DNA of 64,000 nucleotides from an uncultured delta proteobacterium (GTDB lineage Bacteria > Desulfobacterota > Syntrophobacteria > BM002). Shown here piece by piece: positions 1 to 64,000 of the stretch. The position numbers and the translations under genes are program-made. The notes below the pieces were generated by a model that saw nothing but the letters and a program-made list of their open reading frames with translations, did not search any database and had not been told where the DNA came from. The stretch lies in assembly GCA_963712115.1 (NCBI GenBank), contig CAVQGX010000020.1, forward strand, positions 1-64,000, in the 5' to 3' direction. Numbering within the stretch: the first letter of the stretch is position 1; each line of letters begins with the position of its first letter.

Positions 1-76
1 GTGCGCCCGGCAAGATTCGAACTTGCGACCTACGGATTCGTAGTCCGGCGCTCTATCCGGGCTGAGCTACGGGCGC
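1..76 (-). tRNA. tRNA-Arg (anticodon ACG); 3' CCA cut by window edge
   Basis: Reverse complement GCGCCCGTAGCTCAGCCCGGATAGAGCGCCGGACTACGAATCCGTAGGTCGCAAGTTCGAATCTTGCCGGGCGCAC has an acceptor stem, anticodon loop CTACGAA and T-loop GTTCGAAT. Confidence 0.95.
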
Positions 77-168
77 ATTTGAATAATGAGAGTGCTATCA
101 CTAACACCCATATTCTTGCATGTCAAGGCACTGATCGACTGCTTAGCGGCCCTTTTTAGTTCGCCCTC

Positions 169-519
169 CTATTTTGCTTCCCATGATGTTTTGCCGTTAT
201 TGTCGAAGAAACCAACATATGGCTTATTGACCGGAATCATACCAACGAGCATCCTCAGGTCGCCTTGTCTGTCAAAAAAGCGCAGGGCGGGTTCAATAGG
301 GAGAAATGGTTCTTCCCCCGGATGCCCACCAAGTATGGCCAAAGTCCTGCCGTCATCGCTCACCAAGCGGAACTCATGGGCAACCACAACCTCTTTAGCT
401 GCAGGTTCCTCGCGAGCGAACACAGTCCTATCCCCTAAAAACTGGCTTGAAACTATTCCCCCTATAAAACCGGCAAACAAGGCGAGAACGACTATTACCG
501 TAAGCTGTCCCCTTTTCAT
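169..519 (-). CDS. Hypothetical exported/membrane-anchored protein
   Basis: 116-aa ORF with GGAGGA RBS and N-terminal hydrophobic segment. Confidence 0.7.
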   Translation of the reverse strand: MKRGQLTVIVVLALFAGFIGGIVSSQFLGDRTVFAREEPAAKEVVVAHEFRLVSDDGRTLAILGGHPGEEPFLPIEPALRFFDRQGDLRMLVGMIPVNKPYVGFFDNNGKTSWEAK

Positions 520-656
520 TCCTCATCCTCCTACTAAGTTAGGGCTAAGCCGTGTGTATTTGTTAGACTTCCCATACTATGCTCTTATTCTAACTCATAG
601 CAACTGGTTATCGCCCCCAACCCTTTGAAATGGCAATTAGTCGAGCAGCTGGAATC

Positions 657-1424
657 CTATTTTGGGGTGTCAGTAAATGACCAGCTGCTGAGAGATCTCA
701 AAAAATCGTAGTTGGTGAGATCATGGTGGATGGGCGTGATAGAAATATAGTCCCTCCCCAGGGCGCAAGCATCGGTGTCGTCATCTTCCTGTAAAGGCGG
801 AGTGCTGCCGCACTGCCAATAGTAAACATTTTCCCGAGGATCCACTCTGCGTTCAAAGCTTTCCACAAAGCGGGTGACCCCCTGGCGGGTTACTCGTACA
901 CCCTTTATTTCATTCTCAGGAATAGCCGGAACATTTACGTTCAAAGAAGTATGGGGAGGGAGTCCGTATTTGTTCACCTGGTTTGCCAGCAAGCGGGCAA
1001 AGCGAGCTGCTGGCCCGAAGTTCGGATCCTTGAAGGTGTTTATAGAAATGGCAATGCTCGGCACTCCCAAAATTGCCCCCTCGGTGGCAGCGGATACAGT
1101 GCCGGAGTAGATCACGTTGATTCCCACGTTGGCTCCCAGATTTATCCCTGAGACAACCAGATCCGGCTGTTGCTCCACAAGTTCATTAATAGCCAACTTA
1201 ACGCAGTCTGCGGGGGTGCCTTTCACTGCATAGCCGAAAAAAATCCCGTTCCGGTTTACAGACTTCACCAACAAGGGATCAGTGAGAGTAATGGCATGCC
1301 CCACGGCGCTTTGCTCGGTTTCAGGGGCAACTACTACCACCTCATGGTCCTTGCTGAGGTGTTTGTGTAAGACTTCTATTCCCTTTGAGTAGATGCCATC
1401 ATCATTCGTAAGGAGTATCTTCAT
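657..1424 (-). CDS. surE: 5'/3'-nucleotidase SurE
   Basis: ILLTNDDG, GTPADCV, SGINLGAN, YSGTVSAA motifs. Confidence 0.96.
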   Translation of the reverse strand: MKILLTNDDGIYSKGIEVLHKHLSKDHEVVVVAPETEQSAVGHAITLTDPLLVKSVNRNGIFFGYAVKGTPADCVKLAINELVEQQPDLVVSGINLGANVGINVIYSGTVSAATEGAILGVPSIAISINTFKDPNFGPAARFARLLANQVNKYGLPPHTSLNVNVPAIPENEIKGVRVTRQGVTRFVESFERRVDPRENVYYWQCGSTPPLQEDDDTDACALGRDYISITPIHHDLTNYDFLRSLSSWSFTDTPK

Positions 1425-2004
1425 GGTTTGGCCCGTGACCTTGTATAGCCTCAGGTTCCCTCTCTTTCAAGATCGCCTTCGCTGCCTTGCTACCCAGTTG
1501 TAGCGCCTTTCGGTTTAACTCCTCGGTCCCCTTTGGAACACGCGCCAGCACAGCAGCTTCCAAAGATTTAAATGATACCACCTTAGTCAGGGTTGCAAGT
1601 GCACCCAGAGCAATTATGTTGGCTACCATTTCCCTGCCCAGTTCTTTACGAGCAATTTCAGTAAAGGGGATACAAATGGCCTTGGTGGTCGGGGTTTGGG
1701 TCACGAAAGTAGAGTCCACTACCAGGGTTCCTTCTGGCTTCAAGTCAAAGTAAAAAGAATCCGAGGATTTTTGATTCATGGCCAGCAAAAGGTCCAACCT
1801 GGTGGCCATGGGATAGTCAATCTCTTCATTGCTGATCACCACCTCGGCCTTGCTGGCCCCACCCCGAGCCTCAGGTCCATAGGACTGACTCTGGGCAACA
1901 TGTTTACCTTCGTGAACTCCAGCAGCCTCAGCCAAGATAATCCCGGCCAGAATGAGTCCCTGCCCCCCTGAACCACTCAGGCAGATCTCGTAACGTTCTC
2001 CCAT
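1402..2004 (-). CDS. korC: 2-oxoacid:ferredoxin oxidoreductase gamma subunit
   Basis: GSGGQG, QSYGPEARGG motifs; operon context. Confidence 0.92.
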   Translation of the reverse strand: MGERYEICLSGSGGQGLILAGIILAEAAGVHEGKHVAQSQSYGPEARGGASKAEVVISNEEIDYPMATRLDLLLAMNQKSSDSFYFDLKPEGTLVVDSTFVTQTPTTKAICIPFTEIARKELGREMVANIIALGALATLTKVVSFKSLEAAVLARVPKGTEELNRKALQLGSKAAKAILKEREPEAIQGHGPNHEDTPYE

Positions 2005-2032
2005 TTAAGTCTCCAACTCAGAGGCAATATTT

Positions 2033-2298
2033 AACCACAGAGAATACAGTATAGACTAAACCCTAAATCCTAGTATCTAAATCCTAAACAAATTCAAATT
2101 TCAAATTCTCCAATGACCAAAACTTCCAATTCATTGATCGATTCAATTTTGTTTTGAACATTGGAGAATTTGAAATTCGGATTTGCCCTTCGACTTGGCT
2201 CAGGGTGGTGAGCTGGTCGAACCATTTAGTGCTTCGGATTTAGGATTCAGAATTTAGCTGCAGCTATTCTGCTCTGTGACTCCTTGCGCTCTGTGGTT
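2033..2298. repeat. Nested palindromic intergenic element
   Basis: Outer AACCACAGAG/CTCTGTGGTT inverted repeat, inner inverted heptad-like tracts and a CCCTTCGAC..GCTCAGGGT module also seen inverted at 6575-6594. Confidence 0.7.
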
Positions 2299-2313
2299 CA
2301 AAAGGTTTAGCTG

Positions 2314-3150
2314 TCAGCGGCTGATTTGTTCCTGGGCCTGTTGTCGCACTAGATCGTACTGCTCTGTGTAGATGGGAAGGTCCCTGTCCGCCAACACACC
2401 AATAGTGAACTTATCTTTGAGCTCCTCTTCGCTCAGATCCCCCGCTCTCTCGATACGGACGGCATGCTCCTTTTGCCACTTCATCATGGCCACGGCATCT
2501 CCCATCCGATTTCTGCGGCCATACTGGGTGTGACAATGAGTGATTATCTCCACCACGCCAAAGCCTCGCTTCACCAGAGCCTTTTCAATAAGCTTGTCCA
2601 GTAAACGGGCGTGGTAGACGGTACCCCGGCCCACAAAAACAGCACCGGCAGTCACCGCCAGCTCAGCAATGTTAAAAGCGTGTTCAATATTTCGGTAGGG
2701 CGCGGTTGTGGCCTTCATCCCGTAGGGGGTGGTAGGGGAGTACTGACCGCCAGTCATGCCGTAAATATTATTGTTGATTATGATGGCGGTGATGTTGATG
2801 TTACGCCGCGCTGCATGGATAAAGTGGTTGCCGCCGATGGCAGTGGCATCGCCATCACCCATAACTACAATTACTTTAAGCTCCGGTTTTGCCAGCTTGA
2901 CCCCAGTAGCGAAAGTAAGTGCCCGCCCGTGGGTGGTGTGCAGAGTGTTGAAATCTACATAAACCGGCAGCCGACCGGAGCAACCGATGCCTGAAACCAT
3001 GACTATCTCGTCTTTGCTGTAGCTAAGACGGTCTATGGCCCGGATCATTGCTCCAAGAACAATGCCGTTGCCACAACCTGGGCACCAGACATGGGGGAAT
3101 TTCTTATCATGACGCAAGTATTTATGCACTAACTTGGTAATTTCTGCCAT
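2314..3150 (-). CDS. korB: 2-oxoacid:ferredoxin oxidoreductase beta (TPP-binding) subunit
   Basis: WCPGCG, GIGCS, GDGD..NN..YGMTGGQ motifs. Confidence 0.94.
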   Translation of the reverse strand: MAEITKLVHKYLRHDKKFPHVWCPGCGNGIVLGAMIRAIDRLSYSKDEIVMVSGIGCSGRLPVYVDFNTLHTTHGRALTFATGVKLAKPELKVIVVMGDGDATAIGGNHFIHAARRNINITAIIINNNIYGMTGGQYSPTTPYGMKATTAPYRNIEHAFNIAELAVTAGAVFVGRGTVYHARLLDKLIEKALVKRGFGVVEIITHCHTQYGRRNRMGDAVAMMKWQKEHAVRIERAGDLSEEELKDKFTIGVLADRDLPIYTEQYDLVRQQAQEQISR

Positions 3151-3156
3151 CTCTCT

Positions 3157-4299
3157 CTATTCCTTTACTAGCCATTCATAGATCTGCTGAGGAGTAATCA
3201 TGCCTCCATCTATGCGATTCAAGGTTGCCACCCGGCTCATCCCCTCGTTTACCCGTTTGACCTCACGGGAAATCTGTCCCATGTTCATCTCGGGAACCAA
3301 AACCACCCTACTGTTACGGATGGTCCCCACCACATCGCGCCGTGGGAACGGAAATAGGGTAATCAGTTGGAGCAGCCCTGCCTTGATCCCCTTTTCCCTT
3401 GCATCCAGCACTGCTCTCCTGGCAGAGCGGGCCACGGAGCCGTAAGCGATGACAACAATCTCGGCATCCTCTGTTAGAAAGTGCTTCACAATCTGGATAT
3501 CATGAAAATGCTGGCTTATCTTCCGGTGAATCCTCTTCATGAAAGGCTCAATTTCATCAGCCCTGGCAGTGGGGAAACCACGGATGTCATGGATAAGTCC
3601 AGTCACATGGTATCGATAACCATCGCCAAAAATTCCCATTGGGGGCACCCCCCGGCTGGTGTCCTCATAAGGAATGTACCACTCCGGCGGCATACTCGGC
3701 CTTATTCGATCCAGAACCTCTAATTCGTCGGGTTTCGGCAGTATTACTGTCTCGCGAGTGTGAGCCACCACCTCATCGGATAGCACAATGACCGGCGTAC
3801 GATAACGCTCTGAGAAATTGAAAGCTTTTACAGTGATCTCAAAGGAGTCGTGCACACTAGAAGGGGCAAGGACGATTATGGGATGGTCCCCGTGGGTTCC
3901 CCAGCGGGATTGCATAACGTCTCCCTGGGAGGGATTGGTGGGAAGACCAGTTGAGGGGCCACCCCGCATGACATTAACAATCACACAAGGCACCTCGGCC
4001 ACACAGGCAAAACCCAGATTCTCCTGCATGAGGGAAAATCCTGGTCCGCTTGTGGCAGTCATGGATTTTGCCCCAGCCAAGCTCGCCCCAATCACCGCTC
4101 CGAGACTGGCAATCTCATCCTCCATCTGGATAAAAGTACCTCCAACTTGGGGCAAACGATAGGCAAGTATCTCGCTAATCTCGGAGGCTGGGGTTATGGG
4201 ATAGCCGGCAAAAAAACTGCAGCCAGCAGCCAAGGCTCCCTCGACAATGGCCTCGTTTCCCTGCAAGAGACGAGGTTTATTTTTTTCCTTTTTTGCCAT
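3157..4299 (-). CDS. korA: 2-oxoacid:ferredoxin oxidoreductase alpha subunit
   Basis: GNEA, YPITP, QMEDE, TATSGPG, RGGPSTG motifs. Confidence 0.94.
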   Translation of the reverse strand: MAKKEKNKPRLLQGNEAIVEGALAAGCSFFAGYPITPASEISEILAYRLPQVGGTFIQMEDEIASLGAVIGASLAGAKSMTATSGPGFSLMQENLGFACVAEVPCVIVNVMRGGPSTGLPTNPSQGDVMQSRWGTHGDHPIIVLAPSSVHDSFEITVKAFNFSERYRTPVIVLSDEVVAHTRETVILPKPDELEVLDRIRPSMPPEWYIPYEDTSRGVPPMGIFGDGYRYHVTGLIHDIRGFPTARADEIEPFMKRIHRKISQHFHDIQIVKHFLTEDAEIVVIAYGSVARSARRAVLDAREKGIKAGLLQLITLFPFPRRDVVGTIRNSRVVLVPEMNMGQISREVKRVNEGMSRVATLNRIDGGMITPQQIYEWLVKE

Positions 4300-4458
4300 T
4301 AGTTAAGCTCTTTTCGGGGGACGATGCCCACCATTATACCATTCATGTCGCACTTATCATTTGATGTGTCACCGCTATCGCTTACAACCTGCAATTCTGA
4401 ATTACAGATGAGAAATGCGAAACGCGAAATGTTCCTGCTGCCTGGTGCCTGCTGGACA

Positions 4459-4773
4459 CTAGGCTTCGCACACATCTTCTTCTTTCTTCTCTTTGACCTG
4501 GACAGCGAAATCAGGGCAGCGAATTTCACACCATGTGCAACCTGTGCAGAGTTCCGGTTTGCTAACCTCCGGCTCTCCTAGTTCATTAATCGAGAGAGCC
4601 CCGGCAGGGCAGAAAGCCGCACAAATACCGCAACCTTTACACCAGTCCCGATAAAACTCTACCTCAAACTTTTCTTTGGGCTCTTTTTCTTTTACCGCTG
4701 CTTTGGCTGGCGTTGTTTTCTTCTTCTTTGTGGCTTTGCCGCTTTTCGCTTTCTTTTGGCGCTTCGCTGTCAT
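4459..4773 (-). CDS. korD: 2-oxoacid:ferredoxin oxidoreductase delta (2x4Fe-4S) subunit with Lys-rich N-terminus
   Basis: CKGCGICAAFCP and CTGCTWCEIRCP; first gene of the kor operon. Confidence 0.9.
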   Translation of the reverse strand: MTAKRQKKAKSGKATKKKKTTPAKAAVKEKEPKEKFEVEFYRDWCKGCGICAAFCPAGALSINELGEPEVSKPELCTGCTWCEIRCPDFAVQVKEKKEEDVCEA

Positions 4774-5036
4774 TAGAACTCCATGTGCTAGCCTAATAAT
4801 AATGGGATTTGAGAATACACAATTCCAGATGCTTTTTCAAACGGTTTTCCAGCCGCTATCAGCAGCAAAGGTCCCCCAGGAAAAAGATTGACCCTGGTGA
4901 GTCTCTATTATAACATGACTTGTGATATTTAGCTCAAAGCTACGGAGGGCACGGTGAGCAGTGAGCCGTCTATGGCCTTTTATTCATACTGCTCACGGTT
5001 TACCGCTTACTGCTTACCCGGAAAGTTGGAGTTCCA

Positions 5037-5876
5037 ATGAAAGAAATCAACATTAGCCAGATCACTACAGCGATTCGAGATCTTTGCATTAAAGCAAATA
5101 CCCACCTGGGAGAAGACGTTTTAGAGGCCTTTAATAAGGCAATCGAGCTGGAAGTATCCCCTACTGGCAAGGACATTTTGGAAAAGCTGGTGGAAAACGC
5201 TCGCATTGCCCGAGAGGAAGAAATTCCCATCTGCCAGGATACCGGTTTTGCCGTTGTCTTTGTGGAGCTCGGGCAGGAAGTGCACCTGGTTGGGGGAGAC
5301 CTCAAGGAGGCCATCAACGAGGGCGTACGCCAAGGCTATCAGGAAGGGTATCTCCGCAAGAGCATCTGTCATCCCTTTACTCGTAAAAACACCGGAGACA
5401 ATACCCCTGCTGTCATTCACCTTGACATAGTTCCAGGTGAAAGGGTGCGCTTGATAGTCGCCCCCAAAGGGGGTGGCAGCGAAAACATGAGCCAGGTTAC
5501 CATGCTGACTCCGGCTGTGGGTATGGAGGGCGTTAAGGATTTTGTAGTGCAAAGGGTCAAGGAGTCTGGTGCCAATCCCTGTCCTCCCATTATTGTGGGT
5601 GTAGGAATCGGCGGCACTTTCGAGACTGCTGCATTGTTAGCCAAGAGGGCCTTGCTCCGTCCCTTGGGAAGTCAAAATCCGAACACTGAGCTCGCATCAT
5701 TAGAGGCTGAATTATACGAAGAGATAAACGCATTAGGAATTGGGCCCCAGGGCCTCGGCGGCCGAATCACTTCTCTGGCCGTACATGTGGCAATGATGGA
5801 GTCACATATCGCTAGTCTGCCCGTTGCAGTCAATATCCAATGCCACGCCGCACGACATAAAGAGATAGAGCTTTAG
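5037..5876 (+). CDS. Class I fumarate hydratase (Fe-S hydro-lyase) alpha subunit
   Basis: PICQDTG, KGGGSEN, NPCPP, NIQCHAARH. Confidence 0.93.
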   Translation: MKEINISQITTAIRDLCIKANTHLGEDVLEAFNKAIELEVSPTGKDILEKLVENARIAREEEIPICQDTGFAVVFVELGQEVHLVGGDLKEAINEGVRQGYQEGYLRKSICHPFTRKNTGDNTPAVIHLDIVPGERVRLIVAPKGGGSENMSQVTMLTPAVGMEGVKDFVVQRVKESGANPCPPIIVGVGIGGTFETAALLAKRALLRPLGSQNPNTELASLEAELYEEINALGIGPQGLGGRITSLAVHVAMMESHIASLPVAVNIQCHAARHKEIEL

Positions 5877-5948
5877 TTTGCATAAGGCAGTCTGGAAACA
5901 GATACCAAAATACAGATACGACGCGGCACAAGGCTAAAAGGGGAAAAA

Positions 5949-6503
5949 ATGAGTGAGGCAATAAAATTGACCCCACCTCTGAACGATGAGGATGTGGAGG
6001 GGTTGCAGGCTGGTGACCGAGTATTGATCAGCGGCACGATCTATACAGGAAGAGATGCGGCACACAAGCGGCTTACCGATTTGGTTAAGTCTGGCGAGCC
6101 TCTGCCCATTGATATAAAAGGGCAGATTATCTATTACGTCGGACCTTCACCAGCCAAGCCTGGCATGGCAGTTGGTGCGGCTGGCCCAACCACCAGCTAT
6201 CGCATGGATGCATATGCGCCTGAACTGATCCGTCTTGGCCTAAAGGGTATGATCGGTAAGGGAGCCAGGAATCAGCAGGTCAGGGATGCCATGGTGAAGT
6301 ACAAGGCCCTCTACTTTGCCGCAATCGGCGGCGCCGGTGCCCTCATGGCTCAGGCCATCAAAAAGGCGGAACTCGTGGCTTACGAAGAACTAGGGCCAGA
6401 GGCCATTCGGCGTTTGGAGGTGGAGGAATTTCCAGTCATAGTAGTAAATGACGTGCAGGGGAATGATCTTTACGAAGAAGGGATAAAGAAATACGCACTT
6501 TGA
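5949..6503 (+). CDS. Class I fumarate hydratase beta subunit
   Basis: TGRDAAH, GPTTSYRM, MIGKG. Confidence 0.93.
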   Translation: MSEAIKLTPPLNDEDVEGLQAGDRVLISGTIYTGRDAAHKRLTDLVKSGEPLPIDIKGQIIYYVGPSPAKPGMAVGAAGPTTSYRMDAYAPELIRLGLKGMIGKGARNQQVRDAMVKYKALYFAAIGGAGALMAQAIKKAELVAYEELGPEAIRRLEVEEFPVIVVNDVQGNDLYEEGIKKYAL

Positions 6504-6652
6504 TCGCATAGCGTCAAAAAAAATCGAGACAGGAAATATGTCTTATCTCGTATCGCTCGTCCTCCCGTGAGTTTACCCTGAGCCTGCCGAAGGGCCCGTC
6601 TCGCAATAACGTGCCTTCAGTCTTGAGCAACTCTAGGCTCACCACTTTACTG

Positions 6653-7396
6653 TTATTTACCGAACCTAAACAGCTCCTTAACCGCGCTCCAGCCCATCTT
6701 GCGGCGCAGAATGCCGAGTTGGTCCTGCAAAGGGAGATGCTTGGGACACACATCCTCACATCCGAGTAGCCCCATACAGCCGAAAATTCCCTCATCAGTG
6801 CCGACGATCTCGAAGTACTCCCTTTCGCTGCGCTCGTCTCTTGGATCCATCATAAAACGAGCAATTCGGTTCATTGCCACCGCGCCAACAAAATCCTCTC
6901 GCATATTGGCAGTACCGCAGGCGGCCACACAACAGCCGCACTCTATACAACGCTCCAGTTCATAGATCTCATCGGCGAGCGCATTGTCCATTCTTTCTTC
7001 ATCAGCCGTTGAATCGAAGGTTTTATCTGTATGGACCCAAGATTCTACTTTCTCACTCATGGCCCGGAACCAGGTACCAGTATCCACCGACAGATCTCCG
7101 ATCAATTTAAAGATGGGAAGTGGCATCAGAGTAATCTCTTCGGGCAACTCTTTAGTCAGGGTGTGACAGGCAAGGCCGGGCCTGCCGTTGATCATCATGG
7201 CACAGGCCCCACATATGCCGGCGCGACAGCAGAAGTCGAACTGTAAAGACGGGTCCTGTTCCTCCCTAATCTGGTTTAGGGCGATGAATAGACTCATGCT
7301 CTCTGTCTCTTCCAAGTGGAAAGTATCCGTATGAGGGCTGGAATCAGGATCCTGTGGATTGTAGCGGAATATGTTGAACTTCAGCCTTCTTGCCAT
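6653..7396 (-). CDS. frdB: Fumarate reductase/succinate dehydrogenase iron-sulfur subunit
   Basis: CRAGICGAC, CIECGCCVAAC, CMGLLGCEDVCP. Confidence 0.94.
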   Translation of the reverse strand: MARRLKFNIFRYNPQDPDSSPHTDTFHLEETESMSLFIALNQIREEQDPSLQFDFCCRAGICGACAMMINGRPGLACHTLTKELPEEITLMPLPIFKLIGDLSVDTGTWFRAMSEKVESWVHTDKTFDSTADEERMDNALADEIYELERCIECGCCVAACGTANMREDFVGAVAMNRIARFMMDPRDERSEREYFEIVGTDEGIFGCMGLLGCEDVCPKHLPLQDQLGILRRKMGWSAVKELFRFGK

Positions 7397-7405
7397 GTCT
7401 TTCTC

Positions 7406-9259
7406 CTATGATTTATCCTCTCCTATTACTTCGCCGTCACAGCTGATGATCTTGCAAACCCCGTATCCTCTCTCACCTGGGGGAAGCTCAACGTATTCGG
7501 TGGCAGGCTCATAGTCAAGAGTGGGGAGATCAGCTCCCTCTTTCCAGGTCGCTAGGGTCCGATTCCACCAATCCCGGTCATTCCTGGCCTCATAATCCTC
7601 CCGAGCGTGGCAGCCCCGGCTCTCTGTGCGTTGGAGCGCCGCGTAAGCCGTACACAGTGCTAGCTTCACCATGCCCTGGATTTTCAGAGCAAGACCAAGT
7701 TCAGGGTTGGCCCCAGCGCCGTTTGAACGAAGGCCCACTTTTTTGGCTCGCCCATAGATCTCCAGGAGATTGTCAACTGCCTTTTGCAGGTCGGCACCAT
7801 TTCTGAATATTCCAACTCGCTCCATGAGTTCATCCTGCATAGCGTTGCGCACACTGTATATATCTTCAGTCCCGTTTTTACCCGTGATCAGCCGCTCGAT
7901 GCGCTCTTGTTGTTTGGTCACCTCGCTTCTTATAACGGAGGTGTTGTATTGCACCTCGTAGCCCTGGAGGAACTCGACAATCTTTTCACCCACAATCTTC
8001 CCGGCAACAACTGTTTCGGCGAGAGAGTTCCCACCCAACCGGTTGAGACCGTGCATATCCCAACAAGCTGCTTCACCCGCCGAGAATAATCCCGTTAAAC
8101 CATAGGCTGCTCCGTCTTTGTTGGTCCGTACTCCTGCCATGGTGTAGTGCTGGGCCGGCCGCACCGGAATCAACTGGGTGATTGGATCGATTCCCAGGAA
8201 ATTATTGCAGATCTCCTCAACTTCCCTCAGCTTGGTTTTTATGTGTTTCTCACCTAGGTGGCGGATATCAAGCCAGAGGTGGTCTCCGTAAGCACTTTTA
8301 ACCCCAAGGCCCCTACGGATGTGCTGGGTCATCCAACGAGAAACCACATCCCTGGACGCCAGTTCCGCCTTCTCAGGTTCGTACTCAGGCATGAACCGCT
8401 CTTCATTCACATCCAGTAGAGTGCCGCCGTCACCTCGACAGCCCTCAGTAACCAAAATGTTTGTGGGTACGATGCCGGTGGGATGAAACTGCATTGCCTC
8501 GGGGTTGCCCAAGGGAACCACTTCGGTGTCGAGGGCGATAATGGCTCCGCCGCCGTCATTGATAACAGCGTTGGTGGTCTCCCGGTAGATCCGGCCGTAG
8601 CCTCCTGTGGCAATGACTGTCGCCTTGGCCAGATATACCCTGAGTTTTCCTGTCTTCAAACATCTAGCCACTGCACCGGTGCAGGTTTCTCCGTCATGAA
8701 TAAGGGCAATAGCTTCCACCCGGTCATGAACAGTGACACCTAACTGAACAACCTTGTTGTCCATAGTGTAGAGTAGAGTGTGCCCGGTCCCGTCCGAGGT
8801 ATAGCAAGTTCGCCACTTTGCTGTGCCACCAAAGTCTCTTGCGGTTATGAAACCCTCTTTTTCGCTGGCTTCCACCTTCTCAAATTCTTTGCCGCCCTTG
8901 AAATAGGTGGAGCTCCCCGGGACAACCCGGTTCCATGGAATCCCCCAGAAGGCCATCTCCCGGACTGCCTCCGGCGCTCTATCAACAAATAGCCGAACAA
9001 CCTCCTGGTCCGCACCCCAATCAGAGCCTTTCACCGTGTCCAGGAAGTGGACGTCCGGGCAGTCGCCATCTCCCATAGCGCAATGTCCCAAGGCAGCTTG
9101 CATGCCTCCCTGGGCTGCTGAAGAGTGAGACCGTCTGGAAGGTACAATGCTCAGACAGATGGCGTCAAAACCGGCGGAGGCAGCTTCAATGGCAACGCGC
9201 TCCCCTGCCAGTCCGGCACCTATACACAAGACGTCAGTGAATATCGTTTCCAAAGACAT
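7406..9259 (-). CDS. frdA: Fumarate reductase/succinate dehydrogenase flavoprotein subunit
   Basis: GAGLAG, RSHSSAAQGG covalent-FAD His, QFHPT, NRLGGNSL. Confidence 0.95.
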   Translation of the reverse strand: MSLETIFTDVLCIGAGLAGERVAIEAASAGFDAICLSIVPSRRSHSSAAQGGMQAALGHCAMGDGDCPDVHFLDTVKGSDWGADQEVVRLFVDRAPEAVREMAFWGIPWNRVVPGSSTYFKGGKEFEKVEASEKEGFITARDFGGTAKWRTCYTSDGTGHTLLYTMDNKVVQLGVTVHDRVEAIALIHDGETCTGAVARCLKTGKLRVYLAKATVIATGGYGRIYRETTNAVINDGGGAIIALDTEVVPLGNPEAMQFHPTGIVPTNILVTEGCRGDGGTLLDVNEERFMPEYEPEKAELASRDVVSRWMTQHIRRGLGVKSAYGDHLWLDIRHLGEKHIKTKLREVEEICNNFLGIDPITQLIPVRPAQHYTMAGVRTNKDGAAYGLTGLFSAGEAACWDMHGLNRLGGNSLAETVVAGKIVGEKIVEFLQGYEVQYNTSVIRSEVTKQQERIERLITGKNGTEDIYSVRNAMQDELMERVGIFRNGADLQKAVDNLLEIYGRAKKVGLRSNGAGANPELGLALKIQGMVKLALCTAYAALQRTESRGCHAREDYEARNDRDWWNRTLATWKEGADLPTLDYEPATEYVELPPGERGYGVCKIISCDGEVIGEDKS

Positions 9260-9265
9260 CCCTCC

Positions 9266-9916
9266 TTATACTTTTAATAAGAGGAATCGGATTAGAGTGA
9301 TAAGACCAATGGCGATAAATATGGCGGTCAAATAATTTTCAAATTTCTTGAATTTCTTTCTATCTTTTCGCCGAGCAAAACCCCATTTCACTGCGATCCG
9401 GTAGAAACCTATCCCCACGTGCAACTCCACCATAGGTAACAAAATTAAGTAGAACACCAGCCAGAAACCGCCCTGAATTCGCCCGGCACTCTTTGCCGCT
9501 GTTATAGGTAGATCGGTGAGTACCGTCCACATGTGGATGGATCCCATGATGAGAATGATCATGGCGGTTGTGGCCTGGACCAGCCAAAGGTAGGTGTCAG
9601 TATGGCGCAGCTGGCGGCTGAGCTTCCAGATGGTACTCTGTTGCTCCGCCCGAAAGGGGACCTTACGGGCTGCCAGGATAAAGTGGAGGAGAAAAATGCA
9701 ACCAACCATGGGGCCACCCACCTGGGCCATGTAGGTCTCCTCTAGGAATGCGGCTAAAGCATTCATCACACCCGCACCCAAGTTTACACTTGCCACCAAA
9801 ATCATGTGACTCCACATAAATAGTACTAAGGCCACACCTGTTAGCATCTGCAACCAGTCAAGGTAGGCTGAAGTCCTACTTGGTGATCGGACATAGGTGG
9901 TTGTGTTCACCGCCAT
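9266..9916 (-). CDS. frdC: Fumarate reductase cytochrome b membrane anchor
   Basis: About five TM helices with heme-ligand His; upstream of frdAB. Confidence 0.9.
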   Translation of the reverse strand: MAVNTTTYVRSPSRTSAYLDWLQMLTGVALVLFMWSHMILVASVNLGAGVMNALAAFLEETYMAQVGGPMVGCIFLLHFILAARKVPFRAEQQSTIWKLSRQLRHTDTYLWLVQATTAMIILIMGSIHMWTVLTDLPITAAKSAGRIQGGFWLVFYLILLPMVELHVGIGFYRIAVKWGFARRKDRKKFKKFENYLTAIFIAIGLITLIRFLLLKV

Positions 9917-10305
9917 GTTAACCCCCTATTATAAAAGTCTGGAAATTTCTACAAACAATTGAACATAAAAGGTTTGCCGTAGCTGCTACTTTATAACTCG
10001 TTTTTGAAATAATGGAAACTGGCAACCCGCTTGTCGAAGATACCGCCTGCGGTGCGGCGAAGCTCTGAGCCTCCGGCCCGGAGGGCGCAGCGCAGCAAGG
10101 GCGAATGACCAGGATTCCAACATTCTCCGCCTGAGGCGGATGAGCGAAGCGAACTAATATAATCTTATCTAGTTACGGAAGGATTTCAAGTTGCCAGAAA
10201 CTGAATTCCTCAAGGCAAAAAGAGTGTCTCAGGATCTACTGGATAGTGAAAATTTGAACATTACAAGAAAAAAATACTAACCTCCCCGAAGGGTGTTGTC
10301 AAGGT

Positions 10306-10790
10306 GAAGTTCTAACAGGAGTTTCCCCAAAAATGAGTGGATCATTCTTGCAACCTCTGTTCAAGAGCCAGTTTACCTCTGGTGTGCAAATGAAAGCGGC
10401 CTTGCTGATGTCTCTTCTGTCGTTCCAGGGCTCACGGTCTGGCCACTTCTAGCCCAGTTGGGGCCGGGGGAAGGCGCCCCCTCCCTCTGTTCCCGCCTTC
10501 GCAATGCTTCGGCGGGCCAGGGGCTCCCCCAGCCACAGCCGGGGAAGTGGCACAGACCTTTCGCAGTCACTCAGAATAGACACCAGCAAAGGCCAAAAGG
10601 GGAAACTGCCAAACAACGAGCATCTGAGCAACCTTTCTTTACGAATCTCAGCCTCGATGGGGCCTGCATGAAGATGTGGTGCTTACTCAACAGGGACTCT
10701 GCCAATAGATGGCGCGAATATGATCGTTGTGGAGTAGCTTCCCCGTGGCCCAAGTCACAGGAATATTTTTGGGGAAACTCCTGGAACTTC
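10306..10790. repeat. ~485-bp element with terminal inverted repeats and a ~200-nt internal rod-like hairpin
   Basis: CAGGAGTTTCCCCAAAAAT (10316-10334) is the exact reverse complement of 10765-10783; nested stems 10398-10594. Confidence 0.65.
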
Positions 10791-11097
10791 AAAGGATGAA
10801 GTTAAAAAATTGTTGGTAGAATTAGTTGATAGCTGCGGAAAATCTGGGAAAGAAAGGTGTAGTTTACAATTTTTGCAGCAATTGGGAGAAAATCGCAGAT
10901 TTAACATATTTCTTTCTTAAGGTTATATTGTTGATAAGGCATCTATGTTAACGATATCTGTTCTATTTCAAATAACGAAAAAATCCTGGCGATCTTAGGA
11001 GCTTAGAAAATAAAGGATTAAATTGCTAAGAGTTACAAAAAGTTAGTGTGTGTTGATAACAGAAGGTAAAGAGATTGCTTTTTCCTCCTAACCGAGA

Positions 11098-11127
11098 TTG
11101 ACAGAATATATGAGGGTAATTTATCTT
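11098..11127 (+). promoter_or_regulatory. Putative sigma70 promoter
   Basis: TTGACA-N18-TATCTT upstream of ORF 11202. Confidence 0.35.
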
Positions 11128-11201
11128 AACTAAAATCTAGGCGCAGTATACATACCTAGCACCCAAGATTTCCCTTTTCACACCAGCCACAACAAGAGAC
11201 C

Positions 11202-11444
11202 ATGGATCAGTTTACATTGCCACTCGAAGAGTCTCTGGAACTCAAGCAAGCCGTGGAGATTAACAATGCCTTGGCTGTAATACTTGGGAACGCCCAGTTG
11301 CTTTTGCTCAAGAACACAGTGGCCCCAGAAGATAGAGCCAAGCTGAAAGCCATTGAGCAGAGTTCTTTCAGGATTCAGGGTCTTGTGGAGCGTATGCTGC
11401 AATCAACAAGAACTACTACCGTTCTTAACTCCACCCCACCTTAA
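11202..11444 (+). CDS. Stand-alone HisKA/DHp-like small protein lacking the phosphoacceptor His
   Basis: AVEINNALAVILGNAQLLL resembles H-box AHEINNPL..ILGNAQLL. Confidence 0.65.
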   Translation: MDQFTLPLEESLELKQAVEINNALAVILGNAQLLLLKNTVAPEDRAKLKAIEQSSFRIQGLVERMLQSTRTTTVLNSTPP

Positions 11445-11535
11445 CCCCCACGTTTTTCAATTGCCTTAACCTTACCTTATGTTATATTTTTGGACTGTTC
11501 GCCCCCGTCCATACTGTGCGGAAAAGGATCTATTA

Positions 11536-12177
11536 TTGGCTCGCATTGATGACTATAGAGAAGCCTTTCGGCTGGCCTGCCAGGAGCTTGCAACGGTAAA
11601 CTTACACCGTATTTGTTCGCTGAGCGGTGCTGTCTGCATTGAGGACAAAAACGGTAATCCGGCCATCAGCATACCTTTTATAAACCAAGATCATCTGATC
11701 CTTTTTGAGCCTGAAGTTGATGTGACTCTTCAAGGCAACGGTGAGCCGGTACCCATACCAGAAAAAATCCTTATTCTGCACTATCTGCTCACAGCCCGGG
11801 GAGAATCCTTGCAGCAAAACCCCATAACCTTCCGACAAGTGCCGGAAGGACCTTTCTATTACTCGGCTTTTATTAAAAGGGCTCTAGATCCATTGGCCCA
11901 GACTTTCGGTGGTGAGCCTCAGGGACTTCTTGACTGCGGCTATCAACTTGGGGCTGTTCCGGATGAATTAGGCGATGCCTCTATCACCCTAAAGCCACTG
12001 CCCCGTGTTCCGGTTACCTTTGTTATCTGGGGTGGGGATGATGAACTCCCCCCACAAGCTAACATCCTCTTTGACGAGTCCATAGTCAGCTACCTCCCCA
12101 CCGAGGACATAGCAGTGCTGAGCAGCATGATCGTCTATCGACTTATCAGGATCAAACAGAGACAGGGTCGCGGCTAA
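11536..12177 (+). CDS. DUF3786-family protein (probable TTG start; ORF track starts 11479)
   Basis: KILILHYL, FRQVPEG, PLPRVP..WGGDDELPPQANILFD..LPTED. Confidence 0.8.
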   Translation: MARIDDYREAFRLACQELATVNLHRICSLSGAVCIEDKNGNPAISIPFINQDHLILFEPEVDVTLQGNGEPVPIPEKILILHYLLTARGESLQQNPITFRQVPEGPFYYSAFIKRALDPLAQTFGGEPQGLLDCGYQLGAVPDELGDASITLKPLPRVPVTFVIWGGDDELPPQANILFDESIVSYLPTEDIAVLSSMIVYRLIRIKQRQGRG

Positions 12178-12435
12178 TCCCGGGAGTTGCTAACGACAGA
12201 GAGCAGCTAGAGAATAAGTCGGAAATCCTAAGGACGAAAAGAAATTGAGGAATTAGGGTATTGGGGAATTCACAATCAAGAAAGCCTTGGAGATTGCCAT
12301 GTCTCAGTCCCATAATCCCAAAATTCCTGAATCCCTGAATTCCCGAATTTTTTGGATTTCGAATTTGGTGGCGAAGACACTGCTCTGTGGTTTATCCTAC
12401 CCTGAGTGGTAGCTTTGACTTGGATAGGAGCATGT

Positions 12436-13209
12436 ATGAAAATTGCTATAAGTGGCAAAGGTGGTGTGGGCAAGACGACTTTGTCAGCTTTCCTCTGCAG
12501 ATGGTTTGGAGATCAAGGCCATAAGGTACTTGCCATTGATGCCGATCCAGCCACCAATCTTGGGACGGCCTTAGCCTTTCCCGGTGCCGATTCACTTCCA
12601 CCCATCACAGAAATGAAGGAGCTTATTGCTGAACGTACTGGAACCAAGCCAGGAAGCATGGGAGGTTTTTTCAAGCTAAATCCCAAAGTTGATGATTTAC
12701 CTGAAAAGATCGCCATCTCAGATGGTAATATCAGGTTGATGATTATGGGTGGAGTTCAGCAAGGGGGAACGGGCTGCCTCTGCCCTGAGAATGCCCTGCT
12801 AAAAACCCTTGTGGCCCACCTGATCCTCGGTCGGAACGAGGTTGTGGTAATGGACATGGCCGCCGGTTTGGAGCATTTGGGTCGCGGCACTGCTCAAGCT
12901 GTTGACCGTCTCATTATTGTGGTGGAGCCAGGCCGCCGGTCCATTGACGTGGCTCAGCGAATCAGAACTCTCGCTGGAGATATTGGTCTGAAAACCCTCT
13001 ATCTTGTGGGCAACAAGGTCCGCGGTTCCGGAGATCGTGAGTTTCTCCAGGAAGCCTTGCAAGGATTCCCATTCATCGGGTTCATTCCTTATGATGGCAA
13101 AATAATTGAAGCTGACCTCAAAGGAGAGTTCGCCGCCGATGTGAGCGACGAAACTAGGGCGGCTCTGGAGCAAATCGCCGCCAAAATAACCGCTGGTGAT
13201 GTAAGTTGA
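12436..13209 (+). CDS. cooC: CooC-type nickel-insertion ATPase
   Basis: SGKGGVGKTT, DADP, GCLCPEN, GLEHLGRG; GGAG RBS before ATG 12436. Confidence 0.9.
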   Translation: MKIAISGKGGVGKTTLSAFLCRWFGDQGHKVLAIDADPATNLGTALAFPGADSLPPITEMKELIAERTGTKPGSMGGFFKLNPKVDDLPEKIAISDGNIRLMIMGGVQQGGTGCLCPENALLKTLVAHLILGRNEVVVMDMAAGLEHLGRGTAQAVDRLIIVVEPGRRSIDVAQRIRTLAGDIGLKTLYLVGNKVRGSGDREFLQEALQGFPFIGFIPYDGKIIEADLKGEFAADVSDETRAALEQIAAKITAGDVS

Positions 13210-13246
13210 ACTGTCAAAACCCTCAGCTTAGAAATGCGAGATAACC

Positions 13247-14107
13247 ATGTTAAAAGGCAGAGACATCCCGCAGCAACTCTGGCTACCCTCCAGGTCGGGA
13301 GAGCAAAGACTGAGCGATATCCAAAACACTAGGGATCACCGCAACATTAACATCGACAAAGTGGGCGTCAAAAACATCCGCTATCCTATTACCGTCTTGG
13401 ATCGCACCCACGGTCGTCAACAGACGGTGGCCAATATCAACATGTATGTGAATCTTCCCAAAGAGTTCAAGGGAACCCACATGAGTCGTTTCATCGAAAT
13501 ACTCAATGAGTATCATGGGGAGATACACATCCGCAACTTCGCCACTATTCTAGAGACTATGAAGAACCGGCTGCAAGCGGAATCAGCTCATCTGGAAATT
13601 ACCTTCCCCTATTTTATTGAGAAGAAATCTCCTGTTTCGAGTGCCTCGGGGCTAATGGAGTATGGCTGCCGCTTGAGGGGATCTCTGAGCGCGGAGGATG
13701 GACACGACCTGGTTGCCGAGATCAGCGTCCCTATTACCACAGTTTGTCCCTGTTCCAAAGAAATTAGCGATTTTGGCGCCCATAATCAACGCGGGGTGGT
13801 GCGGCTGGCGGTGCGTTTCAAACGATTTGTCTGGCTTGAAGAACTTATCCAGGTTGTGGAAGCTGAGGCATCGTGCGATGTCTACTCTGTTTTAAAACGG
13901 CCAGACGAAAAGTACGTCACAGAGAAAGCTCACGATAACCCCAAATTCGTTGAAGACGTGGTTCGAGACATTGCCTCCAGGCTGGAAGAAGATCCCAATA
14001 TAACCTGGTATTCCGTGGACTCGGAAAACTTCGAATCCATCCACAATCACAGTGCCTACGCTTTTGTTGAACGGTATAAGGAAGAAATCTCCCAGGTGGA
14101 GGATTAG
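13247..14107 (+). CDS. folE2: GTP cyclohydrolase IB (start uncertain)
   Basis: KGTHMSRF, CPCSKEIS..GAHNQR, FESIHNHSAYA. Confidence 0.94.
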   Translation: MLKGRDIPQQLWLPSRSGEQRLSDIQNTRDHRNINIDKVGVKNIRYPITVLDRTHGRQQTVANINMYVNLPKEFKGTHMSRFIEILNEYHGEIHIRNFATILETMKNRLQAESAHLEITFPYFIEKKSPVSSASGLMEYGCRLRGSLSAEDGHDLVAEISVPITTVCPCSKEISDFGAHNQRGVVRLAVRFKRFVWLEELIQVVEAEASCDVYSVLKRPDEKYVTEKAHDNPKFVEDVVRDIASRLEEDPNITWYSVDSENFESIHNHSAYAFVERYKEEISQVED

Positions 14108-14128
14108 GAGAAGGAATAATGCGGTCTT

Positions 14129-14308
14129 GCCCGGATATTTCATGAATTGCTGTCGCGAGACCGCGAAGATGGGCGTGCCACCTGGCACCCGCAGGGTGTT
14201 GGTTCCGAGGCGTACCTGAATGGTACGTCGCAGGAGCCGACACCTGAGGACGCCAGGAAGGACGGCCATATCCGTGGTCGCAGCAGGCGATTCATGAAAT
14301 ATCCGGGC
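14129..14308. mobile_element. 180-bp MITE-like element, copy 1
   Basis: TIR CCCGGATATTTCATGAAT / ATTCATGAAATATCCGGG; near-identical copy at 30920-31099. Confidence 0.8.
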
Positions 14309-14317
14309 AAGGCCGCA

Positions 14318-15472
14318 TTACGGTGCCTCCTTCAGTTCCTGGACCTTTTCAAAAAGTTTCTGGGCCCTGAGAAGATAGCTTTGCACCTGCTTGTAGTTCG
14401 GATCGACTTTGCTCACCAACTGCCACTGCTCGATGGCCTCTTTTAGCCTTTCCTCTTCAAAATGCTCAATTCCCTTGAGGTAGTGCACCTCTTTATAAGC
14501 ATCTTCCGCCCGTCTGATATACTCTTTGCAGGCAGTCCACTCGTCGTCATAACTCAAGGCTTCATAAAAGTGGTCCCTGGCCTTTAGGTATTCAGCCCGG
14601 TTGAAAAAAACCTCCCCCTGGCGGTAATGGGCCCAGGCCATATACTCTTGGACTTTTTTCCTCGAGGGATCAGTGTTCAAGACTTTCTGGAATTCATGGA
14701 GCGCTGCAAGATACTGTCCCTCCTCCAGCAAAGTCACTCCTTGTTCTTGATAAATTGCCACCGGGTCATAATCCATCTCTTGCTCTGAAGCCAGCGAGGG
14801 ATCTTCCCCAGACTTTTCGCCACCTTCTTGGTCCACCGCATAGGTGGTATCTTCTTGCAGTGGTGGTTCTGAGGATTGCTTCTCCTCGAGATCGCTGAAA
14901 AGCACCCCTTGGGTCTCCGGGATTATTAACTTCATGCCCGTGTAAAGCTTGGTTGCATCTTCCAGGTCGTTTACACGAGCAATGATCTCGAATTTACTCT
15001 GATCTCCATAATACTTCTCAGCTATAGCCGTGAGATACTCACCCTGCTTTACCTCGTGCACCACATAGCGACCAAAGGGTGGCGGTGGGGCGGGCTTTAG
15101 TAATTCCACCACCTCTGGAAAATCGGGCCTCAGCCGCAAAGCCACGAGGAATTCATGCCGGGCATTGGCGTATTTTCCCTGCTCATGGTAATCGAGACCC
15201 CTCTGGTAGTGTTTTTCAGCATCCTTACGGAGAGACTCTTGAAGCCCTTCCTTCTTGGCAACAATAACCGCCAGAGAAGCTTCGTAGAACTGCAAGGCCT
15301 TTTGTGGCTGGCCCTTGCGCTCGTATTCCAGGGCTCGCTCCAGCAAAACCCTTTCCAACCGCACCTCGGGCGGCTCCTTAGCTTCGGGCTTTTTTCTCAA
15401 AGCAGCACAGCCGCCCAGGCTAAGCGTCAGAATGGCCAGACAAAATAGAAGTTGGACCAACCTGTATTTCAT
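14318..15472 (-). CDS. TPR- and LysM-containing lipoprotein
   Basis: LGGC lipobox, TPR repeats, LysM HEVKQGEYLTAIAEKYYG..LIIP. Confidence 0.85.
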   Translation of the reverse strand: MKYRLVQLLFCLAILTLSLGGCAALRKKPEAKEPPEVRLERVLLERALEYERKGQPQKALQFYEASLAVIVAKKEGLQESLRKDAEKHYQRGLDYHEQGKYANARHEFLVALRLRPDFPEVVELLKPAPPPPFGRYVVHEVKQGEYLTAIAEKYYGDQSKFEIIARVNDLEDATKLYTGMKLIIPETQGVLFSDLEEKQSSEPPLQEDTTYAVDQEGGEKSGEDPSLASEQEMDYDPVAIYQEQGVTLLEEGQYLAALHEFQKVLNTDPSRKKVQEYMAWAHYRQGEVFFNRAEYLKARDHFYEALSYDDEWTACKEYIRRAEDAYKEVHYLKGIEHFEEERLKEAIEQWQLVSKVDPNYKQVQSYLLRAQKLFEKVQELKEAP

Positions 15473-16563
15473 TGCAGGTTTGCTCCACGAAAAAACTTCA
15501 CCAGCTGCTCAAATGAGTGTCCTGTCATAGGATTCATTACCTGATTCCTCCCCACCTTGAAAGGGTTGGCAAAGAAGGGGGTTATCCCGCGGGTCACGGT
15601 CACTCCGCCCCGATAACCGGCCTCAAGTGCCATGGAGACGACCAGATTGTTCCAGCGCCCGTAAGGATAGGCCAACCAGACTGGATTTTGCCCTAAATGC
15701 TTTTGAATGAGCTCACGAGGGACCTGTAATTCTCGCTCGATCCTCTGGAGATACTTGGCCTGACTCTCCCCTTTGCGCTTGAGAGTGAGATCAGCATGAG
15801 TGATGGTGTGAGCTTCTACTTCAAAGCCTGCTTGCGCCAGCTCCCTTAACTGCTCCCAGGTCAAAGCATTCGGGCTGTTGTCAATAAAATCAGTATAGAT
15901 GAACAGGGTCGCGGTGAAATTGTGTTTCTTTAGTATGGGGTATGCTAGGTCGTACACCGACCGATAGCCGTCGTCTATGGTTATGGCCACAGCTTTGCGG
16001 GGCAGAGGCTCTTGATAGTCAATGAACTTCAACAATTCTTTCATGTTGACGGCTCGATATCCTTCCTTTTTCAGAAAGGCCATCTGCCGGGCAAACTCAT
16101 CTACTGGCATACAAAGGCTGTTGGTGCATTGTTCACTGAAATGGTGGTAGGTAAGGACGGAAACTACCTGATAACCATCTGCAAAAAGGCCACCGGGATT
16201 TACTGGTCGCAAGGGGATTACCAACACTTGGCCTGGCTCGAGGGCCACCAGTTCGTTTGCCTCCACGATCATCCAGACCTTGTCCGGATCTCCATAAAAT
16301 CTGCGAGCAAGGTCGGTAAGGCGGTCGCCTTTCTTGACCACATAAACTGCCACTGTCTCTGCCTGGAAAAGTGCACCACCCTTCTCTTTTATGAGAGAAC
16401 TTTTGTCTTCTCCGCTCCCTGGACGGAAACCACTTGCCCCCTCAGGGGTCAACCAAAGGCAGAGAAGGGTAAGCAGCAAGGCAGCTATTCTACCTGCTCC
16501 TCTTGCCTGTTTAATGCTCTTCCGCCTTCTGCTCCAGGTGTGCTCTTCGGTCGAAAACCTCAT
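15469..16563 (-). CDS. LysM + CE4 polysaccharide deacetylase, exported
   Basis: LysM YVVKKGD; TIDDGY, HTITH, AYPYG NodB-type motifs. Confidence 0.88.
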   Translation of the reverse strand: MRFSTEEHTWSRRRKSIKQARGAGRIAALLLTLLCLWLTPEGASGFRPGSGEDKSSLIKEKGGALFQAETVAVYVVKKGDRLTDLARRFYGDPDKVWMIVEANELVALEPGQVLVIPLRPVNPGGLFADGYQVVSVLTYHHFSEQCTNSLCMPVDEFARQMAFLKKEGYRAVNMKELLKFIDYQEPLPRKAVAITIDDGYRSVYDLAYPILKKHNFTATLFIYTDFIDNSPNALTWEQLRELAQAGFEVEAHTITHADLTLKRKGESQAKYLQRIERELQVPRELIQKHLGQNPVWLAYPYGRWNNLVVSMALEAGYRGGVTVTRGITPFFANPFKVGRNQVMNPMTGHSFEQLVKFFRGANLQ

Positions 16564-17923
16564 ATATTTTCACTGGCTCCTTCCTGCCTTTGACCTCCAT
16601 CGCTCCCCGCGACCGGAAAGTAAAGTCTGAAATATGAGCCACCTTTACATAGGTCTGCTCGCTGATAAGGATCTCATCGGGCCCGGCCAGATCAGTGAGA
16701 CGAGATGCCACATTGACGTTGTCTCCAATCACTGTATATTCCATGCGTTTACTGGAACCGAGGTTTCCCGCTACCACTTCCCCGGTGTTTATGCCAACCC
16801 CGACCTGAATATGATCGGCAGTTGCTGGCAGCATCTGGTTTAATTTGGGCAAATGGTGACGCACCTCCAATGCTGCCTGCACAGCCGTCTGTGCGTGGTT
16901 GGGATCAGGCATCAAAGCCCCAAAGACCCCCATAACCGCATCGCCTACGAACTTGTCAAGATAGCCGCCATACTGAATGATGATATCGGTCACCATGGTA
17001 AAATAGGAATTAAGTAGATCCACAACCGCATCGGGATCACTTCTTTCCGCCATAGTGGTAAAACCTCGTATGTCCACAAATACAATTGTAGCCTCCAAAC
17101 GGATTCCCTTCATCCATTCATCGTCTGGACTAGCTAGAATGCGTTCTACGATCTCTGGTGTTACATAGCGACCGAATGAGGTCTGAATTCTCTCTTTTAA
17201 GCGCAAGTCCTCAGCCATTCGGTTAATGGCCTTGCCCAGATCACCCAGTTCATCGTTGCGGAAAAGGCTCACCCGGTAGGCAAAATTACCCTTCCCTATC
17301 TCTTCAACCGCTCCCACTAGCCTTTGAATTGGGCGGGAAAAATAGAAGCTCAACACCATACTCATGGCAATACCAGTTATGGTGATGACAAGGGTCATCA
17401 TCAGAATAAACAACTTGGCCTTGATAATACTCGCTTCGATATATTTCTTGGTCAAACAGAGATGCACTTCACCTATCTTGAGCCCCTGATACAACACAGG
17501 GGTAGAAAAAAGAAGGCGGTTTTCCTCTTTTTCCTGATAACTCCGGAGTTGCAAGCCATTTGTTTCAAATACCAGCTGGCTATCTGACGGTAGCACATAG
17601 GTACTACCCACCTGATTGATGTCACTGTGCGCCTGAATGATTCCGTTGCTGTTTAGAATAAGGGCAAAGACCACCTCTTCATTCTTGGCAATGTCCGAGA
17701 CCAACTGATACAGGGGCAGCTCCGCTTCTTCCAAAAGATCTTCAGGGCTATTCCTCGCGGCATAGCTGGACATGGTGGTACCGAACTTAATCAACTGATT
17801 GGTGAACTGAATTCTTTGGCGTTTGAGAATACTAGTGCTGATGGTGGCCACGATGGCAAAAATGGCCAGTGTTGCCAGGAAAGAAAATTTGGCAAAAATA
17901 GGTATGCGTAACTTTTTGAACAA
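16511..17923 (-). CDS. Membrane class III adenylate cyclase with periplasmic sensor and HAMP domain
   Basis: Two TM segments, RNDELGDL..NRM HAMP, FVDIRGFT, DKFVGDA, YTVIGDNVNVASRL. Confidence 0.92.
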   Translation of the reverse strand: MFKKLRIPIFAKFSFLATLAIFAIVATISTSILKRQRIQFTNQLIKFGTTMSSYAARNSPEDLLEEAELPLYQLVSDIAKNEEVVFALILNSNGIIQAHSDINQVGSTYVLPSDSQLVFETNGLQLRSYQEKEENRLLFSTPVLYQGLKIGEVHLCLTKKYIEASIIKAKLFILMMTLVITITGIAMSMVLSFYFSRPIQRLVGAVEEIGKGNFAYRVSLFRNDELGDLGKAINRMAEDLRLKERIQTSFGRYVTPEIVERILASPDDEWMKGIRLEATIVFVDIRGFTTMAERSDPDAVVDLLNSYFTMVTDIIIQYGGYLDKFVGDAVMGVFGALMPDPNHAQTAVQAALEVRHHLPKLNQMLPATADHIQVGVGINTGEVVAGNLGSSKRMEYTVIGDNVNVASRLTDLAGPDEILISEQTYVKVAHISDFTFRSRGAMEVKGRKEPVKIYEVFDRRAHLEQKAEEH

Positions 17924-17961
17924 GGTCGGAGCCCCTTATCTTCATCAACTTCCGAAAAGAT

Positions 17962-17990
17962 GCATAGCGCATAGCGCATAGCGCATAGCG
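17962..17990. repeat. (GCATAGC)n heptamer tandem repeat; related inverted tracts at ~19325-19415, ~45825-45895, ~54710-54795
   Basis: gcatagcgcatagcgcatagcgcatagcg read directly. Confidence 0.7.
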
Positions 17991-18120
17991 AAAAAATCCA
18001 AACTCCGAAGACCTCTTTCCATGATTTAAGACCACGATGCAGTTTATATTAAGGTCCCTAAGTTGCTTACTAGTATGCGTTTTTCTTTGTCTTGTCAAAC
18101 GCTCTGCGCTTTGCGCTTTG

Positions 18121-19227
18121 CTAGCGGATCTTAAGGGTCGCCAAAGATAACAAAGCAAGAATACCAGCAACAATCCACAATCTAATTACAACCTTGGTTT
18201 CGGCAAAACCCCTGTGCTGCAAGCTATGGTGGAGTGGTGCTCGATAAAAGATTCTTCTTCCCAGCCAGCGCACCCCGATCTTGTCTTGAATTTGTGACGT
18301 CAGCGCCTCAGTTAAAAAAAGGCCGCCTAGGAGGGGAAAAAGCAACTCTTGCTTGAGCAATACGCTTAGAACCGCCACCGTGCCCCCAATGGCAAGAGAA
18401 CCAGTATCACCCATAAATATCTGGGCTGGATATGCATTATACCAGAGAAACCCCAGGCCTGCGCCAATAAAGGCGGAAACAAAAACTGCCAACTCTCCCG
18501 CTCCCCGCAGGTAGGGATATTGTAGATAGCCCGCATAGATGGTATTGCCCATGACGTAGGCAAAGACGCCTAAGACTCCAGCCACAAATATTGATGGGGT
18601 AATGGCCAAACCATCAAGTCCGTCAGTGATATTCACTGCATTGGCAACCAGTAAAAGGAAAAGAAAAATAAAGAGCCCATAGAATAGACCCAGGTCCAAG
18701 AGGGGTCGCTTAAGGAAGGGTACATACAGCTTGGTGGCAACCCCCGGTTCCACCGGAGAAAGAGGCCCCAGATAGACCAAGATGAATGCCAAGCCAAATA
18801 ATCCTTGCAAGACAAGCTTAGTTACCTCTCCTAGACCTTCTTCTCCGCTGCCACGTGAACTCTTCAGCCAGTCATCCCAGAAGCCGATACCACCGAACCA
18901 GAGAAGGGTAGCGAGACTCAGGAGTAAGAAGGTATTGGTAAGATTGGACCATAGCAATATGGAGATTGTCATGGCCACAATCAACAGCACCCCACCCATT
19001 GTGGGTGTGCCAGCCTTGTCAAATGCTGACGGAATACCCGTTTCCCTTACCCGATCGAGAAAGTTGCGTCGGTGCATAGCGCGAATGAAGCGGGGACTCA
19101 AGAGAAAAACAATTAGCACCGCGGTCAATGCTGACATAATCGAGCGAAAGCTCAGATAACCCAAAAGTCTAAGAAAACCTAGTGTCTCAATCTGACTATG
19201 AAACCATTGTCCAAGGTGGTAAATCAT
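18121..19227 (-). CDS. mraY: Phospho-N-acetylmuramoyl-pentapeptide transferase, divergent paralog
   Basis: KAGTPTMGG, WDDWLK, NAVNITDGLDG, IFMGDTGSL, APLHH. Confidence 0.9.
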   Translation of the reverse strand: MIYHLGQWFHSQIETLGFLRLLGYLSFRSIMSALTAVLIVFLLSPRFIRAMHRRNFLDRVRETGIPSAFDKAGTPTMGGVLLIVAMTISILLWSNLTNTFLLLSLATLLWFGGIGFWDDWLKSSRGSGEEGLGEVTKLVLQGLFGLAFILVYLGPLSPVEPGVATKLYVPFLKRPLLDLGLFYGLFIFLFLLLVANAVNITDGLDGLAITPSIFVAGVLGVFAYVMGNTIYAGYLQYPYLRGAGELAVFVSAFIGAGLGFLWYNAYPAQIFMGDTGSLAIGGTVAVLSVLLKQELLFPLLGGLFLTEALTSQIQDKIGVRWLGRRIFYRAPLHHSLQHRGFAETKVVIRLWIVAGILALLSLATLKIR

Positions 19228-19452
19228 TTTTTTTCCCCATTATCTGGTAGGACAGTAAATGTCTCACTGTCTCGCAATCCCTTGGGATGTGTAACCATAC
19301 GTCAGTGGTCCGTTTTGGCTCACTGCCTTCGCCGCATAGCGCCAGGCGCAGAGCGCATAGCGTCTTGTCACCATCTAATAATAACCCGCTTTGCGCTATG
19401 CTCTATGCGCTAAGCGTCTTTAGCAATGGACTCGATATTGTGCGACCTCGGC

Positions 19453-22400
19453 TTAGTACCTCTGCTCCTGATCGTCCTCCCCCCGGCAAATTGCGTGGAG
19501 TCTACGGTAGGTCTCTTTAATGTCGAAGTAGGAGCGGAAATCTGTGGTTGTAATAATAAACCGCGAAATCTCATTGAGAAGCCAATCCAAATCTAGAACT
19601 ATACCCCTTTTCGCCAACATTGTGACAGCCCTCAGAGCCGCCTCGCGGACCTGCCAGTAGTGGTGTTCCTTCAAACCCAGCAATGCCTCTGCCACCTCTC
19701 GATCTTCGCCAACAGCTCCTAGGGCCAATACTACCTCTCTCACAACCTCAAATGATCGGTCCTTGATAAGTGTCAGGAGTTTTTCTGTCACAGCCTGCTT
19801 TTGCAGGAGCTCTTGAGCGAAATGACCCATGATTCTTGCCGCCTGCGCCCGGACTTCGTAGTAATTATCGTCAAGGACCTCAAAAACTCTAGCTTCCACC
19901 TCGGGGCCCCACTTGTTCAATATTTGCAGGGAGATTAGAATATTGCGTCGGATGAAGCCCACCTGACGATAGTCTCCACCAAAAAGCCTCTGCAATCGAC
20001 TTGCCGGAGTCCGATCCGCCAAGAGATGAAGCAGTGTAGAGAGTTTCTCTTCATGTTTGAGAAATCCTATTAGCTTAACCCCCAGATTGCGCTCTGCCCA
20101 ACTGGGCGAGGTCAACAGGGAGGCAGCTCGATGCCGGTAGTAATCCAAGTCGTCAGCATCGGGAATAGCCTTTCCAGGGTCATATTCCTTTGGACCAGCT
20201 TGCCAGAAACTCCTTAGCTTCACCAACAGCTCATTGTCACCCAAAAGCGGCTCCAAATCCTTAACCTCATCAATTGAACTTCTGTATATTGGGCCACCTT
20301 GAATCTCTGCAGCTATTTGCTTTACCGCATCGTGATTCATGAAAGCACGGGAGCACCTACCCATCTCCTCCAACCTCTGGGGTGCATCTAGCAGAGAGAT
20401 GATCTTTGTTGCCAGCTTCTGGCCTTCAACCTCCTCCAGCAACATTCCCTCTTCCATAACGGTGTCTTCGAAGATCAACTCCGCAGCACCCGCCCTTTTC
20501 ATAGCCCGAGCATTCATAACCTGATGATTACCTGGCAAATTGGCTTTGGGAATAATGAGAGCCGATTTGCCCACGGCTGAGATCTCGTTAAGACTGCCTG
20601 CACCTCCGCGGCAAACTATCAGGTTACTGACCGCGTAAATGTCTCCAATATTATGGAAATAATCTTGAGCGTAGTAAAATGTTTCGATTTGCTCCCGCTC
20701 ATGCTCACTGTACCTGCGCTGCAACCTTTCAGCAGTGTCCTCCCAGGCATGGTATTCGGGAGTTTTGATTAAACCTACACCGTGGATGATAAAAATGTCA
20801 CTTTTTCTGGTCAAAAGATGACCGAGTGCGTCCACCAGGGCACGATTAATGGTCCGAGCACCCTGTGATCCACCAAAAGCGAAAACCACCTTTCTCCCGT
20901 CAGGTATCTGAAATGGCATGGCCTTGCCTCTGTCCGAGCTTAACATGCTGGTGACCGAATGGCGCACCGGATAGCCCACCACCACGCCATTTTCATTAAA
21001 GAAACTCTTAGTTTCAGGAAAGGTAAGTAGAACTTTGTCGGCACGACGTCCTATTAGCTGGTTCAATTTTCCGGGAACGCTATTCTGCTCATGAATGAAA
21101 ACCCGGGCCCTGCTCATGCCTAGCAAACGCATCAAAGTATTGGCGAAGATGACCGGGGCGCTAACATACCCTCCTGTGCCTACTATCGTATCTGGGCGAA
21201 AGGTTGCAATATAATAAAATGACTGCAAAATTCCTCCTAATAAAAGAAGGGCAAAACGGACTAAATCCAGACTGGGTCGAAAACCGGGAAAGCCATAAGC
21301 CCACACATAACGAATAGGATAGCCGGCGCGGGTGACGATTATTGACTCGGCCTTTCCTCGCATCCCCACATATAGAAAGCGGACATTCTGGTCCTTCTGC
21401 TTGATAGCTTCAGCTATGGCAAGTGCAGGGTTCACGTGTCCACCGGTTCCTCCTCCAGTTAAAATGACCCGCTCGATGGAGCCAGTCCCCCTGCTTTGAA
21501 ATCGCCCCCAATATCCGAGGGTCAGGAAAAAAACAAACATGCCAACAGCAGCGGCAAGCACGAGTCCAGCAACTTCGCCCCAATTAAAGATCGCCTGCGG
21601 CAGGCTTGCCAGAAAAGACGTTTCCACCAGGCGAGGATAAAGTTTCCAGGCAGTCAAACCACCCGCCCCACTGGCAATGGCTGTAAACATAAGGGTGTCA
21701 CCAAGATCTTGCCAGCCAATAGCTGCTTGACCTCGACGACGCAATTCTAAATTGAAGGCAGCGAAGAGTACTGCCCCATTAACAGTAAAAGCTATGGAAG
21801 AGGCTAGGGCCAGCCCCCCATGCCTGAGTGAGGTGCGCACTAACAGTAGACTCAACCCCACATTCAAAAAGGCGGCTACCAGCGAGGTGTAAAGGGGAAT
21901 TTGATTCTTGGCTAAGGCCGGGTAGACTCTGCTGTAGAGATTCCAAAACCCCATGCCCAAGAGACCCAAGGCATAGAAAGCAAAGGCCAAAGCAGTCAAA
22001 TTGACTGATGACCTGTCAAAAGCGCCGCGCTGAAAAACCACTGAAGTAATGGGCCCTACCAAGGCCAGAACAAATACGGTGAGGGGCACCATGCAAATGA
22101 TATTGTAGCGGAGGCCTTTTATAACTGTCTTTCGGAACCCTTGCCAGTCCTCCCTCTGTACCTGGTCATTAAGTTCAGTGACACCTGCCCTACCCACAGC
22201 CAAGCCTATGATGGAATTGGGCAATTGCACTAGCCTTTGGGCAAAGTAGAGGGCAGCAATGCTACCCGGCAAGAGAAAAGAGGCAAGAACTCGGTCGACA
22301 ATCTCCACTGTCTTGTTAGCCACTGACTGCCCGAAGATCCAGCCCGACTGCCGCCCTACTTCTCTTAGTTCCGGCATGGACTCTTTTGAATCTGTAGTAT

Positions 22401-23055
22401 ATCCCATGCCGAGCGCGCTTTTTCGCGAAGATCTAATCAACACCGGAATCTGGATGAAAAACTGCAGAATCCCTCCCAGGACAAACCCCACTGCCATGCT
22501 GTAGATGCCGAGATATGGCTTGAGGGCAATGATTCCTACAATCACTCCGACGCTGAGCATTATCGGCGCCAGGGCATAGGTGACAGTGGCATCCAGGAAA
22601 AGCAGAAGTCCACCCACATAAGATGCCAGCCCTATGGCCACCATAAAAGGAAGAATAAAGTAGGTCATTACCTCCGCTTGGTGGAACTCACTGGCAGCGA
22701 GACCGGCGCCGATTAGTCTGACCAATTTCGGGGTGAGAAGATAGAAAATTCCCATGATGACCAAAAGGAGCAGCATCATGAGGTTAAATACCCTAGAGGC
22801 CAGAATCCATGCCCGCCTGTATTCCCCGGCAGCTATCATTTGGCGGAAAGGAGGCAAAAAAGCCTTTTCCACCATGTCTTCTCCTAGAATGCGTCGAAAA
22901 AGGGTGGGGATGGTGAAAGCGATAGCAAAAAGGTCAGTGGCTCGAGTGGCACCAAAATAACCAGCAATAACCATCTCCCTTACGAATCCAAACATTCGGG
23001 AGACCAGGTTACCCTGCACCATATCAAAAAATTTTCTAAAAAAGGACTTCCTCAT
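19453..23055 (-). CDS. MurJ flippase - MurG glycosyltransferase - HEAT-repeat fusion protein
   Basis: N-terminal SRMFGFVRE/FRRILGE MurJ; central GGGTGGH, HEQN, GGSQGA, HQVMNA MurG; C-terminal YEVRAQAA/FEVVREVV/WQVREAA HEAT-like repeats; one uninterrupted ORF. Confidence 0.88.
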   Translation of the reverse strand: MRKSFFRKFFDMVQGNLVSRMFGFVREMVIAGYFGATRATDLFAIAFTIPTLFRRILGEDMVEKAFLPPFRQMIAAGEYRRAWILASRVFNLMMLLLLVIMGIFYLLTPKLVRLIGAGLAASEFHQAEVMTYFILPFMVAIGLASYVGGLLLFLDATVTYALAPIMLSVGVIVGIIALKPYLGIYSMAVGFVLGGILQFFIQIPVLIRSSRKSALGMGYTTDSKESMPELREVGRQSGWIFGQSVANKTVEIVDRVLASFLLPGSIAALYFAQRLVQLPNSIIGLAVGRAGVTELNDQVQREDWQGFRKTVIKGLRYNIICMVPLTVFVLALVGPITSVVFQRGAFDRSSVNLTALAFAFYALGLLGMGFWNLYSRVYPALAKNQIPLYTSLVAAFLNVGLSLLLVRTSLRHGGLALASSIAFTVNGAVLFAAFNLELRRRGQAAIGWQDLGDTLMFTAIASGAGGLTAWKLYPRLVETSFLASLPQAIFNWGEVAGLVLAAAVGMFVFFLTLGYWGRFQSRGTGSIERVILTGGGTGGHVNPALAIAEAIKQKDQNVRFLYVGMRGKAESIIVTRAGYPIRYVWAYGFPGFRPSLDLVRFALLLLGGILQSFYYIATFRPDTIVGTGGYVSAPVIFANTLMRLLGMSRARVFIHEQNSVPGKLNQLIGRRADKVLLTFPETKSFFNENGVVVGYPVRHSVTSMLSSDRGKAMPFQIPDGRKVVFAFGGSQGARTINRALVDALGHLLTRKSDIFIIHGVGLIKTPEYHAWEDTAERLQRRYSEHEREQIETFYYAQDYFHNIGDIYAVSNLIVCRGGAGSLNEISAVGKSALIIPKANLPGNHQVMNARAMKRAGAAELIFEDTVMEEGMLLEEVEGQKLATKIISLLDAPQRLEEMGRCSRAFMNHDAVKQIAAEIQGGPIYRSSIDEVKDLEPLLGDNELLVKLRSFWQAGPKEYDPGKAIPDADDLDYYRHRAASLLTSPSWAERNLGVKLIGFLKHEEKLSTLLHLLADRTPASRLQRLFGGDYRQVGFIRRNILISLQILNKWGPEVEARVFEVLDDNYYEVRAQAARIMGHFAQELLQKQAVTEKLLTLIKDRSFEVVREVVLALGAVGEDREVAEALLGLKEHHYWQVREAALRAVTMLAKRGIVLDLDWLLNEISRFIITTTDFRSYFDIKETYRRLHAICRGEDDQEQRY

Positions 23056-23421
23056 GAGGCTCCCGCGTCCCTTACGATCTCGGCTAAATTTCGCCGGGGG
23101 TAGATTCGAAAGTCCGCCTATACCTCTAAGTAGCCACGGACGTGCAGATGCACCGACAGGTCGACAGGGAAGCCGGCAGGAGGCAGGGGCAGCTGGCAGG
23201 TATTTATAAGAGTCAAACTGTAAGGTATTAAAATATCCGCATCTTAACTAGGGTGGAGATCATTTAAACACTTGGAGATTGAAATCTAGCTGCCTGCTGC
23301 TAACTGCCAGCTGGGAAAGAGCGCTGCGCGCTCTTTGTTCTCCTTCTTGCCCCGTCAGTTTATAATCATTCTCTGTTTCCTCGCTGAGACAGTCTCCGGC
23401 TGTTTGAGCCAGCCATTCCCT

Positions 23422-24069
23422 TTAGAAACTCGCCTCCCAGCAAGAGAGAACCTCCTGCAGGGCAATTGCCCCAACACGCAAGATCTTGGGAGGCCAAGTG
23501 GTTACGTCGGCAATTGTAGAGGCTTTACCACCGGGCGTCAAGCCAGCATCAAGAATGGCTTCCAGGTCCTCTCCCAGCTGGGATAAAACTTCTTCACAGC
23601 TTCGGCAGCTCGGGGATCCCGATCGATTGGCACTAGTTGCAGTAATTGGTCCGCCTACCGCCTGGACCAAGGCTTGGGCAACGGGATGAGAGGAGATTCT
23701 CACAGCTATCTTGCCGGTACCGGCGGTGAGGTTGGTTGGCAGCTTTTTTCCTGCAGCGCACACCAGGGTGAGGGGGCCGGGCCAGAAAGTTGCCGCTAAA
23801 TGACGTGCTTCGCGGCTAAGGTTTTCTATCCAATTATCGAGTTCGTTTAAATCCGCAACCAGAATGCTGAGGGATTTGTGAACCGCTCGTTTTTTAAGCA
23901 GATAAACCCTAGCAATAGCTTTGTAGTCTGTAGCAAGGGCAGCCAAGCCGTAGAAGGTCTCAGTGGGAAAAGCTACCACGGTTCCTTTGCGAATGAGCCG
24001 AGCCGCTTGCCCTATGGCTGCTTCGCTCTGGGTAGTATCTTTGTCCACTTTTAGTATAAGTGGCATCAT
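23422..24069 (-). CDS. tsaC: Threonylcarbamoyl-AMP synthase (YrdC/Sua5 family)
   Basis: FPTETFYGL, FWPGPLT, ATSANRSG. Confidence 0.93.
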   Translation of the reverse strand: MMPLILKVDKDTTQSEAAIGQAARLIRKGTVVAFPTETFYGLAALATDYKAIARVYLLKKRAVHKSLSILVADLNELDNWIENLSREARHLAATFWPGPLTLVCAAGKKLPTNLTAGTGKIAVRISSHPVAQALVQAVGGPITATSANRSGSPSCRSCEEVLSQLGEDLEAILDAGLTPGGKASTIADVTTWPPKILRVGAIALQEVLSCWEASF

Positions 24070-24080
24070 TAACTACTATA

Positions 24081-24238
24081 AATTGAACCACAGAGATCAC
24101 GGAGCGACGCAATTTCAGATTGTTGATTGTAGATCGCAGATTGCCAAATCCTCACCTGCCATATTGTCTCAATCTACAATCTTAAATCTAAAATCTCAAA
24201 TATCCCTTTGTGCTCTCCGCGTCCTCTGTGGTTCAATT
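24081..24238. repeat. ACCACAGAG-bounded palindromic element with GATTGTA/CAATCTA tracts
   Basis: 15-bp TIR AATTGAACCACAGAG / CTCTGTGGTTCAATT; inner tract shared with 26109-26240 (inverted) and 36335-36458. Confidence 0.75.
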
Positions 24239-24252
24239 CTTAGTTGTTTAGG

Positions 24253-24792
24253 CTAGGGCGTGGGCATCTTCTCCTGCAGGGTTGCGGCTTTCTCGGCAAC
24301 CTTCTCGGCCAGTTCTTCCTTGTAGTGCTCCAGTCTCTCTTGCAACTCGCTGTTAGCCACAGCCAGTATTTGCGCTGCCAGAATTGCTGCGTTTTTAGCT
24401 CCAGCTTTTCCCACAGCCATGGTGGCCACCGGCACACCTGCCGGCATCTGAACAGTTGAGAGCAATGCATCCCATCCAGTCAAGGGGGAAGATTCGATTG
24501 GGACACCAATTACCGGCAGGCTAGTTTCCGCCGCCAGGACCCCAGCCAAGTGAGCAGCCCCACCAGCGCCTGCTATAAGCACTTTAAGACCCCTTCGCTT
24601 GGCTGATCTGGCGTATTCGGACACCCTCTGTGGTGAGCGATGGGCCGATGCCACCGTTATTTCAGCAGGGATACCAAAATTAGTCAGAACCTCAAAAGCC
24701 TCCTGCATTACCGGCAGGTCGGAATCACTACCCATGATAATACCCACCACTGGCGCCTGAGATGACTGATTGGATTGCTTGCTGGCCTGCAT
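24253..24792 (-). CDS. purE: N5-carboxyaminoimidazole ribonucleotide mutase
   Basis: IIMGSDSD, SAHR, AGAGGAAHL, VQMPAGVP. Confidence 0.96.
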   Translation of the reverse strand: MQASKQSNQSSQAPVVGIIMGSDSDLPVMQEAFEVLTNFGIPAEITVASAHRSPQRVSEYARSAKRRGLKVLIAGAGGAAHLAGVLAAETSLPVIGVPIESSPLTGWDALLSTVQMPAGVPVATMAVGKAGAKNAAILAAQILAVANSELQERLEHYKEELAEKVAEKAATLQEKMPTP

Positions 24793-24797
24793 CTGGG

Positions 24798-26105
24798 CTA
24801 CTCCTTACCTATGTCGCTGCGATAGTAGATGCCGTCGAACTGCACCTTTTCCATCTCAGAGTATGCCTTCTCCCTGGCGTCCTTGAGGGTTTTACCCCGA
24901 CTTACTATACACAGTACTCGGCCACCGGTAGTGATAAATTGGCCCTCATCGCCAAACCCCGTGCCGGAATGGAACACCTGACAGTCGGGGTCTATCTTAT
25001 CAAGTCCCTCAATGGGCAAACCGATCTTGTAGCGTTCGGGATATCCCTTATACCATCCCTTCTTGCCTTTTGTTCGCCCGCTCACAGCAATTAGGCACAG
25101 CCGATAGTCCGAATTCCACCTGGGGGTAATTTCATCCAGTCGGCCCTGGACGATGGCTTCAGATACATCTACTAGGTCGTTCTCCATTCGCGGTATTATA
25201 ACCTGAGCCTCAGGATCTCCCTGACGAATATTGATCTCCAACACATAGGGAGTTATGCCATCTTGCTCTTCCATCAACATCAGGCCTGCGTAGAGAATCC
25301 CCTTGTAAACGATGCCTGTTTTTTCCCTAAAACCCGCAATGAGGGGCTGGACCACTCGATCCATAATGATTTGGGTCATCTCGTCGGTGAGCCAGGGATG
25401 AGGAGAATAAGCTCCCATACCTCCCGTGTTTTTCCCTTCGTCGTCATCCCGGGCTCTCTTGTAGTCTTGGGCTGCCACCATGGGTAAAACCGAGTTGCCG
25501 TCAGTGAAACAGAAAAAGGAGAGTTCTCGACCGTATAGCCGTTTTTCGATTTCCACTCTATTGCCTGAATCACCGAATATGCGCTTTTCCATCAGCAGGT
25601 GTACGGCATCCTCTGCCTGGGCGACATCATCGCAGACCAGTGAGCCTTTGCCTGCGGCCAAACCATCCGCTTTTACCACCACTGGATAGCCGACACTGCG
25701 TACGTAGTCTCGGGCTTTGTCGGGGTCATCAAAGATTTCAAAATCCGCCACCGGAATTCCGAGGTCTCGCATGATTTCCTTGGCATAACACTTGGAAGAT
25801 TCTAGCAGACTTGCAGCTCTGCTGGGACCGACGATGGCCAATCCTTTCTCTTCAAAAAGATCTACAATCCCGGCGGAGAGCGGGCTTTCCGGTCCCACAA
25901 AAGTCAGATCGATTCTCTCCCGATCCGCAAATGCAACCATCTCCTCTATGGTCCGGGCATCAACGCATTCCGCTGTTTGCGAAATCCCGGCATTGCCGTG
26001 AGCCACATATAGTTGTTTCACTCGAGGACTTTGGGAAAACTTCCAGGCGATAGTATGATCGCGTCCACCACTGCCGATGACAAGTACTTTCATGCACTCC
26101 CCCAC
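24798..26105 (-). CDS. purD: Phosphoribosylamine-glycine ligase
   Basis: GSGGRDH, KADGLAAGKG, NTGGMGAYSP, GDPE. Confidence 0.96.
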   Translation of the reverse strand: MGECMKVLVIGSGGRDHTIAWKFSQSPRVKQLYVAHGNAGISQTAECVDARTIEEMVAFADRERIDLTFVGPESPLSAGIVDLFEEKGLAIVGPSRAASLLESSKCYAKEIMRDLGIPVADFEIFDDPDKARDYVRSVGYPVVVKADGLAAGKGSLVCDDVAQAEDAVHLLMEKRIFGDSGNRVEIEKRLYGRELSFFCFTDGNSVLPMVAAQDYKRARDDDEGKNTGGMGAYSPHPWLTDEMTQIIMDRVVQPLIAGFREKTGIVYKGILYAGLMLMEEQDGITPYVLEINIRQGDPEAQVIIPRMENDLVDVSEAIVQGRLDEITPRWNSDYRLCLIAVSGRTKGKKGWYKGYPERYKIGLPIEGLDKIDPDCQVFHSGTGFGDEGQFITTGGRVLCIVSRGKTLKDAREKAYSEMEKVQFDGIYYRSDIGKE

Positions 26106-26108
26106 TAC

Positions 26109-26240
26109 AGGATATTTGAGATTTTAGATTTAAGATTGTAGATTTATACAAGTAGGCCCTAGAAGAATTCGCAATCTCCAATCTACAATCAACAATCTGA
26201 AATTACATTTCTTTGTGGTCTTCGTGGTCTTCGTGGTTTC
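26109..26240. repeat. Inverted partial copy of the 24081 repeat family
   Basis: GATATTTGAGATTTTAGATTTAAGATTGTAGATT...CAATCTACAATCAACAATCTGAAATT. Confidence 0.65.
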
Positions 26241-26474
26241 ACTAAGTTGTAGCGAAACCGAACTAGATTTGCTTTAGCGCGACAGCCTGTTCCCTGCTAA
26301 CTGACGAACTATAAAGAGAATTTTCCTTGGGATTACCGCACGAAAGTATCAAAAAGGCCAGGGCGAGTCAAATTGAAAATATCTTCCCACGCGGACGAAT
26401 TATCATGCTCCAATCCAACCTTTCCCGCCTGGAGACCGCTCCAGAGGTTATATTTAATACTTGGCAAAACAGTG

Positions 26475-26483
26475 TGGTATAAT
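26475..26483 (+). promoter_or_regulatory. Putative extended -10 promoter element
   Basis: TGGTATAAT ~140 nt upstream of kinase start. Confidence 0.35.
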
Positions 26484-26625
26484 ACAGCAGTTATCTGGTA
26501 CAATATTTGGGATATAATTGCATTATCTGAGGTCGCGGTAGGTATTTCTTGAGTAATGCGGGTCCAGGCAGAGGAACCTCTCTTCGGTTAATTTCGTCGC
26601 CTGAGAGAGCAAACATAGGATCTAC

Positions 26626-28590
26626 ATGGCTAAGCCAACCTACGAAGAACTCGAACGCAGAGTAGAAGAACTGGAGAAGATGGTCAACATTAAGATCTCT
26701 CCCCAGGAGTTCTACTTCGACACCAGAGATCTCATCTATTTCAAAGGATACCGGGACTGGTCCCTGGATTTATACGACAGAAAGATAGAGGATATCACTG
26801 GATATAAACTGGAAGATTTCCTGGATAGAAAAATCAAATGGCTGGACATCGTCTATCACAGAGACGAACAAATAGCCCGAAATGCTGTAAAGCAGGCTCT
26901 CAAAACTGATAAGTATTATCTTGCCGAATACCGAATCGTTAAGAAGTCCGGCGACCTGGGGTGGATAAAGATAAGGGGTTTTATAACTACCGATTCTAAT
27001 GGGGACTTTTTGTCTGTGCGCGGGGTCATAAACGACGTCACCCTTGAGAAATACGGTCAGCTTACCTTTGAGACCGGAATAGGAGGCCTTGGCTGGACGG
27101 ACAGCTTGAAAGACGGTCTTTACATTATCTCAAAAGATTACCGAATTGTTTTCATGAATCAGACTCTCAAGGATCTCGTCGGTGACCATGAGGGAGAGGT
27201 GTGCTACCAAGCTTTATTCGAGAGAGACTCTCCCTGCCCCTGGTCGGTGATGAATAAGCTTGAAGGAAGCGATGTCTGCTTTATCCAGGAATATCGTCTG
27301 CCGAAAACGGAGAAAATCTTTCAAGTAAGAAGCATTCCAATAAAGCTCGAGGATGGTTCCATAGGCAAACTGGGCCACCTCAAGGACATTACCGAGACAA
27401 GAAAACTGGAATTGGAAGTTGAGGAATTTGCGGGTAGACAGCGCGCCATAGAGGATGCAGCCAACAGAGCAGAGCTGGGGATATTCATCCTCCAGGACCA
27501 TGACGGGGTGGAGGCGCGAATTCGCTATGCAAATGAGGCTACCTCAAGAATAACCGGATATGAATATGATGAATTGATCGACAAAGCATGGGCTGATTTG
27601 GTCCATCCGGATAATTTTGAAGAGTCGATTAAGCGTTACCGGCTCAGGCAAAGGGGAGAGACCCTGGGCCAGGCCTATGAGATCAAGATGGTCCGCAAAG
27701 ACTCCGTGCCCATCACAGTACATGGAAGCTTTGCTATATCAACCCATGAGGGCAAGGTGGCAACCATCAGCTTTCTCAGAGACATCACCGAGAGGAAGAA
27801 GGGGGAAAAGGCCCTCTGGCGCTCGCAGAGACTCGCCTCTATCGGCAGGTTGGCAGCCGAAATCGCCCATGAGATGAACAACCCTCTAACCAGTGTCCTC
27901 ACTTTCTGCAAACTGGCAAATAACATTCTTCAGCAGGAACCCTTTCCCACCCAGCGGGCTTCTGAATTACGGGACTATATGTCCTATCTTAACAGTGAGA
28001 CAGAAAGGTGCGCCAACATATCTCGGAACTTGTTGGATTTCTCCCGGCAGAGTGAAATCGAGATTCGGGAGAATGATGTTCATGAAATTCTAGATAAAAC
28101 CCTAACTATCCTGCGTCATCGTGCCGGATTGGACGAAATCGAAATCCAAACAGACTATGCTCCACAACTGCCATTTTTGTCTTGTGATTTCAAAAGATTA
28201 CAGCAGGCATTCGTTAATGTCCTGTGGAATGCTATTGAGGCAATGCCAGAGGGCGGCAAGCTGACCGTTGCTACAAGATTTGACCAGGAGAAAGACAGAA
28301 TTGAGATCAAGGTCAGTGATACAGGGGTGGGCATCCCAGAGGAGGACGTGGAGAGAATTTTCGAGCCATTCTATACAACCAAGGCCGAAGGCAAAGGCGT
28401 AGGTCTGGGACTCTCTGTGGCCTATGGCATTATCCGCCAGCACCAGGGAGAGATTCACTTCCAAAGTGAGGTGGGCCAGGGCACTCACGTCACCATCCAT
28501 CTCCCTCCAGGGCCTCGGGCTCTCTCCCTCGAGGAACGTAAAGAGGGGGAGTATGTCTTTGCGACCAGCAGCGGTCAGGTTAGCAAGTAG
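26626..28590 (+). CDS. Cytoplasmic multi-PAS sensor histidine kinase
   Basis: Three PAS-like regions, AHEMNNPL, NAIEAM, DTGVG, GVGLGL; no TM segment. Confidence 0.93.
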   Translation: MAKPTYEELERRVEELEKMVNIKISPQEFYFDTRDLIYFKGYRDWSLDLYDRKIEDITGYKLEDFLDRKIKWLDIVYHRDEQIARNAVKQALKTDKYYLAEYRIVKKSGDLGWIKIRGFITTDSNGDFLSVRGVINDVTLEKYGQLTFETGIGGLGWTDSLKDGLYIISKDYRIVFMNQTLKDLVGDHEGEVCYQALFERDSPCPWSVMNKLEGSDVCFIQEYRLPKTEKIFQVRSIPIKLEDGSIGKLGHLKDITETRKLELEVEEFAGRQRAIEDAANRAELGIFILQDHDGVEARIRYANEATSRITGYEYDELIDKAWADLVHPDNFEESIKRYRLRQRGETLGQAYEIKMVRKDSVPITVHGSFAISTHEGKVATISFLRDITERKKGEKALWRSQRLASIGRLAAEIAHEMNNPLTSVLTFCKLANNILQQEPFPTQRASELRDYMSYLNSETERCANISRNLLDFSRQSEIEIRENDVHEILDKTLTILRHRAGLDEIEIQTDYAPQLPFLSCDFKRLQQAFVNVLWNAIEAMPEGGKLTVATRFDQEKDRIEIKVSDTGVGIPEEDVERIFEPFYTTKAEGKGVGLGLSVAYGIIRQHQGEIHFQSEVGQGTHVTIHLPPGPRALSLEERKEGEYVFATSSGQVSK

Positions 28591-28772
28591 TGAGTAGTAG
28601 GCAGTCTCAGTATTCGAGAAAAGCGGGAAAGGCGAGAAAAGCATCCGTGGATCCAGGTTGGATACCCTTTCTCGCACTAAGCACTAGGCACAAATTCGTT
28701 TAGCAGATAGAAAGACAAATATCTAACCTATTGGCTCATGACGCTATGGGCCATGCGATTTCAGGTGAACCA

Positions 28773-30119
28773 ATGAAGGAAGACGCACGGATTTTGGTGG
28801 TTGACGACGAACCAATGGTCTGTCTTGCCCTAAGTAACTGGCTGGAAGAGGAAAATTATTACGCCAGAGCAGTGGAAGATGGTCCTAAGGCCGTCGCCGC
28901 AGTTCGCGAGGAGAACTGGGATATAGTTCTACTAGACCTAAGGATGCCGGGTATGGACGGTATGGAGGTGCTCAAACAGATAAAGGAATTTGCTCCCCAG
29001 ACCGTGGTCATCATGATGACTGCTTATGCCTCCATCCCAGGTGCAGTCCAAGCTATGAAAGAGGGTGCCTACGACTATATCGTCAAACCCCTCGATGTGG
29101 ACCAACTCACCCTGATGCTAAAGAGGATCGTGGAACATCAACAGTTGATAACGGAAAACATCCTGCTTAGGAAGCGTTTGACCGAGCAATATGAGTTCGA
29201 GGATATCATCGGCAGGAGTGAACCCATGCAGGAAGTTTTCGAAATGATCAAGGCCGTAACAGATACTAACGCCACGGTCTTGATCACTGGCGAGACCGGT
29301 ACTGGTAAAGAACTGGTGGCCCGGGCCATCCATAGCAACAGCCCCCAACGCTATGGCCCCTTCGTAGCTACCAGCTGCGGCGCACTCCCCGAGACCCTGT
29401 TGGAAAGCGAGTTGTTCGGCTATGAGAAAGGTGCTTTCACCGGTGCCGACCGCACCAAGAAAGGGAGATTCGAACTGGCCAATGGCGGCACAATCTTTCT
29501 AGACGAAGTCGGCGATATTAGCATGAAAACCCAGATCAAGCTTCTGCGAGTTTTGCAGGAAAGAAGCTTCCGCCGGCTGGGAGGAACTGTTCCCATAGAG
29601 GTAGATGTTAGGCTCATTTCCGCTACTAACCGGGATTTAGTGACCGCCATAGAGGAGGGGATTTTCCGAAGCGACCTCTACTATCGACTCAATGTTGTTA
29701 CCATCCACCTCCCCCCCTTGAGGGAGCGCAAAGAGGATATTCCTTTACTGGCAGCTCATTTCATCAACAAATACAATGTGGAATTCAACAAGAGTTTCGA
29801 CCGCGTGGACCGCAAAGCTATGGACTTCATGATGGATTACCACTGGCCTGGTAATGTGCGTGAACTCGAGAACGCCATCGAACGAGCATTAGTAATTGAT
29901 CAAGGCCCAGAAGTGAAGGTAAACCATTTGCCTTTCTGCAATATGGAAATGGTCCCCACGGAGGAGCCCCGGACTCTGCAGGAAATTGAAAGGCTCCACA
30001 TCGAAAAGATGCTCAGTCGTAACGACTGGAACATCGCCAAGACAGCTCGCCTTCTGAAGATCGACCGCACCACCCTTCACAAGAAAATCAAGAAGTTTGG
30101 CCTAGAAAGACAGCAGTAG
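28773..30119 (+). CDS. Sigma54-dependent response regulator (NtrC family)
   Basis: Receiver DD..DLRMP, GETGTGKE, GAFTGA, WPGNVREL, Fis HTH. Confidence 0.95.
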   Translation: MKEDARILVVDDEPMVCLALSNWLEEENYYARAVEDGPKAVAAVREENWDIVLLDLRMPGMDGMEVLKQIKEFAPQTVVIMMTAYASIPGAVQAMKEGAYDYIVKPLDVDQLTLMLKRIVEHQQLITENILLRKRLTEQYEFEDIIGRSEPMQEVFEMIKAVTDTNATVLITGETGTGKELVARAIHSNSPQRYGPFVATSCGALPETLLESELFGYEKGAFTGADRTKKGRFELANGGTIFLDEVGDISMKTQIKLLRVLQERSFRRLGGTVPIEVDVRLISATNRDLVTAIEEGIFRSDLYYRLNVVTIHLPPLRERKEDIPLLAAHFINKYNVEFNKSFDRVDRKAMDFMMDYHWPGNVRELENAIERALVIDQGPEVKVNHLPFCNMEMVPTEEPRTLQEIERLHIEKMLSRNDWNIAKTARLLKIDRTTLHKKIKKFGLERQQ

Positions 30120-30125
30120 ACCACT

Positions 30126-30695
30126 ATGAAGAGCAACCCCCGGTTTATATATGTCATACCCTTGGGGGATATGAGTGAGGAATATCTGGAAGCTATCGCG
30201 GAGAGCATAGAGGAACAGTTCGGGCTACCAGTCAAAATCACCCCCAATCACGGGGTTCCCCATTACGCCTTGGATGTTGCCCGACAGCAGTACAATTCCA
30301 ATATGATCCTACAAAAATTAATAAGTGAGGCTGCACCAGACGGCCTAAAAATCCTGGGCGTTACCAACGTTGATTTGTTCAACCCCATCTTTGCTTACGT
30401 GTTTGGAGAGGCCCAGTTCAAAGGCAAGGGTGCAGTGATTTCCAGTTATAGACTCATTGGGAATCCTGAAAATCAATCGAGAGCGGGCTGTCCTCCCCTC
30501 TTAAATCGCCTGGAAAAAGAGGCCATACACGAATTAGGCCATACCTTCGGCCTGAAACACTGTGCTGACCCAGACTGCGTCATGCAATACTCTGTTGGGC
30601 TGGAGTGCGCCGACAGAAAATTCTCTTTCTTCTGCCCGGCATGTCGGGACCTCATGCTGTGGCACCTCGGTACAGACATATTTCTCACCGTGTAG
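30126..30695 (+). CDS. Archaemetzincin-family zinc metalloprotease
   Basis: HELGHTFGLKHC.DPDCVM..FCPAC. Confidence 0.9.
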   Translation: MKSNPRFIYVIPLGDMSEEYLEAIAESIEEQFGLPVKITPNHGVPHYALDVARQQYNSNMILQKLISEAAPDGLKILGVTNVDLFNPIFAYVFGEAQFKGKGAVISSYRLIGNPENQSRAGCPPLLNRLEKEAIHELGHTFGLKHCADPDCVMQYSVGLECADRKFSFFCPACRDLMLWHLGTDIFLTV

Positions 30696-30748
30696 CCCGG
30701 ATTTTTTGCCATTAGTGAAATATGCGGACTCGTCCGATAAAATCACTC

Positions 30749-31233
30749 ATGCAGTCTTATTCCACAGTGTGGATTTCCTCGCCATCACAAATGGTGATAT
30801 TGACCACACCTCGGGTAGGCTAGTACGGTTTCCAGCCTGAAGTAATCCTTCCTCTTTTAGCTACCTTTTACAATTTTTATTTAGTGATCACGCAAAGATA
30901 ACCGCTGCGCTCCTTTTTTACCCGGATGTTTAATGAATTGCTGTCGCGAGACCACGAAGATGGGCGTGCCACCTGGCAACCGCAGGGTGTTGGTCTCGAG
31001 GCGTACCTGAACGGTACGTCGCAGGGGCCGACACGTGAGGACGCCAGGAAGGACGGCCATATCCGTGGTCGCAGCAGGTGATTCATGAAACATCCGGGTT
31101 AAGGACTACGACACACTTAAATTATGCGTGGTATTTATCAACAGCATGTGTCATTTTCCCTCATATCGAAATTTTCTTGTAATATCAACTCGTTTGACAT
31201 TGAAAAGCATATTTGATGTAGATATTCACCACA
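30749..31233. promoter_or_regulatory. Cluster of imperfect TGT-N11-ACA palindromes, candidate enhancer sites
   Basis: tgcagtcttattccaca, tgtggatttcctcgcca, tggtgatattgaccaca, cgtggtatttatcaaca, tgtagatattcaccaca upstream of a sigma54 promoter. Confidence 0.5.
30920..31099. mobile_element. 180-bp MITE-like element, copy 2
   Basis: Aligns end to end with 14129-14308; ends ACCCGGATG / CATCCGGGT. Confidence 0.8.
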
Positions 31234-31309
31234 CTTCTAGTAATTTGCGGGCACTGAGCCTTGTAGAAAATAATAAGTATTTACAGCTAGTTAGGCAAAA
31301 GAACGAGAA

Positions 31310-31325
31310 TGGCACAGCCCTTGCT
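31310..31325 (+). promoter_or_regulatory. Sigma54 -24/-12 promoter
   Basis: TGGCAC-AGCCC-TTGCT matches consensus, 67 nt before ATG 31393. Confidence 0.85.
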
Positions 31326-31392
31326 CATAATAAAGGCAAAACCTGGAAGCACTGATTAATTTTAATATCTATATTTCAAAGGAGGTTTCGCC

Positions 31393-32322
31393 ATGGCAGA
31401 GAAAAGTAAGATGTCAGTTTTTAAGTCCGTGCCCAATGGTGAGGAAAAGTGTATCTGGATGGAGGCCGGAGTCATTGATTACAAGTTGTGTAACTATTAC
31501 TACAACTGTCACGAGTGTCCTTTCGATAAGGCCATGAAACAGACCGTCGATAAGAATGCGGCGGTGCGACTCCAGGGCCTGGAACCCACTGGCAAGAAAG
31601 CGAACATTATTTCCTGGCAGGAGAAAATGAAAAGGCGGCCAGGGCTACAGCGTGAGTGCCGGCACACTTTAACCGGCAGGACTAGTTTCCGGCTCTGCCC
31701 ATATGAGTATGAGTGCTCCACCTGTGAGTTTGACCAGATGCTGGAAGATAGCTGGCAGTTGCAAATTCCAGCTCGCATAAGCAACATCGCCCGGGTGGAC
31801 GGCTATGGACTCCCTGTGGGACATTTCTTCCACATGGGACATGCCTGGGCTCGGGTTGAGCATGGTGGTCGCATCCGCATTGGACTGGACGACTTCGCCT
31901 TGAAAGTTTTTGGGGCCATGGATTCTTTAGATCTGCCGCTGACCGGTGAGGAGGTCAAGTTTAGCGAGGTCGGTCTTGCCTTTAAGAGGGGTGGCAGGGA
32001 AGCTCAAGCGCTTTCTCCTCTCACGGGTGTGGTTGCCGCGGTTAATTATCAGGTAACCAAAAAGCCTCATGTGATCAAAGAGGAGCCTTACAATGATGGC
32101 TGGTTGATGGTTCTTGACCCCTCAGAGATGAAGAAAGACCTGAAGAATCTTCTCTATGGTCAGGAAAGTACCGAGTGGATCCAAGGGGAACATCAAAAAT
32201 TAGTGGAGATGGTCAGTGCAGTGGGGATGACCTACGCAGACGGTGGCCCCATTGATGACGTTGTCGGCAATATGCCAGACCTCTCTTGGGATAAATTGAC
32301 CCAGGAGTTTCTGCGAACTTAG
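31393..32322 (+). CDS. GcvH-like protein with two N-terminal Cys4 repeats and no lipoyl lysine
   Basis: HAWARVE..RIGLDDFA..SPLTGVVAAVN..EPYNDGWL H-protein fold; AAGGAGG RBS. Confidence 0.85.
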   Translation: MAEKSKMSVFKSVPNGEEKCIWMEAGVIDYKLCNYYYNCHECPFDKAMKQTVDKNAAVRLQGLEPTGKKANIISWQEKMKRRPGLQRECRHTLTGRTSFRLCPYEYECSTCEFDQMLEDSWQLQIPARISNIARVDGYGLPVGHFFHMGHAWARVEHGGRIRIGLDDFALKVFGAMDSLDLPLTGEEVKFSEVGLAFKRGGREAQALSPLTGVVAAVNYQVTKKPHVIKEEPYNDGWLMVLDPSEMKKDLKNLLYGQESTEWIQGEHQKLVEMVSAVGMTYADGGPIDDVVGNMPDLSWDKLTQEFLRT

Positions 32323-32343
32323 GCTAAGCTGGTCCTAGAAAGC

Positions 32344-32381
32344 AAAACCCGGCTGGAACGGATGTTCCCGCCGGGTTTTTT
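32344..32381 (+). terminator. Intrinsic terminator (possibly bidirectional)
   Basis: AAAACCCGGC..GCCGGGTTTTTT. Confidence 0.75.
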
Positions 32382-32475
32382 GTTCTTGTATAACCGCCGA
32401 GAGCGCAGAGCAGAAACCTATTGAATCTTCTCAGCGTTCTCTGCGCGCTCCGCGGTAGAATACTGCGTTATGCGA

Positions 32476-32724
32476 TTAGCGCAGAGCGCCCTCCCACTCC
32501 CCTTCTTTCCAACTAGCGGCGTCAGACAGCTCGTAGAGTAACTGAACCGCCTTTTCGTCCCTACGTTCGAAGGCCTGATCGCGAATAAAGCTGTACATCT
32601 CTTTGGTGACCTCGTCTTTGCTCTTGGCAGACTTTTTTTCGAAAATGCAATAGGAAAGATAGGACTCGAAATCACTGACTGTGGGCTCGTTTTTACATCT
32701 TTCAAAAAACGCCTTGAATTCCAT
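32476..32724 (-). CDS. Hypothetical protein
   Basis: 82-aa ORF with GGGAGG RBS. Confidence 0.6.
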   Translation of the reverse strand: MEFKAFFERCKNEPTVSDFESYLSYCIFEKKSAKSKDEVTKEMYSFIRDQAFERRDEKAVQLLYELSDAASWKEGEWEGALR

Positions 32725-32928
32725 AAAACCTCCCAGGTGAAGAACAGACGGCCAATTGCTTTCCTTTGGCGAGTATAGCAGAAAGGCAAGTAGGTCTAAA
32801 GAAAAAACCCGCTAAAAAGAACAGCTGGCAGCGGGCAGAAAAAGTTTTGTCTAGTGTTATTATCCATCGATAGCTGCTCCCTGCCTGCTGCCCGCCTGTC
32901 CCGAGCGAAGTCGCGGGGCTGCTTGCTG

Positions 32929-32963
32929 AAAAAAAAGCCCCTAGCCTGGAAAGACTAAGGGCT
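32929..32963 (-). terminator. Intrinsic terminator after HdrD-like gene
   Basis: GC-rich AGCCC..GGGCT stem followed by a T-run on the minus strand. Confidence 0.65.
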
Positions 32964-32989
32964 CACTGTAGACACATCTTCTTAAATAA

Positions 32990-34207
32990 TTACTCGTCCA
33001 CTCCTTCGATCACTAGAGAATCTGCCACCAGTTCCCATAGGTACTTAACTTCCACATCCATCATGTCATACTCTTTGCGCAGACTCTTCATGATCTGGTC
33101 GCGGCAGTTGTGACAGGGGGCAATAAGCATTTCGGCTGCCGTATCCCTTATTTGTTTGGCCTTCACCCGGCCATAATAAATGCGCTCCTCAGCATAGGGC
33201 ATGGCCCAGGCACCACCACCTGCACCGCAGCAGAAGTTATTAACCTTGCTGGGGTACATTTCCACGTAGTTTTCCACGCACTGTTGCACAATCCATCGGG
33301 GCTCTTCGTAGTAACCATGACCGAAAGTGCGTTCGCTCTTCCGCGCATAGTTGCAGGGATCATGGTATGTGGTTAGCTCTGGATGTTTAGACTTGTCAAT
33401 CTTTATGCGTCCGGTTTCGATATATTCTTTCAACAGATCGTGTACACTCATGAATTTGACGCCCTCATCAGCGAACCAATTCTGCAGACCAAGCCTGGTC
33501 GCAAAGTAGGCGTGACCTCACTCCGGTAAGAGGAGATACTCACATTCAAGTTTCTTATAGTTCTCCACAATTCTCCGGACGACTTCTTTCATGGAAGCAT
33601 CATCGCCGGTGAAGAGTCCCCAGTTGACCCCTTCCCAGTTTTCCGAGGTGGTGGTCCAGGATTCCTTGGCCGCGTAGAAAATCTTCCACCAGAAAAACAT
33701 ATCCTCCGGCTCGGCAAAGGGTTCCTTGGAGTTGATGGTCACCATAATCCTGGCACCTTTCTTGTCCACCGGCACCTCGAAACCGGGCAACTCTTCGGCC
33801 AGCTCAACTCCAAGATCTTCCAGCAGGAAAAGGTAATCCTCTTTGGGGATGCCCACGTTGTTACCTGATGCCAAACACTGCACCACACCTTTGTGCAAGA
33901 CTCCCGGAACCTTGTCCCTTTCCCGATGCGTCCGGGCGGACCGCATCATCTTATTGAGGTCGATGTTCATGGGACAGCCGTGCTCGCAGCGGGCACACAG
34001 GGTGCAAATCCAAGGAAAACGAGAATCAATCAGTTCCTGGTCCAAACCCAGCAGGGCCATGCGCACTGCCTTCCGCATGTCCATACCGTCCACCCCTGTA
34101 ACCGGGCAGCCACCGGCACAGGTGCCGCATGTGAGGCAAAGATCGGGATATTCTCCCGCCAGCCTCCGCTTTTCTCTTTTATCCAAAACCAGCGGTTCAG
34201 ATTGCAT
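32990..34207 (-). CDS. Selenocysteine-containing HdrD-like (Fe-S + CCG domain) protein, 405 aa, UGA at 33518-33520
   Basis: ORFs 33518-34207 and 32990-33451 are in frame through LPE-TGA-GHAYFATRLG; paralog at 36490 has TECGHA. Confidence 0.88.
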
Positions 34208-34237
34208 TAGATCCCTCCTTGAAGAGTTATTCTAATT

Positions 34238-34843
34238 TTATTGCGGTGAGGCTATTCCCTCTAAATAGCGGGTGATTGCGCCGTCATACTCATGGGTTAA
34301 CCGATAGACTTTCTTGGCCAGCCGAAATCGGCTCTCAAGGCTTAACTGCCCTCCTTTAGCGGTCATCTCTTCGATTATGGGACCATAATCTCCCGGGTCA
34401 ACCACCACGGCCACATCCCGGTAATTCTTGGCCGCAGCACGCAGCATGGTGGGACCGCCTATGTCGATATTCTCCACTGCCTGCTCCAGGGTGCAGTCAT
34501 CTCTGGCCACGGTCTTCTCAAATGCATAAAGATTTACTACCACCATGTCAATGACCTTTAGATGGTGGGCAGCCATGGTTTTCATGTGCTCTGGATTATG
34601 CCGCTGTGCCAGGATGCCGGCATGAACTTTAGGGTGAAGGGTCTTCACCCGCCCATCAAGCATTTCGGGAAACCCGGTAAAATCAGATACATCTTGCACG
34701 GTAACTCCACCCTCTCTGAGCATGCGAGCCGTGCCACCAGTGGACAGAATTTCCACCCCTAATGCCTGGAGCTTTTGAGCGAATTCAACCAGACCGGATT
34801 TATCAGTCACACTTAAAATCGCCCGTTGGATTTTGCGCTCCAT
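34238..34843 (-). CDS. IMP cyclohydrolase (PurH N-terminal domain only)
   Basis: [35 protein letters not shown]; stops before transformylase domain. Confidence 0.88.
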
Positions 34844-34932
34844 CAAATCCTCCTTAATCTTCATGGCGGATGATCTTTCTACGCCATTCCCACCCTTAGG
34901 TTGTTCTTCGCAATTTTTATGCCTACGCAGAG

Positions 34933-35703
34933 TCAGGCCGCCTTATCAAGTAAAAGCCTGGTGAAAACTTCGTTGGCCGCCTGGAGAGCCACTGATTCCG
35001 GCGGCAGCTCCATGGTGGGCTTCCCTTCCAGATCGAACTGGTAGATGAGATCATCTTCAGGAATGGTGCTCATTGAGTTGGGATCGAATAGTTCCGTCTC
35101 CTTGGCGACCAATTTCTCCAGCTTGTCCTTGTATTGATTAACCAAAAGGTATTTCCGTCCCACTCTGATGTTAAGTTCGTCCACCAGGTCATAAATCCTT
35201 CGGGCTGAAAGAATACCTCGCCGACTGGTATCACTCACCACCAGAAGCAAATCAATGTCTTTAGTAGTAAGCCGGCTAAAATGCTCCATCCCGGCCTCAT
35301 TGTCAACAACCAGATAGGGGTAGTTGTACATCAACCGTTCGATGAAGGTGCTGAGCAGGTTATTGGCGGCACAATAGCACCCCGGCCCTTCGGGACGACC
35401 CATGACTATGAGATCGAATCCTTTGGCCTCCACCAGGGCCTGCTCAACCTTCATCTCCATCCACATATCCTTAGTCATTCCCACCGGGACATCTTTTTTC
35501 ATCATCTCCCTGGCCTCCCCAAGTGTCTCTTCCACTTTGAGGCCAAGCACCTCATTTAAATTGGAATTTGAATCAGCATCCACTGCCAAAATCGGGCTCA
35601 TGTCGTGCTCTTTAAGAAAGCGAATAAGCAGCCCGGCAAGGGTGGTCTTGCCGGTTCCGCCTTTCCCTGCCAAGGCAATAGTGTATCCCTGTTTTTTCGC
35701 CAT
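34933..35703 (-). CDS. CooC/AcsF-type nickel-insertion ATPase
   Basis: [29 protein letters not shown]. Confidence 0.9.
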
Positions 35704-35824
35704 TTGTAATCCTGAGTAGACTATCTTAGTTAATCGCCCCCCAAGGGGAGAGTAGATTAATTCTATTTTAAATTAGTTTCACCCCTAACCAGATATATTT
35801 ATCACCTTTTACAATCATTGAGGT

Positions 35825-36313
35825 TTACGCTGCTACCCCTTTTTTCTTCGGATGGCATTCGCCACAGGTTACCGGGCCCGACTGCTTTTTATCCTTAGAG
35901 ACCTGTCGGTGGCAACCTGTGCACATTCGATGGTATGCCTGCTGCAAATTACGTTTGGTCGGGTCCAAATCAGGCTTAAATTGGAAGCCGGTCTCATTTT
36001 TGTGGCATGAAGAACACTTTATGCCCTCAGCGTCTTCTTCAAGCTCCGCCTCATCCACAATGTTTTCTCCACCCTTGAACCGGTGGTGACAATCGCTGCA
36101 CTCGATTTCGGCATCGATATGTTGTATGTGAGGAAAGGCCACCGGTGGCCGGCTACGATCAGTAAATACCGACTGGTCATCCAATAAAATATCTTCTGGC
36201 TGGGCGTCGAGATTGACCGCCCACAAGAGGCTTCCGATGCCCAGAATCAACATGCAAACCAGAAAATGTCCCCGTCTCATGGCTCGTCTCCCTGGTTGTG
36301 ACACTCTTGCCAA
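35825..36313 (-). CDS. Tetraheme class III cytochrome c3 (TmcA-like; start may be 36280)
   Basis: Signal peptide, four CXXCH, FPH..H. Confidence 0.9.
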   Translation of the reverse strand: MARVSQPGRRAMRRGHFLVCMLILGIGSLLWAVNLDAQPEDILLDDQSVFTDRSRPPVAFPHIQHIDAEIECSDCHHRFKGGENIVDEAELEEDAEGIKCSSCHKNETGFQFKPDLDPTKRNLQQAYHRMCTGCHRQVSKDKKQSGPVTCGECHPKKKGVAA

Positions 36314-36334
36314 TGATCACCTGGAAAAAGACTA

Positions 36335-36458
36335 AACCACAGAAATCACTGAGCGATGCAATTTCAGATTCTTGATTGTAGATTGCAGATTGCAAAATCT
36401 TCTAGTCCCTACTTGGGTCAATCTCCAATCTCAAAATCTCAAATATCTCTCTGTGGTT
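36335..36458. repeat. Copy of the 24081 repeat family
   Basis: AACCACAGA...GATTGTAGATTGCAGATTG...CTCTGTGGTT. Confidence 0.7.
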
Positions 36459-36489
36459 ACCTCCCCTTTGTTGCTTACTTATCCTTGGT

Positions 36490-37788
36490 TTACTCCTCGT
36501 CTTCGTCCTCTTCCTTAGCCTTGAGTTCTTCCGGAATAATCAGAGCCTCTTCAAACATTTCTTTGAAAGAGAGCACCTTGATTCCCAGTTCATGCTCCTT
36601 GTTCAAGTCCCTTATCTGATCGTAACAGTTGTGGCATGGAGTTATGCAGATGCTTGCGCCGGTGGCCCTAATTTGCTCCGCTTTCACTTTACCGGAGCGC
36701 AACCGTCTCTCCCTGAAAGCTCCGGCCATGGGGATGGCACCACCACCGCCGCCGCAACAGTAGTTGTAGTCACCGTGGGGCTCCATTTCCACAAAATCCT
36801 CGCAGAGATATTTGATGATTTCCCGGGCATCCTGACCGCAGCCACCGTTACGGCTGACATTACAGGGATCCTGGTAGGTACAGCGCTCGTTGGCAAAAAC
36901 ACTCTTGTCCAGCTTAATCCGCCCTTCTCGCAAATATTCGGCAAAAAGGGAAACACTGTGCACTACTTGGAATTTGTGATCCCGTCCCAACCAGACGGGT
37001 GATTCAAATTTCAGCGACCGCAGGGCATGGCCACATTCGGTAACCACCACGCGCTTGACCTCCAACTCCTCTGCCGCGTCCCGCACCATCTGGGCAATCT
37101 TGGAAGCTGCAGCAAAGTCACCCATAAACATAGCCAAATTGGTCACATCCCACCCTTTACGGGACATGGTCCAGTCTGCACCGGCAAGGTAGAAAACCAT
37201 AGCGGCCTGGGAAATGTCCATGGGGTAAAACTTGGGTTCTCTGGCGTTCACCACGTAAAGGAAATCAGCTCCTTTCTTGTCGATGGGAATGGTGGCGCCA
37301 GGCAGTTCCTCTTGCAGTTCTTCCTCCATCCACTGTAGAGTATCTACCCACTCCTCCTCGGTTACGGCCATCTGATTGCCAGAGGCAAGATGACTCTCTA
37401 CCGCCTTTAGCAAGTGCTCGGGCACCTTACCTTGAGTCACGGATAGACTACGCGCCATACTTATGATGCTGGCCACGTCAATTCCGAAGGGACAAAACAT
37501 GGTGCAGCGACGGCACATGGTACACTCACCATATATGGTCTCATAAAAATCATCGAGTTTGTCCTCGTCGAGATTATTCTTCTTTTTAATGGTTTCCAGC
37601 ACCTTCTTGGCCTTGTAAGCAGGGATCATTTCGGGTTTTTTATCGTTGGACAAATAGAAATGGCAGGCGTCAGAGCAAAGGCCGCAATGGGCACAGATTT
37701 CCAACCACATTTTGAGTCGGGCATTGCTCTTTTCCTCTGCGCCCTTTTTAAAGACTTCTGGGTTAAAGGCTGTTGCTTTGTTTCCCAT
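36490..37788 (-). CDS. TmcB/HmcF-like Fe-S CCG-domain protein
   Basis: CAHCGLCSDAC, CTMCRRCTMFCP, ECGH, DPC, CCGGGGG, CHNC. Confidence 0.88.
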   Translation of the reverse strand: MGNKATAFNPEVFKKGAEEKSNARLKMWLEICAHCGLCSDACHFYLSNDKKPEMIPAYKAKKVLETIKKKNNLDEDKLDDFYETIYGECTMCRRCTMFCPFGIDVASIISMARSLSVTQGKVPEHLLKAVESHLASGNQMAVTEEEWVDTLQWMEEELQEELPGATIPIDKKGADFLYVVNAREPKFYPMDISQAAMVFYLAGADWTMSRKGWDVTNLAMFMGDFAAASKIAQMVRDAAEELEVKRVVVTECGHALRSLKFESPVWLGRDHKFQVVHSVSLFAEYLREGRIKLDKSVFANERCTYQDPCNVSRNGGCGQDAREIIKYLCEDFVEMEPHGDYNYCCGGGGGAIPMAGAFRERRLRSGKVKAEQIRATGASICITPCHNCYDQIRDLNKEHELGIKVLSFKEMFEEALIIPEELKAKEEDEDEE

Positions 37789-37833
37789 TAATCTCTCCTC
37801 AAAAAAATTGTCGTGGACAGGAGATTCCCACCG

Positions 37834-38484
37834 CTACCAGGAAGGAGCGCTTCGCCTGCCGAATTCCATACCAGTCACCGCCCTGGAGAAGAAAAACATG
37901 AGAAAATGGCTCAACTTGGTGAAGGGAATAACCACCAACATGAGCTCTCCAAAAAACATGTGCAAAATAAGCACGGTATTATAATCAAAATATTGGTGGT
38001 AGGCGAGATAACCGGTAACGAAGGGGGCCAAGGTCACTCCTAAAAGCACATAATCGGCCGTTGTGGTTACCACCCGTACGTAAGGCAGGAAAATGCGGCG
38101 CAAGGCCAGGAAGATACCGCAGCCGATAGTGATAAGGGTCATGTAATCGGCAGCCGTCTCTGGGAGGGACCACCAGCTTATCTCCCAGGACTCGTACCAG
38201 AGAACCCCGTGGGCCAGCAGGAAAAGAGGCGTCACCAGCAAGCAGAAGTGAAATATAAACCCGACTGCAGTGGTGATAGGGTTTTTCTTGGCCGTCTCAT
38301 TAAGAGGAACAATCCAATGAAAGATAGAGAGCCAGAGCCATTTCCAACTGAAAAACCGGTATATGGGCTTATCTTTCTTGGTGCTCACGGTGAAGAAAAG
38401 GATAACCCTCACCACCATACCACCGATAAACACCCCAAAAGCCAACCAGAGCAAGGGTCCCCGCAACAATTCATACAGGCTCAT
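37834..38484 (-). CDS. TmcC/NarI-like cytochrome b membrane subunit
   Basis: GPLLW, FH..H, HMFFGEL..PFTKLSH. Confidence 0.85.
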   Translation of the reverse strand: MSLYELLRGPLLWLAFGVFIGGMVVRVILFFTVSTKKDKPIYRFFSWKWLWLSIFHWIVPLNETAKKNPITTAVGFIFHFCLLVTPLFLLAHGVLWYESWEISWWSLPETAADYMTLITIGCGIFLALRRIFLPYVRVVTTTADYVLLGVTLAPFVTGYLAYHQYFDYNTVLILHMFFGELMLVVIPFTKLSHFLMFFFSRAVTGMEFGRRSAPSW

Positions 38485-38617
38485 GGGTTTCTCCTCTCGA
38501 TTTCGGAGCTACTGCCTGGTGAATCCTAATTGAGGTTCGATTAAAAGGTTGCAATCAAAAATCCAATACCAGTTGGTAAGATCGATTGCCGCTCAAAGGG
38601 GTCTAGATTATGTTTTT

Positions 38618-39544
38618 CTATGACACTTCCGGTCGAGGTAGCAAGCCGGCAGCGGAGACGATCTCCTCTACCCTCTCTTCCCACTCGATGGCCATGACGT
38701 GCACACCGGCAATGCCTTTCAGTTCCTTCATTTCCTCGATCTGCTCGACGGCGATTTTAATGCCTTCATCACCTTGTTTCTTTTTATCCACTCCTTTGAG
38801 TCGCTCGATGTAACTTTCCGGCACATCCAAGCCCGGGACAAATTTCTGCATGTACCTGGCCATGCCCACAGATTTCAGGGGGGTAATTCCCGCCATTACG
38901 TAACATTTCTCGGTAAGTCCCTGGTCGTAGGCCTGCTGCATGTAGGTGCGAAATTTTTCCATGTTGTAGATGCACTGAGTCTGGACAAAGTCCACCCCCG
39001 CATCTATCTTCTTCTTGAGGCGGGTTACCCGGAACTCAAAGGGATCGGCAAAGGGATTGACGGCCGCACCGATAAAGTATTGGGGAATCCCTTCGCACTC
39101 ATGGTCATTGATGAGCTTGCCCTCGTCCCGCATTTTCTTCAGCACCGCAATGAGCTGAATTGAGTCGATGTCAAAGACGTTCTTGGCCTGAGGGTGATCG
39201 CCGAACTTCTGATGGTCACCTGAGAGACAAAGGACGTTTTTAATGCCCAGAGCTGAGGCGCCTAGTAAATCTGCCTGAATGGCCAGCCGATTGCGGTCCC
39301 TACAGACCATTTGCAAATTGGGCTCGATCCCCATATCCAGCAGCAGCCGACAAACGGCCATACTCGCCATACGCACCACCGCAGTCTGATTGTCGGTGAC
39401 ATTGACTGATTCAACCATACCCTTGAGATATTTGGCCTTCTCGTGAATGTGGTGCGCATCCGCACCCCGGGGCGGCCCCAATTCACCGGTGACCGCAAAG
39501 TGACCCGCGGCAAAGACCTTTTCTAATTTGCTACCTGCTTTCAT
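38618..39544 (-). CDS. metF: Methylenetetrahydrofolate reductase
   Basis: ELGPPRG, VTDN, CRDRNR, QTQ. Confidence 0.94.
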   Translation of the reverse strand: MKAGSKLEKVFAAGHFAVTGELGPPRGADAHHIHEKAKYLKGMVESVNVTDNQTAVVRMASMAVCRLLLDMGIEPNLQMVCRDRNRLAIQADLLGASALGIKNVLCLSGDHQKFGDHPQAKNVFDIDSIQLIAVLKKMRDEGKLINDHECEGIPQYFIGAAVNPFADPFEFRVTRLKKKIDAGVDFVQTQCIYNMEKFRTYMQQAYDQGLTEKCYVMAGITPLKSVGMARYMQKFVPGLDVPESYIERLKGVDKKKQGDEGIKIAVEQIEEMKELKGIAGVHVMAIEWEERVEEIVSAAGLLPRPEVS

Positions 39545-40215
39545 TGTTTTAGATCCTCCCTTACCATCTTGCGAGGTCCGCCATCGCGGCTTGAGGTCCA
39601 GTCTTTGAACATCACCACTTTGCCCATTTTGTCCAGCTGTCCTAAACGGCTCATGCGCTCATAAATGAGATGCCAGACGCAGTCCGTCTCAGGACTGATC
39701 TCACATTTCCCCTTAGCAGAACCGCCGCAGGGGCCGTTCATTAGACTCTTGGCACAGCGGGCTATAGGGCAGAGACTGCCGAAGTTGTGAATGCCGCATG
39801 AACCGCAGGCCTGGCAAAACTCGGCCCACACTCCGTGCTCGAGGGCGCCGCCGATAAAGGTGGTGTTGAGACAGGGATATACCAGAACATCCTCGTAGCG
39901 CTTGGCAATGTACTGCGGTCCCACACTGCAGGCCATGGACAGAACCGCATCGTACTTGTTGCTGGCCAGCGGTTCTGCCAATTGGTCAATGTACTCGGGG
40001 TCGCACTGGCGCTCCAAGGTGATCTCGTCTATCTCAATCTCGCGGCCCTCTTTCTTGCGGGCAATCTTCAAGGCGGTGGCCAGAATGCCCACTTCCTTCT
40101 GGCCTCCTGAACAACAAACGGTTACACATCCTTTACACCCGGTGAGCAGAACCTTGTCAAAGTCCGCCACCATAGCCAGAATCTCTTCAATCGGTTTTTG
40201 TTCCGCCACAACCAT
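39541..40215 (-). CDS. metV: MetV (MTHFR Fe-S/Zn partner subunit)
   Basis: CQACGSC..CPIARCAKSLMNGPCGG..CE..CVW; ATGA overlap with metF. Confidence 0.9.
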   Translation of the reverse strand: MVVAEQKPIEEILAMVADFDKVLLTGCKGCVTVCCSGGQKEVGILATALKIARKKEGREIEIDEITLERQCDPEYIDQLAEPLASNKYDAVLSMACSVGPQYIAKRYEDVLVYPCLNTTFIGGALEHGVWAEFCQACGSCGIHNFGSLCPIARCAKSLMNGPCGGSAKGKCEISPETDCVWHLIYERMSRLGQLDKMGKVVMFKDWTSSRDGGPRKMVREDLKQ

Positions 40216-40316
40216 TGGCTAGTACCTCCTTGCCGGCCCTCAGCACAGCCTGCCAACCGGCAGCCTGAATTACGCCTAAAACCTTAATGGCCGCCCAAAG
40301 GGAAATGGTAAAATCC

Positions 40317-40742
40317 TCAAGCGGCCTTTGCTCCTGATCTTACTGGGCTTGGGCCCAGCTCCTTAATACGTTGGGTGAATTCCCGGGCGATCTCGGCAAA
40401 GCGAGTACCCTGGGCAGCGCTCAAATTGTACATCTCCACCCGCTCTGGCTCCATGCCAATTCCTTCAAGCACCTTCTTGACATAAGCCACCCGCTTTTTT
40501 GCCTTCAGATTGCCGGTAAGGTAGTGACAGTCGCCCTCCAGGCAGCCAGCCACATAAACCCCATCGGCGCCATCCTCTACGGCTTTGAGCAAGTGGAGGA
40601 TATCCACCCTGCCAGTGCAGGGCACATTGATGATCTTTACATTACTCGGGTAGTTCAATCTCATGGAACCTGCCAGGTCCGCAGCCGAGTAAGCTCAATA
40701 CATGCAACAAAATGCTATGATCTGCGGCTCGAAGTCTTTCAT
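40317..40742 (-). CDS. mvhD: MvhD/FlxD iron-sulfur protein with selenocysteine (UGA at 40695-40697), 141 aa
   Basis: MKDFEPQIIAFCCMY-TGA-AYSAADLAGS in frame with PCTGRVD..GCLEGDCHY. Confidence 0.9.
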
Positions 40743-40836
40743 CTTGTTCTCCCGATCGCTGTCAAACCACTAATTCCATTGTCTCTACATTTCCAAGCCT
40801 AATCCCTTGATAAAAGGGTTAATTGCTTGCCTAAAT

Positions 40837-43800
40837 TCACAACAACAAGGCGTCGCACTTGGCAATCAGCTGCCTGTCGGTGAAATGCTGCAAGGAGATA
40901 GCCTTGCCAGGGCATTCCGCCACGCAAGCACCGCAGCCACGACACCCAGCCGGGTCGATGACCGCAGCTCCTTCCTCGCCGATATATGGAACTCCGTAGG
41001 GACAGGTGCGCACGCAGGTCAAACAGACAGCGCACAGATCCGGTTCCACCACCGCCTTTACCGCCTCCAGGGTAATTATATCTTTGGCCAGGACAGTGGC
41101 CGCCCTTGCTGCAGCTGCCTGGGCTTGGGCTATGGATTCATCAATCGGTTTGGGATAATGGGCCAAGCCGCAAAGGAACAGGCCGTCGCTCCCCAGATCA
41201 ACCGGCCGCAGTTTCGCGTGGGCTTCCAGGAAGAAGCCTTCGGCGTTTTGCCCGAGTTTCAGGTGGCCGGCCACCTCTTTCGCCTCATTTGGCAGAATGG
41301 CGGCAGCCAGGACGAGCAGATCAGTGGGAATGATCACCTCACGATCCAAAATAGGATCGTGGACCTGAACCTTCAGCTGCCCATCCCCATTGCTTACCTG
41401 TGGCTTCTTTTCGAGAGAGTAGCGGATAAAGAACACTCCCTTTTCACGAGCCTCCTTGTAAAGATCCTCTCTGAATCCGTAGGTTCGAACATCCCGATAG
41501 AGGATGTAGACATCCATCTCCGGCTTGAGCTCTTTGAGCCTTAATGCACTCTCCATTGAGTGGGTGCAGCAGACTTTGCTGCAGTAAGGCCGCTCCGGCT
41601 CCCTCGAGCCTACACATTGGACAAATACCGCCTTGTCGGCCTTCTTAATGACGGCACCATTTTCTTTCAACAGTCCATCGAAATCCAAATGGGTGAAGAC
41701 CCGGTCGTCCTCCCCGTAGAGGTACTCTGTCGGCTGAAAAGGTTTACCACCTGTAGCTATCACGGTGACGCCGTGCTGAACGGTACTCTTCTGGGCAGGG
41801 TCTTCTGTATTTTCCAGAATTGTCTCAAAATTACCCACAAATCCGGCGTGGCCGCTGACTTTACTCTTAAAATGAACCGTTATCTTTTCGTGTTCTTGCA
41901 CGCGATTGACCAGTTGCTTTAAGAATTGACCGACATCCTCCCTTTTCCAAGTCTCTCGCAATTTCAGCGCATTACCTCCCAACTGGTCGGTCACCTCCGC
42001 CAGATCCACAGGGAATCCCTGGTCTGCCAGGGTGACGGCGGCCACCATGCCTGCAACTCCGCCTCCCACCACCAGAGCTGTCTTGTGGAGGCCGAGGGTA
42101 ACTGGTTGCAGCGGATCGAGCAGTGACGCCCTGGCCACTGCCATGCGCACCAGATCTTTGGCCTTTTCCGTGGCAGCTGGCTTATCTTGCTGATGCACCC
42201 AGGTATTCTGGTCACGAATGTTTGCCATCTCAAAAAGGTAGCGATTAAGTCCAACCTCACGGATGGTCTCTTGAAAGAGAGGCTCATGGGTCCGAGGTGA
42301 GCAAGCCGCCACCACCACTCGGTTGAGGTTGTTCTCTTGGACCGCCTCTCTCAGCCGCTCCTGGGTATCCTGGGAGCAGGTGAACAGGTTCTGGTCCACA
42401 TAGACTACATTGGGCAGTGTCTTGGCATATTCGGCCACAGCAGGAACATCGGCAACTCCGCCAATGTTTATCCCACAGTTGCAGACAAACACCCCCACAC
42501 GGGGATCCTCTCCTGTTACTGCACGTTCGGCGGGAAGCTCCTTAATTGTTGTCATACTATTGCGAGCTTCCTGCAAGGGGGTGGCAGCCGCGGCCGCGGC
42601 TGCGCTGGCCTCCATTACCGAAATGGGGATATCCTTACAATCTCTAAAGGAGCCACACACATAAATGCCGTCTCGGGAAGTTTTCACCGGCTCAAAACTG
42701 GAAGTCTCGGCAAAGTTGTAGTGATTCAGCTCGACATCTAGCCTTCCCGCCAAATCTATGGCGTGCTTGGATGGTTGCAACCCCACCGAAAGCACGATCA
42801 TATCGAATTCTTCGACTTTAATTAGACCGCTCTCATCAGCATATTGAACCTCCAGATTGTCATTATCGGCAGGGTCAATGGAGTGGATGCGGGAACGGAT
42901 GAAACGGACACCGTAATCATTTTTTGCCCGATTGTAATACTTCTCGAAATCCTTCCCGTAAGTACGCATATCCATAAAGAAGATCGCCGTATCCAGGGGC
43001 TCAGCTGAGTGCTCGTTGGCCACAATTGCTTCCTTGATCGCATACATACAGCATACTGCAGAGCAGTAACCGTTGTCGCAATGCTGCACGTTACGGGAGC
43101 CCACGCATTGGAGCCAGGCGATCTTCTGGGGCTCTTTGTGATCAGAAGGCCGGATCATGTGCCCCTGGAAAGGACCAGAGGCGCTGAGGATGCGCTCGAA
43201 TTCTATGCTGGTAACCACATTTGGATGTTTGCCGTAAAGATAGGTATCGATCACCGAGGGATCGAAGGTCTCGGCTCCTGGGGCAAGAATCACCGAGCCC
43301 ACATCCAGGCTGATCTCCTGCTCCTCCATCCAGTGCTCCACCGCCTGGGCCTGACAGGCAGCTACACAGGCGAAACATTCGCAGCAGGCCATGCAGTTGA
43401 GACATTTTGCCGCTTCAGTTTTGGCCTGCTCTTCAGTGAATCCCAACTCCACCTCGGCAAAACCGCCGGTTCTCTCTGCCATGCTAATGTGAGCCTGTTT
43501 GGCCCTGGGGATTTTTTCCATGTCTTCAGAAATGGGAACAAAATTTTCCTGGGGGAACTCAACCGGCTCCCGACCTGCTCCCAGATCTTCACCCCGAAGA
43601 TAGCGGGAAATCGATATGGCCGCTTCTCTACCGTGGGCCACGGCCCCGATGGCCACCCAGGGACCGGTATGGGCATCACCGCCGGCAAACACTCCCTCCA
43701 CATTGGTGGCAAAGGTCACAGCATCAGCTTCAATGGTACCCCAGCGGCTTATCTCCAAGCCCGAAGTATCGGCCAAAAAGGCTGATTCCGGTGTCTGACC

Positions 43801-45294
43801 GATGGCAGGCAGGACCCACTCGGTTTCCACAATAAATTCACTGCCAGGAACCGGCACCGGCCGTCTTCTGCCAGAAGAGTCCGGCTCTCCCAGTTCCATC
43901 TTGATGCACTGAACGCCGATCACCTTGTTGCCTTTGGTGAGAATCTGCTGGGGCGCGGTAAGATATTGGATGTCTATGCCTTCAGTCAAAGCATCCTCCA
44001 CCTCGTATTCGTAAGCCGGCATCTCAGCTCGAGTACGGCGATACAGGATGGTTACCTTGTCAGCCCCCAAACGCAAAGCAGAGCGGGCCGTATCAATGGC
44101 CACATTGCCACCGCCTACGATCACCGCCCTTCCTTCAAGCTTGGTTAGTTCACCCAGATTGACCCGGCGGAGAAAATCTACACTGGAAAGAACGCCCTCT
44201 CCGTCCTCGCCGGGAATGTTAAGTTGCAGGTCCTTGTGGGCACCGATGGCGAGGTAAACTGCCTTGTAGCCCTCTTTGAAAAGACCATCTATGGTCACAT
44301 CCCGACCCAAGGCAGTATTTAGCTTTATCTCCACGCCCAGACGGGTTATGGCCCTAATCTCCTTGTCCAAAACCTCAGGGGGCAAGCGATAGTCAGGAAT
44401 ACCCAAGCGCAACATGCCTCCGGCAACTGACTGAGCCTCGAACACAGTTGACTCATATCCCTCCAGGGCAAGAAAATGGGCAGCAGTAAGCCCCGCAGGA
44501 CCCGAGCCAATGATGGCCACCTTCTCATCCCGCCTTTCAATCTCAGGCAGAGGAATATCTTCAATGTCCACCTGATCAGCCACAAAACGCTTCAGGGCAC
44601 AAATGGAAATGGGTTCATCCACCTCACCCCGCCTGCAGGCTGCCTCACAAGGGTGGGGGCAGATGCGACCTATGGTTCCAGGGAAGGGCAGGGTCCTGAG
44701 GATGACCTCCATGGCCTCCCGGTATTTGCCCTGGGCAATGAGGGCCACATAAGCGTGAGCGTTTACATGATTGGGGCAACCATTGGTACAGGGGGAGCGA
44801 TCACGCTTGTCTATCATGTATCCCCCTGGGATGGCCTGAGCGTAGGGTTTGTAGGTGGCCTTCCTGGGCCCAATGGACTCGTCGAACTCGCTGGGCATAG
44901 TCACCGGACAAACCTCGGTGCAATCACCGCAACCGGTGCACTTATCCAGACTTATGTACCTGGGTCTCTGCCGAACTTTGACCTGTAAGTTTCCTTGTTC
45001 ACCGCTGACGCTTTCTAGCTCGGCGCAGGTGAGCAGGTTGATATTTGGATGCTGCCCACATTCCACCAATTTGGGGGATATGATGCACATGGAGCAATCA
45101 TTGGTGGGAAAGGTCTTGTCCAACTGGGCCATAATGCCACCGATGGCAGGGGACTTTTCCACCAGGTAAACAAAAAAACCGGAATTTGCCAGGTCCAAAG
45201 CCGCCTGGATTCCGGCGATGCCTCCGCCTGCTACCATAACCGAGCCTACCACACCGTTTCCTGAACGGGCCTTTTCAGCGCACATCTGCAACAC
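40837..45294 (-). CDS. hdrA: HdrL-type large HdrA (two HdrA modules with inserted GltD/NfnB-like NAD(P)H oxidoreductase)
   Basis: GGGIAG, DKTFPTNDC, GRICPHPCE, GSGPAG, GGGNVA, two QCVGSR..CS.VCC, C-terminal ferredoxin; start may be 45285. Confidence 0.9.
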   Translation of the reverse strand: MLQMCAEKARSGNGVVGSVMVAGGGIAGIQAALDLANSGFFVYLVEKSPAIGGIMAQLDKTFPTNDCSMCIISPKLVECGQHPNINLLTCAELESVSGEQGNLQVKVRQRPRYISLDKCTGCGDCTEVCPVTMPSEFDESIGPRKATYKPYAQAIPGGYMIDKRDRSPCTNGCPNHVNAHAYVALIAQGKYREAMEVILRTLPFPGTIGRICPHPCEAACRRGEVDEPISICALKRFVADQVDIEDIPLPEIERRDEKVAIIGSGPAGLTAAHFLALEGYESTVFEAQSVAGGMLRLGIPDYRLPPEVLDKEIRAITRLGVEIKLNTALGRDVTIDGLFKEGYKAVYLAIGAHKDLQLNIPGEDGEGVLSSVDFLRRVNLGELTKLEGRAVIVGGGNVAIDTARSALRLGADKVTILYRRTRAEMPAYEYEVEDALTEGIDIQYLTAPQQILTKGNKVIGVQCIKMELGEPDSSGRRRPVPVPGSEFIVETEWVLPAIGQTPESAFLADTSGLEISRWGTIEADAVTFATNVEGVFAGGDAHTGPWVAIGAVAHGREAAISISRYLRGEDLGAGREPVEFPQENFVPISEDMEKIPRAKQAHISMAERTGGFAEVELGFTEEQAKTEAAKCLNCMACCECFACVAACQAQAVEHWMEEQEISLDVGSVILAPGAETFDPSVIDTYLYGKHPNVVTSIEFERILSASGPFQGHMIRPSDHKEPQKIAWLQCVGSRNVQHCDNGYCSAVCCMYAIKEAIVANEHSAEPLDTAIFFMDMRTYGKDFEKYYNRAKNDYGVRFIRSRIHSIDPADNDNLEVQYADESGLIKVEEFDMIVLSVGLQPSKHAIDLAGRLDVELNHYNFAETSSFEPVKTSRDGIYVCGSFRDCKDIPISVMEASAAAAAAATPLQEARNSMTTIKELPAERAVTGEDPRVGVFVCNCGINIGGVADVPAVAEYAKTLPNVVYVDQNLFTCSQDTQERLREAVQENNLNRVVVAACSPRTHEPLFQETIREVGLNRYLFEMANIRDQNTWVHQQDKPAATEKAKDLVRMAVARASLLDPLQPVTLGLHKTALVVGGGVAGMVAAVTLADQGFPVDLAEVTDQLGGNALKLRETWKREDVGQFLKQLVNRVQEHEKITVHFKSKVSGHAGFVGNFETILENTEDPAQKSTVQHGVTVIATGGKPFQPTEYLYGEDDRVFTHLDFDGLLKENGAVIKKADKAVFVQCVGSREPERPYCSKVCCTHSMESALRLKELKPEMDVYILYRDVRTYGFREDLYKEAREKGVFFIRYSLEKKPQVSNGDGQLKVQVHDPILDREVIIPTDLLVLAAAILPNEAKEVAGHLKLGQNAEGFFLEAHAKLRPVDLGSDGLFLCGLAHYPKPIDESIAQAQAAAARAATVLAKDIITLEAVKAVVEPDLCAVCLTCVRTCPYGVPYIGEEGAAVIDPAGCRGCGACVAECPGKAISLQHFTDRQLIAKCDALLL

Positions 45295-45889
45295 TCCTGT
45301 AAAATCTTACTCTTGGCTGAGGGTTCTTAGGTATGATTATCAAGATGTTATCCAAACTACTCAGGGGCATAAATTGGAAAGGCGCTCTATTATAACTCAA
45401 AACACACGTGAAGAAAAGAACATATTATGTTACTTGTAAATTAAAATGACAAGTCTGTTACAGAATCGTCAAAAGTCGGTTCCTCAAAAAATGATTTGGT
45501 TGAATGTCTGCAAGATCTATAAAATGAGTGATACACAACGGCCGGAATGGCCCCTGCAAGGGACTTTAGTGCTTCTTCCCTTACGAGGGCATGACTCTTA
45601 TCTTTCTTGGAAAGACTGGAGCTTTTCTGGCCTGCGTTCTTGGAGTGAAATGGCCCTCTACTTAATAGATAATTCCCCCTTACCTGTCAAGGGGAAAGCC
45701 GGTAAAACTGGCTGACACTGAATCGCGGCTAGCCTCCCGCATAAAGGGCCGACGCCCAGGAAGTAAAGCCGCACCCGCAAAGACAAGGTCTCTTCACTTA
45801 CCCCGTATGAAGAGAAAATACTACACGCATAGCGCAGCACTTAGAGCTCTCAAATAATGCACTCCAACCACTACGCTATGCTCTATGCG

Positions 45890-46777
45890 CTATATAAGCT
45901 TATTGTGAACCTTGCAAGCGTGAACCGTATTTTTCATCAGCATGGTGATGGTCATGGGGCCAACGCCGCCCGGCACCGGGGTGATTGCTGAGGCCACTTC
46001 AGATGCCTCGTCAAAAGCCACATCACCTTTTAGTATGCGCTTGCCGTCTGCGGTCCGCCCCACTTCGTTGACTCCCACATCAATGACTACCGCCCCGGGC
46101 TTGATCATGTTGCCCTTGATGTATTCCGGCACACCGGCGGCAACAATCAGGATATCGGCCCGTTTGGTATGGAAGGCCACATCCTTGGTGCGGGTGTGCA
46201 CAACGGTGACGGTGGCATTGGCAGCGGGTCCCTTCTGCATAAGCATGGCGGCAATGGGCTTGCCCACTATGTTGGAACGGCCAACTACCACTACCTCCGC
46301 CCCCTCAACCGGGGCGCCGGAGCGAGCGAGCAACTCCTGGATACCGAAGGGAGTGCAGGGACTGTAGTAGGGGTTACCTATCAAGAGTTTGCCCACATTG
46401 GTGGGGTGGAAACCGTCCACATCCTTGTCCGGGTCTATGGACAGAAGTACTCTCTGATCGTTAATGTGTTTGGGCAGGGGAAGTTGCACCAAGATGCCAT
46501 GGATTTCTGGATCCTTGTTGTACTTGTCGATGAGACCAAGTAGGGCTTCCTCGCCCAGGTCAGCAGGCTGATTATCCTGGATGGAATGAAAACCGAGCTC
46601 GTGGGCGGTCTTCTGCTTGGCGCGGACATAGCTCTCGGAAGCCGGGTCTTCGCCCACCAAAATGGTGACCAGACCGGGTGTTACCCCATGCTTCGCCTTT
46701 AGCTCGTCTACCTCTTTCTTGAGTTGCTCGCGGATCTCTTTGGCGACTTCAGCGCCTTTGAGCAGTTTAGCAGCCAT
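45890..46777 (-). CDS. folD: Methylene-THF dehydrogenase/methenyl-THF cyclohydrolase
   Basis: QLPLP, KDVDGFHP, GRSNIVGKP, PVPGGVGPMT; AAGGAGGAGG RBS before ATG 46777. Confidence 0.96.
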   Translation of the reverse strand: MAAKLLKGAEVAKEIREQLKKEVDELKAKHGVTPGLVTILVGEDPASESYVRAKQKTAHELGFHSIQDNQPADLGEEALLGLIDKYNKDPEIHGILVQLPLPKHINDQRVLLSIDPDKDVDGFHPTNVGKLLIGNPYYSPCTPFGIQELLARSGAPVEGAEVVVVGRSNIVGKPIAAMLMQKGPAANATVTVVHTRTKDVAFHTKRADILIVAAGVPEYIKGNMIKPGAVVIDVGVNEVGRTADGKRILKGDVAFDEASEVASAITPVPGGVGPMTITMLMKNTVHACKVHNKLI

Positions 46778-46790
46778 AACCTCCTCCTTC

Positions 46791-46829
46791 AAAAAAAGGC
46801 GAGGCAGGGCGATGGTGCCCTGCCTGCCA
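46791..46829 (-). terminator. Terminator-like hairpin between fhs and folD
   Basis: AGGCAGGGC-ACCATC-GCCCTGCCT then CGCC and T7. Confidence 0.6.
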
Positions 46830-46934
46830 ACTTCAGACAACCTTGAACTGGATCTGTTTTCCAGTTCCCTGTCCGTGTTTGTCTACCTTCAGGACCGATC
46901 TTCCCTGAGGGACGGCCTTCTCAGGCAAACTCCC

Positions 46935-48698
46935 CTAGAACAGTCCGGTGACCTTGCCGGTGTCAACATCCACATCCACCTTGCGGAAGGCCGGGTTGGA
47001 GCTGGTTCCCGGCATCAGACTGATGGTACCGCAGCAGGGGCAGAGGAACTTGGCGCCCGAGAAGATCAAGACGTCGCGAACGGGAAGAGTCCACCCCTTG
47101 GGCGTACCCTTCACCGCCGGATCGTGGGTTAGGGAAAGATGGGTCTTCACCATCATGGTGGTGTAGTCATCGTACTTGGGATCGGACTCGAGCATCTTGG
47201 CCTTGGCCTCGGCATCAGGAGTCCAGGCCACACCATCGGCACCGTAGACGTTCTTGGCGATGGTCTCGACCCGTTCACGGAGCTTCATTTCCAGGGGGTA
47301 GAGGAACTTGAAATCGGCCTTCTCCTCGCAAGCCTCGATGACCGCATCGGCATACTCCAGAGCGCCGTCGCCGCCATCGGCCCAGTGGGTAGAAACTGCG
47401 CAGCGGGCTCCAGCTTCCTCAGCATACTTGCGCACCAGGGCGATTTCGTCCTTGGTGTCGGTGTGGAAGCAGTTAATGCAGACCACCGGGTTGATGCCGG
47501 ACATTCTGATGGTGTTGATGTGGTGCACCATGTTGGCCACACCCTGTTCCAGCAATTTTAGATCTTCTTTCCTGTACTCGTCGGGAAGGGCCAAGCCGGC
47601 CACCACCTTGGGTCCGCCGCCGTGCATCTTCAGAGCGCGGATGGTGGTGGTGAGCACGGATACGTGGGGCTTCAAACCGCTGTAGCGGCACTTGACGTTC
47701 CAGAACTTCTCAAAGCCGATATCAGCACCGAAGCCGGACTCGGTGAGGTGGTAGTCAAACATCTTGAGTCCAATGCGGTCGGCGATGATGGAGCTCTGGC
47801 CCACGGCGATGTTGGCGAAGGGGCCAGCATGAACCAACAGGGGCTGATACTCCACCGTGGAGCACAGGGTGGGGTTGATGGTGTTTCGCATCCAGGCGGT
47901 CATGGCATTTCCCACTTCCAGATCGCCGGTGGTCACCACCTTGCCCCGCTTGTCAAAGGCAACGGTAATGTTATTCAGTTTTTCACGCAGATCCGGGAGA
48001 TCCCGCACGATGGAGAGGATGGCCATAAGCTCGGAGCTTACCGCAATGCCGAACCTGGACTGCATCATAAAGCCGTCCATGCGTCCACCCAAGCCGATGA
48101 TGATATTCCGCAGGGACTGGGCGCAAAGATCCATAATCCACCCCATCTCCACCCGGGTGGGATCGATGTCAAGCCGCTTCATTTTCGTCAAGCGAGCAAG
48201 CTGCTCGTCATTGTAGTTGCGCTCGTGCTGCATCCTGGCGGTAAGCGCAACCATGGCCAGGTTGTGGGCGTTCATGATGTCATTGATGTCGCCGGTGAGG
48301 CCGGTGGAAAACTCCGTCAGGGGAATAATCAGGGCATTGCCGCCGCCAGCAGCGCTCCCCTTGATATTCATGGTGGGGCCGCCAGAGGGTTGCCTAATAC
48401 AGCCGCCCACATTCACCTTCCGCTTGCCCAGACCTTCCATGAGGCCTATGGTGCTGGTGCTCTTACCCTCACCTAGCGGGGTAGGGGTAATGGCGGTAAC
48501 CTCGATGTACTTGCCATCGGGTTGGTCCTTGAGCCGATCCATGATCTTCATGAAGTCTAATTTGCACAATCTTCCCATTGGCAGGATTTCGTCCTTTTCC
48601 AGGCCCATCTTTTCCCGCCATTCATCGGGAGTAGGCATGTTCTTTTCAGACTCTTCCGAGATCTGCCAATCTTGCATCTTTACTGCATCGTAAGCCAT
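46935..48698 (-). CDS. fhs: Formate-tetrahydrofolate ligase
   Basis: [39 protein letters not shown]. Confidence 0.97.
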
Positions 48699-49375
48699 AG
48701 GAACCTCCTTACCTCCTTGGTTAGTTTAAATGCTCTTACAGGCATCATGGTGTAATAACCTGTTTACTGCCGTCATCACCTCCTTTTGCCAATATTATTA
48801 AAAAACTGTGTCTTGTTCCGGTGCCATAACGGTTTAACCTACCAAGAACCTGCAAACATAGACCGTCTAGAGCGTAAGGCACCGCAAATAGACAATTCTC
48901 TACGACCTAGAATTATGGTTGGGGATTTTGGGGTTAGAACTCCAGGTTTAGAGGCGCAAATAACTTCTGCCTTTACACACCTATAGTATCTGCCTGTGTT
49001 TAGCGACCAACTAGAATCACGGCACGGACAGGTTTTAAGGCATTTGCTCTTGTCTGATAAGCTCAAACAAAATGGTGCGAACGAAAACCAAAGAACACTT
49101 TTGGAGGATTGGTAGCAGGGCTACCTAATGAGAAAATACATTTTTTCACATTGTTTATCAGAGATTTATGTCAGGTAAAACTTTTTGTCAAGCCAAAAAT
49201 GAATTCACCTGGCTAGCTGAGCCTAGAGAGCGCAAAAAATCCGTTGAATTTTGAGGTGTTTTTCTCTATAGTAGCCACCAGATTCCTATAGAGAAATCAA
49301 TGAGTTTATAAAGTTATCACCTTCCACCAGCTTCCGGATTACCAAGCTAAACTGGTGGGGAAAAGAGGTTTGCCC

Positions 49376-50713
49376 ATGGACTCCCTGTGGCCCCAGGTGC
49401 GCAGGGTTCTGAAAGAAACTCTAAGCTCTGAGCAGTTTCTGCAGTGGATTGAGGTCCTGAAGGTTACTACCCTTCAAAGCGGCCACCTTGTATTGCAGGC
49501 TCCCAGCCGATTCCATTACTACTGGATTCAAGAACATTACCTTTCAACCATCCAAGCATGCTGCCGAAAGGTGGATAGCAGTATAAGGGTCATCCTGCAA
49601 ATGCCTGATGGTCGGCGCAAATCCTCTCAAGGGGCTCATCCATCTCTTGGCAATGTTCCACTAGTTACAGTCTTTGATGGCGCTCAGACTTTCGAAACCT
49701 ATGTAGTTGCTCCCTTTAACCGCTTTGCCTATGCTGCAGCCAGAGATCTCTGTAGGGACCTTGCCCCCAAATTCAATCCTTTATTCATTGAGGGCCCTCC
49801 TGGGTTGGGCAAAACCCATCTTCTCCACGCTATCGGCAATGGTTGGCAAGCCGACAGCGATGGGGAAGTAGCCTATATGAGTTGCAGGAATCTCCTGGTT
49901 TACGGTCCGGCTCTACCCCCCATTCCTTATGATGTACTCTGGCAAACCCTCGGTACCGTCAAGATTCTTTTGGTTGATGATATCCACCAATTGCCCGCTG
50001 AAGGCAACTTCCAGAGACAGATGCGAGAGATTTTTAACTGGTGCTATGACTCTGGCACCCAGATGGTTTTTGCCGCCACTCGCTTGCCGCACCAGATTCC
50101 AAATCTAACCCTAGGCCTTCGCTCTCGCTTAGGCTGGGGCCTAATAGCGCGAATAAGAGAGCCCGACTTAGAAGGTTGCTATCAGGTGATTGAGTCTTTT
50201 TTAGGTGAAAGTAAGGTACCTATTTCCCACGATATTTTACGTTATCTCTCAGAGCAAGGTCCTCTCAATTTTCACGAGATTAAAGACTTTGTAGAAAAGT
50301 TGCAAGAGATTGTTGAAAAAGAAGGCGCTCTCCCAAGCCTCAAAGATAGATCTCTGGCTATCCACGGAGATGTATCCCCGAGACCGGAGAGGTTATCCAT
50401 TCATGCTATTCAAAAGGAAGTTTGCCATGCCTACGGCGTATCATTAGAGGCTTTGCCAGGAGCAACCAAAGCTCGGCCCCTGGTGATCGCCCGGCAAGTT
50501 GGCATGTATCTCGGCAGAAAGCTTACTGGCTCCACCTATGCTTCAATTGGTGCTTCTTTTGGAGGAAGGGATCATTCTACGGTGATCTATGCATGCCGAA
50601 AGGTGCGAGGCGAGATGAGAAGAAATCGTGCCTTTGCCGAGCGAATCGTCGAAATTGAAAAAAGATTATTAGATTCTTACAAGGAAAAATCTATTGTAAA
50701 TTCAAATTCTTAA
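49376..50713 (+). CDS. dnaA: Divergent chromosomal replication initiator DnaA
   Basis: NPLFIEGPPGLGKTHLL, LVDDI, RSRLGWGL, FGGRDHSTVIYA; directly upstream of dnaN. Confidence 0.85.
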   Translation: MDSLWPQVRRVLKETLSSEQFLQWIEVLKVTTLQSGHLVLQAPSRFHYYWIQEHYLSTIQACCRKVDSSIRVILQMPDGRRKSSQGAHPSLGNVPLVTVFDGAQTFETYVVAPFNRFAYAAARDLCRDLAPKFNPLFIEGPPGLGKTHLLHAIGNGWQADSDGEVAYMSCRNLLVYGPALPPIPYDVLWQTLGTVKILLVDDIHQLPAEGNFQRQMREIFNWCYDSGTQMVFAATRLPHQIPNLTLGLRSRLGWGLIARIREPDLEGCYQVIESFLGESKVPISHDILRYLSEQGPLNFHEIKDFVEKLQEIVEKEGALPSLKDRSLAIHGDVSPRPERLSIHAIQKEVCHAYGVSLEALPGATKARPLVIARQVGMYLGRKLTGSTYASIGASFGGRDHSTVIYACRKVRGEMRRNRAFAERIVEIEKRLLDSYKEKSIVNSNS

Positions 50714-50804
50714 TCATACTATTTACAAATTTACAGACCTTATAATTAAAATTAGAAATACTACTTTAATATAAATAATCAAAGTTTGTTACCAAGGAGG
50801 AATA

Positions 50805-51923
50805 ATGGAACTAACCATTCAAAGAGACGATCTTCTCAGAGGATTACAAAAATCCCAAAGTGTTGCAGAAAGACGCAGTTCGATGCCTGTCCTTTCCAAC
50901 GTCCTTCTGGAAGCAAAGGATCAACAGCTACACCTGACCGCAACGAATCTAGAAGTCAGCTTCACTGGAAGCCATCAAGCTGACATCGTCAAAGAAGGAG
51001 CAGTAACCATCCAGGCGCGGAAGTTTTATGAGATCGTCAAGGAGCTTCCCTTTCCGGAAGTACGTATAACTGAGAAAGAGAACCAATGGGTAAATATCTC
51101 CAGTGGTGCTACGGAGTACAACTTGGTGGGACTGCCAGCAGATGATTTTCCTCAGATCGCCCAATATGAAGAAGATATAGCTTGGGTGGAAATGGAAGCG
51201 GTAATACTTAAAGAAATGATAGACAAAACAATCTTTGCCGTCTCCACTGAAGAGACGCGCTACAATCTTTCTGGGATTTATTTCGAAAAATTGGAGACTG
51301 AGGATCCAGTTGGCCTGAAATTGGTTGCAACCGACGGTCACCGCCTTTCTCTTATTGAAAAACCATTGCCAGAAGTGGCTAAATTCGGATTCGAAAAAGG
51401 AATCATCATTCCCAGAAAAGGTATGCAAGAACTAAGTCGGCTATTGGAAGAAGGCGAGCGAGTTGAGGTGGCTTTCCATGAAAATACTGCCATTTTTAGA
51501 ATAGGGGAATCCACCCTGATCATGAGACTCATCGATGGTGATTTCCCCGATTACAACACGGTAATCCCTAAAGATTGCAAACGGGTATTGGAGGTTGATC
51601 GATCGAGATTCATGGAAATGCTGAGGCGCATGTCCATAATCTCTACAGATCGCTACAGGGGTATAAGGTGTAAAATCCGACCGGAAAATATGGAAATTAT
51701 TTCAAACAACCCCGAGATCGGCGATGCCAGGGAAGAGATTCCTGTGACCTACGAGGGTGAGGAGATGACCATAGCGTTTAATCCCCGCTATTTCATGGAG
51801 ACCCTGGCAGTAATGAAAAGCAAAGTCATATCTGCTAAAATGATCGACGAATCCAGCGCTTGCATAATCTCAGGTGAAGAAGACGAGGGATTCTTTTCAG
51901 TAGTTATGCCCATGCGGTTGTGA
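50805..51923 (+). CDS. dnaN: DNA polymerase III beta clamp
   Basis: ATDGHRL, GDFPDY, VVMPMRL. Confidence 0.97.
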   Translation: MELTIQRDDLLRGLQKSQSVAERRSSMPVLSNVLLEAKDQQLHLTATNLEVSFTGSHQADIVKEGAVTIQARKFYEIVKELPFPEVRITEKENQWVNISSGATEYNLVGLPADDFPQIAQYEEDIAWVEMEAVILKEMIDKTIFAVSTEETRYNLSGIYFEKLETEDPVGLKLVATDGHRLSLIEKPLPEVAKFGFEKGIIIPRKGMQELSRLLEEGERVEVAFHENTAIFRIGESTLIMRLIDGDFPDYNTVIPKDCKRVLEVDRSRFMEMLRRMSIISTDRYRGIRCKIRPENMEIISNNPEIGDAREEIPVTYEGEEMTIAFNPRYFMETLAVMKSKVISAKMIDESSACIISGEEDEGFFSVVMPMRL

Positions 51924-52161
51924 GTACAGCCAGGAATTTAGCTCTGGCCACTATCACCTCAACCTCGCTTTGATGGAGCAGTGCCGCTTCAGCTAAATCC
52001 CCAAGATGTTTCACAAACAATTAGGAATCAGGTCGGGTGGTTGACCGGGATAAAAACCGCTTGTACCATAAAAGAGAAAAAGCTCTTTACTAGGATAATG
52101 TATAAAAAAATCCTAGGTTTATGAATAATAAAGGGGTACAATTAAAAGTTGATTTAATTAA

Positions 52162-54603
<2,442 letters not shown>

Positions 54604-54842
54604 GATGACTAGGTTGCAGGATGCTGGGGCAGTGATCCAGAAAAATAATCGGATCTAAAACCCTTTATCCTGCTTTTTTATGTTTGTAGTCAGTAGTCCG
54701 TGGTCAAAGACGCTCAGCGCATCAGCGCAAGAGCATAGCGGAAGGGCGAACGAACGAGACGCTCTTACTCTATGCTCCATGCGCCCATGCATGCCTTTGG
54801 CAACAGCCACCACGGACGGATAACAAGTAATATAACCCAATT

Positions 54843-57290
54843 TTGTCGGAAAAAGTCATGAACCAAGAAGAGCGTAGTGAAAGCATCAGAATCGAAGACG
54901 AAATAAAGCATTCCTATTTAGACTACGCCATGAGCGTCATTATAGGTCGGGCCCTTCCTGATGTGCGCGATGGCCTCAAACCCGTGCACCGACGGATACT
55001 CTATGCCATGCGCGAACTGGGCACCGATTGGAATAAACCTTACAAGAAATCAGCCCGCATCGTGGGCGACGTCATAGGTAAATATCATCCCCACGGTGAC
55101 GCCGCCGTGTACGATGCTCTTGTGCGCATGGCGCAGGCTTTCTCCATGCGTTACACCTTGGTTGATGGTCAAGGCAATTTTGGCTCGGTGGACGGGGATC
55201 CACCGGCAGCCATGCGATACACCGAAGTACGTCAGAATAAGCTGGCCCATGAGTTTCTCACTGATCTAGACAAAGAAACAGCCGACTTTACGCCCAATTA
55301 CGACTCCTCCCTTGAGGAGCCATCGGTACTCCCTACGCTGGTACCCAATCTGCTGATCAACGGGTCGTCTGGCATTGCGGTAGGCATGGCCTGCAATATT
55401 CCGCCTCACAATTTGTCCGAGGTAATCGACGGGCTCATCGCCGTGATTGATGATCCCCAGACAGACCTCCAAAGGTTACTCTCTATTATTCCCGGGCCAG
55501 ATTTTCCCACTGCCGGTCTGATCTACGGTAGCGCAGGTATCAGAGAGGCTTACGCTACCGGCAAGGGTCTGATTAAGGTTAGGGCGCGGGTGGAATTAGA
55601 AGATGTCAATGGGGACCAACAGCGTATTGTCATCACTGAACTCCCATTTCAGGTAAATAAAGCACGACTGCTTGAGAGAATTGCCGAACTGGTCAAACAA
55701 AAACGGCTTGAAGGAATAAGGGACATCCGCGATGAGTCTGACCGAGAGGGAATGCGGGTTGCCATTGATCTCAAACGGGATGAGCATGCTGAAGTTATTC
55801 TGAACAATCTATACAAGCTTACCAATATGGAGGTCACTTTTGGCATCAACATGCTGGCCATAGTGCACAACAGGCCGGAACTGCTATCTCTTAAGGAGAT
55901 ACTTGAACACTTTCTCGCACATCGCCGCACTGTGGTACTGCGACGGACAGCATTTCAATTGCGGCGGGCCGAGGAACGTGGACATATACTGGAAGGCTTG
56001 AAAATAGCCCTGGAAAACTTGGATGCCATCATCGAGCTGATTAAAAGCTCCCCTAACCCCAAGGAGGCCAGGGCGCAATTGATGGAGCAATACGGACTTT
56101 CTGAAAAACAAGCGCAGGCTATTTTGGACATGCGGTTGCAGAGACTTACTGGCCTCGAGCGGCAAAAAATAATGGAGGAGTACCGTGATATTCTTGAAGA
56201 GGTAGCTCGCCTGCGCAAGATACTGGAAGATGAGACCCTGTTGATGTCCCTGGTGCGGCAAGAGCTCTTGCAGCTCAAAGAGGACTACGGTGACGGCCGA
56301 CGGACCGAGATTGTTCAAGACGTTCAGGAACTGGACCTAATAGATTACATCACCGAGGAGGACATGGTGGTCACCGTATCCCACGCCGGCTACATCAAGA
56401 GAAGTCCAGTTCATCTTTACCGGAGCCAGAGAAGGGGTGGCAAGGGACGAACGGGTACGAGGCCGCGCCAGGAAGATTTTGTCGAGCTACTTTTTGTGGC
56501 CTCCACCCACGATTCCCTTTTATTTTTTACTAATCTAGGCCTTATTCACTGGTTGAAGGTGTACCAGTTACCCGAGGCAAGTCCGCTAGCGCGGGGCAAA
56601 GCAATCGTCAACTTACTCCAACTACAGGAATCTGAAAGGGTGGCAACCATACTCCCGGTGCGGGAGTTTGAGACCAACATGTACGTGGTAATGGCCACCA
56701 GAAAGGGAGTGGTGAAGAAGACCGATCTCATGGCCTATGGCAAGCCACGAGCCGGTGGTATCATTGCCCTGAAAATTGACGAAGATGACGAGCTAATTTG
56801 TGCTCGGATCACCGACGGGAGACAACAGCTTTTTTTTAGCACTCGGGCAGGCAAATCCCTTCGTGTGCGGGAAGATGATATTCGGCCCATGGGTCGTGTG
56901 GCCCGGGGGGTTAAGGGTATGACTGTGGACGGCAGCTCCCTGGTTGGGATGGAGGTCATAAGCGAGGAGGCCACCATCTTGACGGTGAGTGAAAATGGTT
57001 TCGGCAAGCGGACTGCAACCAGAGAATTCCCCCTGAGACGGAGGGGAGGAAAAGGTGTTCTGAGCATGAGAACTACCGAAAGAAACGGGCCGGTTGTAGG
57101 CTTTCGTCAGGTAGGTGAAAATGATGAGATCATGCTCATCACTGATCGCGGTCGTATCATTCGCATGATGGTAAGCGAGATTTCTGTAATTGGCAGAATC
57201 ACCCAGGGCGTTCGCCTCATTGACATTGAACCCGGCGAACGGGTTGTTGATCTGGCCAGCCTGGCGGAAACTGAGGAAGAGGAGGAGTAG
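54843..57290 (+). CDS. gyrA: DNA gyrase subunit A (start may be ATG 54858)
   Basis: [21 protein letters not shown], GyrA-box QRRGGKG. Confidence 0.98.
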
Positions 57291-57543
57291 TGATCAGCAG
57301 GCAGCTTACAGCTCGCAGCATACACCAGCTGCGCTGGGTCACTACGCTCCGCTGTCATTCATAGTCATTGGGTCATTATGTCGTAAGAGGACTGGGTCAC
57401 CGGCTAATAGCTTCTCTGTAATCGGTGATCATTATTGTTTAAACCTAGTGGCAGCGTAGCATAATGACGGCGAAGCCAGATGACGCGAAGCAAATGACCT
57501 GGTGGTTGCCCGCTGCTTATTCATTAGGTGGTGGAGAGATATA

Positions 57544-58590
57544 ATGGACAAGGGAAATAGGAAGGAGGGACTATCAGAGGCTGTAGCTGTGGTGGGCGGC
57601 GGGAGTTGGGGAACTGCTCTGGCAAACTTATTGGCCGAAAAGTCCATTCCCGTCTCCCTTTGGGTTTTTGAGGAAGATCTCTGCGAAGAGATGCAGAAGA
57701 CCAAGGAAAATACCCTCTACCTGCCAGGTGTTCAGCTCTCCCCCCTTTTGCATCCAGACAACAATTTAGAAGCGGTGTTAGCTGGCAAGCGAATCATATT
57801 GATGGCAGTCCCATCACACGTGTACCGCCATGTTGCCATGCGAATGCTGGAATTTCTAGAAGGGCCAGTTGTTGTTGTGAGCGCCACCAAAGGCATTGAA
57901 AATGAATCTCTGCAAACCATGTCGGGAATTTGGCGCCAGATAATGCCCGGAAGCATCGATTGGGAGTACGCTGTACTCTCAGGCCCCAGCTTTGCCCGTG
58001 AAGTGGTGAAGAAGGCTCCCACTGCAGTTACGGTTGCCTCTGCTTCCAAAGAAGTAGCCGAGGAGATCCAACAACTCTTTTCTACGGATTACTTCCGAGT
58101 TTACACCAGCACAGACGTGATCGGGGTGGAGTTAGGAGGTGCGCTCAAGAACATTATAGCCTTGGCTGCCGGCATCGTTGATGGCCTTGGCCTGGGTTAC
58201 AATACCCGGGCAGCGCTGATGACCAGAGGTCTGGCCGAAATGAGCCGGTTGGGAACGAGCATGGGGGCCGACCCTCTTACCTTTCTGGGACTGGCAGGGG
58301 TGGGTGACTTGGTCCTTACCTGTACCGGTGACTTGAGCCGAAACCGCACAGTAGGATATAAACTTGGACAGGGCAAAAAATTGGCAGAGATACTAGCCGA
58401 GATGAGGATGGTAGCCGAAGGGGTCAAAACCACTCGCTCAGTTCACCACTTGGCCCAGCAAAAAGAGATTGACATGCCCATCTGCGAACAGATGTATCGC
58501 ATCCTTTATGAAGATTTACCCACGGAGAATGCGCTGGCCGCGTTGATGGGGCGGGAGTTAAAGCACGAAGTTGACACTTTCTTTGGCTAA
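57544..58590 (+). CDS. gpsA: NAD(P)H-dependent glycerol-3-phosphate dehydrogenase
   Basis: GGGSWGTALA, SGPSFA, GGALKN, GDLVLTC..SRN. Confidence 0.95.
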   Translation: MDKGNRKEGLSEAVAVVGGGSWGTALANLLAEKSIPVSLWVFEEDLCEEMQKTKENTLYLPGVQLSPLLHPDNNLEAVLAGKRIILMAVPSHVYRHVAMRMLEFLEGPVVVVSATKGIENESLQTMSGIWRQIMPGSIDWEYAVLSGPSFAREVVKKAPTAVTVASASKEVAEEIQQLFSTDYFRVYTSTDVIGVELGGALKNIIALAAGIVDGLGLGYNTRAALMTRGLAEMSRLGTSMGADPLTFLGLAGVGDLVLTCTGDLSRNRTVGYKLGQGKKLAEILAEMRMVAEGVKTTRSVHHLAQQKEIDMPICEQMYRILYEDLPTENALAALMGRELKHEVDTFFG

Positions 58591-58892
58591 GGAAAATAAA
58601 CTAGGCACTAAGCACTATGCAGTAGGCACTTTGGTAATTGCCGATTGAGTATTTCGGATTGGGGATGTGAAAAGGCATCTAGCATAGAGTAAGGAGCCAG
58701 GAGTCAGAATACAGAATACAGAATTCAGAAGGATAACCAATGGGTTGCGGAAATTTTGGGTGAAATGTAACCAAGAAGAATACCCTGCAGTTCTATTATT
58801 CTCTCCATCATTCCAATATTCCACTGTTCCAATATTCCATCACTCTCTGCCGAATACTTTTTTGTGGTGCCTAGTGCCTAGTTGTTTACGCA

Positions 58893-59408
58893 TTAGTAAA
58901 TACTCACGCCTTCGTGCCTAAGCAAGGCCTCTTTTAAGCTGAGGCCACTGCCAAACCCCCCGAGTCCCCCGTTGGCTGCTACAACCCGATGGCAGGGAAC
59001 GAAGAGAACAACGGGATTACTACCACAAGCCTGGCCTACAGCCCTGGCACCCCGTGGTCGCCCAATCTGGGCGGCAATGTCCCCGTAAGTTGTAACTCTT
59101 CCCGCAGGGATTCGTCTCAGTGTTGACCAGACCTGCATTTGGAACTGGCTACCCTGGAGATCAAGTGGGTGGTTTAAATTTTCCGGTTCACCAGCGAAGT
59201 AACGGTTCAAACAATCAACGGCTGAGGCCAAAGGCTGCGGGTCTTCTTTAATCAGAGCATGATGATTCAGTTGCTGCAAGCGTGAGACCAAATTGGCAAT
59301 GTCTTTGCCGTTAATAAACTCACAGGAGCACACACTTTCTTCAGTGCCCGCCAGAAACAGAGGGCTCCAGGGGGAAGCAAGCTTGGTATAATAGATTGAC
59401 TTTCGCAT
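58893..59408 (-). CDS. ogt: Methylated-DNA--protein-cysteine methyltransferase
   Basis: RAVGQAC..NP..VPCHRV. Confidence 0.93.
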   Translation of the reverse strand: MRKSIYYTKLASPWSPLFLAGTEESVCSCEFINGKDIANLVSRLQQLNHHALIKEDPQPLASAVDCLNRYFAGEPENLNHPLDLQGSQFQMQVWSTLRRIPAGRVTTYGDIAAQIGRPRGARAVGQACGSNPVVLFVPCHRVVAANGGLGGFGSGLSLKEALLRHEGVSIY

Positions 59409-59727
59409 ATGGTTTCCCTTTCTGAGGTTTTCAATTAATCCTTAACAGCTGACGCGGCGACACGGAGATAGGGTGACACGGCGAAATCCCTGCTCTCCGC
59501 GTCGTTGGACAAGTGATCCCAATGGTCACGTGCCCAAAATGAAGTCCACATATCAGATAACCAATTACAGTTCAGAGCCAGAAGAGACAGTCAACTTGAC
59601 GGTCGCCAACATGTTTTGACAAGATTGCTCTTAGCAAGTATTTATAATCTTGTCTACAGAGATTTAGAGAGCAGAAATAAGCAAGGCAATCATTTAATCA
59701 TTTATCTAGACGGATAAGGGCAGCTGT

Positions 59728-59841
59728 ATGACTATCTTACAGCTCAAGCCGGACTATGTAAAGGTTCGCGATAATTCGCACCTTGCTTTGCAGAAAACGG
59801 GAAAAACCAATAAACCAGCAACCACTGGAGCAAGACCATAG
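59728..59841 (+). pseudogene. 37-codon TPR C-terminal remnant
   Basis: MTILQLKPDYVKVRDNSHLALQKTGK resembles the adjacent gene's xRLKPDYxEAHNNLGxAL repeats. Confidence 0.45.
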
Positions 59842-59861
59842 AACCGCAGTCCAGTAAGATC

Positions 59862-62360
59862 ATGAGTGGTAAACTTCTCATAGGGTTGTTGCTGATCGTG
59901 GCCACCCTTGGGGCATTCTGGCAGGTGCGCAGTCATGATTTCCTCAACTATGATGACGATATATATGTCACCGAAAATCCTCAGGTGCAAAAAGGATTCA
60001 CCCGAGAAAGTGTGATCTGGGCTTTCACCTCTGGTTATGCCAGCAACTGGCACCCTCTAACCTGGCTGTCACACATGCTGGACTGCCAGCTCTTTGGGCT
60101 AAACCCCGGGGGTCATCATCTCACCAACCTGATGCTTCACCTTGCAAACACCTTGTTGCTCTTTCTCCTGCTTAACCGCATGACCTCCGCCCTCTACCGC
60201 AGCGCTCTTGTTGCCGCCCTTTTTGCTCTCCATCCCCTCCATGTAGAGTCTGTTGCCTGGGTGGCGGAGCGCAAGGATGTCCTGAGCACACTTTTCTGGA
60301 TGTTGACCATGTGGACATACCTTCTTTATGTCGAGCATCCAAGGCTCGGGAGATACCTGTTGACCCTTGTTGTCTTTACCCTCGGCCTCATGACCAAACC
60401 CATGCTGGTGACTCTGCCCGGTGTACTCCTTCTGCTAGACTACTGGCCTCTGGACCGCTTGGCCATGAGAAAATCTAAAGATTCAATCAACTCCGGTGCC
60501 CAAAAAAGGTTAAGCTCCAGCCCACAAAGAGCTTTCCTTCTCCGACTATTTTGGGAAAAAGTTCCATTCTTTGCTTTTGCGGCAGTCTCGAGTGCCGTGA
60601 CCTTCCTGGTGCAACAGAGCAGTGGAGCGGTAAAATCTGTTGAGGTTTTTCCGCTGAGCATTCGCATCGCCAACGGGCTGGTTTCCTATGTCAGCTACAT
60701 GGGCAAGATGATCTGGCCTCAGCATCTGGCAGTCTTCTACCCCCACCCGGGCAGCAGCTTGCCAATGTGGCTGGCGGGTGCAGCGGGCTTGCTCCTGCTT
60801 GGCATATCCGTTGCGGTCATTCGGGCAGGGCGACGCCATCCCTATTTGGCTGTGGGATGGCTGTGGTACCTCGGTACCCTGGTGCCGGTCATAGGCTTGG
60901 TACAGGTGGGTTTGCAGGCCATGGCCGACCGCTACACTTATGTTCCCCTTATCGGCCTGTTTATCATGATTGCCTGGGGTATTCCCGAACTCACTAGTGG
61001 CTGGCGCTATGGAAGGGTTGTGCTCAGAATGGTAGCAGTTTCGCTGCTTGCAGCCTTGATGGTATGCACCTGGATGCAACTCCGACATTGGAGAAACAAT
61101 ATGACCCTCTTTGAGCATGCACTCTATACCACTGACAACAACTACCTCGCCCACGACAGTCTAGGAAATACTTTGGCCCAACAGGGTAAAATAGAGGAAG
61201 CAATCGGTCATTATTCCGCCGCCCTCCGCATCAAACCCGACTTTGTGAACAGCCACAACAACCTTGGAGTTGCTCTGCTCCAACGGGGAGACGTTGAGCA
61301 GGCCATCACCCATTTCTCTGCTGCTCTGCGGTATCAGTCCCATTCCCCGGAGGCCTATAATAACCTGGGTCTTGCTCTGGCAAGACAGGGGTATGTTGAT
61401 AGAGCCATTGACTACTACTTTACAGCGGTCCGACTCAAACCGGACTATCCGGAGGCACACAACAACTTGGGAAATGCTTTGGCGAGCCAGGGTATGTTTG
61501 AGCAGGCCATTAGTCATTACTCGGAGGCCCTGCGGCTCAAACCAGAAGATGCAGAGGCTCATAGCAACTTGGCAAATGTGTTGGCTAGAAAAGCAAGATT
61601 CAAAGAAGCGATAGACCATTACTCACAAGCCCTGCAGATCAAACCTGACAATTTTGAGGCTCATTACAATCTTGGAGTTATACTAGCGGATCAAGGGAAG
61701 TTTGATGAGGCCATCGATCATTATTCACAAGCCCTGCGGCTCAAACCAGAAGATGCAGAGGCTCATTATAACCTGGGCAATGCCTTAGCCAGCCAGGGAA
61801 AGTTCAAGGAGGCGATCGGTCATTATTCGGAGGCCCTGCGGCTTAAGCCCAACTATGCACAGGCTCATAATAATCTGGCAGTAGCTCTGGAGAAACAAGG
61901 GAAACTGGGGGAGGCCATTGACCATTATTACCAGGCACTAAGGATTGAGCCGAACAGTTCGCTCACACATTTACAACTTGCCTCGGTTTGGGCGAGACAA
62001 GGGCAAGCCAAGCAGGCCATAGAGCATTATCAAGAGGCATTGAGGCTTGACCCTGATTCAACCATTGTGCTCAACAATCTGGCTTGGATCTTGGCGACGC
62101 ACGGGAGCTCCAATTTTCGGGATGGAGCCAGAGCAGTCCAGCTAGCAGAAAAAGCCTGCGCACTTTCCGGTTATAAAAATGCAGTTTTTTTGGACACCCT
62201 AGCAGCGGCCTATGCAGAAGCAGGACTGTTCAATGAGGCCTTACAAACTGCTCAAAAAGCTGTGGAACTGGCACTGGCCATGGAGCGTGTAGAACTAGCG
62301 AAGGACATAGAGAAGCGGATGCAATTGTACAAGGCAGGCAAGCCTTTTTATCAAACTTGA
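59862..62360 (+). CDS. TMTC-like GT-C membrane glycosyltransferase with TPR array
   Basis: YDD, WHPLTW, HVESVAWVAERKD, ADRYTY; about eleven 34-aa TPRs. Confidence 0.88.
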   Translation: MSGKLLIGLLLIVATLGAFWQVRSHDFLNYDDDIYVTENPQVQKGFTRESVIWAFTSGYASNWHPLTWLSHMLDCQLFGLNPGGHHLTNLMLHLANTLLLFLLLNRMTSALYRSALVAALFALHPLHVESVAWVAERKDVLSTLFWMLTMWTYLLYVEHPRLGRYLLTLVVFTLGLMTKPMLVTLPGVLLLLDYWPLDRLAMRKSKDSINSGAQKRLSSSPQRAFLLRLFWEKVPFFAFAAVSSAVTFLVQQSSGAVKSVEVFPLSIRIANGLVSYVSYMGKMIWPQHLAVFYPHPGSSLPMWLAGAAGLLLLGISVAVIRAGRRHPYLAVGWLWYLGTLVPVIGLVQVGLQAMADRYTYVPLIGLFIMIAWGIPELTSGWRYGRVVLRMVAVSLLAALMVCTWMQLRHWRNNMTLFEHALYTTDNNYLAHDSLGNTLAQQGKIEEAIGHYSAALRIKPDFVNSHNNLGVALLQRGDVEQAITHFSAALRYQSHSPEAYNNLGLALARQGYVDRAIDYYFTAVRLKPDYPEAHNNLGNALASQGMFEQAISHYSEALRLKPEDAEAHSNLANVLARKARFKEAIDHYSQALQIKPDNFEAHYNLGVILADQGKFDEAIDHYSQALRLKPEDAEAHYNLGNALASQGKFKEAIGHYSEALRLKPNYAQAHNNLAVALEKQGKLGEAIDHYYQALRIEPNSSLTHLQLASVWARQGQAKQAIEHYQEALRLDPDSTIVLNNLAWILATHGSSNFRDGARAVQLAEKACALSGYKNAVFLDTLAAAYAEAGLFNEALQTAQKAVELALAMERVELAKDIEKRMQLYKAGKPFYQT

Positions 62361-62389
62361 GTCAGAGTGTATTTAATAAAGAGCAGGCA

Positions 62390-63049
62390 CTATTTGTCCA
62401 GGATAAAATCAGTAATATAGGGATTCGTCTCCTTCTCCCGTCCCAGAGTTGAGGTGGGTTGATCACCGTAATCGTGTCCTGGCCAGATTACGGTTTCTTC
62501 GGGTAGGGGGAGCAGTTTTTCTTCGATGGATTTGAGCAGAGTTTCCATGGAGCCGCCCGGCAAATCGGTGCGGCCCACGGCTCCAACAAAAAGAGTATCA
62601 CCGGTGAAAAGGTTCTTTTCTGCCAGCAGGCACACAGCTCCTGGCGTGTGACCCGGTGTGTGAATAAACTCCAGAGTCACGTTGCCGAGAGGGAGTCGAT
62701 ACCCGTCCGTTATCCTGATATCTACCGGTGGCGCGGGGTTGAGTCCGAATGCCTGGGCCCACAGTCGGGCCTCCTCGGTAGTAAAAAGATCGTCGTCCAG
62801 TTCATGCATCACTGTCTTGGCACCGGTGCGGCTAGCCAGCAACTGGTTTCCATAGGTGTGATCGGCATGGCCATGAGTGTTGATGATATATGCAAGGTGA
62901 AGATTTTTTTCCCTCACCAGGGCTATAATCCTTTCTATATCATCTTCACCACCGGCAGGATCAATTGCCGCTGCCTCTCGTGTTTCTTCACAAGCAATCA
63001 AGTAACAGAATACTTCCATGTCGCCTACGGTAATTTGTTCTATGATCAT
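62390..63049 (-). CDS. Metallo-beta-lactamase-fold hydrolase (glyoxalase II-like)
   Basis: THGHADH, TPGHTPG, GDTLF, PGH. Confidence 0.92.
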   Translation of the reverse strand: MIIEQITVGDMEVFCYLIACEETREAAAIDPAGGEDDIERIIALVREKNLHLAYIINTHGHADHTYGNQLLASRTGAKTVMHELDDDLFTTEEARLWAQAFGLNPAPPVDIRITDGYRLPLGNVTLEFIHTPGHTPGAVCLLAEKNLFTGDTLFVGAVGRTDLPGGSMETLLKSIEEKLLPLPEETVIWPGHDYGDQPTSTLGREKETNPYITDFILDK

Positions 63050-63082
63050 CGGACCCCCTTCACCTTTCGCCTTGCGTTTAAG

Positions 63083-63280
63083 TTAACCCTAATGTTGCAT
63101 ACCTATGTCGAGGAAAAACGCGCAAGAGTACGTCAGATGTGGCTGCGCGCAGGCTCGGACAGGTCGAGGCGTACTTGACCGTACGTGAAGTCCTGTCCGA
63201 GGCGAGTACAGCCGCAGATGGCGTGCTATCGAGCGAGCACAGCGGTTTTTAACGTTATAGGTATGCAACATTAGGGTTAA
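63083..63280. mobile_element. ~200-bp MITE-like element, second family
   Basis: Perfect TIR TTAACCCTAATGTTGCATACCTAT / ATAGGTATGCAACATTAGGGTTAA. Confidence 0.8.
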
Positions 63281-63313
63281 TTCTCATGGCTCAAAATTCT
63301 TCCATTCGAAAAA

Positions 63314-64000
63314 TCAATCCAGCACAACCTTGATTGGCAACTCGCCAGCACTCCTCAAGCAATCATGTATCCAAGCAAATTCCTCCCTGAAAAGTTGGTA
63401 ATCTGCGGGGTTGGCATAGCGCCCCGGTCCGCTACTTATTAGGGGTACAATGTCGGTTCGCCATTGGTATCCCAATTTCTCGAAGAGCTGTCTTAAGAAT
63501 TGATTAAGTCTACGGGAGGAGTTCGAGCTGCCTGAGTTCTCCAAAAACCAGCGACGGGGCGTAAAATGATCGAGATGATTCAGGGCAAAGGAAATAGCCT
63601 CGGGTAGCTCTTGGTCAGTTACCGCCATCCCTGTCTGGGGATTGAAAATGGACAGGTTTGTCCCGGCCATGGAAGACGAGACCACGCAGGGCAAATCAGA
63701 GCGAAAGTATTCATAAATGCTTCGGCAGCCGTTTTCATTTAGCGATAAGTGAACCCCCATTTTACAACGACTGAGCTTTGTCGGCACATTTTCCCTGAGT
63801 AGATTTGCCATGACGGTTACCCGACCTTGGAGCCCTGCCCGCTTAACCTGTTTTCTAAAATGTTCAACCTTTGCTTTTTGCCCTCTTCCCAAAAAGAGCG
63901 CTCGTACGTCTTCGAGCAGATGATGATTGAGCAACTCTAACATCAATCCATGTCTTTTGCGCTCCATTTCGTCGAAAGTGGCATTGAAAACTATGTCGAA
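63314..64000 (-). CDS. Probable GT-B glycosyltransferase, 5' end outside window
   Basis: Frame is open to the window edge; KRH and E-x7-E (ENGCRSIYE..LPCVV) resemble GT4 motifs. Confidence 0.55.
   Translation of the reverse strand, partial: FDIVFNATFDEMERKRHGLMLELLNHHLLEDVRALFLGRGQKAKVEHFRKQVKRAGLQGRVTVMANLLRENVPTKLSRCKMGVHLSLNENGCRSIYEYFRSDLPCVVSSSMAGTNLSIFNPQTGMAVTDQELPEAISFALNHLDHFTPRRWFLENSGSSNSSRRLNQFLRQLFEKLGYQWRTDIVPLISSGPGRYANPADYQLFREEFAWIHDCLRSAGELPIKVVLD

Follow-up and report, generated by a model that had tools for sequence, protein, structure and literature searches.

A single open reading frame that joins a MurJ-like flippase, a MurG-like glycosyltransferase, and a HEAT-repeat domain, and that is followed by mraY, raises the question of whether this locus encodes a self-contained second lipid II-like pathway, as an earlier note on this DNA had proposed, or the peptidoglycan precursor machinery on which the organism itself relies. 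Our analysis of the window (the whole stretch of DNA under study, 64,000 nucleotides) and of related genomes indicates that the fusion and mraY very probably carry out, as housekeeping genes, the membrane-bound steps that lead to the peptidoglycan precursor, and that they have left the dcw cluster and become partly fused. Judged by the source names of close homologues, the organism probably belongs to Syntrophobacteria (Desulfobacterota). The locus comprises the following features, given in the direction of transcription:

24798-26105, minus strand, purD, upstream of the fusion gene (Pfam/NCBIfam)
24253-24792, minus strand, purE, upstream of the fusion gene (Pfam/NCBIfam)
23422-24069, minus strand, tsaC, upstream of the fusion gene (Pfam/NCBIfam)
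19453..23055, minus strand, murJ~murG~HEAT fusion gene, 1200 aa, stop codon included, no internal stops
21496..23055, minus strand, MurJ flippase domain, aa 1 to ~520 (PF03023 and TIGR01695)
20281..21477, minus strand, MurG (GT28) domain, aa 527-925 (PF03033 and PF04101)
19456..20280, minus strand, C-terminal HEAT-repeat solenoid, aa 926-1200 (HEAT_2, PF13646)
19228..19452, no strand assigned, spacer of 225 nt separating the fusion gene from mraY and containing GCGCATA-like heptamer repeats in inverted orientation at 19334-19428
18121..19227, minus strand, mraY, 368 aa (TIGR00445, 304.2 bits vs. a cut-off of 192.05)
16511-17923, minus strand, HAMP-adenylate/guanylate cyclase gene, downstream (Pfam/NCBIfam)
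15469-16563, minus strand, LysM-polysaccharide deacetylase gene, downstream (Pfam/NCBIfam)
14318-15472, minus strand, TPR-LysM protein gene, downstream (Pfam/NCBIfam)

The division of the fusion into MurJ, MurG, and HEAT domains, already made in the earlier note, is right, as all Pfam matches exceed their cut-offs (MurJ, residues 30-465, 262.5 bits vs. 27.4; GT28 N-terminal domain, 530-676, 97.7 bits vs. 26.2; GT28 C-terminal domain, 723-913, 80.9 bits vs. 22; HEAT_2, 1058-1143, 48.4 bits vs. 27.7). The motifs named there were likewise found in place, with SRMFGFVRE at residue 19, FRRILGE at 53, and AQRLVQLP at 272 in the MurJ part, followed by GGGTGGH at 534, GGYVS at 628, HEQN at 655, GGSQGA at 728, and HQVMNA at 844. 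The last transmembrane (TM) helix of the MurJ domain (residues ~495-513) is connected to the MurG domain by a linker of ~13 residues. An AF2 model of the full-length protein has a mean pLDDT of 82.2 and a pTM of 0.54, with low-confidence linkers at residues 521-525 and 927-932, and thus supports the single domains, but not a packing of the HEAT domain against MurG or MurJ. Automatic annotation names such proteins "MurJ" or "glycosyltransferase", which masks their status as the only MurG of these organisms.

The source genome (G000) is a draft of 70 contigs (94.4% complete) with 6% contamination, the gene carries an in-frame TAA in one relative (G006), and in four further relatives of the 41 surveyed it is broken up, either at contig ends or into two places, all of which would fit an artefact in which assembly, a frameshift, or gene calling joined separate murJ, murG, and HEAT genes. 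This explanation is refuted by the relatives, by database clusters, and by contigs from independent runs, and we regard its probability as negligible. Near-full-length single matches with an uninterrupted frame are present in 21 of the 41 related genomes, including three that consist of a single contig (G002, G013, and G018), and 47 independent database clusters share the combination of MurJ and GT28 domains, with full-length relatives being 54%–98% identical. Checking sequence data across the domain junctions, as suggested earlier, confirmed the continuity from MurJ to MurG, which is bridged without gaps by contigs from all four public runs, each from a different study; the junction between MurG and HEAT is bridged in two of the four runs, among the contigs listed. 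One contig from run X4, representing a relative of ~90% identity, is joined at 21473/21645 at the MurJ–MurG junction, with undetermined letters in between. Contigs from RNA libraries also cover the fusion gene, although this coverage is no proof of transcription and carries no information on transcript ends, strand, or expression level.

Evidence for a housekeeping role comes from the copy number of the genes and the state of the dcw cluster. In genome-wide searches, a single mraY exceeded the cut-off (304 bits, followed by matches of 50 and 49 bits). Likewise, one murG was obtained (224 bits; next 38 and 29), the fusion being the sole murG-like match above E 1e-9. Both are located on contig C20, outside the dcw cluster, which resides on contig C52 and has the gene order mraZ-rsmH-ftsL-ftsI-murE-murF-murD-ftsW-murC-murB-ftsQ-ftsA-ftsZ, missing exactly mraY and murG. 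The usual place of mraY in this cluster is between murF and murD, and that of murG between ftsW and murC. As murF and murD as well as ftsW and murC abut on C52, there is no space for either gene in this cluster. The only mraY and murG of the genome together with a dcw cluster devoid of exactly both thus point to a relocated housekeeping pathway. The relatives present the same picture. Exactly one mraY above the cut-off is encoded in 37 of the 41 genomes, and in 36 of these 37 it is situated just 3' of the fusion-type gene, the exception being G008, where the two genes are on different contigs. A canonical second pair of mraY and murG was sought in the three single-contig genomes and not found in any of them. 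Only murJ is duplicated in the source genome.

These observations weigh heavily on the earlier proposal. Since this 94%-complete genome contains no other mraY or murG, a self-contained second lipid II-like pathway fails as an explanation, by a result that the earlier note itself had named as refuting it, and of the genes that the earlier note wanted looked for elsewhere in the genome, the canonical mraY-murG pair of the dcw cluster is absent and a separate murJ is present. A second MraY–MurG–MurJ route beside the canonical one, dedicated to a variant form of peptidoglycan or to some other glycan linked to undecaprenyl, would agree with the position of the genes outside the dcw cluster, with the additional murJ, with the LysM-deacetylase and LysM-TPR genes downstream, and with the score of the MurG domain against the NCBIfam murG model TIGR01133 (220.6 bits, or 224 in the genome search), which is below the equivalog cut-off of 250.25 bits, a value reached by 9 of 14 control genomes. 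Nevertheless, such a route is highly improbable given the absence from the genome of a further mraY or murG, the dcw cluster missing just these two genes, and the single mraY that accompanies this gene in nearly all relatives. In addition, MraY scores as an equivalog and is not "divergent", as it had been called, because its score far exceeds the TIGR00445 cut-off. The donor and acceptor motifs of the MurG domain also match those of solved MurG structures: the domain aligns to chains 3s2u (E 6e-30) and 1f0k (E 8e-29), and in this alignment it retains GGTGGH, GGYVS, HEQN, GGSQGAR, the glutamate of GAGSLNE, and HQxxNA. The G-loop GGTGGH, GGYVS, HEQN, GGSQGAR, the conserved glutamate, and the glutamine and asparagine of the UDP-GlcNAc site are invariant in 60 aligned sequences.

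The gene neighbourhood is conserved to different degrees. MraY indeed follows the fusion on the same strand, and the reported lack of mur ligase, ftsW, and ftsZ genes nearby was confirmed by Pfam and NCBIfam, with none between 11.4 and 30.1 kb of the window. Among 14 loci of the class, mraY lies directly 3' of the HEAT-coding end in all 14, purD-purE-tsaC is located upstream in 12, and tsaC in 13. The cyclase and deacetylase genes downstream are found in all four loci of family f1 and in none of the 10 other loci, and are therefore conserved within the family only. A promoter and terminator scan of positions 17800-24300 gave consensus-level matches only, and no clear terminator showed up in the stretch that separates the fusion gene from mraY. 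Rfam produced no match in this region, the only match in the window being a tRNA at 2-76. Heptamer runs similar to those in the spacer also occur at 17962-17990 and 18100-18122.

The fused MurJ domain scores above the cut-off of the NCBIfam murJ model TIGR01695 (281.3 bits vs. 235.55, 284.3 bits in the genome search) and aligns to the solved chains of Escherichia coli MurJ (E 6e-35), with R20, R26, D41, R54, and R274 corresponding to R18, R24, D39, R52, and R270 of the E. coli protein. These four arginines, together with D39, are charged residues of the cavity on which E. coli MurJ depends, and their equivalents are conserved in 27–28 of 28 fused homologues. The genome encodes a second, standalone murJ on contig C49 that outscores the fused domain (359 vs. 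284 bits against TIGR01695), and the fused domain thus need not be the main flippase in this organism. Contamination as the source of this standalone gene was considered and rejected, as the same gene is present in genomes of the same genus, including the single-contig genome G002.

The MurJ domain could serve mainly to anchor MurG in the membrane by several passes, or to regulate it, with flipping carried out by the standalone MurJ or another protein. This possibility gains some appeal from class relatives, in which just one TM helix occupies the corresponding position, from the retention of a better-scoring standalone MurJ in this genome, and from a MurJ tree calculated with a quick method, in which the fused domains form one clade (support 99) apart from the resident murJ genes; several rows in this tree deviate in composition, and row canon_f5_G030, a mis-extracted open reading frame with a branch length of 7, was disregarded. 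We nonetheless consider a mainly anchoring or regulatory role unlikely, since the equivalents of the cavity residues are conserved in nearly all fused homologues and the domain exceeds the TIGR01695 cut-off. Furthermore, the fused domain is the sole TIGR01695 match in all five relatives checked (two of them single-contig), which were chosen as the genomes without a second murJ in an earlier survey search, and the alternative flippase Amj (PF10997) was searched for in these five and found in none. From these sequence features, we infer that the fused MurJ flips lipid II.

A broader survey revealed that MurG and HEAT domains are combined in several other architectures. Relatives of the same class encode a protein composed of a TM anchor, MurG, and HEAT in the context purD-purE-tsaC-[gene]-mraY, which is 50%–55% identical over MurG and HEAT. 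Anchor-less MurG~HEAT proteins occur in two other families of the phylum (f34 and f50; 34%–40% identical), with mraY adjacent in all four f50 loci and in neither of the two f34 loci. In 65 of 69 two-domain MurG~HEAT relatives, the protein opens with a hydrophobic segment (~20 residues) and then RRWRR, immediately ahead of the first MurG strand; in the alignment, this segment coincides with TM14 of the fusion. Nine of nine class loci have the anchor, and all six loci of families f34 and f50 lack it. Among the best 150 representatives at 50% identity, 10 have the same domain order as the fusion described here, and 12 have the three matched stretches with MurG first. Pfam assigned MurJ followed by GT28 in all five same-order proteins tested and GT28-MurJ-HEAT in all six permuted ones. 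The same order is also found in a distant lineage, in a cluster labelled Aminicenantes. In the three permuted loci and the one Aminicenantes-type locus, mraY follows directly, the Aminicenantes-type genes overlapping by 8 nt. At the column of E. coli R270, the permuted fusions have arginine in 0 of 12 cases and lysine in one, which may be an alignment error caused by approximate cut points.

From this distribution, which is unrooted, a stepwise history can be proposed. A MurG~HEAT protein encoded beside mraY, without an anchor as in the two other families of the phylum, may have come first and acquired a TM anchor in the present class. Finally, the single anchor would have given way to, or itself have been derived from, a MurJ with 14 TM helices that belongs to another MurJ subfamily, the state seen in this family and in two more.

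The HEAT tail is itself well defined. Scanned alone, it matches HEAT_2 with 53.8 bits, and its AF2 model is entirely helical with a pLDDT of 89.9 and a pTM of 0.86. A Foldseek search against the PDB returned only generic alphaRep, armadillo, and HEAT repeats (best TM scores 0.5–0.6), and the neighbours obtained from the ESM Atlas were likewise all of generic HEAT, armadillo, and alphaRep type; these matches thus provide no pointer to a binding partner. Over 21 sequences from three groups, 20 columns are invariant, including a GGDxxxVGFxRR block. A complex prediction of the HEAT domain with MraY scored 0.48, compared to 0.00 for the best of three controls, with a contact agreement of at least 89% between runs and a partner pLDDT of at least 81. 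In the calibration, the mark was met by 116 of 157 solved complexes and two of 215 mismatched pairs, with scores of 0.60 or lower in only 18 of the 157 solved complexes and in both passing mismatches, and these counts apply only roughly to the present score, for which custom alignments were used. The score falls within a band in which, according to the tool, predictions are wrong more frequently than right unless the pairing was probable from the outset. We read the HEAT domain as a probable protein-docking module and favour the neighbouring MraY as its candidate partner, which the prediction supports weakly.

A coupled initiate-elongate-flip module, already put forward in the earlier note, remains the best mechanistic reading of the relocated housekeeping machinery. 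MraY (18121-19227) would produce lipid I, to which the MurG domain, held at the cytoplasmic face of the membrane by the short linker to the last TM helix of MurJ, would add GlcNAc to form lipid II. The MurJ domain of the same polypeptide would flip this product, and the HEAT solenoid would dock a protein, with MraY favoured. Of this reading, the data directly establish the domain identities, the intact catalytic and essential motifs, the single-copy status of mraY and murG, the dcw cluster devoid of exactly these two genes, the conservation of the fusion and its gene order, and the continuity of the junctions in independent data, while the enzymatic activities, the hand-over of the substrate within the fusion, and the HEAT partner are inferred. 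Both termini of E. coli MurJ are expected to be cytoplasmic, so that a C-terminal cytoplasmic MurG is topologically possible. A more far-reaching and tentative idea, which we think has less than an even chance of being correct, is that MurG, MurJ, and a dedicated HEAT domain represent a "lipid II assembly line" that spans lineages, has been fused repeatedly, and uses HEAT to dock on MraY. The fusions would have originated no fewer than two times and in both domain orders, with HEAT always last and mraY next. If so, lipid I would be made, glycosylated, and flipped in one physical complex; this would be natural Rosetta-stone evidence for the physical coupling of lipid II synthesis and MurJ flipping, and would offer a single-chain target for a MurG–MurJ(–MraY) structure.

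For model bacteria, the debate on complex formation and on the transfer of lipid II from MraY and MurG to the flippase still draws mainly on localisation and two-hybrid experiments. The covalent joining of synthase and flippase in two domain orders and in distant lineages, each time with a HEAT tail of this kind and with mraY next to it, adds comparative evidence that synthesis and flipping are functionally coupled and that MurJ is the flippase. It also brings out HEAT as a conserved accessory domain of the lipid II machinery, and indicates that mraY and murG, and no other genes, can drop out together from the otherwise strongly conserved dcw order.

The module shares its protein families, reaction order, and key motifs with E. 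coli MurJ (6cc4/7wag), MurG (1f0k/3s2u), and MraY of model bacteria. In those organisms, however, MurJ and MurG are separate proteins, whereas here they form one polypeptide with a HEAT domain of ~275 residues; MurG, which is peripheral in model bacteria, is tethered to a TM helix, and mraY and murG are located outside the dcw cluster. Further counterparts are the class proteins with a TM anchor and the anchor-less MurG~HEAT proteins, which lack a MurJ domain and have one N-terminal hydrophobic helix or none, and the permuted MurG-MurJ-HEAT proteins (e.g. P0247, 1310 aa; loci L058-L060), which have the same three domains with HEAT last and mraY directly downstream, but place MurG ahead of MurJ and are only 30%–41% identical per domain. 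No published description of a MurJ-MurG-HEAT fusion was found in the literature. Natural Mur chimeras (MurE-MurF, MurG-MurC, MurC-MurB, MurC-Ddl, MurD-FtsW, and MraY-MurG) have been taken as signs of a multi-enzyme complex (PMC10214165). According to the parts of that survey drawn on here, they resemble the present fusion in joining consecutive or neighbouring peptidoglycan genes, but combine genes adjacent in the dcw cluster, and these parts mention neither a MurJ-MurG chimera nor one with a HEAT domain; the survey excluded sequences from unidentified species, which are the main source of MurJ-MurG-HEAT fusions. Finally, MglA/MurG2 of actinomycetes is an alternative lipid II synthase able to substitute for the dcw-encoded MurG (PMC8092295). 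Like the MurG domain described here, it is of the MurG type and encoded outside the dcw cluster, but it is a second enzyme beside the MurG of that cluster, whereas the fused MurG is encoded in a genome without any dcw-encoded counterpart.

The fusion gene is an open frame of 1200 codons that carries MurJ, MurG, and HEAT domains and is followed by mraY, an arrangement proposed in the earlier note and borne out by Pfam/NCBIfam matches:

Upstream neighbours of the fusion gene: tsaC, purE, and purD (Pfam/NCBIfam)
19453 to 23055, minus strand: murJ~murG~HEAT fusion gene
Residues 30 to 465 of the fusion: MurJ domain (Pfam, above cut-off)
Residues 530 to 676 and 723 to 913: two GT28 (MurG) domains (Pfam, above cut-offs)
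Residues 1058 to 1143: HEAT_2 (Pfam, above cut-off)
18121 to 19227, minus strand: mraY, the next gene after the fusion
14318 to 17923, minus strand, downstream of mraY: HAMP-adenylate/guanylate cyclase, LysM-polysaccharide deacetylase (PgdA/PgaB-like), and TPR-LysM protein

Against the NCBIfam profiles, the fusion scores 281.3 bits for murJ (cut-off 235.55) and 220.6 bits for murG, which is under the cut-off of 250.25. The eight motifs quoted in the earlier note all lie where it had placed them, and profile scans of the locus detected no mur ligase, ftsW, or ftsZ near the fusion gene, as it had stated. MraY had been described as divergent, a label that does not fit its 304.2 bits, far over the NCBIfam cut-off of 192.05; the protein is of the ordinary type.

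The fusion is real and conserved. A database search recovered MurJ and GT28 domains together in 47 protein clusters (P0003-P0049, 54-98% identity), several with members that carry the NCBI name 'MurJ' and come from Syntrophobacteria or 'Deltaproteobacteria' MAGs, and GT28 with HEAT only in 69 clusters (P0054-P0122, ~685-755 aa, 50-55% identity), whose sources by name include Syntrophobacteraceae and Desulfosoma. Conservation and continuity of the junctions, both of which had been proposed as checks, were found as follows. Among 41 genomes (the window's own, G000, and 40 relatives), 21 encode a near-full-length fused frame, including the single-contig genomes G002, G013, and G018; the fusion is split across contig ends or two places in four (G004, G011, G016, G022), 14 encode MurG~HEAT alone, and two have no match to the locus (G028, 68% complete; G036, 93% complete). 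The gene contains an in-frame TAA in G006. By family, the triple fusion is present in all 22 genomes of the organism's own family f1 (G000 included), in two of three genomes of f4, and, split, in the single f2 genome; MurG~HEAT without MurJ is found in families f3, f5, and f6. Four public sequencing runs, each from a different study and two of them metatranscriptome libraries, yielded contigs that bridge the MurJ-MurG junction gap-free in all four cases and, among the matches listed, the MurG-HEAT junction in at least two of the four; one contig of a ~90%-identical relative has a joint of uncertain sequence at 21473/21645.

The earlier note had interpreted the locus as a candidate self-contained second lipid-II-like pathway, which the gene content of the genome speaks against. 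In G000 (4.9 Mb, 70 contigs, 94.4% complete, the window being contig C20), the window's mraY is the only one over the cut-off genome-wide (TIGR00445; two other matches at 50 and 49 bits), and the fusion is the only strong murG match (TIGR01133; 224 bits, others 38 and 29 bits). Two murJ genes are present by TIGR01695, the fused copy at 284 bits and a standalone copy on contig C49 that scores higher, at 359 bits. The dcw cluster on contig C52 comprises mraZ, rsmH, ftsL, ftsI, murE, murF, murD, ftsW, murC, murB, ftsQ, ftsA, and ftsZ; as murF and murD overlap and ftsW and murC are ~90 nt apart, it is a dcw cluster without exactly mraY and murG. Exactly one mraY over the cut-off is encoded in 37 of the 41 genomes, and by coordinate comparison it adjoins the fusion or MurG~HEAT gene in 36 of these 37, the two lying on different contigs in G008; the four genomes without an mraY match are 68-93% complete. 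This gene content is what the earlier note had itself named as speaking against its inference. Judged from it, mraY and the murG fusion are relocated housekeeping genes, and the locus is the organism's sole, relocated predicted machinery for lipid I, lipid II, and flipping, with MurG joined to MurJ and a conserved HEAT tail. A coupled module for lipid I, lipid II, and flipping is thus the plausible part of the original interpretation, but a second pathway is not, since the window holds the only mraY and murG copies. Elsewhere in G000, two 417-aa ORFs (G000:C40:63454-64032 and C39:15512-16093) match the MraY family weakly (~50 bits) and are probably other polyprenyl-phosphate sugar-phosphate transferases (GT4 family) rather than MraY.

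The MurJ domain aligns to solved E. coli MurJ chains across residues 15-450 (E ~6e-35), and R20, R26, D41, R54, and R274 of the fusion, retained in 27-28 of 28 fused homologues, are the alignment counterparts of E. coli R18, R24, D39, R52, and R270, which are essential there. The MurG domain matches the solved MurG structures 3s2u and 1f0k (E 6e-30 and 8e-29) and retains, compared with these, the motifs GGTGGH, GGYVS, HEQN, GGSQGAR, the Glu of GAGSLNE, and HQxxNA, at positions that are invariant across a 60-sequence alignment. Strong hydrophobicity in the MurJ part last occurs at residues 495-513, and MurG strand 1 starts at ~529, so that MurG is tethered to the membrane via ~13 residues. In the AF2 model of the whole fusion (mean pLDDT 82.2, pTM 0.54, weak linkers at 521-525 and 927-932), the individual domains are credible, but their mutual arrangement is not.

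Five relatives showed no second murJ in the genome search, two of them single-contig genomes (G013, G018) and three 94-96% complete (G010, G008, G024). All five have TIGR01695 matches to the fused domain only, and Amj (PF10997) was found in none of them, which argues for the fused domain as a working flippase. In two same-genus genomes, the standalone murJ frame contains an in-frame TAG (G009:C5:20312-21556; G011:C1:1381872-1383119); together with its absence from the five relatives, this suggests that the standalone flippase is being lost where a fused one exists. The standalone MurJ proteins closest to the fused domain share 40-46% identity with it (31% for G000's own) and come from sources that by name include Latescibacteria, 'Deltaproteobacteria', Clostridiales, and Delongbacteria MAGs. 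According to a quick tree, the fused domains group together as a single clade (support 99), nested among standalone proteins of this kind and separate from the resident murJ. In this tree, whose branches are long, the standalone murJ genes of f1 are placed in another clade than those of f3, f5, and f6 and may therefore be non-orthologous.

Across the class, all 14 loci compared have mraY directly after the HEAT-coding end; tsaC lies upstream of the fusion or MurG~HEAT gene in 13 of them, with the order purD-purE-tsaC in 12. Downstream cyclase and LysM-deacetylase genes are confined among these loci to the four of f1 (4/4), and the cyclase, LysM-deacetylase, and TPR-LysM trio may form a peptidoglycan-modifying, signalling appendix to the module.

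In three of the four f1 loci, synteny with the module extends to the genes for a DUF3786 protein, a ParA/MinD-like ATPase, and FolE2 (GTP cyclohydrolase IB), which lie on the plus strand at 11479-14107 in the window, and a tRNA-Arg (ACG) at 1-76 on the minus strand is the sole RNA-family match in the window. In the spacers flanking mraY, a GCGCATA-like unit of 7 nt recurs in both orientations, with runs at 17962-17990, 18100-18122, 19334-19362, and 19387-19416 that build inverted repeats such as 19335-19360 with 19403-19428. G000 has 45 runs of at least three GCGCNNN units in total; metagenome contigs accumulate and end at 17962-17996 and 19328-19392, a pattern to be expected from a short repeat with dispersed copies.

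The HEAT domain is highly conserved, as shown by 20 invariant columns among 21 sequences from three groups, and is confidently modelled as a solenoid (pLDDT 89.9, pTM 0.86) whose only structural likeness is to generic repeat proteins. HEAT invariably closes the protein, and the gene that follows is nearly always mraY; we therefore tested HEAT against MraY. The predicted complex scored 0.48, compared with 0.00 for the best of three controls, with at least 89% contact agreement between runs and partner pLDDT of at least 81. Of 157 solved complexes, 116 reached the complex-score mark, as did 2 of 215 mismatched pairs; just 18 of the 157 solved complexes, but both passing mismatches, scored 0.60 or less. 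These counts are rough, as custom alignments were used. Docking of HEAT on MraY is thus a weakly supported lead from modelling.

The same domains recur in other lineages and orders. In a HMMER scan of 1.84 billion representatives, the best 150 matches, from which architectures were read, include at least 10 colinear long proteins (31-55% identity) and at least 12 MurG-first proteins with three matched stretches (1191-1333 aa). Pfam verified MurJ followed by GT28 in five of five tested colinear proteins, with HEAT_2 at E ≤1e-4 in two of them, and the order GT28-MurJ-HEAT in six of six tested permuted proteins. Examples of the permuted order are clusters P0247, P0249, P0254, P0265, P0273, and P0293 and loci L058-L060, with ~140 residues without domain assignment between MurG and MurJ and mraY immediately downstream in all three loci. 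The two domain orders imply at least two independent fusion events. The colinear cluster P0250 (66 members) contains some proteins named by NCBI as MurJ of 'Candidatus Aminicenantes', and at one Aminicenantes-type locus (L061), mraY comes next, overlapping the fusion gene by 8 nt. Pfam also identified MurJ-HEAT without MurG (P0348, 771 aa) and pentapeptide-MurG-HEAT (P0299, 985 aa).

Most two-domain MurG~HEAT proteins (65/69) carry a ~20-residue hydrophobic N-terminal stretch and RRWRR just ahead of MurG strand 1, which align with TM14 and W516 of the fusion. This anchor is present in nine of nine class loci and in none of six loci from f34 and f50, families elsewhere in the phylum. Among the matches listed from 301 phylum genomes searched, full-length MurG~HEAT outside the class is found only in f34 and f50 (at least 10 genomes), and the other MurG matches end at the MurG domain (query ~3-340 of 415), mostly in open frames of ~350-450 aa. 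MurG~HEAT adjoins mraY in all four f50 loci, whereas it does so in neither of two f34 loci.

A full-text literature search, covering neither subscription papers nor supplements, returned no paper on MurJ-MurG, MurG-MurJ, or MurG-HEAT. The matches listed for MurG with 'HEAT repeat' all deal with HEAT-repeat proteins of eukaryotes, mostly ATR/ATM kinases, and none with bacterial MurG; those listed for dcw and murG do not mention Syntrophobacter, and titles and abstract openings of the papers matched for MurG/MurJ fusions or domains contain no natural MurJ-MurG fusion. The MurJ~MurG~HEAT fusion of known enzymes is thus apparently undescribed so far, while being widely distributed among uncultured lineages and mis-annotated as plain MurJ. 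A survey of Mur chimeras, which left out unidentified species, names MurE-MurF, MurG-MurC, MurC-MurB, MurC-Ddl, MurD-FtsW, and MraY-MurG as natural chimeras (PMC10214165).
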